DNA of 41,648 bases, from IMG/VR virus record IMGVR_UViG_2541047962_000003; one strand, written 5' to 3'. The position numbers and the translations under genes are program-made. The DNA comes from a virus. Its lineage: Duplodnaviria > Heunggongvirae > Uroviricota > Caudoviricetes. How positions within the stretch are numbered: position 1 is the first letter of the stretch; each line of letters opens with the position of its first letter. A model generated the notes under the pieces. It saw only the letters and a program-made list of their open reading frames with translations, was not told the origin of the DNA and searched no databases. This document shows, piece by piece, positions 1 to 41,648 of this stretch.

Positions 1-267
1 ATGCGCAGAAAAGAGTCAAACGTTAGCAGTTTGCCGGAACTCACCAATTTTGAGGTAAGCTATTCTCTGGTTACCAATGAAGTTTACTTGTCTGCATCCT
101 TCACTGATAACATGGCCTGTATACCAAACTGGCCCTTACAAGAATTTCCGGATCAACTAATATGTATTTCTCGAGCAAAAGCTGTTGCCCTAATCGAAGA
201 GCTCCAGAAGACCATCGACTATATGGACGCAGGAATCGATCGACAATCAGGTAGCCTGCTCCAGTAG
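1..267 (+). CDS. Hypothetical protein, 3' end only (start may lie upstream of the window)
   Basis: Open frame running from the window edge to a stop at 267. No family recognised. Cannot tell whether it is phage cargo or host. Confidence 0.35.
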   Translation: MRRKESNVSSLPELTNFEVSYSLVTNEVYLSASFTDNMACIPNWPLQEFPDQLICISRAKAVALIEELQKTIDYMDAGIDRQSGSLLQ

Positions 268-399
268 CTGGCGAGTTTTATACTCGTTCCCTGCAACAAT
301 GGCTTTTTGTAATGCACTCACAAATAAGGAATTCGTTAAGGCTTTTGTTCTGGAGACTCTGAAAGATACAAGGAATCAGTTGATGGCTGGTTTGATCAT

Positions 400-440
400 A
401 CTAATTAATATATTGTCAGACTCACAATATATTAATTAGT
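400..440. repeat. Perfect 16-bp inverted repeat with 9-bp spacer (ACTAATTAATATATTG / CAATATATTAATTAGT); candidate operator or recombination site
   Basis: Read directly from the sequence, about 130 bp upstream of the 568 start codon in an AT-rich intergenic region. Confidence 0.6.
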
Positions 441-567
441 GGTAGAACATAAAACCGAGTTCTTGACTTTCAATAGCTATTATATGCGATCAACAACCTT
501 AACCACCTCCTTATATTTTATGAGATACTCAAACAATTTAAATTTATGAGCAAAGGAAAATAATAAA

Positions 568-1413
568 GTGAATAAAAATCCCTGGGATATTCCAGCATGG
601 CACGCTCTGGGCCGAGAAGCATCTTTAGTAACACAGCTCATTGGTTCTGGGGCAACAGCCATAGGTAAAGCCAATTATGCAGACAAAATAGGTGAATATT
701 ACACAGCATTTTTTGGGCTTTCTGTAGGTTTTGAGAGACTTGCTAAACTAATACTTGTTGCACACTATGCCATTGAACACAAAGGAAAAATGCCTGACGA
801 GAATATTGTAAGAAAATTTGGACACAAGCTCATTGAATTAACCAACGAGGTTGATAGTATTTCTAAAAAAATGCAACTATCTCTGAGATATTCACGTCCT
901 ACACATAAAATTACCTACAAAATACTTGAATGTTTAGATTCCTTTGCTGATGCCCGACGGGGACGTTACGCAAATTTCTCCTCATTAAGCAGCCCCAATT
1001 TAACCAATAATGAACCTATTAATAAATGGTGGGGAGAAGTAGCCGAGAGTATCCTTGAAAAACATTATTATTATACAGTTGAACAAAGACGTGTTGAAGA
1101 AAATGCTAGGTTTATCAATGCCACTCTTTCACCGTATACAACGGTCATGTATATGAATGAAAGTACCAACATTATGCAAGACCTTATATCAGCCTCCATC
1201 CGTACTGGACAAAATACCATTGTTCAAAAGTGGGGAAGATTCTATTCTCTTAGCATCGCTCGTTGGCTTGCCACAGTATTAGCAGAACTGTCTGATATAG
1301 CTTCTCATAAATATGGAATAATTAGTTTTTATGGCCTTAGTGAACATTGTTGCAGTTATATAGTTGAAGATAGTTTTTTAAAAAACAGAAAAATATGGCC
1401 ACTTCGCCAATAG
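568..1413 (+). CDS. Hypothetical protein, 281 aa, AT-rich orphan gene; candidate accessory or defence gene
   Basis: Long ORF with GTG start preceded by AAAGGAAAA. Visibly AT-rich compared with flanking phage DNA. No confidently recognised domain. Confidence 0.6.
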   Translation: MNKNPWDIPAWHALGREASLVTQLIGSGATAIGKANYADKIGEYYTAFFGLSVGFERLAKLILVAHYAIEHKGKMPDENIVRKFGHKLIELTNEVDSISKKMQLSLRYSRPTHKITYKILECLDSFADARRGRYANFSSLSSPNLTNNEPINKWWGEVAESILEKHYYYTVEQRRVEENARFINATLSPYTTVMYMNESTNIMQDLISASIRTGQNTIVQKWGRFYSLSIARWLATVLAELSDIASHKYGIISFYGLSEHCCSYIVEDSFLKNRKIWPLRQ

Positions 1414-1732
1414 TTAACGAGAAAATCTGCATAAGGGGGAGAAATCCCCCACCTGTAATAACATAACTACTAAAATTAACACCTTGTTCGCGCAACTCCT
1501 CCACCAGCACGACAAGATGCCGCACACTGCGCCCCAGTCTGTCCAGCTTCCAGACAACCAGCGTATCTCCTTCTGATAGCGTTCTGAGCAGTTTTTTCAA
1601 TCCCGGTCTGGCTGATTTTGTTCCGCTGATTTTATCTTCAAAAATCAGTTCACATCCTGCGCACTCCAGCGCGTTACGCTGCAATTCTGTATTCTGGTCA
1701 TTTGTTGATACGCGGACATAGCCAATAAGCAT
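1337..1732 (-). pseudogene. Gin/Pin/Hin-family serine DNA invertase, truncated; only the N-terminal ~87 residues (about 1472-1732) are invertase-like
   Basis: N-terminus MLIGYVRVSTNDQNT...LVVWKLDRLGRS matches the invertase catalytic domain. After ...REQGVNF the frame continues into unrelated sequence, and the helix-turn-helix C-terminal domain is missing. Confidence 0.8.
1435..1450. terminator. Hairpin GGGGGA-gaaa-TCCCCC, possible bidirectional terminator between the orphan gene and the invertase remnant
   Basis: Perfect 6-bp stem with tetraloop 22 bp after the stop at 1413. No strong T-tract on the + strand, so weak. Confidence 0.3.
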
Positions 1733-1787
1733 GATGGATCCCCTGAATAAAAACCGGGGATGATGCCAGTTAGCCGTAATCTCTGCA

Positions 1788-1814
1788 TTTTCTTAAACGT
1801 TGGTTTGGGAGAAG
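1788..1814. repeat. Invertase crossover site (gix/pix/hix-like), invertase-proximal
   Basis: TTTTCTTAAACGTTGGTTTGGGAGAAG. Its reverse complement shares the 15-mer CTTCTCCCAAACCAA with the site at 3645-3670, in inverted orientation. Resembles the hix/gix AAACC-NN-GGTTT core. Confidence 0.65.
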
Positions 1815-2134
1815 CGGCAAAACGAAATGTGGGAACAGGGGAAAATCAGATACCTGATATGTCATCATATGCATCAGGTTCAGGCTGGCGAAAAATGCCA
1901 GATGGTTCAATTGAACAGTGGGGACGAATTAGTTTTCCTGGTGAACACGGGCCTGTATCCGCCAATGTTTCATTCCCAATTCCATTTACACAGACACCGG
2001 GCATTGTAATTGTGTGCGATGGTGGTTTCGGGGGCGGGAATATGTGGGGGGCGACCAACTGGAGCACTACCGGCTTCATAGCTCACTGCAATTATGGTCT
2101 TGAAGGTGGTGCGTTTTTCGCTAAGGGCTGGTAA
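1800..2134 (+). CDS. Alternative tail-fibre C-terminal (receptor-binding) cassette, promoterless, silent in this orientation
   Basis: The frame encodes ...[10 protein letters not shown]... across the crossover site, paralleling ...ENLGLGEG... in the expressed fibre. Followed directly by a tail-fibre assembly gene. Confidence 0.6.
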
Positions 2135-2577
2135 TGATGAAATATCTGTACGTAAACAACCTGGCATATCCTTACGAACTTCAGTCTCTTTATGTTGAAA
2201 AAGGTGAATGGCCTGAAGAAAAAGGTGTTGATATAGACGAAGTAATTTTCAGGGAATATTTCTATGATACACCACCAGAAGGAAAATACAGATGTGTCGG
2301 AGAGGATGGACTGCCTGCATGGGCAGATATTCCTCCACCAACACGTGAAGAACAAATTGCATCAGCCGAAACTAAAAAGCAGCAATTGATTAACCAGGCC
2401 AACGAATACATCAACAGTAAACAATGGCCAGGTAAAGCATCAATTGGTCGTCTGAAAGGTGAGGAACTGGCGCAATATAATTTGTGGCTGGATTATCTGG
2501 ACGCACTGGAACTGGTCGATACTTCCGGTGCGCCAGATATTGAATGGCCTACGCCTCCGGCAGTTCAGGCCAGATGA
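2134..2577 (+). CDS. Tail-fibre assembly protein (alternative cassette)
   Basis: 147 aa. Position and C-terminal similarity to the 2549-3151 product (both end in ...D-[IV]-[IE]-WP-[TE]-[PL]P...). Tfa-like. Confidence 0.7.
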   Translation: MMKYLYVNNLAYPYELQSLYVEKGEWPEEKGVDIDEVIFREYFYDTPPEGKYRCVGEDGLPAWADIPPPTREEQIASAETKKQQLINQANEYINSKQWPGKASIGRLKGEELAQYNLWLDYLDALELVDTSGAPDIEWPTPPAVQAR

Positions 2578-3151
2578 CGTCCGGCGCTGTGCTGGTATCT
2601 GTTGCCGTCACCGCGTCAATGTAATCCAGCACAGCGTTAAGTCGGGTGTTTTCTGGCTGCGTCAGCTTCCGCCCAGCCTGTAATTTCAGTTGAATCAGAC
2701 TGATGGAAGCCATTGCAGCATCAATCAGCGACTGGCGCTGTGCTTCTGCCGCTTCTACTGCGGCGCTATGCTGTGCCTCGGTATCGGTCACCCATTTCTC
2801 ACCATCCCATTTATCGTATGGCGTTAATGGGGCGATAGTGGTTGTATTTTCGGGGTAATCACCCGGAGTTGTGATTTCTTTGGCGTCTCCCGTTTCGGTG
2901 TTATAGACGATTTCTCCGCGATGGTCTGGCACATATTCCCATGAGTTTAAATCCGCAGAGCGGCAGATGGCATAACCAGCTTTATATGTTCCTGGTGCAT
3001 CTAAACAGGAACATGCCGGAATACCGACACCAACAGCAAGATATTCAGTTGATGTGGAAATATATTCTCGTGTTTCACCATTATAATTATAGACAGTAAT
3101 ATCCCCCGCCTTCGTGGCAATAAACTCGCTATTTAATACGGCATTATCCAT
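2549..3151 (-). CDS. Tail-fibre assembly protein (expressed cassette)
   Basis: 200 aa, immediately downstream of the tail-fibre gene. Tfa-like. Confidence 0.75.
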   Translation of the reverse strand: MDNAVLNSEFIATKAGDITVYNYNGETREYISTSTEYLAVGVGIPACSCLDAPGTYKAGYAICRSADLNSWEYVPDHRGEIVYNTETGDAKEITTPGDYPENTTTIAPLTPYDKWDGEKWVTDTEAQHSAAVEAAEAQRQSLIDAAMASISLIQLKLQAGRKLTQPENTRLNAVLDYIDAVTATDTSTAPDVIWPELPEA

Positions 3152-4014
3152 TATGCAGCCCTCACGATGTAATTAAATGAAAGGTTACGAGGGCGCATTG
3201 ATATCCATGCCCCGGTAAAATTATCCTCCGCTGTCCTTTGAGTACCCGTTATGGAGTTATCTGCTGATGCAGGAACATAATCGCTATTATTTCCTGCTTT
3301 AGGATTAGCTGGGTTTCCAACAGTTATAACAGAATCAGCAGTAGCAAAAGCGATACCTACTTTGACATTAGTATTCAGATCGTAACCGTAATAATCCTGC
3401 AAAGCTGTACGAATAAATGTTGCAGCCTGACCACTTAGCAATGAACGCCCCGTATCAATCCCTCTAGAATCATCCCAGCCACGAATAAACTCACCACGTA
3501 AATCAGGCAATTTATTTGTCGGGTAAGCCTTTGCCAGTTCCGGGTATTCTTCAGCAGAAAAAGCTGCTCCGTTGCATTTCAGCCAGCCTGTTGGAGGTGT
3601 CTCTGAAGGCCACGGAACAGGTGCACCAACAGGTAATGCTGAACCTTCTCCCAAACCAAGGTTTTCGAGAGCCGTTTTCACCGTGCCATCCGATTTGATA
3701 TCACCAAACGGATTCTTGCGGCTCAGGTATTCAACAGCAAACCCCGATCCCAGCAATTCAACAAAACCGGGCAGATCACCATTATCAAGCACATCCCGTT
3801 GCGTTTTATCACTTACAAACTGGGCCAGAGCTGCAGCAATAAAGCTGGCCTGCCGAATAACCTTATTGACTTGCGCACTGGAGGCTTTCCCTGCTGTAAA
3901 TCCAGATAAAAGCGCAGGCAACGCTTCCCATTCCTCCTGCGACATAACATTGGCATTTTTACCCGTTGCGAATGCTTTAAAGTCATTTTTTGCCATCAGA
4001 GTAATACTCCCCAT
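3151..4014 (-). CDS. Tail-fibre protein (constant N-terminal part joined to a variable C-terminal part at the crossover site)
   Basis: 287 aa. The crossover site lies in-frame within ...[11 protein letters not shown].... e14 StfP-like arrangement. Confidence 0.75.
3645..3670. repeat. Invertase crossover site, distal, inside the tail-fibre gene
   Basis: CTTCTCCCAAACCAAGGTTTTCGAGA. Inverted copy of the 1788-1814 site. Confidence 0.65.
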
Positions 4015-4676
4015 GCCCCTAGATCAAAACCACTGATAAATTCGTTATCCATATCAAAACCAAAAAATTTTGAACCTTCCGATGGGGTTTCCACCGAAGG
4101 TGTTTCAATGCCACCCGCCCACACCCCGGCGGCTTTTACTGTGAGATATCCCTGTTTAATTGCAGCAATTAACTCACGCGATACATCTGAAATATCAGTA
4201 TCAGGAAAGACCCAGACCGATATCGTCATGTCCTGGTTATCGACAATCTGCATTCGCAGTCCGGATCCTGCTGTTGCAGCGTCAAGGATTGCCGGAAGCG
4301 AATCATTCCGTCCGTCCCAGTTATTAATCGCAATCTTCGCTTTAAGAATGACACGATAAGTTTCATCGCTGAGATACATGTATCCTGAATCAGGATCATA
4401 TGGCCCCTGCCATACCCCCTGATCATATCCAAGCCCGTCGGTATCCCAGCGGAAATAGACACCTGAGATAGGCTGGCTGACAACACGGCTACGTCCGATC
4501 CACAATCCAAGAATGTCAAGTTGCACACCAACCGCAGAGTCAATATCAAATACAGTAATCAGCCCTCTGGTGGCAGCCGCAACATCAATAAGCGGCCGGG
4601 TCATCAGATCAACATGTGCAAGAAATTTAGGTTTGGTGGCGTGGTAGTTCGTGATTAGTTCGGTGTATTTGCTCAT
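3996..4676 (-). CDS. Tail protein (YmfQ/DUF2612-like)
   Basis: 226 aa, between the baseplate J gene and the tail fibre as in e14 (jayE-ymfQ-stfP). Confidence 0.55.
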
Positions 4677-5872
4677 GACTCCACCGTTATAACGATATTT
4701 TCCGGGGTACAGGACGCAGATTCGTTGTATCTGATATCAATGTTTGATGACGACAAAGCCCCCGGGGATTTCCCAATCGTCAGTTCCTGAATATCGTAAT
4801 AGCGTGCATTCCCGCCACTCACCACGCCAAGATTCGCCGGTGAGTAAATGCGACTCAAAAGGACCGAATCACCAATCGTCAGACTATTGATATAGTCGGA
4901 AATAGCCTGCTGGATCTGCTGTCCTATCTGTGAGGTATAACCCGTAAAAACTTTTAATTTAATCCGGGCATAAACAGGCACATCACTGGAACGCGAGAAT
5001 TTGATTACATGGGGATTGCCGTATTTATCCGGAACCGTAACGGATGTTGTACCGTGAGTGGCTGTCCCCTGGCCTTTATTCCCTCTGATAGCCTGAGCAA
5101 TATCCGTCACATCACCGCCATCCACAATTACAGCAACAGAGTGTGGCGGTAATCCGTTACCGTCCTCCGAACCAGTATCGTTTTCATAGAGTTTGTGGCG
5201 GGTTACACCGATAACATTAGAAACAGCACCATCCAGTGCTTCAAATGGGGTTAATGATGGCAACGCAACACTTTGCGACTGGCGGATACGTAACTCAGCG
5301 TCAGTTTCTGCCGGAGTGCCCACAGTAGCCGCAGCAGGATTAGTTACCGAAACCCAGCCACGGGTTGGCGTATTAATTTCAGTGATAGTTCCAGCCAGCG
5401 CCGCCACTGCACCACTGACGGAACATGTTGCGGTCACCATCACTGTACCATCCACGCCGACCACCACTGAAGCAGGCAAACGCCATATCACATTATTACT
5501 GTCTTTCACGCTGCCATTAATGATGGTTGTTCCGGCAGTTCCTGTAAGAAGCAAATCAACCGTAGAGTTCGTCGCGCCTTTACGTGAAATACCATTTATT
5601 TTCACGTTACTGGTCAGTGCAGCCCCATAGCCGGTTGCCGGTGAAAAACAGTTGTAGACAGTTATCGCCATATTATTGGCATCATGAATCGCCAGCGCCA
5701 TCAGAGCCACCATCTGGCCGTCTTTGCTGTCCGGTTCGAGGTAGGCATCACTGCCATAAATCTGCTGAAAATAGCTAATCAGGGTGCTGAGTATCGTCTG
5801 ATAATCAGGCGCACTGATCCCCTCCGCGGTTACCTTTGCAGATAAACCGAGAGAATCAAGGTTCAGAGCCAT
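4673..5872 (-). CDS. Baseplate J-like protein
   Basis: 399 aa. Size, position and family-level resemblance to baseplate J (gp47/JayE-like). Confidence 0.7.
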   Translation of the reverse strand: MALNLDSLGLSAKVTAEGISAPDYQTILSTLISYFQQIYGSDAYLEPDSKDGQMVALMALAIHDANNMAITVYNCFSPATGYGAALTSNVKINGISRKGATNSTVDLLLTGTAGTTIINGSVKDSNNVIWRLPASVVVGVDGTVMVTATCSVSGAVAALAGTITEINTPTRGWVSVTNPAAATVGTPAETDAELRIRQSQSVALPSLTPFEALDGAVSNVIGVTRHKLYENDTGSEDGNGLPPHSVAVIVDGGDVTDIAQAIRGNKGQGTATHGTTSVTVPDKYGNPHVIKFSRSSDVPVYARIKLKVFTGYTSQIGQQIQQAISDYINSLTIGDSVLLSRIYSPANLGVVSGGNARYYDIQELTIGKSPGALSSSNIDIRYNESASCTPENIVITVES

Positions 5873-6225
5873 TACGCCTCCGATGTAACAGTCGTTATTC
5901 CATAGAGAGTGTCGATTTCAGCGGAAAACATGACACGTCGGGTCGTGGTATCCACCGTCGTATTGAAAGAGAGGATTGATTTAACGCCCTGCGTTTCCAG
6001 AATGCGCTTACGGATCGCCAGGTTGTAGGTTTCCGGCTTCTGCTTACCGAGTACGGACTGGATCCACGGAGTCCCCTCAGTGGTGTCGAGAAACCATTGC
6101 CCATACCACAATTCGAATCGCGTTTTTACCGCCTGCGCCACGGCCTCCGGTGAGTTAATCAGCCAGGTGTCATCACCGCTGCCAAAGGTGTAATCGCCAT
6201 CGGCGTCTTCACGTCTGTATCGCAT
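5872..6225 (-). CDS. Baseplate wedge protein (gp46/W-like)
   Basis: 117 aa, translationally coupled upstream of the baseplate J gene. Confidence 0.5.
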   Translation of the reverse strand: MRYRREDADGDYTFGSGDDTWLINSPEAVAQAVKTRFELWYGQWFLDTTEGTPWIQSVLGKQKPETYNLAIRKRILETQGVKSILSFNTTVDTTTRRVMFSAEIDTLYGITTVTSEA

Positions 6226-6977
6226 CAGTTTACTCCGTCGGTATTGCTTCCACCGCGCTGAACACCACCATGAGTGTGCGTATCATCGATTGGCTTGCCG
6301 TTAGCCTTCACGCTACCCAAAAACTCAACAGCACCAGTGATTTTTGAAGCCACACCAGAAACAACAGACCCCACCATGCCTCCCATCCAGGTTAACAGGC
6401 CATGAATGGTTACTTTCTCAGAAAAATCAGCCAGAGGGGCAACCACATCAAGGCCCCCCGGAGCGACAATTTTAATTTTCCTGGTATCAGGATTAAGCTC
6501 AAAATAGGTGCTGCCGTCATCACTACGCAACTGTGTGGCACTGGTATTAATACCGCTAATCTTCCTTGCCTGCGACTGGGGACCGACAATACAAAACGCA
6601 TCCGATAAATCATGCATTCTGTCATCGACCGGCTCCTGTATCCCGCCACTCTGCCACCAGAAATCAATACAACGATCGGCAAAAATCACCAAACATTCAT
6701 CACCGGCTTTAACTGGAAACGTTAGCGTACAGCCTCCGCCACGCGGGAATACCACTGGCACATCCACCAGCAATGGGTAATTTTTGGTAATGCGGTTGCC
6801 GTCGTTATCAATTTCAACGTAACGGATAGCAGGCTGTACAACCGCCGTCACCGCATCAGGAGCGAATGACTGAATAATGCCAGGCAAGGCGACACGGATC
6901 TGGTTCTTTGTTGTTTCCCGTTCAGATTTGAATGTTTCGGCAAGGTCGCCGCTGCGGGTCTGGTCAGATACGGCCAT
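6225..6977 (-). CDS. Baseplate spike/hub assembly protein (gpV-like)
   Basis: 250 aa, first gene of the baseplate block. Call is based on position. Confidence 0.45.
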   Translation of the reverse strand: MAVSDQTRSGDLAETFKSERETTKNQIRVALPGIIQSFAPDAVTAVVQPAIRYVEIDNDGNRITKNYPLLVDVPVVFPRGGGCTLTFPVKAGDECLVIFADRCIDFWWQSGGIQEPVDDRMHDLSDAFCIVGPQSQARKISGINTSATQLRSDDGSTYFELNPDTRKIKIVAPGGLDVVAPLADFSEKVTIHGLLTWMGGMVGSVVSGVASKITGAVEFLGSVKANGKPIDDTHTHGGVQRGGSNTDGVN

Positions 6978-6997
6978 TTAGTAGGCTCCAGAAAGCA

Positions 6998-7019
6998 AAA
7001 AACCCGCCGAAGCGGGTTT
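6998..7019 (-). terminator. Rho-independent terminator after the inserted cassette
   Basis: Minus strand reads CAAACCCGC-ttcg-GCGGGTTTTTTG: GC-rich stem followed by a U-tract, 16 bp after the stop at 7035. Confidence 0.65.
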
Positions 7020-7034
7020 GAAAGGATGTATGGA

Positions 7035-7607
7035 TTATTTAGGTTTCTTCCTACCATAAACAAACACTGTAGTTAATCCTACGAGATCTAAAGTAGCAAG
7101 AGTACCTGCGAACCAAGTGTTACCGCGATTAGCAAAAAACGCAGCCATTATAAGCACTACCATTGCAATGCAAAATCCCATCCATTGCCCACGTTTGTCG
7201 CGTGAAACCGCACCAAGTAATGCATCACTTTGCGTCTTATGCCTATGCTCTTGCTCTTTTTCGGTTAGCCTGAAAATTCTCTCAGCGCCGCCGGGTAATA
7301 TTTGATTATATTGTAAGAGCATAGCAGGAGGTGGGAGTGGTCCCTGAAAAGACTCCTGCTGAAACATGGCAATAACCTTCGGGTTCTTAGAAACTCTCTC
7401 AAGAAGTTCAGGTGTTAACTTCGATTTTAGCTCAGGATCAAGGTTGGCAACTGCAGACAGCTTTTCCACTACTTCCTGAGACTCATCATATTCCGAGGAA
7501 TCAATATCTTCGTCGATACCATCCGAATCAGGAACGGCTTTTTGCGACGCTTTGTTTTCCTGATGCTTTTTGAGAACGGCCGCCTGCTTGCGGGGTTTTG
7601 AACTCAT
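7035..7607 (-). CDS. Membrane-anchored protein, DUF2335-like (C-terminal transmembrane helices); start codon uncertain
   Basis: 190 aa. Motif ...LPGGAERIFRLTEKEQEHRH... followed by two hydrophobic helices. Overlaps the upstream small ORF by 80 bp; an internal GTG with an AGGAAG site is an alternative start. Confidence 0.55.
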   Translation of the reverse strand: MSSKPRKQAAVLKKHQENKASQKAVPDSDGIDEDIDSSEYDESQEVVEKLSAVANLDPELKSKLTPELLERVSKNPKVIAMFQQESFQGPLPPPAMLLQYNQILPGGAERIFRLTEKEQEHRHKTQSDALLGAVSRDKRGQWMGFCIAMVVLIMAAFFANRGNTWFAGTLATLDLVGLTTVFVYGRKKPK

Positions 7608-7767
7608 ACCTGATAACTCTGTTCATGTCACTTGCAATGACTTTAACATCACTTCTTATTGCCCGACAATCAGATCCAGAAGCAGCATATTGCCAGTAAT
7701 CTGTAGTCGGCATAATGTCCATAACACTACCGGCAGCGGCTAAGTAACGATTAACGATTTTCCTCAT
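7528..7767 (-). CDS. Small hypothetical protein (about 80 aa)
   Basis: ATG at 7767 preceded by a strong GGGAGGGG ribosome-binding site. No recognisable domain. Confidence 0.35.
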   Translation of the reverse strand: MRKIVNRYLAAAGSVMDIMPTTDYWQYAASGSDCRAIRSDVKVIASDMNRVIRYEFKTPQAGGRSQKASGKQSVAKSRS

Positions 7768-7932
7768 ATCCCCTCCCATAGTGAACATCAGTGGAGCGCA
7801 GAGTTTACCTTTAAGGTAAAGTATAGACAACTACTGTGTACAGATGGTTCAAAAAATGCGTTAACCAGTATTATTTTGTTAAATTTAGCGCAATTGGCAA
7901 CAGTTCATCCATAATATTATGGACGTCAAAAA

Positions 7933-8277
7933 TCATCGCCCAGCCACTTTTTTACAAGGGAAAGATCCGATGATTTTCGGCGCATCCATGCTGTTCTGCA
8001 GAAGCTGGACATTCAGGAATCGCGTTTCGGTACCAGGGCGACGAATGTATTCAAAGCCGTAGTTGTTACCGTCTTTGGCAGGCATAAGCCCCATGTCTAC
8101 TTTCAAACCATTGGTACCCAGTTCGGTGATTTTTTGAGAGGTAACTCTTTCACCGTTGATAGTCGATAACTCGCCCTGGTTTGCAACCATAGTGTAGCCA
8201 CCGCATTTAACCGTGAAGCCATCCGCCCACGCGCTGCACGCAGAAAAGGCAGCTAACAGAAAAATAATACCCCTCAT
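7933..8277 (-). CDS. Secreted protein or lipoprotein with N-terminal signal peptide (114 aa)
   Basis: N-terminus MRGIIFLLAAFSACSAWADG has a hydrophobic core with both a possible lipobox Cys and an AxA cleavage motif. Confidence 0.55.
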   Translation of the reverse strand: MRGIIFLLAAFSACSAWADGFTVKCGGYTMVANQGELSTINGERVTSQKITELGTNGLKVDMGLMPAKDGNNYGFEYIRRPGTETRFLNVQLLQNSMDAPKIIGSFPCKKVAGR

Positions 8278-8280
8278 TGC

Positions 8281-9342
8281 TCATCCCCTTTGCAAAGCCG
8301 ATTGCGTATACAGATCCGCCGCGCCACGCGCTTCGCACATCATATCCATGTACCACGCCTGGCCCCTTGTGTCGCCAGTGTACATAATCCCGCGCACAAT
8401 ATAAACGCCATCCGTTGCGATGCTGGCAGGCTGCGATGTGGTGCCGCTGAGCGTGATATTTCCGTCCGTGTTCTGGTCGGTGATCTGACCACCAACCATC
8501 GCAATATCGTTGTTCGACAACGCGGTACGATAGACGGAAGCCTGATCCAGCTGAATGAGCCCGTTAACCCGGATGTTCGGATTAATAAGCGCGCGGACGT
8601 TTACGCCGTTACCGATAGTCTGCTGCGGCATGCCAATAAGCCCGGTAGCGCTGTTGAGCACAATCGCTTCGTGAACATATTCGTTATTCGCCACCATCTG
8701 GCGCTGACCGTCCACGAATTGCCATGTTGCGCCACATTGTCCGGCTACGTTATCCATTAGATGCCGCGTCATGCCAAAGAGTACCCGCCCCCGGGGGAAT
8801 ACAGTAGCAGGCATTTCAGGCGTCAGGCCTTCGGTCGCGCCTTTGGCTTCGAAGTCTTTCATCAGCGCACGGTTCACATCAGCGACCGTGTAACCGGCAG
8901 CCAGCGTCTGTGAGGTTATACTGGTGGCAAAAGCCAGATCAGTATCTGCTGCCTGAATCAGGACGTAGGTATCAACCGGACTGTCTTTTCCTGTGACCGA
9001 GTAGCGAATTTCACCGCTGAAAATCAGTCCGTAGTTGCGGCCATCTCTCTGGCCCACGTCCGCCGCGTCAACTTCCCGCACGGTCCCTACGTCGCTTGCT
9101 GACACCTCCGGCGCGATACCGTCGTAACCCGCAATCAGACGCACTTTCGAAAACTCCTGCCCGGTAATTCGGTTCACAGTATCTGCCGAGAGGTTATAAA
9201 TTTTGATAGTCCCTACCCGGGACGCGCTGCTGATGTTGAACCAGTCGATCGTAAAGGTGACTTTGAAATCACTTAGCTCAATTCCCTGACCGTTCCCGTC
9301 CACAAGCTGCAGCTCGAAATGTCTCATCCAGTTCTGTGACAT
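8281..9342 (-). CDS. Tail/baseplate hub-like protein
   Basis: 353 aa, in the tail block downstream of the tape measure gene. Call is positional. Confidence 0.5.
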   Translation of the reverse strand: MSQNWMRHFELQLVDGNGQGIELSDFKVTFTIDWFNISSASRVGTIKIYNLSADTVNRITGQEFSKVRLIAGYDGIAPEVSASDVGTVREVDAADVGQRDGRNYGLIFSGEIRYSVTGKDSPVDTYVLIQAADTDLAFATSITSQTLAAGYTVADVNRALMKDFEAKGATEGLTPEMPATVFPRGRVLFGMTRHLMDNVAGQCGATWQFVDGQRQMVANNEYVHEAIVLNSATGLIGMPQQTIGNGVNVRALINPNIRVNGLIQLDQASVYRTALSNNDIAMVGGQITDQNTDGNITLSGTTSQPASIATDGVYIVRGIMYTGDTRGQAWYMDMMCEARGAADLYTQSALQRG

Positions 9343-9344
9343 GC

Positions 9345-9647
9345 TTACTCCGTTGATACCAGTAAATGGCTGCGACCGCCCAGGTCAGTTTTTGTGGGGT
9401 AATCCTGTGTGTTGTCATCACAGACCACCACCAGCTTAAAACCAAGCTCCATACAGGCGTACTGCGCCAGCAGGTCAGCACCAGTGACAAGAGGAATACC
9501 GGAGATTACCGGCTCCCCTCTGTCGTTCTGCAGGTCCATAATCCAGTACAGATCGCGCCATATGATGCTAATCCGCCAGGTGACCCCCCCCAGGACGATG
9601 CTGAACTGCTGGTTGTCCGCTGTCAGCGGAATTTCCTGAATTGTCAT
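9345..9647 (-). CDS. Small tail protein
   Basis: 100 aa, translationally coupled within the tail block. Confidence 0.45.
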   Translation of the reverse strand: MTIQEIPLTADNQQFSIVLGGVTWRISIIWRDLYWIMDLQNDRGEPVISGIPLVTGADLLAQYACMELGFKLVVVCDDNTQDYPTKTDLGGRSHLLVSTE

Positions 9648-10234
9648 TAGCCGCCCCCCAGTAATGACGCCACGTTACCCGTGATGCTTTTCAGCAGTGA
9701 AGTATCTGGAGGCTTTGTGGTTTTGTTGCCGCTGTTCTGTACCGCCGACGTGCTGGCCCCTTCCTTCATGTTGGTTTTATCCGCGACGGTAATCTGCTGT
9801 GTCCGGGAGATAATGACCTCCCTCAGGGTGAGGACGGCGGACAGGACGTTTTCGGTTGTCTTGTCCGTCGTCACTTCCAACGCCCGGATCAACATGTTGC
9901 TGTACAGTCGTTTACCGGTTACCACATCGAAGGGGATACGGCTTTCCTGCAGATCCAGTAGCTCCTGATACGTCTGCTGAGGACTCAGGCCGAGCAGGCT
10001 GGTAGCCGTCAGATTACTGGCAAAATCCAGCAATGCGCCGCCACCGGCGAAACCAACCTCCATCACCACTTCTGACGGTTTTTTATAGGCATGATCAGCG
10101 ACAGCGGCCCCAACCTCTACCGGATGCTCTGTTATTTCAAGCATATCTGTATGCTTCTCTGAAATAACAACACTGGGAACAATCATTCCTATTTTTCTGC
10201 TCTGCTGATGAAAAAGTGTAGAGAGAATATCCAC
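9647..10234 (-). CDS. Tail protein (possibly DNA-circulation-like)
   Basis: 195 aa, immediately downstream of the tape measure gene. Confidence 0.45.
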   Translation of the reverse strand: MDILSTLFHQQSRKIGMIVPSVVISEKHTDMLEITEHPVEVGAAVADHAYKKPSEVVMEVGFAGGGALLDFASNLTATSLLGLSPQQTYQELLDLQESRIPFDVVTGKRLYSNMLIRALEVTTDKTTENVLSAVLTLREVIISRTQQITVADKTNMKEGASTSAVQNSGNKTTKPPDTSLLKSITGNVASLLGGG

Positions 10235-12222
10235 TAACCCACCCTCACCTGATTACTTCGCATGACCTGAGCATTTGCAGACTGTTGCCGACGTGCAACC
10301 TCATTACCGACAGCGTGCGGATCTCCGCCACCGTAAATGTGGTAAGTATTTTGCTGGTTAACCTCTGTCATTTTGCCACTAATTCCCGCCACGGCAGCCT
10401 TATTAATCAGCTCTCGAGAATAGATATTTCTTCCATTTTCATGCTGGATAATGCTGCTCATCAATGCTGACATGGTTTGCGGATCGCTCATATTCAGGGC
10501 AGCCCGGGGATCCACTCCCAGTCGTTGCGATACAGCCCTGATATACGCAGTTGTGTTGTTATTATCAGACGCAGGTGCCCAGGTAGAGATAATTTTCTCC
10601 ACACTGTTTATTCCCCGTCCGGCGTACAGCATTAACTGACGAGCAAGAGCCCGTAATCCATCAAAGGCAGTTTCAAATCTGGCAAATCGCCCGCCCGGGC
10701 GTTCAAGAGAAGCCCCTGCCTGACCAGCAAAATTAAGGTTTCCCGGATTGTTATTCCGTTCTCCTCGTTTCGTAGCCTGTGCATGTTGTTCCGGCTCATC
10801 ATCACCAAACCAGCCGCGTACCGTCCGGCCCACGCTGCGGGGATCGAATCCCCAGTGCTCTTTAATCCAGTCGGCAGTACTGTTAGCGCTGTCTGTAACC
10901 ATCGGCATCGCTGACGGATTTTCGCTGCCCTGATTAAGTATCTGTTTGCCGATGCTGACGGCATCAGCCCGGCGTCCATCTTTGATAGCGTTGAGCAGGT
11001 CGGCGATCATGTTCAGCATTTTGCTGAATTCGCCCATCTGGTCGATGAAGTTGCTGAAATCCCACTTCAGGGACCATGATTTGGGGTCAATATTGAGTAG
11101 TTTCGCCAGCGCTTTCGCCAGATCGTTAACGGTCGTTTTAAGGTCACGAACCATCTTCAGCGCGGCATCGACCTCCGGTTTCCACTTGCCCCAGTCAATC
11201 AGGCTGTCGCCGCCTTCCTTCCAGGTCTGATAGTCCTCCCACAGGAGGGCAATCCCCGCCGCCAGCGCGGTAATGAGGCCAACCGGCGACATCCAGAACG
11301 TACTGTTCAGAATGCGCAGCGCAATCGTCAGTGCGCCAAACAGCGAGATCAACTCCCGCGTTTGCTTATCCAGCGATTGCCACCAGGTGATAAGGCCTGA
11401 TGTCCCCTCAATCAGTCTGAAGAACAGCCGCCCGATAATATCCCCGAGCGCCAGAATGCCTTTTATGGCTTTCGTCAGGGTCTGCTCGATACGAGGGAAG
11501 TTGTCCAGGATATGGCGGCGCAGGGTGTCCAGCGAACCCGCAAGTCCACCCGCAAGATTAGAGCCGATTTTGTCACGGGCCATGCCTGCCATCGCGCTAA
11601 ACTCACGCAGGGAGGTCATAAATTTGTTGGAGCTTCTGGCCGCCTCGTCAGCATTGAAGCCGATAGCTTTCGCCATTGCGCTGTACTGCCCGGAGAAACC
11701 ACCCACACCCCGACGCATCGCCATAAGGGTATTTTCGTCAATACCCAGCATCTGCGCATACTGGTTAGCCCGGTAATACGGCATGCTACTGAGTTTCTGT
11801 CCAACGCCCGTAAAGATAGCGGCCATGTCACGCATGTTACCGCTGGCATCACGGGTCTGTACGCCCAGGCGATTCAGAAAGCCTTCTGCACCGGGATTGT
11901 TGCGAATAAACCGGGAGAGGCTTTCCAGAGAAGATCGCGCAGCGTCCACGCTGCCGCCAACCTGCGAAACCGCATAGCCAATAGACTGAATTCCCTGGAC
12001 TGTCGCTCCAGTGCGCTGTGACGCCCAGTAAAGATTATCCAGACCGGAGGCGATCTTAGCCGTGAAGGCCACCACGGACAGCGCGGCTCCTTCAACGGCC
12101 AGCCCCATTTTGATGACATTTGCAGTTGTACCGGCGAGGACAGAACCGAACTTTTTCGCTCCTGCATCATCCACACTGAAGCCAAGCGAGACGAGGAAAT
12201 CTTTAATAGTTTCAGCGTTCAT
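10234..12222 (-). CDS. Tail tape measure protein
   Basis: Long alpha-helical, Ala/Gly-rich protein in the canonical position. ATG at 12222 is preceded by GGAGAGAGG. Confidence 0.85.
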   Translation of the reverse strand: MNAETIKDFLVSLGFSVDDAGAKKFGSVLAGTTANVIKMGLAVEGAALSVVAFTAKIASGLDNLYWASQRTGATVQGIQSIGYAVSQVGGSVDAARSSLESLSRFIRNNPGAEGFLNRLGVQTRDASGNMRDMAAIFTGVGQKLSSMPYYRANQYAQMLGIDENTLMAMRRGVGGFSGQYSAMAKAIGFNADEAARSSNKFMTSLREFSAMAGMARDKIGSNLAGGLAGSLDTLRRHILDNFPRIEQTLTKAIKGILALGDIIGRLFFRLIEGTSGLITWWQSLDKQTRELISLFGALTIALRILNSTFWMSPVGLITALAAGIALLWEDYQTWKEGGDSLIDWGKWKPEVDAALKMVRDLKTTVNDLAKALAKLLNIDPKSWSLKWDFSNFIDQMGEFSKMLNMIADLLNAIKDGRRADAVSIGKQILNQGSENPSAMPMVTDSANSTADWIKEHWGFDPRSVGRTVRGWFGDDEPEQHAQATKRGERNNNPGNLNFAGQAGASLERPGGRFARFETAFDGLRALARQLMLYAGRGINSVEKIISTWAPASDNNNTTAYIRAVSQRLGVDPRAALNMSDPQTMSALMSSIIQHENGRNIYSRELINKAAVAGISGKMTEVNQQNTYHIYGGGDPHAVGNEVARRQQSANAQVMRSNQVRVG

Positions 12223-12399
12223 TATCCTCTCTCCATTTCTCAATGCGCCGCTGGTTATCCGCTTTTACCGCCAGATGGTCATTCAAAAGAGCAATATCGT
12301 ACAAATCGACAGAGCCATCTTTAAGTGCTGTATAAGGAATTAACCCGGCGTCAACCGGATTGAGAAGGTAGGACAGCCCGTCCGGCAGGCTGTTAAACG

Positions 12400-12852
12400 T
12401 CAGCCCTGTTGCAGGCTCTGCGTCGTGCTGGTAAGGGGTGTAGGCAAAAAATTTCCCAGCGAATCGGCGACCACCCGCGCCACCAGCTGCAGCATGACCA
12501 GCAAGTCAATATCATCAAACATCAGTTCGCCCCGGGTAAATACCGGAACCCATCCGTCCATATGACGCCGCGATACCACCGCAAGACAGGGATGAATAAT
12601 CGCATCGGTGTCATCTTCGGTCAGGGAAGACAGTTCCTCAGCGATACGCGGGAGCATGGTTTCAAACACCGGTTTTAACTGCTCGAATTTCACGGTGTCG
12701 ATTTTGCCATCAGCAGGCAAACGGGAGCGAATGCTCCCGAAATCTGACATCATTCCTGCCAGCACCGGCAGAAGTTTGCGGGTCACTTTCAGCTGGTCAA
12801 AAACGCTGAGTTTTGCCACGCGATATTTCACGCCTTTGATTTCGAATTCCAT
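12400..12852 (-). CDS. Tail assembly chaperone
   Basis: 150 aa, between the tube and tape measure genes. A 157-bp gap follows before the tape measure gene, which may encode a frameshift extension. Confidence 0.55.
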   Translation of the reverse strand: MEFEIKGVKYRVAKLSVFDQLKVTRKLLPVLAGMMSDFGSIRSRLPADGKIDTVKFEQLKPVFETMLPRIAEELSSLTEDDTDAIIHPCLAVVSRRHMDGWVPVFTRGELMFDDIDLLVMLQLVARVVADSLGNFLPTPLTSTTQSLQQG

Positions 12853-12855
12853 GTA

Positions 12856-13296
12856 TTAAAACTCCCCGAGAACCTGGTCAATCTTGCCGCAGTCAAACAC
12901 CCACGGCATCGTATTACCGGTTTTAGCGTTGGCGTTATCCGGTTGTTTCTGGAACGCAACACTGCGTGCCGTGATGATGTCGCCGCTGACCTTGTTGCGG
13001 ATCACGATAACGTTATTCCCCCATGTGGCAGAAGACTGGCTCTGTGCGTTATACGCCAGCGACAATTTTTTATTTGTCGGTGATGTCTTCAGAAGGTTAA
13101 CGGTAATCGTCCCGCTTTTATCTGCATGGAGACTGTGCATCACTTCGCCATCAGCACCGATGGTCATGGTGTTTTTAGGACCGCCCATCGCAACCACAAT
13201 CCCCTCTTCAGAACTTGCCGAACCGTACCCGAGGTCAATCGAACCGGTCGGCCCGGTCAGCGTCGCAGTGACATCCATAAAAGAATAGGTAGACAT
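12856..13296 (-). CDS. Tail tube protein
   Basis: 146 aa, directly downstream of the sheath gene. Confidence 0.6.
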   Translation of the reverse strand: MSTYSFMDVTATLTGPTGSIDLGYGSASSEEGIVVAMGGPKNTMTIGADGEVMHSLHADKSGTITVNLLKTSPTNKKLSLAYNAQSQSSATWGNNVIVIRNKVSGDIITARSVAFQKQPDNANAKTGNTMPWVFDCGKIDQVLGEF

Positions 13297-13306
13297 TCAC
13301 TTCCCC

Positions 13307-14452
13307 TTAGCGAACAACGTTAATCTGTACGTCAGCGTAATGAACCGCGCCTGCAAGTTTTATTGCAGCCTGAATCACCGGAGCCTTACGGGCTTCACGT
13401 TCTGATTGTGCCTGTTCATCCAGCGGCTGGGCGTATACGTAATAACCTTTGGGCAGCGTGTCACCTGATGACAACTGGCCAAGGTCGCCCCCGTTCCATA
13501 CGCCCGGAGCAATCAGTCCATTCTGAACGGCCTGATCCAGTGATTTTTCAACACTTGATAACAGTCGGGTAATACCGGCTTCAGTCTGGGGAACTTTCGT
13601 GGTGCTGGTATAAAGCAGGTTATAGAGGTTGGTCTGCACATAATTCTGTAACCAGTCCAGGCCGTGGCGTTCATCAAAGAAATCACCGTTGGTCATCACT
13701 CCCTGCTGGAGGATAGCTGTATCATTCTGGTAGTACACGAATACATTGCAGTTTTTTGCATCAAGTGCCGATGCCTGGCTGACTGTCAGTGTTTCATACC
13801 CGACACCCGGCTCCTGCTTAAACTTGAGCGTAATCGCGGTATTACTGCCATTAAAATTAACCGTGAATGCCCGGCCAAATGCAGATAACGCAGCGTATTT
13901 ATTACCCGATGAATACTGAATAAAACTGCGTGAATATCCGGCGGTTTTCAGTTTTGATGCCAAATCATCGCTGGATGCAGTCTGCAGGCATTTCTCATCG
14001 CTTGTCGTAATCGCCAGAATACGGCTTACAGAAGAGGATTCGATCGCCGCAGCCACTTTCAGCCAGTCTGCATCCGGAATATCTGCATCGTCTGCAATCC
14101 CCAGCCCATACCATGAAGTATAATCAAGCATGGCATTCACAGCCTGCTCCAGCGTCTCAGGCGTGGCCTGTTCGCTGTCTCCCTTCGTTTTCACCCAACG
14201 ACCAACAAAAACCTCCTGAGGCTTCGGTGATTGTGAGAAAAACACCTGCGCAGCCTTATATTCTGGTGATTCCACGCCAAAATCTTTTCCAATATCTTCC
14301 GCGGCAGAATAACGGCGAATGCGCTCACTTACCGGAATGATTGTGGACGGGCCGAGAATGAGTAATGCACCAAAATTTCGCCCTGATGCTGCACGCGGCG
14401 ACATGATCACATCAACATTAACAACGTTTGATACAGGCAAGCCCTGTGCCAT
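13307..14452 (-). CDS. Contractile tail sheath protein
   Basis: 381 aa, upstream of the tube gene. Size and position are typical. Confidence 0.65.
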
Positions 14453-14455
14453 AGC

Positions 14456-15022
14456 TTAATCTCCGAAAAAGATGACTGGTGCTTCCACCAGCGATTTAAT
14501 ACCGTACTCGCGCACAACCTTCCGGCGCAGACGCACCGTCATATCGTAGCGGCGGACCCATTGCTGATTAATAAGTTCAGGGAAGGGAGTCAGACCTGTG
14601 TAATCGCCAAGAGACAGCCCCAGCGCATTCAGTGCTGCGTTGTTCTGCGGTACAGATATACCGTCACGAAACCGGGACGCATACACCATCCCCGCCGGAC
14701 CATAAAACGAAGCCATACACTCAATCGTTTCATGCCGCCAGAGCTGAGAGCCATCATCGGTCTGTCTGGTGAATGCCGGACTGTCATCACCTGACCATCC
14801 GATAACCCCAAACGCACACCAGTTCGTTTCAGCCGGTAGCAGTGGCGGTTGCTCTTTCTGCCAGCGCGGACGAACCATCCCGGCAGACAGACCGGAAACG
14901 TTACGCATCCACTGGCTTAAAAGCCTGTCGAGCGCTTCGTCATAATCCGGATCGCCACTGGTTGGTATTAACCATCCGCGCTCTGTACTGGTGTTATTGC
15001 TCAACCGGAGTTCCCCCATCAA
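14456..15022 (-). CDS. Neck/tail completion protein
   Basis: 188 aa, positional. Confidence 0.45.
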   Translation of the reverse strand: MMGELRLSNNTSTERGWLIPTSGDPDYDEALDRLLSQWMRNVSGLSAGMVRPRWQKEQPPLLPAETNWCAFGVIGWSGDDSPAFTRQTDDGSQLWRHETIECMASFYGPAGMVYASRFRDGISVPQNNAALNALGLSLGDYTGLTPFPELINQQWVRRYDMTVRLRRKVVREYGIKSLVEAPVIFFGD

Positions 15023-15383
15023 ACGGCATCAACTCACAATGCGCCTGAACGAATCCGGCCCCATAAGCTGTATACGGGTCGACGAAGGTCACACGATAAT
15101 CACGGCCCTGATACGTCACGATATCGGCATCACGGCCAGTCTGTCCCTGCGTCAGTCGCTCAGTCGTCACAATCAGAATTGCACCACTGATTACCTGCCC
15201 TGCCTGCATACGGCGGTTTTCCAGAGAGCGATCAACAGTTACGACTCCGGCAAACTGCTTTTCAACTTCACTGTCGCTGCCGATCCCGTCCTCATCCACC
15301 GTTTGCACTCGGCGTGTTACCCACAAATTGAAGTCGCAAAAATCGGGGTCAAAAAGCACATCTGTTACATCAAGAGTCGGCAT
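14994..15383 (-). CDS. Head-tail connector (head closure) protein
   Basis: 129 aa, positional. Confidence 0.45.
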   Translation of the reverse strand: MPTLDVTDVLFDPDFCDFNLWVTRRVQTVDEDGIGSDSEVEKQFAGVVTVDRSLENRRMQAGQVISGAILIVTTERLTQGQTGRDADIVTYQGRDYRVTFVDPYTAYGAGFVQAHCELMPFDGGTPVEQ

Positions 15384-15924
15384 CTTTATCCCTCACTACA
15401 TGGGTAATAGCTCTGCGATATTGCCCGGTGTCAATTAATGGTTTCGCCAGATCGGTTCCGGGAGATTCGCCAGCAACACGCCGGGCAAGTTCCAGTGTTG
15501 CCCCCTTGCGCCCCCGACGAGCCCGGGCTTCAACAGTGCTGTCAGCAAGCGGCGTAAAGCCGGTAATAGTCATGTAACGCCTGACGCCATTAGCGGCCAG
15601 CGTTCCGGCACGGTTGAGTGCGCGTTCTGCTCCCGCAGCATTACCATCAAGAGCAGCCTGCGCCGCGGTTTTGAGCTGCGGCACCGTCTGCTCTTCTGCC
15701 GATTTAACGCCGGGGACCAGATGAGGTCGTGGCGGGATGTTCTGCTCTGGTGAGCCGTATTCGTTGAGGTAACCGATGCCCGCATTACCAAACGGAACAT
15801 CATCCCGCTCGCTGTCTTCCGAAGGGATGCCGACCAGCACATCTTTTTTGGTTAACGACCTGAGCGCATCCAGAATGGCCTTAGCGTTATCCACCCTCGT
15901 TGTTACACCGCTTTTGAAACTCAT
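15370..15924 (-). CDS. Head-tail joining protein
   Basis: 184 aa, positional. Confidence 0.45.
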
Positions 15925-16328
15925 AGCTGGCGACCGCCTGCACCGAACATCGTGATCAACTGATAAAATTCAGCGCCATATCGGGTGTTATTCCAGAAAC
16001 CTGCATCAGGATTCAGCGTCGCGCTGGTGTCATAGCTGACGCTTACCTTGTCAACGGACTTTGAGGACTGAACACCATTGGTTGAACCGCCCGGACCACC
16101 AGCCAGCATCGCTCTGCTGTCTGCCGCCCAGAGCGTCATGTAGTGCGCAACGAACAATCCGGCAAAGTACGGAAACAACTTTTTGCCGGTGACGTTTTCA
16201 CTCAGCAGTTCATCGGCCAGATTCAGACGAAACTGGATTTGCGCTTCGGGATATTTGGCAGGGTCAGCAAACTGCGGGAAGTCGCGGCGAAAATCACTTA
16301 CCGCTGGCAGACTTTGATTCTTTGGCAT
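15921..16328 (-). CDS. Head-tail adaptor (DUF4054-like)
   Basis: 135 aa, downstream of the capsid gene. Confidence 0.45.
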
Positions 16329-16515
16329 TTTTTACCTCGTTACGCGCGTCTGTGGCTTTGCCAACGGATACTTCCGCGTGCGCACGAGTGAACCAGTGCG
16401 TGGCAACGTCTTCCTCCACAGCATGACGGCCTTTAACAAACTCGCGCCGCGAACCGTCGGGAAGCGTGAGCACAAACGGGGTATGTACGTGTATTACTGC
16501 ATTATTTTTTGCCAT
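16294..16515 (-). CDS. Small hypothetical structural-module protein
   Basis: 73 aa, between the capsid and adaptor genes. Confidence 0.4.
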
Positions 16516-16556
16516 CGGGTCATCCTTAATGGCCCCGCCAGGGGGCCATATGGCTG

Positions 16557-17498
16557 TTAAATGCCATCAACGTACGAAAGGGTTTCTTTGTACACTGGCT
16601 CGACTGCACCCAGCTTGCCGTAGTAAGTGACGATCTGATACAGACCGCGATACTGCACCGGCACGCTCTGAAGCGGAACCAGCGGGTAGCGGACGTATTT
16701 TTTATCGTTGGTGTACGCAACCATGCGATCCTTATTCCCCACACCACGGCCTTTCAGCCATTTAACCGCGCGGATATTCAGCGGAACACCGTTCTGGTGA
16801 TAGCTGATGGTGTTGGTCTGAAGGTACGTCAACAGGGACTGGTTACCCGCAGATGAAACGATGATGCTGGACAACAGAGCAAACTGCTCAGGCGGGATCA
16901 GCAAATCACGCGGAACCACAGAGTAACCGGAAGCGGCCCACGCATCAGACAGTACCTGGTTAATGCTCGCGCGGATTTCGTCCGGTGTTGAGGTTGCCCA
17001 CGTTTTGGCAGCGTTGTTGACAGGCACGCCGTCCAGGGTAACAAGGCCTTTCAGGTTTAATGCTGAATCGCCAACATATACCTGTTCATCGTTATCCATC
17101 TGCCATTTCAGTTGCATACCGTCATACTTCTGCGTATCAATCGGGCGGCCGACCTGCTGAGCAGCCTGCAATTCTATGACCGTCCAGCCAAGTTCCATCC
17201 CCCACAGGTTCAGCGGGTTACCGGATTTGCCGATATCCACGTTCACGCCAGCAATAGCGGTTGAGTCTTTGCCTACCCAGTTTTTCCCATTCGGATTTGC
17301 GCCAGTACCCGCAGCGGCGAAGCTGGTATTCGTCCAGCTGGAAATGTCATCTGCGATGGAGACATCTTCACGCAACTGAATATCGCGGGTCCAGGTGTAC
17401 CCCACCAGTGGCAGGTTCAGCGTCTGGTCGAGTCGCTCCAGCTCCCCGATGAGAAAGGCACCAGAGCTGTCAACGGTTGCCTGATCAAAAGTAATCAT
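16557..17498 (-). CDS. Major capsid protein
   Basis: 313 aa, downstream of the scaffold gene. Position and size typical of the DUF2184-type major capsid protein. Confidence 0.7.
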   Translation of the reverse strand: MITFDQATVDSSGAFLIGELERLDQTLNLPLVGYTWTRDIQLREDVSIADDISSWTNTSFAAAGTGANPNGKNWVGKDSTAIAGVNVDIGKSGNPLNLWGMELGWTVIELQAAQQVGRPIDTQKYDGMQLKWQMDNDEQVYVGDSALNLKGLVTLDGVPVNNAAKTWATSTPDEIRASINQVLSDAWAASGYSVVPRDLLIPPEQFALLSSIIVSSAGNQSLLTYLQTNTISYHQNGVPLNIRAVKWLKGRGVGNKDRMVAYTNDKKYVRYPLVPLQSVPVQYRGLYQIVTYYGKLGAVEPVYKETLSYVDGI

Positions 17499-17509
17499 TC
17501 GTCTGTTCC

Positions 17510-18016
17510 TTAAATCTTCCAGGAAATTTCTGCATTGCCGTCAGCATCACCGGCACCTGTGAATTCAGCGTTGGTCAGCACCACATTTTTGCCACTGACT
17601 GACGTGGACATGAATCCACCCAGCGGCACTTTGATGGATTCATCAGTGGAGACGACAACGTATACCGGGTCGCCTTTTTTGATGGTGCTGGCATCAAAAT
17701 CAGAACCGAGATTAACGGTCACGTAGCCACGCTTCATGGCGTCGCCCGGGAAGTTCTTGCCACTCCCCACCTGGCGAACCATGTCCGGCTGCGAAGTGGT
17801 CGGATAAGGGCGCACGTAGATCCCCTTCACCTTGTCTGCGGTATCACCATCTGCCAGCGGTACGAAAAAACCGTCATCATCGTATTTACCAGCCAGCCCA
17901 TAGGCAGCGAAGGCGTTATCGGATTTAAGGACCACCGGTTCGACGGTTAAGTCCTGCGGGCGAGAGACGGCCCCGGCAATGCCAACAGGCATCCGGTACA
18001 GAAATACATTATTCAT
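17510..18016 (-). CDS. Capsid accessory/decoration-like protein
   Basis: 168 aa, between the scaffold and capsid genes. Confidence 0.45.
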   Translation of the reverse strand: MNNVFLYRMPVGIAGAVSRPQDLTVEPVVLKSDNAFAAYGLAGKYDDDGFFVPLADGDTADKVKGIYVRPYPTTSQPDMVRQVGSGKNFPGDAMKRGYVTVNLGSDFDASTIKKGDPVYVVVSTDESIKVPLGGFMSTSVSGKNVVLTNAEFTGAGDADGNAEISWKI

Positions 18017-18019
18017 TTT

Positions 18020-19240
18020 TTACCCTTTACGGTTTGCCCAGAATTCAGCGTTTTGTTTGTTCAGGGAAGCGATACTGGTCATGCCCATGTTTGGGCGCTG
18101 TGCATCGCCGGTGGTGGCGCGGGTGTTTCGCCCTTTGGCAATCTCAGACACGGCATTAAACGCCATGTCGACCGATTGTTTCGGTAATTTGCGGATATCC
18201 GCATCACCGACTATCTGGCGAACCAGCGTTTTGTCAGCAGAAGCCAGAACCTCGCGTTTGAACGCGGTCGGTTTCATCTTACGGCTCAGATCGATACCCG
18301 GAACGATAACTTCGGCACGCCAGGCTGAGTCACCAGTAATCGTGGTTTCCTCTTCATCGTCCTCGCCGTCACCGGTCGGATTATCGTCAGGCTTATTGTC
18401 GTTATCGCCCGTCGCATTTCCTTCCAGCTTAGCCAGCAGGGCTTTCAGTAATGTTTTGAGGTCATCATCACTGTCGCCGGTTGGACCTCCGCCCATCTCT
18501 GGTGCTTTGTCCGGTAGCGGTTGCTGCGGGGACAGGTTGATGTTGAGATTAACGCCCTGCGGCAAATCCCCCTCATCTCCTGTAACCGATGCGGGAGCCG
18601 ACTCCACCAGTTCGTTCATGGTGTCAGCGTCACCCGTTTTGATGGCCGTGCGCATGCGGGTCCACCAGCTTTTCTTTTGATTTGCCATTGTGTCTCTGTC
18701 TCCAATTGCACAACGATTTCCGGCTCTGCCTTTAGAGACAAGAGCCACATGGTTTCCGGTAATATCGACCTGCTGAGCCTTACCCGGCTCAGCCTGTTTA
18801 TATTCCGCGTCATAGCCACACGACACTTCGCGCAGGCCATCTTCGATCAGCTGAATGGCGTTTTCGTCTTTGACGATAAGGTCAGCCAGCATCAAATCAG
18901 ACTGCACACCCGCCCCGCGCCGGACATTCTGAAGATGCCCGACCGCGAGCTCTTTCCAGTTCTCTGGATTCACCAGCCGCACATCCCCGTTTTCATCCTC
19001 GGGATGCAACACCGTGATACTCATTCCTTCGAATGAGGCAAGCGTGGCGGGATGGAATACCTGCTCAGGAGAACGCGTGACGACTATTTCACCGAACTTA
19101 TCGGGTTTCAGTTTTGGCAGGTCATCAGCACCATAGAGCTGCTTACCTGTTCGTCCTATCGGCACGTCTTTGCACAGCAACGAGCCGTCAGCCAGCTGAT
19201 AGCGGGTTTCCCCCAGCCGGGTATTGAAAAAATATTTCAT
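18020..19240 (-). CDS. Scaffolding/prohead protein (DUF2213-like)
   Basis: 406 aa with a highly acidic low-complexity stretch (…GDGEDDEEETT…). Confidence 0.55.
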   Translation of the reverse strand: MKYFFNTRLGETRYQLADGSLLCKDVPIGRTGKQLYGADDLPKLKPDKFGEIVVTRSPEQVFHPATLASFEGMSITVLHPEDENGDVRLVNPENWKELAVGHLQNVRRGAGVQSDLMLADLIVKDENAIQLIEDGLREVSCGYDAEYKQAEPGKAQQVDITGNHVALVSKGRAGNRCAIGDRDTMANQKKSWWTRMRTAIKTGDADTMNELVESAPASVTGDEGDLPQGVNLNINLSPQQPLPDKAPEMGGGPTGDSDDDLKTLLKALLAKLEGNATGDNDNKPDDNPTGDGEDDEEETTITGDSAWRAEVIVPGIDLSRKMKPTAFKREVLASADKTLVRQIVGDADIRKLPKQSVDMAFNAVSEIAKGRNTRATTGDAQRPNMGMTSIASLNKQNAEFWANRKG

Positions 19241-19254
19241 GTGTTACCTGCGAT

Positions 19255-20028
19255 TCAGGCGGGATAAGAATGGGAGGTGGGAAAAACGATTTCTTTATAA
19301 CAGCGACAATTCGGGAGCTCGCCAGCGTGACCGGTCATGCCATCAAGCGTTGGAGGTTTGCCCCATTCGACAAATTTACCTTCCATTTCCCGATGAGAAT
19401 GCCTGACGTCACCATCTTCGGCTGTACGCCAGATATAACCATTCGAACCAATTGACAGCGCACGCGCCTGATCCAGCGCGCCGGTTGCACGTCCAAGTTC
19501 AGTACGGGCAATCAGGTCAGCTCTGGACTTTGCTATATCACCCGATGCGGCTATTTCTTTAGCAAAATGTTCCGCTCTCCCACCGGTCACAACAGCATCA
19601 ATCGCCCGATTCTGGATGTCGTACACCCTGTCAGCCGCCTCGAGGGGTAGCGATTTGATGTACTTAACCTGTTCAGCAACGATGGATTTCATCACCTGCC
19701 CTGGAGGGGCACTGTTTACCAGATTGCGTAGCTCACGGCTGATGGTTTTGCTGTGTTTACGCCACTGCTCATCATTCTTGCGCACAATGTCGGCGGTAAA
19801 GTTTTCCGCGACCTTTGTCGCCCAGGGGGTTATGATTTCACTGTAGCGTTCCAGCGCCTCAATAATTTCCGTGATACTGTCATTTGAACCATCGTAGCGA
19901 CCATTTACGATGTCCCCGACCGCCCGCGCTATCCTGCGTAGGCTGGTTCGATAGCGGATTTCCGCCTGACGGTTCCTGCGGTTCGTCATCAGGTTCGCCG
20001 ATGCCGGGCGGCGCTTCATCTTCGGCAT
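19255..20028 (-). CDS. Head morphogenesis protein (Mu gpF / SPP1 gp7 family)
   Basis: 257 aa. C-terminal ...NCRCY... motif typical of the family. Overlaps the portal gene 3' end by 149 bp in another frame; start uncertain. Confidence 0.7.
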   Translation of the reverse strand: MPKMKRRPASANLMTNRRNRQAEIRYRTSLRRIARAVGDIVNGRYDGSNDSITEIIEALERYSEIITPWATKVAENFTADIVRKNDEQWRKHSKTISRELRNLVNSAPPGQVMKSIVAEQVKYIKSLPLEAADRVYDIQNRAIDAVVTGGRAEHFAKEIAASGDIAKSRADLIARTELGRATGALDQARALSIGSNGYIWRTAEDGDVRHSHREMEGKFVEWGKPPTLDGMTGHAGELPNCRCYKEIVFPTSHSYPA

Positions 20029-21346
20029 TCTCGATGTCCTCGTCGGTAATGGATGCCCCTATGCCGGTTACGTCAGAATTTTCGCGCAAATCAGTCATAG
20101 CAGCTTTCAGTGTCATCAGACCATCACCCAGCGCTGTACTGATTGCGTTGGTGGTATTTAATGCCACCGTTGAACGATCGACATCAGACATTTGCCAGAG
20201 CGGGTTAAACTCAAATGTGAAATCATCCGGGAGCGGCTTGCCAAGTTCCGAACGATGCATGATGTCCAGTATCCGCCGCACCGGAAGACGTAAACGCCTC
20301 TCCTGCAACGAACTTACCCGGTCGTAATAGTTGGCAAGGTCTGCATCGCCAGTAGAAAATCCCTTCGGGGACTGTCCGAACAACCGCACCAGTGGGATAC
20401 CAACAGCGCCACTAATCTGTTCTGCAAACTGTGAAAGGATGTCATCCAGACCACTGAAGCTGTACTGATGGGTTTCAAACTTATCCCGCGAGTCCATGAG
20501 CGTCATACCTTCATTGCTCTGGAACTGTCGAATCAGGTCAATATTCTTCAGCAACGCTTCATACGCAGGACCACCAAGTGCGATAAGCTCGCGTAGCTTC
20601 TCCACGCTGTAGGTACGCAAATGCGCCTTGTAGACCAGCTGCGCCGCACCGACAGTAGCGCTGTCGAACGCGGTAAGACGATCCCAGATACGCTCTACAA
20701 CCGACATTCCCCATTCGTTCTCGGTCATCTTCTGCTGAAATGGCAGCGTGACGCCATCAAAGCGAATCAGGCGACTGTGATGAATGCGCCAGGCAGGAAT
20801 TCCCGTTGCTGTGGTCACCACATCATAAAACTCAGGTTTACCCAGGTCCGGCCCCATATCTTTAATGCGGCGGGTCAGTACCGGGGCAATCATCCAGCGG
20901 TCGAGCGGGAGAATCCCCTTAAACTTGCCCTTACCGATGGTTTCGGGTCGCAGCGGGGTCATTGGTGCCTGTCCCTCAATCATGATGAAACCCACCGCGC
21001 CGCCGTAGAGGCGCGACCATTTCAGCACGTCATTCAGCGCATCCCAGATTTGCAACTCATCCAGTTGTGATTCGAGAATGCCACGATCTTTTGCATCAAT
21101 TTCCGAAGTGATGCGAATGCCTTTGCGGGTCATATCATCCGGGATAGCATCGACTGCTTCGCCGATGATCCAGGATGAACGATAGGACCATTCCACCAGC
21201 ATGCGGTTACGACTGGTGAAATTAGCCCGGTAGGTGGATGCTGAGTGCTGGTTAGGTGTCTGCATCCCTACGCGGGCAATAAAATTCTCATAACCATCAG
21301 CTGTGGCCTGCGCAGTTCGCCGCAGGGCTTGTTTGTTTCGTGCCAT
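19880..21346 (-). CDS. Portal protein
   Basis: 488 aa with acidic C-terminus, directly downstream of the terminase large subunit. Confidence 0.8.
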   Translation of the reverse strand: MARNKQALRRTAQATADGYENFIARVGMQTPNQHSASTYRANFTSRNRMLVEWSYRSSWIIGEAVDAIPDDMTRKGIRITSEIDAKDRGILESQLDELQIWDALNDVLKWSRLYGGAVGFIMIEGQAPMTPLRPETIGKGKFKGILPLDRWMIAPVLTRRIKDMGPDLGKPEFYDVVTTATGIPAWRIHHSRLIRFDGVTLPFQQKMTENEWGMSVVERIWDRLTAFDSATVGAAQLVYKAHLRTYSVEKLRELIALGGPAYEALLKNIDLIRQFQSNEGMTLMDSRDKFETHQYSFSGLDDILSQFAEQISGAVGIPLVRLFGQSPKGFSTGDADLANYYDRVSSLQERRLRLPVRRILDIMHRSELGKPLPDDFTFEFNPLWQMSDVDRSTVALNTTNAISTALGDGLMTLKAAMTDLRENSDVTGIGASITDEDIENAEDEAPPGIGEPDDEPQEPSGGNPLSNQPTQDSAGGRGHRKWSLRWFK

Positions 21347-22968
21347 CAGGCCTGTCTCCCTAGCAGCTCCCAGATGTTCAGGGCTGAATTCATTGGGGCA
21401 TAGTTGATCATCACCGAGTCGGCAAGGTTTGGCGATCGGGTTCCATCAGGCTGTTTATCAATAACGATTTTTCCCACACCATTAATGGAATAGGTCGGCT
21501 GCGAAAGCTCGATGATGAGTTTATCTTTGAGTGCCATGCTACTGCTGATTGAGATGATTTCGTCCGGGTTGTAAGCCATACCTTCAACCACGGCGCGCCA
21601 GGTATTCTGAAAAAGTTTACGTAACCGCCACCAGCTCTGGGCTTTGGCGTTAGCGAAGAAGTCCTTGTTCAGACGTGCGGCTTGCCCGTTGTCCCCGCGA
21701 ACAGCTTCATCATCCGGATCAAATACCGCGCCACTACCTCGAAACGGTGTGGCGAGTATTGACGGTCGACGCACAGCGTTACGCAGTTCGTTGATAGCGC
21801 GTGCATCGCCGCGAACGCCAGCGCCCAGCCCGTCCTCGTCAAAGCGAAACTCTTCGAGGTTATCCTGTTCGCAAAAGCCGAAAACCTTCTCGACGGACTG
21901 ATAAATGTCGCTGCCCACACCGGACCATTCCCGCACATTTTCCAGGAGGAAGCCATGACGGGTGGAAAAGGCATTTTTGTCCCTGCCTTCGTCGGCGACA
22001 TCCATCGCGCCAAGTCGTTTGCCTGTTGGCTGGATACCCAGTTTGATATGCGCATCAACGGCAGCCTGTACCCATTCGGATGGAATCAGGACGCCTTCCG
22101 CTGATGCGCTGTAGTTCAGATCAAGTTCCTGTGCCACCACCACCGGATTATCGATTTTCTCGCATTCCCTGCGATACCACTCTTCATCCTTGCGAGGATC
22201 ATCCCGCCAGTGGAATGTGAATACCGGTATCTTCCCGCCATGACGCTTCTGAGCGAACGGGTTCGCCATGCCGTTAACTGAACTCAGGTCGATACGGCAA
22301 CGCGTCGTTTGTGACAACGCCGCATCAATCAGCAGAGGACGCTGAAGGAATGCAGCCTCATCAACCAGATAAAGCGTGGTACGGTCACCACGACCAATAT
22401 TATCGCCAGCCTCGCCTTTGATAACGGCACCAGTTTCAGGAAACTCAACACGCATATATGGCGCGTGCTTCTTCTCGCTCCACGAACCGCGAAACTCTAC
22501 AGGCAGTGTTTCCACGAACTTGCGCGCCTTCCAGAACAATGCTTTCGGGTCACCGGTGCTGTCGACGTATTCCTCTTTACGGGAGCCGAAACCGATAACC
22601 ATTTCTTTGTTGAAGAGACAAAGCGAACATGCCAGTCCGATCGCGGTCCAACTGAGTCCCATTTCACGGGATTTTTCGGTAATACCATTCTCCCGATTGC
22701 TCCAGCGTTCCATAATCCAGTGGATCCACTCCTCCTGCTTAGGGAAGAGTAAAAACGGAATGGTCACCGGCAGGCCATAATCAATATTACGCGGGTCCGT
22801 TGTCATGCCCCAGTCGATGATGAACTGAGCCGGATTGGTTCGGTAAAACTGTTTTAGTGCAGGCAATATTTCAGGATTCTGGCGAATGCGCTGTAGGCGT
22901 TCCATCCGCCATTCAAAAACCATCTGGTAATCAGGATGTTTAAAATCGAAGGGGAATGGTAACGGCAT
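21346..22968 (-). CDS. Terminase large subunit
   Basis: 540 aa with ATPase and nuclease features (…LYLVDEAAF…), in canonical position. Confidence 0.85.
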
Positions 22969-22970
22969 AC

Positions 22971-23543
22971 TTAGCCCATCATTTTTCTATACGCCTCTGC
23001 AGCCTGCTCCGGCGTTAAGTTGGTAATTTCTGTTCTGACTGGTCCTCCATCAGCGCCAGTCACTTCATTTTTGACGTTGTCTTTAAACGCCTGAACAGAA
23101 ACATGACGCCCAAGCAACTCAAGGTTTTTAACCTTATCAGGCCACTTAATCTTTTTAAGGATCCCGACCATTTCTCTGTCATCTCCTCGCCCCTCAAACA
23201 TTTCAGCGAGGTTAAATCCACTCAGGTACCGACGCCACGATTCCGGCCACGCAGACAGAGGCTTAATACTTAAATCGTCCTCCAGGATGTCAGCCACATC
23301 GAGCCTGTCGATCTCAACCAGTCGCATCAGCACATAATTCGCATCAATGCCCAGTTGATCAATACGCTCCTGCTTTAGCTCGTTGATGCGGGCGCGTATC
23401 TCAGGTTTACCGTATAGTTCAGCCCCCGTAACATGTGCTCGCCTGGAGGCGTAGCCTGCGCGAATAGCTGCTTGTGTAGCATTCAGATCGACAAGAAACT
23501 CGCGACAAAACACCTCGTGTTTTGCTTTCAGCTTCTTAGTCAT
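22971..23543 (-). CDS. Terminase small subunit
   Basis: 190 aa, immediately upstream of the large subunit. N-terminal helix-turn-helix-like region. Confidence 0.7.
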
Positions 23544-23604
23544 TTTATTTTCCAGTTATCAGGTCATTATCGAAGCCCCTCCTGGAAGAGCTTCTGTAAT
23601 GCTA

Positions 23605-24129
23605 TTACCGGGACTGTTCTACTTGTCGGACACCAGCCAACTGGTTATTCGCCTTCTCGATGGCTGCCAACAGTGGGTTAATCCACAGAACAGCCTGGCA
23701 ATATGTCAACGTTCTGGTGGTAGTGGCACGATCACCGGCTGAGTCAATGTCCCCGGAATCGGCGTGCAATGCGCTGGCACGTAAACGGTTCGCGTAGTTG
23801 AGCACCCCGACAGCAATATCAACAGGAACAGGGAAATCACAGTTCTTTTCACGGAGCAGAACCTCACGGTATTTGATGACTGTCTTCTCGTGACCGATGT
23901 CGACCAGAGAATTTAATCGGCTTGCGTTTTCTGCTATCTGGTTAAAGCGATTGAAGTTTAATGCCTGATTAGCTATCACTTTCCCTTGATATTCAGCTTC
24001 ACCTTCCGCTTTATCAGCCCGCAACTTTTCTGCCCGATACTTGCTGTGGTAATGGTTTGCAGACCAGACGAGCGCCCCAAAGGCAGAGAAGAAAAATGCC
24101 GCGATGACAATCTTATAAGTCAGCTTCAT
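23605..24129 (-). CDS. Rz-like i-spanin; an embedded Rz1 o-spanin may be present but was not resolved
   Basis: 174 aa with N-terminal transmembrane helix and coiled-coil-like body, overlapping the endolysin stop. Confidence 0.6.
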   Translation of the reverse strand: MKLTYKIVIAAFFFSAFGALVWSANHYHSKYRAEKLRADKAEGEAEYQGKVIANQALNFNRFNQIAENASRLNSLVDIGHEKTVIKYREVLLREKNCDFPVPVDIAVGVLNYANRLRASALHADSGDIDSAGDRATTTRTLTYCQAVLWINPLLAAIEKANNQLAGVRQVEQSR

Positions 24130-24589
24130 TTACCACCCCACCAGCATCTTTAAACCTGGAAATCAGGTCACCGATTTTATGTTCATACTGACCGTAACCT
24201 GCACCAGGTAACGACGCCCAGATATTGCTGCAACGGTCGATTGCCTGACGAATATCGCCACGGTCAATCATCGGTAAAGCGCCACGCTCTTTAATCTGCT
24301 GCAGCGCCACAGCGTCCTGACTTTCTGGCGAAAAATCTTTCAGGCCAAGCTGCTTGCGGTAGGCATCCCACCAGCGTGAAAGAAGTTGATACCGGCCTGC
24401 AGCTGTTGATTTAAGCTTCGGGTTTAGCGTGACAAGTTTGCGAGGGTGATCGGAGTAATCAGTGAACAACTCACCTCCGACGATAACGTCATAACCGTGA
24501 TTACGTGTCGGTTGTCGCCCGTTATCCGTTCCTTCTGACCATGCCACCATATCCAGGAAAGCTTTACGTTGGGAATTTAGTGTCTGCAT
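24113..24589 (-). CDS. R: Endolysin, phage lambda R-type lytic transglycosylase
   Basis: 158 aa. ...NSQRKAFLDMVAWSEGTDNGRQPTRNHGYDVIVGGELFTDYSDHPRKLV... matches lambda R closely as recalled. Confidence 0.9.
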   Translation of the reverse strand: MQTLNSQRKAFLDMVAWSEGTDNGRQPTRNHGYDVIVGGELFTDYSDHPRKLVTLNPKLKSTAAGRYQLLSRWWDAYRKQLGLKDFSPESQDAVALQQIKERGALPMIDRGDIRQAIDRCSNIWASLPGAGYGQYEHKIGDLISRFKDAGGVVNEADL

Positions 24590-24592
24590 GAA

Positions 24593-24934
24593 TTACTCCT
24601 TAGAGCCACCAAACTTGTTACCGATTACTCGCATTGCAGCCCCACGAATAGCATCGACACCGATCAGCCCAACACCACCACCAATGGCAACAGAAAGAGA
24701 TTTAGGCCATCCAACATACTCAAGAGCGGATGCAAAGGTCAGCGTCAGAGCACCACAGAGCAAAATCTCAAGCGTTTTTCGTTTCCAGCCGCCGCCACCG
24801 CCAAAATAGGCAATGCGCAAGCCAGCCATAACAATTGACATAACCACTGCGCCCAACGGCGTATCTCCACGCCACCAACTTTGTAAGAGTTCCAGTAAGT
24901 CAGGCCAGGAATGAGGAGCATTGTGCATTTTCAT
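24593..24934 (-). CDS. Holin with MKM dual-start motif
   Basis: Hydrophobic helices. ATG-AAA-ATG preceded by GGAGGTG. The ORF could extend to 24952. Confidence 0.6.
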   Translation of the reverse strand: MKMHNAPHSWPDLLELLQSWWRGDTPLGAVVMSIVMAGLRIAYFGGGGGWKRKTLEILLCGALTLTFASALEYVGWPKSLSVAIGGGVGLIGVDAIRGAAMRVIGNKFGGSKE

Positions 24935-25035
24935 ACTTCCCACCTCCGCCATTACGGGGTGTTGTTGAAAGGCGGGCCCTGCGTATACGCCCGTAGGATT
25001 GGGTTATGAGCCGTCCTTCGGTGGGCCCTGAATAC

Positions 25036-25058
25036 AAAAAAAGTTCGCCATAGCGAAC
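25036..25058 (-). terminator. Rho-independent terminator (tR'-like) upstream of the lysis genes
   Basis: Minus strand reads GTTCGC-tatg-GCGAAC followed by seven T; perfect hairpin about 80 nt upstream of the holin start. Confidence 0.7.
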
Positions 25059-25288
25059 CTTGTTAAATTTGTTAAAAAAGGAAGTTATTTAACATAATGT
25101 ACGTTATAGGAACCACACGATCACCGCTCGCAATAGATTTGCGATGAAAGGCCTATTTAATCAACTTAAGTGGTCCAGAATGACGAAATTCGAGTGAATA
25201 AAAGGTGCATAAAAAAGGGCAAAAACTGCATAGCGTTTTTTCGCAGCGAAAGCCCTGTTTTATTAACTTTTCCCCAGAATGGGGCAAT

Positions 25289-25312
25289 AAAAAAGGCCCC
25301 CTTGCGGAAGCC
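25289..25312 (-). terminator. Rho-independent terminator after the post-Q gene
   Basis: Minus strand reads GGCTTCC-gcaa-GGGGGCC followed by TTTTTT (tetraloop, with G-U pairs). Confidence 0.55.
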
Positions 25313-25379
25313 TCTTCGTGATGAACTGTTTTCAACGGATATCAGGCTAATCGGCTTTTTGGAATTCCACAACTATTTT

Positions 25380-25721
25380 TTATCTTACCTTGATGCCTGA
25401 TGCCGTCAGATGTTTACGACAGTCCTGAATACCTTCGTTATAACCCGCATCGTAGAAGCTATCCGGCTTTGCCTTCAGCGCAGGAAGCGTAACGCTGGTA
25501 GCTCTTCGTTCGGCCAGAACACCTGCCTGAAAGAGTGTCCACATCAACTGAACTGCTGAATCACAGTAAGTAACATCTTCACTGTACAATTCTCGTTCAA
25601 TCCTGATGCCAAGTTGAGCCTTCATTGATGCGCTAATATTACCTTTGACCTGCAACGACAGGTCTGGGTACCTCTGTTCCATGAAGCTTTCAAATCTGTT
25701 GCGAACGCTGATCAGAGCCAT
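25380..25721 (-). CDS. Hypothetical protein, 113 aa, encoded between Q and the late regulatory region
   Basis: ATG preceded by AAGGGA, 31 bp after the Q stop. No recognised domain. Confidence 0.55.
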   Translation of the reverse strand: MALISVRNRFESFMEQRYPDLSLQVKGNISASMKAQLGIRIERELYSEDVTYCDSAVQLMWTLFQAGVLAERRATSVTLPALKAKPDSFYDAGYNEGIQDCRKHLTASGIKVR

Positions 25722-25752
25722 CTGGTTCCCTTACGTGATTGATTGCTGGATA

Positions 25753-26175
25753 TTATGCCGCCGAGCAGCTCCTACGCAAAGTCCTGATAGCCTGAGGCTT
25801 TGACTGAACCGACTGATCCATTTCGAGCACCACATCCAGCATGGCTAAGCAACCGTCAATAAATCCCTCTGCCGCCTGAAGCCTCTTCAGAACGTGGGTG
25901 TGAGATACGCCGAGCTTCTCACCCATCGCCCGCACGGGCATGGCCTGGACGTAATGCCACTCAAGGAGCGTGCACAGATACGGATCTTTTTTCTTCAGGC
26001 AGCTCATAGCGGAGTTGATGATAAGACCGTCATTGTCACTGCATTTCAGCCTTCCAGACTGCGTCGCGGGTAGCAGATTCTTAAACCCGGCTGCAACAGG
26101 AGGAAAGTAGACGCTACCACCTTCACTCGCTGCCCAGCCACCCCAGCGCTCTAAAACCTGTTGAATATTACGCAT
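25753..26175 (-). CDS. Q: Late-gene antiterminator Q (phage 82/21 type)
   Basis: 140 aa. N-terminal ...VLERWGGWAA... motif characteristic of this Q family as recalled. Located upstream of the lysis cassette. Confidence 0.75.
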   Translation of the reverse strand: MRNIQQVLERWGGWAASEGGSVYFPPVAAGFKNLLPATQSGRLKCSDNDGLIINSAMSCLKKKDPYLCTLLEWHYVQAMPVRAMGEKLGVSHTHVLKRLQAAEGFIDGCLAMLDVVLEMDQSVQSKPQAIRTLRRSCSAA

Positions 26176-26299
26176 AGCTCTGACCTCTACGTTTTGCTAC
26201 GAAAAAATTTTCTGAGAACCACGTCTGTTTATCCGTGGGTGTGGATAACGCAGTTCCGATTCGCTTATTACACGCTGTTATGTGCAAAAAATTCCTTGT

Positions 26300-26490
26300 T
26301 CGGCCTGTACCAACCTGTACCCACCTGTACCAGCTCTTTTCAAACCTTTTCCCCAAGCGACTTATACATATATATGGGGTTCTTAGTAATTAGGTTGGTA
26401 CAGATGGTACAGTTGGTACTGACCTTTAAATTCAATTAGTTAAAATGTACCAACCTCTATTTTGAGGCTGGTACAGGTTGGGACACCGCC
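26300..26490. repeat. Putative replication origin: cluster of 10-bp iterons (TGTACCAACC / GGTTGGTACA) in both orientations flanking an AT-rich core
   Basis: Direct repeats TGTACCAACC, TGTACCCACC, TGTACCAGCT at 26306-26335. AT-rich stretch 26336-26393. Inverted copies GGTTGGTACA, GATGGTACA, GTTGGTAC at 26394-26419. Further copies at 26446-26455 and 26467-26485. Confidence 0.6.
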
Positions 26491-28649
26491 TCAAAAATTC
26501 GAGTCATTTTCCCCCCAATTCGCCTTTGGGCACGCTTATACCCGCAATTTTGCAAAACATTACTAATTCGCATTTCTTCGCGTTTTCCGATGCGGTCAGG
26601 ATTTAGCCCAATCGCATCACGCAAAACATCACTTGCGCGTAAAAATTCGCAATCTCGCGGAAGTTCATTAGTCATCAGGTCTGGCGTGTCGAGCCATTTC
26701 TCTACCGTTTCAAGCCAAGCATCCTTGATGGTGTACTGTTCATGGACACTCGCTGCCAGTTGTTCAGCCTCACGGAACTGGATACCCCCCAGACGCTGAA
26801 ACACCTCACGAGCCTCAGCCCAAAGTAAAAGGAGATCTCTTTTTATCGCTTTCACGTCGACTTTCGACACTTCCACGGGGAGCCAGCGACGGTTACCAGT
26901 CTTGTCCGCAAGGAATTCGTCCTCATTGGTGGTACCAACGAACACCAGGCGACGAGGAAACTGGGTGGCGAACTCCCGGTATTTCGGGATCCAGTTTTCG
27001 TGAGTACGCGTCACAAACGCTTTGATTGACTCCAGCTCTTTGGTATTAAGTCCGCGCAGTTCACCAATCTCTGCCACCAGCCGACCACGCATTTTTCGAG
27101 CGAGATCATCGTCTTTTTCGGCAAAAGAGATTTCAGTAAAAAACGCAGGATCAGGGCTCAGTGCCTCCACTCCGGAAGACTTACCGCAGCCCTGCGGACC
27201 AACGAGGATCGGCACCATATCCGCTTTGATGCCTGGCTCCAGTACTCGCCCCGCCAACGCGGTCCACATGTACATAGACACCGCACGGGTATAAGGCGTG
27301 TCGGCGGTACCGAAGTGCGTATGGTAGAAACATTCGATGCGCGGCACCCCATCCCACTCCAGTCCGTTCAGCCAGGCGATCGCTGAATCGAATGGTTGTT
27401 CATCGGCTGCAAGTAACACCACATCGCGAATAAGTTCACGGCCAACAGGTTTAAATCCCCGCTTTTCCATCGTGATGCGCAGGCGCGCATAATCCGCATC
27501 GGTGAATGCCCGCCATTGTCCGGATCCTGCCGGGGCAAACATGATTTCGTCGCGGAACAGGTCAAAGCGAATATCGATGTCCACAAAATCAGGGCGTACT
27601 ACTGCTTTGGCTGCGTTGCTGATGGTTGCCTCGATACGCCCCCATTTATCACGCTCGAAAGCAGGCAGCGGTAAAGGTTCCGCCACTTCGGTGCTGGTCA
27701 GATCTTCGAAATCGTCGTTGCGGATCCCGATGGCATTAAGGAAATCTCCGTCATCACGATGCGCACAACTGGCATGCAGGCATTTAAAATGCCCCTGCTC
27801 AAAGCCCGCGGTTCCCGCAGGAAAATAAACTGTGCTTGTTGGATCGCCCCCGCTACTGTGGCCGTCTTCAAACGGACAGCGGATATATCGTTCACCATTT
27901 GCACCATCCAGCAGCGTCCAGCCATTGGCATCAAGATATTCAGCTGTATCATCCGTCGCGCCGGGCGTGAATGCTGATCGGTCGCGCATCTTCGTGTTGC
28001 CCGCTTCGGTGGTTACCGACACAGGGAGTTGTTCAGCCAGGCGCTGCCACAGCGTTTCAAGCTGCTCACCAGTAATAGCCGGAGGTTCATCCGGCAAACC
28101 GCCGTCCCATTCAATACGCGCGCCGCTGCTGTGCGTACCGCAGGCAACGAACTGCTGCCCGTTCGCCAGCAACTCGATAATGCCCATATCCCCCGCCAGG
28201 CGATGGATACGCTTACGGAAATCACCATCAACGGCCAGCAGATACAGACACTTATTACTGTTTGCTCGCCAGCGTCGTGGCGGCAACTCACCCAGAAGTT
28301 GCACAAGCGTTTTACGAATATCTGCCTGAATGTCTTCATCTTCGCTATCACAGTCCAGCGCCAGCCAGCCATGGCCTGTACGCACGCAGATGCCATAATC
28401 CGGTTCATTCGACCAGCGGGCAAAATCATGCTCAGTAACAACATGCCCGGTCCATTGAGCAATACCGGTGACCTGGCGGTCCCGGTTATAGCGACTCGGC
28501 GTCTTACCCAACGCTTTCAGTTTACTATCAGGGGATATGGTCGCACCGGGGTTACATACAACTGGCAGAAGATGATCAGTTCTCCCCAATACCAGGTCGA
28601 AATGAAACCACTCATCAGGCGTAGCTCCCCATGGTTTGCTATCGGACAT
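26457..28649 (-). CDS. DNA primase/helicase (D5/P4-alpha-like, with Walker A motif)
   Basis: 730 aa. ...VGPQGCGKSS... P-loop in the C-terminal half. Translationally coupled to the cro-like gene. Confidence 0.8.
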   Translation of the reverse strand: MSDSKPWGATPDEWFHFDLVLGRTDHLLPVVCNPGATISPDSKLKALGKTPSRYNRDRQVTGIAQWTGHVVTEHDFARWSNEPDYGICVRTGHGWLALDCDSEDEDIQADIRKTLVQLLGELPPRRWRANSNKCLYLLAVDGDFRKRIHRLAGDMGIIELLANGQQFVACGTHSSGARIEWDGGLPDEPPAITGEQLETLWQRLAEQLPVSVTTEAGNTKMRDRSAFTPGATDDTAEYLDANGWTLLDGANGERYIRCPFEDGHSSGGDPTSTVYFPAGTAGFEQGHFKCLHASCAHRDDGDFLNAIGIRNDDFEDLTSTEVAEPLPLPAFERDKWGRIEATISNAAKAVVRPDFVDIDIRFDLFRDEIMFAPAGSGQWRAFTDADYARLRITMEKRGFKPVGRELIRDVVLLAADEQPFDSAIAWLNGLEWDGVPRIECFYHTHFGTADTPYTRAVSMYMWTALAGRVLEPGIKADMVPILVGPQGCGKSSGVEALSPDPAFFTEISFAEKDDDLARKMRGRLVAEIGELRGLNTKELESIKAFVTRTHENWIPKYREFATQFPRRLVFVGTTNEDEFLADKTGNRRWLPVEVSKVDVKAIKRDLLLLWAEAREVFQRLGGIQFREAEQLAASVHEQYTIKDAWLETVEKWLDTPDLMTNELPRDCEFLRASDVLRDAIGLNPDRIGKREEMRISNVLQNCGYKRAQRRIGGKMTRIFEAVSQPVPASK

Positions 28650-28652
28650 GGG

Positions 28653-28865
28653 TTAAGCCTTTTTATCGTTTTGTGAGCCATACAACAGCCAATTAGGGTC
28701 GCAATCCAATGCTATAGACATTTCAAGAAGATAACGTGGCCGAGCAATAACACCACTTTCAATTCTGTTTATTGCCTGCTGGCTCACTCCTGTGAGCTCA
28801 GCCAACGTAACTTGCGTCATTTTGAGTTCTTTACGTCGTTCTTTTACTCGGGTCGCTAAGGTCAT
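28653..28865 (-). CDS. cro: Cro-like helix-turn-helix regulator
   Basis: About 70 aa. ...QVTLAELTGVSQQAINRIE... helix-turn-helix. ATG at 28865 preceded by GAGGTG. Divergent from the CI gene. Confidence 0.7.
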   Translation of the reverse strand: MTLATRVKERRKELKMTQVTLAELTGVSQQAINRIESGVIARPRYLLEMSIALDCDPNWLLYGSQNDKKA

Positions 28866-28883
28866 TGCTTTCACCTCATACAA

Positions 28884-28985
28884 TTTTAGTGGTATTTAGC
28901 AACAACAAACGAGGTTTGTCAAATACAACAAAAATTGTTTTTAATGTGGAGATACACATTAATACAACCCAGAAGGACTAATCCC
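28884..28985. promoter_or_regulatory. Divergent immunity promoter/operator region with three palindromes
   Basis: ACAAAC-gag-GTTTGT (about 28904-28919), AACAA-aaa-TTGTT, and TTAATGTG-gagata-CACATTAA (about 28940-28961), between cro and cI. Confidence 0.55.
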
Positions 28986-29609
28986 ATGTCTCTCGCAGCC
29001 CGTTTTAAAGCACGTCGTTTGGAATTAGGAATGACTCAAGTGGAAGTAGCGAATTCTGCAGGGGTTAGCCAACAATCCATAGAATCCATCGAAAGTGGAC
29101 GAACCAGAAAGCCACGCAATCTTCTGGATCTGGCTAAGGCCTTGAAATGTAGCCCAGACTGGCTACTGAACGGTAAAAATATTATGCCTCTCGCGGAGAT
29201 AAGTACCAGACGCATACCTATATTAAGTTACGTTCAGGCAGGAGAGCTTACAGAAGCAAGAGACATAACAGATCTGACAGGGGAATTTGAATATATTTTG
29301 GCAGACTCTGACATTCCAGAAACATGCTTCGCATTACGTATCGATGGCGACAGCATGCAACCAGAGTTTAAAGAAGGAGACATTGTTATCATCGATCCTG
29401 ATCTATGTCCTGCACCAGGGGAGTTTGTTGTCGCCAAAAACGACGGTCACGAAGCTACATTTAAAAAATACCGTCCATTAGGAATCGGCATCGACGACTT
29501 TGAATTAATCCCCCTAAATCCTGATTACCCTATTTTTCGTAGTGCAGATATGAACTTACAGATCATAGGTGTAATGATCGAACACCGTATTTACCGCCGT
29601 AAACGTTAG
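28986..29609 (+). CDS. cI: CI-type repressor (N-terminal helix-turn-helix plus C-terminal LexA/S24-like autocleavage domain)
   Basis: ...QVEVANSAGVSQQSIESIE... helix-turn-helix and ...GDSMQPEF..GDIVIIDP...KK... in the C-terminal domain. ATG at 28986 preceded by GAAGGA. Confidence 0.85.
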   Translation: MSLAARFKARRLELGMTQVEVANSAGVSQQSIESIESGRTRKPRNLLDLAKALKCSPDWLLNGKNIMPLAEISTRRIPILSYVQAGELTEARDITDLTGEFEYILADSDIPETCFALRIDGDSMQPEFKEGDIVIIDPDLCPAPGEFVVAKNDGHEATFKKYRPLGIGIDDFELIPLNPDYPIFRSADMNLQIIGVMIEHRIYRRKR

Positions 29610-29931
29610 TATTCCCACCGTAAATATCGGGAGGCGTAACAGCCTCCCTTACCCCATTTGTAAAGTCTTACAAATTAAATTCACTTAAATATCAATAAAG
29701 TAGTATTCACACCCCACAAAATACCACATTTGTGGTTTACACAATACAACTCAAATTGTATCTTTAGCCACAAGTCGAACGGCGCGACTCTAAACCATGC
29801 GTCGGGACCGTGGCGGGACAGGATGTCGGCAATACGGGTCAGTAAGTTCCCTTTGGGGTGCGGCGAAGCACTGTCTACTGATACAAGTCGAAGCTGCCGA
29901 ACCACCAAAGTGAACTGAATGAGGAAACGGC

Positions 29932-30126
29932 GTGAAAACGTATAAACCGCTCAAAGGTGAATGCCCTGCTTGCCAAACACAGCTTCAGACACCAAAGCCA
30001 AAACGATACCAAATCAACGAATGTTATGAGCACTGCCCTGGATGTGGTGCTTTCCTGCATACCATTGCAACGCACTGGCGTGTCCGCTTCAACCTTGTGG
30101 TACCACGTACGCACAATACCAACTGA
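29932..30126 (+). CDS. Small zinc-ribbon protein (64 aa, two CxxC pairs)
   Basis: GTG start preceded by GAGGAAA. CPAC...CPGC motifs. Followed by a strong terminator. Confidence 0.45.
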   Translation: MKTYKPLKGECPACQTQLQTPKPKRYQINECYEHCPGCGAFLHTIATHWRVRFNLVVPRTHNTN

Positions 30127-30157
30127 ATCATCCATGTAATTGCTGTGTGTAGTCTTT

Positions 30158-30183
30158 GCCCGCCGCAAGTGACGGGCTTTTTT
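30158..30183 (+). terminator. Rho-independent terminator
   Basis: GCCCG-ccgcaagtga-CGGGC followed by TTTTTT. Confidence 0.65.
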
Positions 30184-30242
30184 ATGTCTGAAAGCGCACT
30201 CGCAACAGCGCGCTCCCCGATATGAAAAAAGGAATACAACCG

Positions 30243-30392
30243 ATGAAACCTGAACACCTCTATCGACTGACGGGGCGCGATGTTCTCCGTTATCGCCGTA
30301 AAAACTTCGATTTGATGACCGGTCTGGCCGTTGCCACTGCGCTCGGTCTGATCATCACTTTCATTCTCCTTGTAGCGAGGACCACAGTATGA
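30243..30392 (+). CDS. Small membrane protein (49 aa, C-terminal transmembrane helix); below the ORF-track size cutoff
   Basis: Hand-translated as [57 protein letters not shown] ribosome-binding site. Stop overlaps the next start. Confidence 0.4.
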   Translation: MKPEHLYRLTGRDVLRYRRKNFDLMTGLAVATALGLIITFILLVARTTV

Positions 30393-31291
30393 GTTTAGAA
30401 ACCAGTCTCGAACTTAATAATCAACTTCTGGCACAACATAATGCGCTGCTTGAACGTCTTATCCGCACAATGGCATCAGGTATTGTTATGCATCCTGACA
30501 CGATTTCACGAGTGCAGGAATGTCGGGATACAGCAACTGAAACTGAAAATATGTCAGCGGCAATGACACTGGATGATCTGGAGTTCAGCGACGTTATCGC
30601 ACTGGCTGGTTTCTACCCGGTAGCCACCCCTATCACAGAAGACATGCTGCAACGTGCTGTTGCCTACCGTGATGCTGAAGGCGATAAACGAGTAGTTCAG
30701 ATTGATGCTCTCGACAGCGCATTGCAGGGCGTCAAACGAGCCAGGGCGCTGCTTAAACCAGCTCTCCTGGACCTGTCCCGTAACATCCTTAAGTTCTGGG
30801 ACGACCTGCCAACCATCGGCGAGCGGCGTGCTTTTGCCGAGCAGCTACTTGATGCACCTGCGGATGGGCGTGATGAAGTTAAGCCGAAAAAGGCCAGTAA
30901 CAAAGATGGAGAACGCACGGGGCCGTTTTACGTCAAAAATGTATCCGGCACAGCAGCCAGTGAACTCCACACCTTACGCAAGTTGAACGAGATGCTGAAA
31001 AAAGGCCATATCGAGATCAACCGTGTTGAGTACCTTCAGCTGCAGGAAGAATTTGCACGCAGAGACGCAGCAAATTCCAGCCAGAATAATGACGCCAAAG
31101 ATGACCATACAATTGATTTCGCGGCACTACGCAAACAAGCTGAAGGGTTGATCCTCCAGTTAGCAAAAGGGGGTTACCGGGCAGAAGCTATTGCAATTCT
31201 GGAAAAACAGGGAGCCAGGAAACTTGGTGAAGTAACGGATGAAAATCTCGCTGAAGTAATCACCCTGGCTGAAAAAGCACTGGAGGGTTAA
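30389..31291 (+). CDS. Hypothetical early protein (300 aa)
   Basis: First large ORF of the + strand early operon. No domain recognised. Confidence 0.55.
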
Positions 31292-31293
31292 TC

Positions 31294-32595
31294 ATGCCAG
31301 ACGTTCATGCACAACTTTCTCCATCATCAGCGCATCGATGGATGCGCTGCCCAGGAAGTCTGGCGCTGGAGGCTACACAACCGGATAAAGAAACAACTTT
31401 TGCAATCGAGGGCACTGCAGCGCACGCGCTTGCTGAAAAAGTTCTACGAAACAGGCAAAGCCATCCGGAACACTACGCCGGATGCAATGTTTCTATGTTT
31501 CTCGGCTCATACCCCCTTCGCGAAAATCCTGATGATACATCTGGCCCACAGGTGGATGATGAAATGGTCGAAGCCGTTGGCCGGTATGTTGATACGGTCT
31601 GGACTCTTGCACAGAATAATGAACTATTGGTTGAACAACGTGTTGATTTCTCACATATAACGGGTGTGGAAGAATCTTTCGGAACTGCCGACGGCATAAT
31701 CATCGCGGGTAACGAATTACAAATCCACGACCTGAAATATGGCAAAGGCGTCCGCATTGATGCAGAACAAAATGAGCAACTACAACTGTATGCTCTGGGT
31801 GCGCTCGAACAATTCAGCATGCTGTATGACTTTGAGACTGTAAGATTATTTATTCACCAGCCAAGGCTCAACCACGTTTCAGAATGGTCGTTAACCGTAC
31901 AGGAACTTCAGTCTTTCGGTGAACGGGCACAGGAGGCCGCAACCAGTGCGATCCTTGTTCTCAATATTGCTGAATGCGAAGGCATTGAGACACTACCGCT
32001 GGAAAACTTCATACCTGGAGAAAAACAGTGCCGCTTCTGTAAAGCAAAAGCTATTTGCACTGCCCAGAAAATGCAGCATTTACAAACAGCGGCCAGCGAT
32101 TTTGAAGATCTGACAAAGCCTGTCAGCGAAATAATCACCAATGCCAGTGCACGTGTACCTCTGTTAACCATTGAGCAGCTTGCGGAGATCTATAGCCAGG
32201 CCGACTTTATTGAATCCTGGCTAAAGGCAGTACGGGACCGGGTTCACAATGAACTCAATGCCGGACATCCGGTACCGGGGTTTAAACTGGTAACAGGAAA
32301 ACAAGGTAACCGGGCCTGGATTGATGAAGAGGCAGCTCGCGCACTTCTGAAGGACCAGTTCAGGTACAAAACTGAAGAAGTATTCGACTTTAAACTTATT
32401 AGTCCCACAAAAGCCGAAAAACTTATCAAAAAGGCCAGTCCGCGCCGTTGGTCAAAAGTCGAGGCACTGATAACACGAGCTGATGGTAAACCCACCGTCG
32501 TTCCCGAGTCAGACCCACGCCCCGCACTCAATATCAACCCTGTAAATGATTTCGACGACGTATCCGACGATACGCTAACCGCAGACCTCATCTGA
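31294..32595 (+). CDS. DUF2800-like PD-(D/E)XK nuclease (Cas4/RecB-like fold)
   Basis: N-terminal ...[15 protein letters not shown]... signature and clustered C-terminal cysteines. Confidence 0.6.
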
Positions 32596-32610
32596 TTTAA
32601 GGAAATACCC

Positions 32611-33159
32611 ATGAAACTGAAGCTGAACAATGTTCGTCTGGCCTTCCCGTCTCTGTTTGAAGCTAAAACAGTAAACGGCGAAGGCGATCCACGTTTCTCC
32701 GCAGTATTTTTAATGTCACCCAAACACCCACAACTGGAAGAAATCCGTAAAGCTATGAAGCAGGTAGCGAAGGAAAAATGGGGGGAGAAGTGGGAGTCCA
32801 TTTATAACCAGCTGGAGAAAAAACTCAATCTGTGCCTGCATGATGGTGATGAAAAAGCAGAGTATGAAGGCTTTCCCGGCAATTTCTTCCTGAACGCTGC
32901 TAACAAAGCGCGCCCAGCTGTTCTTGATCGCGATCGTTCGCCACTAATTCAGGCTGATGGACGTCCCTATGCAGGGTGCTATGTAAACGCCGTTATCGAT
33001 ATCTGGGCACAGGACAATAATTTCGGTAAACGCATTAATGCCTCACTCGGAGGAGTCCAGTTCCTGCGAGACGGCGATGCATTCGCTGGCGGCGGAGTGG
33101 CAAGCGCTGACGATTTCGACGATATCAGCGAAGGTGCTGATGCTGAAGCACTAATTTAA
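32611..33159 (+). CDS. DUF2815-like single-stranded DNA-binding protein
   Basis: 182 aa with acidic C-terminal tail (…DDFDDISEGADAEALI), between the nuclease and polymerase genes. Confidence 0.5.
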   Translation: MKLKLNNVRLAFPSLFEAKTVNGEGDPRFSAVFLMSPKHPQLEEIRKAMKQVAKEKWGEKWESIYNQLEKKLNLCLHDGDEKAEYEGFPGNFFLNAANKARPAVLDRDRSPLIQADGRPYAGCYVNAVIDIWAQDNNFGKRINASLGGVQFLRDGDAFAGGGVASADDFDDISEGADAEALI

Positions 33160-33210
33160 AAATATTCATCCCCCAGCTACGTGCTGGGGTATCTCATGAG
33201 GGAAAGAATA

Positions 33211-33852
33211 ATGTCACAGCCCGTATTAACTAATCACCTTAAAACTCAAATCATCAATAACGCACTTGAGAAAGCGGGTATCCCCAAACGTAAATCAGCA
33301 CTACGAGCTGCTCGTGTTGAATGGGCCGAACGTGTTCGGCTTGCAGCTATCGGGGGCGTAGAGAAAGAAGCTGAAATATTAAAAAATATAAAAAAGATTG
33401 AATCCATGGTAACAAAAATCCCTGATTCATTAAAAACCAATAGTTCTTTAATTCGAAAAGATTGCTGCATATATCTCAATCTGGCTGGAGCCAGAGCAAA
33501 CATTTATTTCAATGGCAACTACAGAGGTTATGAATCAGGAGCCCCCGAGCATATTAATAAAATAGCACCTGCAGAATTTACTCTACTTGGCGAAGATCCT
33601 CTGGTAACGGAGTTTTATAGCTTTGATGCTCTCTACACACAAATTAAAAGTGATGAAACCGAAATCATACAGAACGTCAGCGCGGCTCTAAATAAAGTTC
33701 GGACAGTAAAACGATTACTGGATGTATGGCCCGAAGCTAAAGAACTGCTTCCAACAGACGCACCGCCAGTCCCTTTAGCACCAGCAGTACATCGAGAGAC
33801 ATTAAATGAAATGATAGGCCTTCCTACCAATACAGTGTCTGATACTCAATAA
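33211..33852 (+). CDS. Hypothetical protein, AT-rich
   Basis: ATG at 33211 preceded by GAGGGAAAG. No domain recognised. Confidence 0.5.
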   Translation: MSQPVLTNHLKTQIINNALEKAGIPKRKSALRAARVEWAERVRLAAIGGVEKEAEILKNIKKIESMVTKIPDSLKTNSSLIRKDCCIYLNLAGARANIYFNGNYRGYESGAPEHINKIAPAEFTLLGEDPLVTEFYSFDALYTQIKSDETEIIQNVSAALNKVRTVKRLLDVWPEAKELLPTDAPPVPLAPAVHRETLNEMIGLPTNTVSDTQ

Positions 33853-34535
33853 CAAGGGGGATGCTTATTATATGATTTTGAACGTTTTACAATCTCGTTA
33901 AGAGGCGTGAAATCAAAATCTCTGAATAACACATCAGGATACTTCGCTCTTGCTTTATCCAGCAAACCAGTTAAAGTATTTTTTGTGTTACCCAACATTG
34001 TATTAACCGCCACTACATGTCTAATTTCTGGAGGTTTATCTATACCACCAGAAATTGCTTCATTAAGAACCGACGCCAGTGGGGTTTGTCCCTTACTTGT
34101 TGAATCCCACAGCGTCATTAACAGACGAGCTGCGTCTATAAATAGCTTTTTGTCAGCATTTGGCTTGACAGTAATACCAGAACTACCTGAGCCAGAACCG
34201 GAACGTTCTATTGCTGCACTGGTATCCGATTTCATAGGATTAAATAACGGCAGCTCTGTACAACCGATACGCCGAATGAAATCCTTTGCAACATCTCTAC
34301 CACAGAAAAAAGCCCCTGTACAATTTTCATCAGAGCGTTTTTTAAATGAAAAACAATAGTACTGATCGGTTAACGGATAACCGGAATAACTGGTTTTAGT
34401 TTGTCCAGTAATAAGTTTCAGGTGTGCAACAGGCTGAATAATAAAATCCCGAACTATCGCATCTTTTATGTCGTTACCACGGTGACAATAATATTCAGGT
34501 AATCCATTAGGCTGTCTCTTATTACCCACAGTCAT
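33846..34535 (-). CDS. Hypothetical protein (229 aa) with Cys/His-rich N-terminal region and Ser/Gly linker; antisense to the early operon
   Basis: AT-rich. Convergent with the preceding gene (7-bp overlap). Divergent AT-rich promoter region shared with the polymerase gene. Confidence 0.5.
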   Translation of the reverse strand: MTVGNKRQPNGLPEYYCHRGNDIKDAIVRDFIIQPVAHLKLITGQTKTSYSGYPLTDQYYCFSFKKRSDENCTGAFFCGRDVAKDFIRRIGCTELPLFNPMKSDTSAAIERSGSGSGSSGITVKPNADKKLFIDAARLLMTLWDSTSKGQTPLASVLNEAISGGIDKPPEIRHVVAVNTMLGNTKNTLTGLLDKARAKYPDVLFRDFDFTPLNEIVKRSKSYNKHPPCY

Positions 34536-34596
34536 TAGTTGTCTCCTTTAATTCATGATATCTAGCATTTAACCATATACCATATGAGGATATTTT

Positions 34597-36660
34597 ATGT
34601 CCAATATACTATGGGGCGACCTGGAAACCTATTGTGACATTCCGATCAACAACGGTACCCATGCGTATGCCGAAGGCGTTGAAGTGATGCTTTTCGCATG
34701 GGCTATCAACGACGGGCCAGTAAACGTGTGGGATATCACTGCCGGTGGTGGTATTCCACACGGCTTATACGAAGCAATCGCAGACCCTGAAACCCTGCTT
34801 TATTTCCATAACTCTCACTTCGACCGCACCGTTCTGCGTTATGCAATGCCGCGACTGGCACCGCCAGTCGAACGTTGGCGCGACACGATGGTGCAGGCGC
34901 TGGCGCACGGTCTCCCGGGGTCTCTGGGGGAACTCTGCGAAGTACTAGGCGTCCCGCAAGACAAAGCGAAGGACAAAGAAGGTAAAGCGCTGATCCAGCT
35001 GTTCTGTAAGCCACGCCCGAAAAACAGCAAACTGCGTCGGGCCACCAGTAAAACCCACCCGGAAGAATGGCGGCGCTTTGTTGCTTACGCCGGACTGGAT
35101 ATCGAGGCAATGCGCGAAGTCTATAAACGTCTGCCGAAGTGGAATTATCAGGGGACAGAACTGGCGCTCTGGCATCGTGATCAGCAGATCAATGACCGGG
35201 GCGTCTGCATGGACATGCAACTCGCACGCGCTGCGATCGAAGCGGTAGACCAGGAACAAAAGCGCCTAGCAAAGCGTACACAGGAAATGACTGATGGCGA
35301 AGTGCAGGCAGCCACACAACGAGACGCGTTGATTAAGCACATTGTTGAATCCTACGGTGTGGAGCTACCAGACATGCAACGCAGTACTCTGGAACGTCGT
35401 ATTGCCGACCCCGATTTACCATCTGCCGTGAAAGAACTGCTGGCTATCCGCCTGCAGGCCAGTACTACCAGCACCAGTAAATACAAGGCACTGATGAAAG
35501 GCGTAAGCCACGACGGGCGCTTACGCGGTACGCTACAGTTCTGCGGGGCGTCACGTACCGGTCGTTGGGCCGGACGGCTATTCCAGCCCCAGAACCTTCC
35601 CCGCCCTTCACTAAAACAGGAACAAATAGACGAAGGCATCGAAGCACTGAAAGCCGGATGTGCAGACCTGCTGTTTGACAATATCATGGAACTAACCAGT
35701 TCAGCGTTACGTGGCTGCATTATCGCGCCAACAGGCAAAAAGCTGGTGGTAAGTGACTTGTCGAACATTGAAGGCCGTATGCTGGCATGGCTGGCGGGAG
35801 AAGAATGGAAACTGAATGCATTCAGAGAGTACGACGCCGGAACGGGTCCGGACTTATATAAACTGGCGTATGCAAAAGCTTTCGATATTGCACCAGATGA
35901 TGTTGATAAACACATGCGTCAGATCGGTAAAGTCATGGAACTCGGTCTGGGTTATGGTGGTGGTGTGTCGGCCTTCATCACTTTTGCACTGGTTTACGGT
36001 CTCGATCTCGACGAGCTGGCGAACGCCGCACTACCAAACATTCCCCGCGATGTTATCCGCGAGGCGAAAAGCTGGTACGACGAATCGGTTAAACGCAAGT
36101 CAACCTACGGGCTTTCTGAACGGGTATTTATCGCCTGCGACTCACTTAAACGTCTCTGGCGCAGGGCGCACCCGGCGACCTGCGATTTCTGGTACGAACT
36201 GGAGCGCACCGTCCGCACAGCAATCGCCACACCGCAAAAAACATTGTATTGCGGCTATCTTAAAATCCGACGTGATGGCGCGTGGCTGCGCATACAGCTA
36301 CCATCCGGACGCGCTGTATGCTACCCGTCTCCGGTTATCGAAAAAGGGAATATCACCTACATGGGTGTTAACTCTTATTCGCGTAAATGGCAACGACTCA
36401 AAACCTACGGCGGAAAGCTGGTGGAGAACGTCACCCAGGCAGCCGCCCGCGACGTTCTGGCCGGAAACATGCCGCTTATCGAAGATGCCGGTTACAGCAT
36501 TGTGTTGACGGTACACGACGAGGTGATCACCGAAGCACCTGACACAGAAGATTTCAACGATAAAGCGCTTTCCGCGCTTCTCTCCACTAACCCCGAATGG
36601 GCACCCGATATCCCACTGAACGCTGGCGGTTTTGAGGCGTACCACTACCGTAAGGATTAA
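34597..36660 (+). CDS. Family A DNA polymerase with 3'-5' exonuclease domain
   Basis: ...GDLETYCD... exonuclease motif, ...[16 protein letters not shown]... motif B-like, ...VHDEV... motif C. Confidence 0.85.
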
Positions 36661-36665
36661 CTCCT

Positions 36666-36881
36666 ATGTCATTTAAATACCGGGACAATCCACTTTATTA
36701 CAGGGCCGCAAGGGAGGCTTTGCGACTTGAACAATCCGGCGAATATGACCGGGCAGCGAAGGTCTGGGCAAAAGCCAACCGCGAATCACATCACGAATTG
36801 AATCAGGAATGGAGTGAACGCAGATCTGATTTTTGCCTGATGCAGAATATGCGTGAAAAGCGTAAGGTGGTCGAAGAATGA
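36666..36881 (+). CDS. Small hypothetical protein (71 aa)
   Basis: ORF translationally coupled to the downstream gene. Confidence 0.4.
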   Translation: MSFKYRDNPLYYRAAREALRLEQSGEYDRAAKVWAKANRESHHELNQEWSERRSDFCLMQNMREKRKVVEE

Positions 36882-37177
36882 TCGTTTACGTTGCCGGGCC
36901 GATGAGCGGTTACGAGCAATTTAACCGCCCGGCTTTTCATTCCGCAGCAAAGAGGCTAACGGACAAGGGATATGTTGTGCTTAACCCCGCAACTTTACCC
37001 GATGGTTTGACACAGGCTCAGTACATGGACATCTGCCTCGCCATGCTTCGCTGTGCCGATACGATTTATATGCTCAAAGAGTGGGAGTACTCTGCCGGCG
37101 CACGTGCAGAAAACGCGTTGGCAGAGAAACTGGAATTGAATGTGCTTTTTGAAGAGTGGGATTCAGATGGCCTATGA
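36878..37177 (+). CDS. DUF4406-like (nucleoside 2-deoxyribosyltransferase-like) protein
   Basis: ...VYVAGPMSGYEQFNRPAFHSAAKRL...VLNPA... matches the family signature as recalled. Confidence 0.55.
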   Translation: MIVYVAGPMSGYEQFNRPAFHSAAKRLTDKGYVVLNPATLPDGLTQAQYMDICLAMLRCADTIYMLKEWEYSAGARAENALAEKLELNVLFEEWDSDGL

Positions 37178-37436
37178 ACGTGAAAGCCTTATCGAAAAGC
37201 ACCTCGTCGCTGAAGTGAAAAAAGCTGGCGGAGTGGCCTTTAAGTTTGTATCTCCCGGTCACCGCTCGGTACCGGATCGCATTGTCCTGCTACCCGGTGG
37301 TCGTATCGTTTTCGTTGAATGTAAATCCCCCGGCAAACCACCACGGCCTGACCAGTTGCGCGAGCATGAACGTCTGCGAAAGCTGGGCTTTACCGTGGTA
37401 GTACTGGATAGCAAAAATTTAGAGGGGATATTGTGA
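37167..37436 (+). CDS. VRR-NUC domain nuclease
   Basis: ...GRIVFVECKSPGKPPRPDQ... motif. ATG overlaps the upstream stop. Confidence 0.65.
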   Translation: MAYERESLIEKHLVAEVKKAGGVAFKFVSPGHRSVPDRIVLLPGGRIVFVECKSPGKPPRPDQLREHERLRKLGFTVVVLDSKNLEGIL

Positions 37437-37441
37437 GACAA

Positions 37442-38167
37442 TCATTCTGAGCGATTTTTCTTGAGCTTAGAAGCTTTTAAAAAACATACTTTTAGTTGTT
37501 GTGTTTCTTTTATGCTTACAGGAATTAATTTCCCCTCAATTCCTTCGACACTCATAAATTCAGAGCTATTTTTTTTACAGTTCCCCAAGACAAATTTTCC
37601 GTTATAGCTTTCGATAATATAAGCATCATATTTTTTAGAATAAAAAAGAGGCTCATCTGATAAGTATGCCCATGCCCACCCAAGGACTGAAGGAAGCATT
37701 GCTATGGATATAAAAAACATAACCCCATGAGTTTTGTTTTTTATTCTAAATTCATTCCTAATAAAAACAGATACTGCCCTGACACTGATAGGGCTAATAA
37801 ATCCCAATAGTATTGCTTGGGTAGCCACATCCCTTATGGATTTTTCATAAAGGTATGAGCTACCGCCATATAAATACATTGTCCAGTATGAAAGCAAAGA
37901 GGCCAAAATGAAGAAAAATAAATACACCCCCCATGGAATATTCTTCTCTTCAGTATCAATATGCAGCAAAGCGACTAAGGTGCACAAAAGTCCTAATGCA
38001 ATAACAGAAAACTTAACTATTTCCTCAATCCCAATAGAAATAAAACTTACAGGGAATCCATAAAATGAGCTGTATCCTTTGTAAAAAGAAAAAGCCATAA
38101 AATAAAGGGCGGCCAAGAGAACCGTTGTAATTGATAAATCTTTTACATTCATGATGTTCAAGAGCAC
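37442..38167 (-). CDS. Polytopic membrane protein (241 aa), very AT-rich, antisense to the early operon
   Basis: Four to six hydrophobic helices. Inserted between the VRR-NUC and SNF2 genes on the opposite strand. Confidence 0.55.
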   Translation of the reverse strand: MLLNIMNVKDLSITTVLLAALYFMAFSFYKGYSSFYGFPVSFISIGIEEIVKFSVIALGLLCTLVALLHIDTEEKNIPWGVYLFFFILASLLSYWTMYLYGGSSYLYEKSIRDVATQAILLGFISPISVRAVSVFIRNEFRIKNKTHGVMFFISIAMLPSVLGWAWAYLSDEPLFYSKKYDAYIIESYNGKFVLGNCKKNSSEFMSVEGIEGKLIPVSIKETQQLKVCFLKASKLKKNRSE

Positions 38168-38190
38168 CTTTCTAATCAGGGATTTTCTTC

Positions 38191-39582
38191 ATGATAACTT
38201 TTAAACCACGTCCCTACCAAGATCTCATCATCAATCATCAAATCGAGACCCTGCGCGGCAACATCTGGGCAGGGATGGGGATGGGTAAAACCGTGGCAAC
38301 GCTCACTACGCTGGAAGATCTCTTTATGGCAGGGGCAGAAACACGCCCCGCACTGGTCCTCGCGCCGCTACGCGTTGCAGCAAGCACATGGCCGGATGAA
38401 GCGCTGAAATGGAAGCATCTGCGCAATATCGAGGTACAGCCGATTGTTGGTAATGTCAAAGCGCGCTCTACGGCGCTGGCGAACAGCAACGCAAGCGTGT
38501 TCACCATCAACTACGATAACCTTGTCTGGCTGGTTGAAGAATTGGGAGAACGATGGCCGTTCGGTACTGTCATTCCGGATGAAAGCACCCGGCTAAAATC
38601 CTTCCGGCTGCGAGGTGGTGGTAAGCGCGCGGCGGCGCTGGGCAAAGTGGCGCACAAGTATGTCCGGCGCTGGATAAATCTCACCGGTACGCCAGCACCG
38701 AACGGCCTGGTAGATTTGTGGGGACAATCGTGGTTTGTGGACCTGGGGCAACGTCTCGGGCGCACTTACGGCGCGTTTACCTCACGCTGGTTCAAATCGA
38801 TACAGTTTCCGGGGCAGAGCTGGACCAAACTGGAGCCTTTTGCTCACTCACAGGGTGAAATACAGCGAGCGTTAGCCGATGTGACCCTCTCGCTGGATGC
38901 GACCGACTGGTTCGATATCAAAGACCCCATCCATAACGTAATCCGCGTGGATATGCCGCCGAAGGCCCGTCAGCAGTATCGTGAAATGGAAAAGGAAATG
39001 TTCCTCGAGCTGAATGGCGAAGGCATAGAAGCACCGAACGCCGCGGCAAAGACACTGAAGTGTCTGCAAATCGCCAGCGGCGCAGTATACACAGATGACA
39101 CCGGAAGTTGGTCAGAACTGCATGACACCAAACTACAGGCGCTGGACAGCATACTGACCGAAGCAGCTGGCGCACCTGTGCTGGTTGCTTATCACTGGAA
39201 ACACGATCTTGAACGCTTGCTTAAAGCATTTCCTCGCGGTCGTCACCTCGACCAGGATCCACAGACACTACGTGACTGGAATTCCGGAAAGATTCCTGTT
39301 CTCTTTGCACACCCAGCCAGCGCGGGCCACGGTCTGAACATGCAGGACGGCGGAAACATACTGGTATTTTTCTCACATTGGTGGGACCTGGAGCAGTATC
39401 AGCAAATTATTGAACGTATCGGCCCAACCAGACAGATACAGGCCGGACACAATCGTCCGGTATTTATTCACCACATTATTGCTGCCGACACTATGGACGA
39501 AATGGTGATGGAGCGGCGCAACTCAAAACGAACAGTGCAGGACATCCTGCTCGATGCCATGAAAAAGAGAGGTATAGCATGA
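38191..39582 (+). CDS. SNF2-family helicase/ATPase
   Basis: ...GMGMGKT... Walker A and ...DESTRLK... motif II. Confidence 0.8.
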   Translation: MITFKPRPYQDLIINHQIETLRGNIWAGMGMGKTVATLTTLEDLFMAGAETRPALVLAPLRVAASTWPDEALKWKHLRNIEVQPIVGNVKARSTALANSNASVFTINYDNLVWLVEELGERWPFGTVIPDESTRLKSFRLRGGGKRAAALGKVAHKYVRRWINLTGTPAPNGLVDLWGQSWFVDLGQRLGRTYGAFTSRWFKSIQFPGQSWTKLEPFAHSQGEIQRALADVTLSLDATDWFDIKDPIHNVIRVDMPPKARQQYREMEKEMFLELNGEGIEAPNAAAKTLKCLQIASGAVYTDDTGSWSELHDTKLQALDSILTEAAGAPVLVAYHWKHDLERLLKAFPRGRHLDQDPQTLRDWNSGKIPVLFAHPASAGHGLNMQDGGNILVFFSHWWDLEQYQQIIERIGPTRQIQAGHNRPVFIHHIIAADTMDEMVMERRNSKRTVQDILLDAMKKRGIA

Positions 39583-39779
39583 GCGAGAAACCCGACGATT
39601 TACTCACCCCGGATGAAGTATGCCAAAAGTTAGGTATTACACAGAAAACGCTATGTGAGTGGAATATTAAGCATCGTCATCGGGCTATCCTGGCACCAAT
39701 TCGTTTCAGTGCAAAAGTAGTTCGTTATGAGCGCCGAAATGTCGACGCTTTTATTCAAAAATGTCGCAGCCAGTATTAA
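39579..39779 (+). CDS. Excisionase / AlpA-like helix-turn-helix protein
   Basis: 66 aa. ...LLTPDEVCQKLGITQKTLCEW... Converges on the integrase gene. Confidence 0.55.
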   Translation: MSEKPDDLLTPDEVCQKLGITQKTLCEWNIKHRHRAILAPIRFSAKVVRYERRNVDAFIQKCRSQY

Positions 39780-41173
39780 CCTCGCCGCCGTAGCAATGCC
39801 ACCTGCGCAAGTATGCTCCGCTCGTGAGCCTCGAAAGCTTCGCGCTTCAACGCAATCTCTTCCTGTAAAATCTCATCAGAAAAGTCGTAATGTTCTGCCA
39901 TCGGGTCATCTGACTTGCTGGAGTGGTGAAGGCAAAGGAGGCTGATTTCCCTTCGGTCTGAGCGGGAATAGCCTCTTTCCTTCATCAAGGCAATAACATT
40001 GCTCTTAAGGAATTTACGGCACATCGTATTAAATGCACCGTCTTTCCCTTTAACAGTCCCATCATGTTTTATTCCTTTTACAGCCCCGTCCGGGCTGTAT
40101 GTTTTCACCAGCTTATCCAGTGATCGTTTTGAAAATGGCTGCATTGGATCACGTGGCTGCAAAAATACATAATCCCTGTTGCACTCAGGAACTGAATCAC
40201 GCCAGGCTTTCTGCTCGTCGATAATCCGCCGGATCTCAGGCGTTATCGGCAGGCGGAAAGCCTTTTGTGTTTTCATAGCCCCTCGCATGCCGATAACCCC
40301 TTCCGGATAAACAATTTCACCAGCCTCCTCGTGAACGTAATCCCAGCGCAGGTTATGGACATTAATCGGACGAACACCAGTGATGATCATGAAGCGAACA
40401 GCATTCTTCTGGTGTACAGAGGTGCAGGCAGCAACATTGAGCCAGAGTCGGGCGATTGATTCAATATCGGTAAAAAGCCGTGTGGGGGTGGGTTTCTGTA
40501 CGCGGGAGGAAACATAATCATCTGGCAGACTGGCGGCAACATTGCGGCCATTGCAAAGAGTAGGTGCGCAGAACTTCCAGAACCGACGGAGCTCGGCAAA
40601 CAACTCCAGGGCGTTATTGTTCGAGCGAGTGGCGATCCACTCGTCCAGCACTTCCACCAGCCGATTGTATGTTACGTCGCTGAACACCTCGCGCTCGCCG
40701 AACGTGGCTTTAATCCGGTCGATACGCACCCCGTAGGTTGTGAAACTGTCCGGGCTCAGCTTCTGCCGGGCGACTTTGGCTTTGAGGTCATCCCGGTACA
40801 TTTCCAGCGCTGCATGTACGGACTCTGCCCGCAGGCCACCGTCAGCCATACCTAGCGCTTTTTCGCGCGCCAGCTGGATAGCGAGCTCCGGCCACTCGCC
40901 GAGCTTTTTACCCTTGAGGCCCATCTTTTTTGGAAACTCGGCGTAAAATGTAACCTTACCGGCTTTGCTGAAATCGATACGGAGATAGTTCTCTTTTTCG
41001 TATTTGGAACGGCGAGCCACGCCGGAAGCAGCGAGGATGATTTTGGCGGCAGCAACACAGATTTTCATGTGTGCGCTGGTATAGGGGGGTTTACAGGCGT
41101 CCCATTTTTCAGATGCGGCTAAAACATCGTCATTATTGGGGCTATCCGGATTATGTGTTACAGTGCGCGGCAT
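39776..41173 (-). CDS. Tyrosine site-specific integrase
   Basis: ...ITGVRPINVHNLRWDYV... box I and C-terminal ...LHHSS...EHY. ATG at 41173 preceded by AAGGA. Confidence 0.8.
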   Translation of the reverse strand: MPRTVTHNPDSPNNDDVLAASEKWDACKPPYTSAHMKICVAAAKIILAASGVARRSKYEKENYLRIDFSKAGKVTFYAEFPKKMGLKGKKLGEWPELAIQLAREKALGMADGGLRAESVHAALEMYRDDLKAKVARQKLSPDSFTTYGVRIDRIKATFGEREVFSDVTYNRLVEVLDEWIATRSNNNALELFAELRRFWKFCAPTLCNGRNVAASLPDDYVSSRVQKPTPTRLFTDIESIARLWLNVAACTSVHQKNAVRFMIITGVRPINVHNLRWDYVHEEAGEIVYPEGVIGMRGAMKTQKAFRLPITPEIRRIIDEQKAWRDSVPECNRDYVFLQPRDPMQPFSKRSLDKLVKTYSPDGAVKGIKHDGTVKGKDGAFNTMCRKFLKSNVIALMKERGYSRSDRREISLLCLHHSSKSDDPMAEHYDFSDEILQEEIALKREAFEAHERSILAQVALLRRRG

Positions 41174-41179
41174 TCTCAA

Positions 41180-41648
<469 letters not shown>

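Follow-up and report, generated by a model that had tools for sequence, protein, structure and literature searches.

An antisense membrane-protein gene at a cargo slot of an Escherichia coli prophage, tentatively assigned to phage exclusion

The window, the whole stretch of 41,648 nucleotides analysed here, is an intact E. coli prophage lying between yfhH and yfhL. Between its VRR-NUC and SNF2 genes we found a selectively maintained accessory gene ('moron') of this temperate prophage, a 236-aa membrane-protein gene that represents, as its window-type allele, an uncharacterised gene family of Enterobacterales prophages. We tentatively propose that it is expressed in the lysogen and that it most likely bars incoming phages at the inner membrane, both its function and its topology being predictions. 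It occupies a slot where relatives carry known anti-phage genes and is therefore a good candidate for a new phage-exclusion protein. An earlier note on this DNA had suggested superinfection exclusion or abortive infection, for which we found substantial circumstantial support; the choice between exclusion, abortive infection and a role unrelated to phage is inferential.

The gene and its exchangeable slot

The features of the slot are as follows.
37167..37436, plus strand: VRR-NUC / PD-(D/E)XK nuclease gene, conserved left flank (RefSeq annotation)
37437..38190, unstranded: exchangeable cargo cassette (blastn breakpoints against eight slot variants)
37442..38152, minus strand: CDS of the 236-aa membrane protein, stop codon 37442-37444 (ORF list, RefSeq annotation, conserved N-terminus and length, dN/dS)
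38153..38167, minus strand: five extra codons with a GTG start, the 5' part of a 241-aa ORF (homologues begin at the ATG; in-frame stop upstream of the ATG in homologue L005)
38191..38220, minus strand: candidate sigma-70 promoter, TTGGTA, 18 nt, TATCAT (consensus scan; weak)
38191..39582, plus strand: SNF2-family helicase gene, conserved right flank (Pfam SNF2-rel_dom, E 1.5e-11)

As described earlier, the gene lies between VRR-NUC and SNF2 and antisense within the plus-strand early/replication operon; it is convergent with VRR-NUC and divergent from SNF2. Similarity to sister prophages ended in the final VRR-NUC codons (37414-37437) and resumed 0-25 nt into SNF2 (38191-38215), and across slot variants the VRR-NUC and SNF2 proteins were 90-93% and 94-97% identical, respectively. 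The cassette had no flanking repeats, no mobile-element ends and no Rfam family. Among 159 E. coli genomes having both flanks, the window gene was present in 22 and two further family types in another 23. Other occupants of the slot were BstA, PDC-S42, DUF6338, Arc/Rha (Arc/Arc/Rha) and a Dcm methylase, and the related phages vB_EcoM-606R2, -611R5 and -689R2 had other ORFs there. In sister prophages, full-length BstA (PADLOC E 1.4e-115) and the candidate defence protein PDC-S42 (PADLOC E 6e-40) lay in the slot in the same antisense orientation as the window gene. Comparative genomics of cargo at this site, proposed in the earlier note, thus revealed an exchangeable slot with known and candidate anti-phage genes in sister prophages. 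Because the slot also holds non-defence cargo (Arc/Arc/Rha, Dcm methylase), position alone is no proof of defence.

The earlier note had described a 241-aa ORF (37442-38167, minus strand), and this frame is present in the six-frame list, but the true start is almost certainly the ATG at 38152, 15 nt inside it, giving 236 aa. This start is indicated because every homologue in the alignment begins MN[VLI]KDL, because RefSeq annotates the 711-nt form of the gene (WP_021580418.1), and because L005, a 48%-identical homologue, has an in-frame TAA 9-7 nt upstream of the ATG. Positions 38153-38167 are, judging from these alignments, probably 5' untranslated rather than coding.

The gene's marked AT-richness was borne out, with a GC content of 34.0% and a GC3 of 31% against 50-54% GC in the flanking genes. 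Its GC content was the minimum of the window, with 0.06% of 711-nt segments equally low, all of them overlapping the gene. Every family member had 31-38% GC against 46-56% in the flanks, a contrast kept in 9 of the 9 contexts examined. The gene thus combines two marks of a moron, presence or absence among collinear relatives and a composition unlike that of the surrounding phage genes. Full-length homologues of constant length extended to ~21-30% identity, and comparison with a 77%-identical homologue gave a dN/dS of ~0.085, dS being close to saturation. For these two reasons the gene is more than a chance ORF, and on such sequence comparisons it is real and under purifying selection. A non-functional frame, whether it arose by chance in an AT-rich spacer or survives as a decaying remnant, would fit the weak ribosome-binding-site spacing and the lack of a statistically outstanding promoter. 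It is effectively refuted by the conservation just described, which includes invariant motifs and cysteines and reaches 21% identity over the full length, as well as by the dN/dS value, a confident predicted fold and the 310 member sequences of the 90%-identity cluster.

The signals for expression were less distinctive. The candidate promoter lies 39 nt upstream of the gene and overlaps the first ten SNF2 codons, its -10 element containing the complement of the SNF2 ATG, and the conservation of its -35 element is explained entirely by the SNF2 coding sequence that it forms part of. In a P2-like context we found TTGCTA-16-TACAAT upstream of the family gene. Across four contexts, promoter-like matches were no commoner than in shuffled sequence, and a terminator scan downstream of the gene found none. 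The Shine-Dalgarno-like AAGGTG lies 12 nt from the ATG, an unusually long spacing.

The three E. coli types of the family were mutually only 21-31% identical, whereas their SNF2 proteins were 94-97% identical. Other pairs behaved in the same way, with 49% versus 92-94%, and 28% versus 72-78%. The family's alleles are thus hyperdivergent at a fixed slot, an arms-race signature.

The family is a rare one of Enterobacterales and was found only in prophages or prophage remnants. In a P2-like Yersinia prophage, members occupied the gpS|gpV cargo site, which is known as a region of horizontal transfer (PMC3091744), and in lambdoid Serratia prophages they followed DnaB; one in Pantoea adjoins Dam, a DNA methylase and the integrase. 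The carrying backbones were thus myovirus-type, P2-like and lambdoid, and with three backbone types the family, unlike SieA, is not tied to excluding one phage type. No partner gene recurred beside a family member in the ten contexts examined. Members were intact in decayed prophages with fragmented SNF2, PolA and ssDNA-binding genes, and this retention suggests a host-side benefit.

These distributions also bear on a possible function in the lytic cycle, in which the product of a fast-evolving semi-core gene would, for instance, anchor the PolA/SNF2 replication module in the membrane or regulate when lysis occurs. Escherichia, Serratia, Providencia and other prophages of the PolA/SNF2 type do repeatedly carry members at exactly this slot, but we consider such a function very improbable. 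No family member sat at the slot in at least 114 of the 159 E. coli relatives, nor in three sequenced phages of this lineage; the gene is antisense to the operon it would supposedly serve; the family also occurs in unrelated prophages, within structural (P2-like) and nin-type regions; and the gene outlives the replication genes in decayed prophages. Because most relatives and the three sequenced phages lack the gene, it is not a conserved phage replication component, one of the identities that the earlier note had set against its own proposal.

Family relationships and predicted architecture

The statement that no family could be recognised still stands for the window protein, which had no match in Pfam, NCBIfam or PADLOC and nothing at E <= 0.1 in PHROGs. 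When the window protein and 23 relatives were searched together against Pfam, NCBIfam, PHROGs and PADLOC, no informative family emerged, the distant members matching phrog_35408. This PHROG (PHROGs v4, unknown function) matched 13 of the 23 relatives end to end, with a best E of 1.3e-8 and a span of profile positions ~8-217 of 228, and the window protein itself had no match to it at E <= 0.01. On these profile matches, phrog_35408 probably represents the same superfamily as the window family, and it is without functional annotation. PADLOC-DB v2 gave zero families for the window protein and two stray single-member matches among the 23 relatives. There was no tblastn match for three family members in 50,697 phage records or for the window protein in 72,556 plasmids, and a scan of species-representative genomes with the close-family alignment found none. 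A sequence-profile search of the PDB gave noise only, Foldseek against BFVD found no relative, and a literature search on the RefSeq accession found no paper.

Two candidate relatives were rejected. DUF6338, which is membrane cargo of the same slot, gave no more than a 7.6-bit match, all of it within the variable hydrophobic core, and Pfam scans of 23 family members returned no DUF6338 match. ORF16 of R18C (246 aa, at the P2 S|V site; PMC6823313) is soluble, cysteine-rich, AT-rich and unrelated. Homology to a transporter had also been raised earlier, and Pfam, NCBIfam and structure searches gave none to any characterised transporter, channel or enzyme. The protein is not a transporter, not the product of a core replication gene and not a homologue of P22 SieA.

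The multiple hydrophobic helices of the earlier description correspond to five Kyte-Doolittle peaks, which match the five long helices of an AlphaFold2 model (pLDDT 88.8, pTM 0.86). According to this model the protein is an integral membrane protein with five TM helices and a small C-terminal domain consisting of a beta-barrel and a helix. Its segments map to the window as follows.
38024..38131, minus strand: residues 8-43, TM1 and the TM1-TM2 loop, carrying the best-conserved family motif (alignments, per-segment conservation)
37760..38023, minus strand: residues 44-131, TM2-TM4 and short loops, the variable family core (conservation and model)
37661..37759, minus strand: residues 132-164, basic TM4-TM5 loop and TM5 (loop charge; alignment)
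37445..37660, minus strand: residues 165-236, C-terminal small beta-barrel (five strands) and basic helix

The areas of highest conservation were concentrated in residues 8-43 (per-segment conservation 0.52-0.60, the family maximum), where the TM1-TM2 loop carries the motif G-Y-x-x-F-[YF]-G-[YF]-P-x-x-F-I-x-[IV]-[DG]. This loop, with a mean of 0.3 K+R residues and a net charge of -1.4, is predicted to face the periplasm. In the TM2-TM4 core, with model helices H42-68, H74-95 and H106-132, the majority-residue fraction was just 0.25-0.33. The TM4-TM5 loop, RNEFRIKNKTH, has 11 residues with a mean of 2.5 K+R and is predicted to be cytoplasmic, and the outer end of TM5 bears a conserved G-W-x-x-A in which G158 and A162 are nearly invariant. 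The C-terminal domain of ~70 residues holds the only two invariant cysteines in the family alignment, Cys192 (codon 37577-37579) and Cys223 (codon 37484-37486), and is predicted to be periplasmic and disulfide-stapled. No Asp, Glu, His, Lys, Arg or Ser was invariant across the aligned family, and we infer a non-enzymatic mode of action, exerted from the membrane or the periplasmic side.

Counts of TM-proximal K+R residues favoured an N-in/C-out arrangement in 20 of 23 sequences and the reverse in none, with three predicted cytoplasmic segments of 7-11 residues each. If all 9.7 K+R residues of the C-terminal domain are counted, the positive-inside rule would instead favour a cytoplasmic C-terminus, and the N-in/C-out topology drawn from these sequences is not secure.

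Exclusion at the inner membrane and competing explanations

Under the exclusion reading, a promoter of the gene's own would drive its transcription in the lysogen, running counter to the repressed early operon, and the protein would insert into the inner membrane with a cytoplasmic N-terminus and an external C-terminus. With this orientation, the aromatic TM1-TM2 loop and the disulfide-stapled C-terminal domain would face the periplasm. The protein would then interfere with the inner-membrane path opened by the tail tip, ejection proteins or tape-measure protein of an incoming phage, or alternatively with that phage's use of an inner-membrane host factor. The outcome would be superinfection exclusion with no cell death, and the range of excluded phages would depend on the variable TM2-TM4 core and surfaces. 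Upon induction, early-operon transcription running antisense through the gene would damp its expression. Weighing against this reading are the undistinguished promoter-like matches, the long Shine-Dalgarno spacing, the insecure topology, the non-defence occupants of the slot, the negative PADLOC and SieA comparisons and the spread of the family over three backbone types.

Abortive infection offers a different use of the same membrane protein, which would stay silent in the inner membrane until an infecting phage perturbs the membrane or the periplasmic face; it would then open or oligomerise into a pore, collapse the membrane potential and kill the cell ahead of any progeny. Such an effector could well be one small polytopic membrane protein that lacks catalytic residues, AT-rich and possibly tightly controlled expression would suit it if it is toxic, and BstA, an abortive-infection protein, occupies the same slot (PMC8585504). 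We nevertheless regard this as quite unlikely. The protein has no sensor domain, and with predicted cytoplasmic segments so short it could hardly read phage cues in the cytoplasm; conservation falls on a loop and on a folded domain outside the membrane rather than on the would-be pore-lining helices, and a recurrent partner gene was found in none of ten contexts.

A benefit to the host that has nothing to do with phage is likewise conceivable but unlikely. Here the protein would be a lysogenic-conversion or host-fitness factor. It could, for instance, be an orphan immunity protein that protects against a contact-dependent toxin or a bacteriocin acting on membranes, or it could modulate, by non-enzymatic means, an envelope machine such as O-antigen/LPS assembly or a transporter and so change the cell surface or the tolerance of stress. 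Any moron that benefits its host could be AT-rich, show this cargo pattern and persist in decayed prophages; hyperdivergent alleles are also typical of toxin-immunity specificity, the conserved face is predicted to lie in the periplasm, and the cargo of the slot is not exclusively defensive. Against this, a toxin or bacteriocin gene accompanied the family in no context examined, Pfam and NCBIfam revealed no similarity to immunity, Gtr, Oac or Wzy-type families, conserved catalytic residues were absent, and the family was seen only in prophages and their remnants, the window protein having no tblastn match on plasmids.

Exclusion at the inner membrane thus stays our preferred, if tentative, explanation. 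A bolder extension of it, which we hold to be rather doubtful, is that the gene founds a new family of single-protein, periplasm-facing blockers of phage entry, with five helices and a disulfide-stapled small-barrel ectodomain. Its hyperdivergent and interchangeable specificity alleles, placed in cargo slots of Enterobacterales prophages, would each exclude different phages via their injection machinery or the inner-membrane factors that they need.

Prophage exclusion proteins of the inner membrane are few and mechanistically obscure, and P22 SieA was reportedly linked to the ejection-protein conduit only in 2024. If exclusion is true, the window family would be a second, structurally distinct one, and may help to explain how phage DNA gets across the inner membrane. 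It may also show how prophages influence the host range of phages in E. coli, Salmonella, Serratia, Yersinia and Providencia. Its attractions for such work are that the predicted periplasmic side bears a folded domain, that the alleles fall into clear types (three in E. coli alone) and that BstA and PDC-S42 use the same defined cassette slot. The slot itself, from the VRR-NUC stop to the SNF2 start of PolA/SNF2-type prophages, is a compact and easily mined defence hotspot. Should it prove to have no phage phenotype, the gene would be an ordinary uncharacterised moron.

Comparison with known systems

Small phage proteins that block injection at the inner membrane include T4 Imm and HK97 gp15, and lambda RexB is a membrane partner in abortive infection that needs RexA. 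All three are ~80-150 aa long with 2-4 TM helices and counter incoming phage at, or within, the inner membrane. Like the window protein they are membrane proteins of a resident phage, but they are far smaller. PHROGs of known function gave no match to the window protein or its relatives.

BstA is an experimentally established prophage abortive-infection protein (PMC8585504), and it shares with the window gene the identical VRR-NUC|SNF2 slot and the antisense orientation; BstA is single-gene defence cargo of prophages. The two differ in that BstA is soluble, DNA-associated and 310 aa long; their sequences are unrelated (HMM E 2.3), and the window protein had no PADLOC match to BstA.

The best functional analogy is P22 SieA (superinfection exclusion A), an inner-membrane blocker of DNA injection of which three types, less than 30% identical, occur at one conserved locus (PMC10883804). 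Both are prophage-encoded, single-gene, small polytopic membrane proteins with no enzymatic motifs, both are encoded on the strand opposite their neighbours, SieA from its own promoter, and the SieA types at one locus are paralleled by the three E. coli types seen here. Homology between the two was rejected, hhalign of the family profile against P22 SieA giving a probability of 0.2% over 13 aligned columns, and the SieA motif FxRYPxEAxxFNK was absent from the family alignments. SieA has 162-164 aa, 3-4 TM helices and no folded extramembrane domain, whereas the window protein has 236 aa, five TM helices and a barrel of ~70 residues with two invariant cysteines. The SieA motif is C-terminal and predicted to be cytoplasmic, whereas the conserved loop here is N-proximal and predicted to be periplasmic. 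Finally, SieA is tied to P22-like phages, whereas the window family occurs in at least three prophage backbones.

The antisense membrane-protein gene and its prophage

Wherever the two were compared, the window matched E. coli FDAARGOS_144 and related strains at 100% identity, and it holds a complete-looking prophage of ~41 kb inserted between yfhH and yfhL.

Gene arrangement of the window prophage
Plus strand: LexA/CI-type repressor gene
Minus strand, divergent operon: HTH, VapE, Q, lysis cassette, terminase, head and contractile-tail genes
Plus strand, early operon: DUF2800, DUF2815 (Enc34-type ssDNA-binding), Nmad5, PolA, ANR, DUF4406, VRR-NUC, SNF2 and AlpA-like genes
37442-38152, minus strand: membrane-protein gene
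38220-38191: candidate promoter TTGGTA-18-TATCAT, upstream of the membrane-protein gene and overlapping the SNF2 start
Minus strand: integrase gene

An earlier note had placed the membrane-protein gene inside the early operon on the opposite strand, between VRR-NUC and SNF2, and there we found it, convergent with VRR-NUC (5-nt gap) and divergent from SNF2 (38-nt gap). Promoter-like sites upstream of it were not enriched over shuffled sequence. The 241-AA reading frame proposed in that note (37442-38167, minus strand) is present in the six-frame list and is real, but its GTG start is not favoured, and several sequence comparisons point to the ATG at 38152, giving 236 AA. All 13 close homologues begin with MN[VLI]KDL in the alignment, the RefSeq entry (WP_021580418.1, 'hypothetical protein') is the 711-nt form, and a 48%-identical homologue has an in-frame TAA just 5' of the ATG. 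The reported AT-richness was borne out, with 34.0% GC and 31% GC3 in this gene versus 50-54% GC in the flanking VRR-NUC, SNF2 and PolA genes; only 0.06% of all 711-nt windows in the 41.6-kb sequence were as AT-rich, and all of these overlap the gene. The interval between VRR-NUC and SNF2 (the slot) contained no plus-strand ORF longer than 51 AA in the six-frame list, and no Rfam family or bounding repeats were found there.

Full-length relatives of 228-265 AA reach down to ~21-30% identity, and dN/dS against a 77%-identical Enterobacter homologue was ~0.085 (dN 0.146; dS 1.7, near saturation). A chance ORF is ruled out by these distant relatives together with the dN/dS, and the probability that this is not a gene is negligible. 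We concluded that selection maintains this AT-rich gene, a single-gene cargo that encodes a membrane protein.

Four other regions of the window drew our attention.

33846-34535, minus strand: second AT-rich antisense ORF, between Nmad5 and PolA (229 AA, soluble; GC 39%, GC3 28%)
568-1413, plus strand: AT-rich 281-AA ORF (GC 37%, GC3 27%; WP_001039127.1, 'hypothetical protein') at the far left end of the prophage, past the tail-fibre genes
~1480-4015, both strands: tail-fibre and tail-fibre-assembly genes adjoining a truncated recombinase pseudogene
7035-7607, minus strand: DUF2335 gene flanked by baseplate and spike genes, where GC dips locally to 42-44%

Neither of the first two ORFs had a Pfam or PADLOC match. 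The first looks like a second cargo hotspot of the early operon because relatives carry other cargo in the intervals flanking PolA, among it TIR-domain proteins in the PolA-ANR interval. The second is probably another moron, the third resembles a Gin/Cin-type invertible host-range segment that has decayed, and the DUF2335 gene may represent additional cargo within the tail operon.

Exchange at the slot and in other prophages

Among 5,426 complete E. coli genomes, 159 carried the VRR-NUC/SNF2 flanks, and only 22 of these held the window-type gene. In blastn comparisons with eight slot variants, similarity was lost within the final VRR-NUC codons (37414-37437) and restarted 0-25 nt into SNF2 (38191-38215). 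The alternative cargos were all AT-rich (33-45% GC).

Other occupants of the slot
Antisense: full-length BstA (PADLOC E 1.4e-115)
Antisense, L017 864-2537 (E. coli EC0585): three genes of 292, 82 and 176 AA, the first being PADLOC candidate PDC-S42 (E 6e-40) and the latter two unannotated
Antisense: DUF6338 gene and an 86-AA ORF
Arc/Arc/Rha module
Dcm methylase gene and a 106-AA antisense ORF
Two small sense ORFs, in phages vB_EcoM-606R2, -611R5 and -689R2

Of these, BstA has been characterised experimentally as an abortive-infection protein of prophages (PMC8585504), and the slot is an exchangeable cassette common to known and candidate defence genes. In a related prophage of Providencia alcalifaciens (L030), a 466-AA AAA_16/nSTAND-type NTPase (4093-5493) lies between SNF2 and the AlpA-like gene, an interval that is a further cargo site; some members of the STAND class of NTPases are anti-phage proteins.

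A profile of the family picked out two further full-length members among the E. coli slot occupants.

L033, 495-1292 (E. coli MINF_2E): 265 AA, profile E 6e-44
L034, 465-1196 (E. coli O8:H8 16F5M1D1): 243 AA, profile E 4e-38, with the family motif and both conserved cysteines

Complete E. coli genomes with the L033 type number 17 and those with the L034 type 6, which brings the slot-bearing prophages that hold a family member to at least 45 out of 159. The three E. coli types are hyperdivergent alleles, with pairwise identities of 21-31% against 94-97% for their SNF2 flanks and 90-93% for their VRR-NUC flanks. The same slot and orientation recurred in an enteric prophage at proA (family member 49% identical, flanks 92-94%), in IMG/VR contigs (51% versus 91-94%), in Providencia alcalifaciens (28% versus 72-78%) and in Serratia marcescens. 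Much faster evolution of the gene than of its neighbours would explain this, as would a shuffling of divergent alleles through conserved flanks, and both are signatures of specificity determinants in conflict.

Family members in other settings
P2-like Yersinia massiliensis prophage: between gpS and gpV
Lambdoid Serratia prophages: after DnaB
Pantoea, antisense: adjoining Dam, DNA methylase and integrase genes
Antisense, near an integrase gene: between an exonuclease gene and a DUF2303 gene
Izhakiella island: near a YafO toxin-antitoxin pair

P2-like phages have three recognised horizontal-transfer regions, and the gpS/gpV orf30 position is among them (PMC3091744). The AT-rich ORF16 of phage R18C at this site (L035 881-1621, 246 AA) is unrelated to the family, and is soluble and cysteine-rich. 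No neighbour gene of family members recurred across the contexts examined, and the membrane protein therefore appears to act alone. In a Serratia remnant, SNF2 (313 AA) and PolA (480 AA) were fragmented and the ssDNA-binding gene was split in two, while the family member and a TIR gene were intact; an Enterobacter remnant showed the same pattern of an intact family member. Every member examined had 31-38% GC versus 46-56% in its flanks. These genes are thus retained in decayed prophages and found in several prophage backbones. A lytic-cycle role for the phage is very improbable; a host-fitness or lysogenic-conversion role unrelated to phage, e.g. orphan immunity or envelope modulation, is a minority possibility.

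Family conservation and predicted topology

A word-indexed search gave 18 clusters and an exhaustive phmmer search of 1.84 billion representatives gave 25, with named members only from the Enterobacterales (Escherichia, Salmonella, Enterobacter, Pantoea, Izhakiella, Frankliniella symbiont BFo2, Serratia, Yersinia and Providencia). As the earlier note had it, no family was recognised: Pfam, NCBIfam and PADLOC were empty for the protein. Thirteen of 23 family members matched phrog_35408 (function unannotated) over the whole length of that profile (best E 1.3e-8), the window protein itself giving no match to it. Nothing was returned by tblastn with three family members against 50,697 phage records or with the window protein against 72,556 plasmids, by Foldseek against BFVD, or by a PDB sequence-profile search. 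The family is small and unannotated, with no curated family, characterised homologue or structural relative in the libraries searched.

The multiple hydrophobic helices noted earlier resolved into five Kyte-Doolittle segments (~6-26, 44-64, 74-94, 110-131 and 143-164), which coincide with five long helices (8-31, 42-68, 74-95, 106-132 and 140-164) in an AlphaFold2 model built on the 23-sequence alignment (pLDDT 88.8, pTM 0.86). The model adds a short helix (99-104) and a C-terminal part of five β-strands (170-211) followed by a helix (214-235); folded alone, this domain gave the same elements (pLDDT 86). Conservation was highest in TM1 and the TM1-TM2 loop (0.52-0.60), followed by TM5 and the C-terminal β domain (~0.40), and was lowest in TM2-TM4 with their loops (0.24-0.33). 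Y17, C192 and C223 were invariant across 23 sequences, and G26, G32, P34, F37, I38, G158, A162 and F224 nearly so. The motifs were G-Y-x-x-F-[YF]-G-[YF]-P-x-x-F-I-x-[IV]-[DG] at the TM1 end and TM1-TM2 loop, G-W-x-x-A at the TM5 end, and Y-[LI]-[LI]-x-S-[YF]-x-G-x-x-V-L-G-x-C ... K-x-C-F in the C-terminal domain. Invariant acidic, basic, His or Ser residues were absent from the 23 sequences, which argues against an enzyme or a classical transporter.

Family-mean K+R was 2.0 at the N-terminus and 0.3, 1.2, 1.4 and 2.5 in loops 1-2, 2-3, 3-4 and 4-5, respectively. TM-proximal K+R favoured N-in/C-out in 20 of 23 sequences, with three ties and no reversals; the C-terminal domain is basic (9.7 K+R), especially its last helix, and a naive whole-loop count would invert the topology. 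We consider N-in/C-out correct with a likelihood of roughly two in three. The pair in the C-terminal domain comprises the only conserved cysteines of the family and fits a predicted periplasmic disulfide.

Proposed role and comparison with known systems

Our tentative reading, which falls somewhat short of an even chance, is that the protein excludes superinfecting phages as P22 SieA does. It would be expressed from the repressed prophage, with its conserved TM1-TM2 loop and C-terminal domain placed in the periplasm, and by binding or steric hindrance on the periplasmic side of the inner membrane it would keep an incoming phage from forming or using its DNA-entry conduit. Interference on this side is the most economical reading because the predicted cytoplasmic segments are at most 7-11 residues and there are no catalytic residues. 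An abortive-infection pore or effector, also raised in the earlier note, would share its slot with BstA; we hold it unlikely, and slightly less so the host-fitness role. The remaining probability goes to something else.

P22 SieA occurs as three types <30% identical at one locus (PMC10883804), and the present family likewise has divergent types at one locus. It shows no homology to SieA and differs from it in architecture, with five TM helices, an aromatic loop that is conserved and a small-barrel domain carrying two cysteines. This architecture is also unlike those generally described for T4 Imm, HK97 gp15 and lambda RexB. The protein falls outside SieA, BstA, the PADLOC systems, DUF6338 and transporters. 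Two of the three moron criteria describe the gene; for the third, a promoter and terminator of its own, the scans gave the candidate promoter site at 38220-38191 and no terminator downstream. From comparative genomics, whose support is unusually clear, it would make a concrete and cheaply testable candidate. As a prophage moron that lies in a defence hotspot and encodes a small inner-membrane protein, the gene is of a familiar kind, but its family is unfamiliar.
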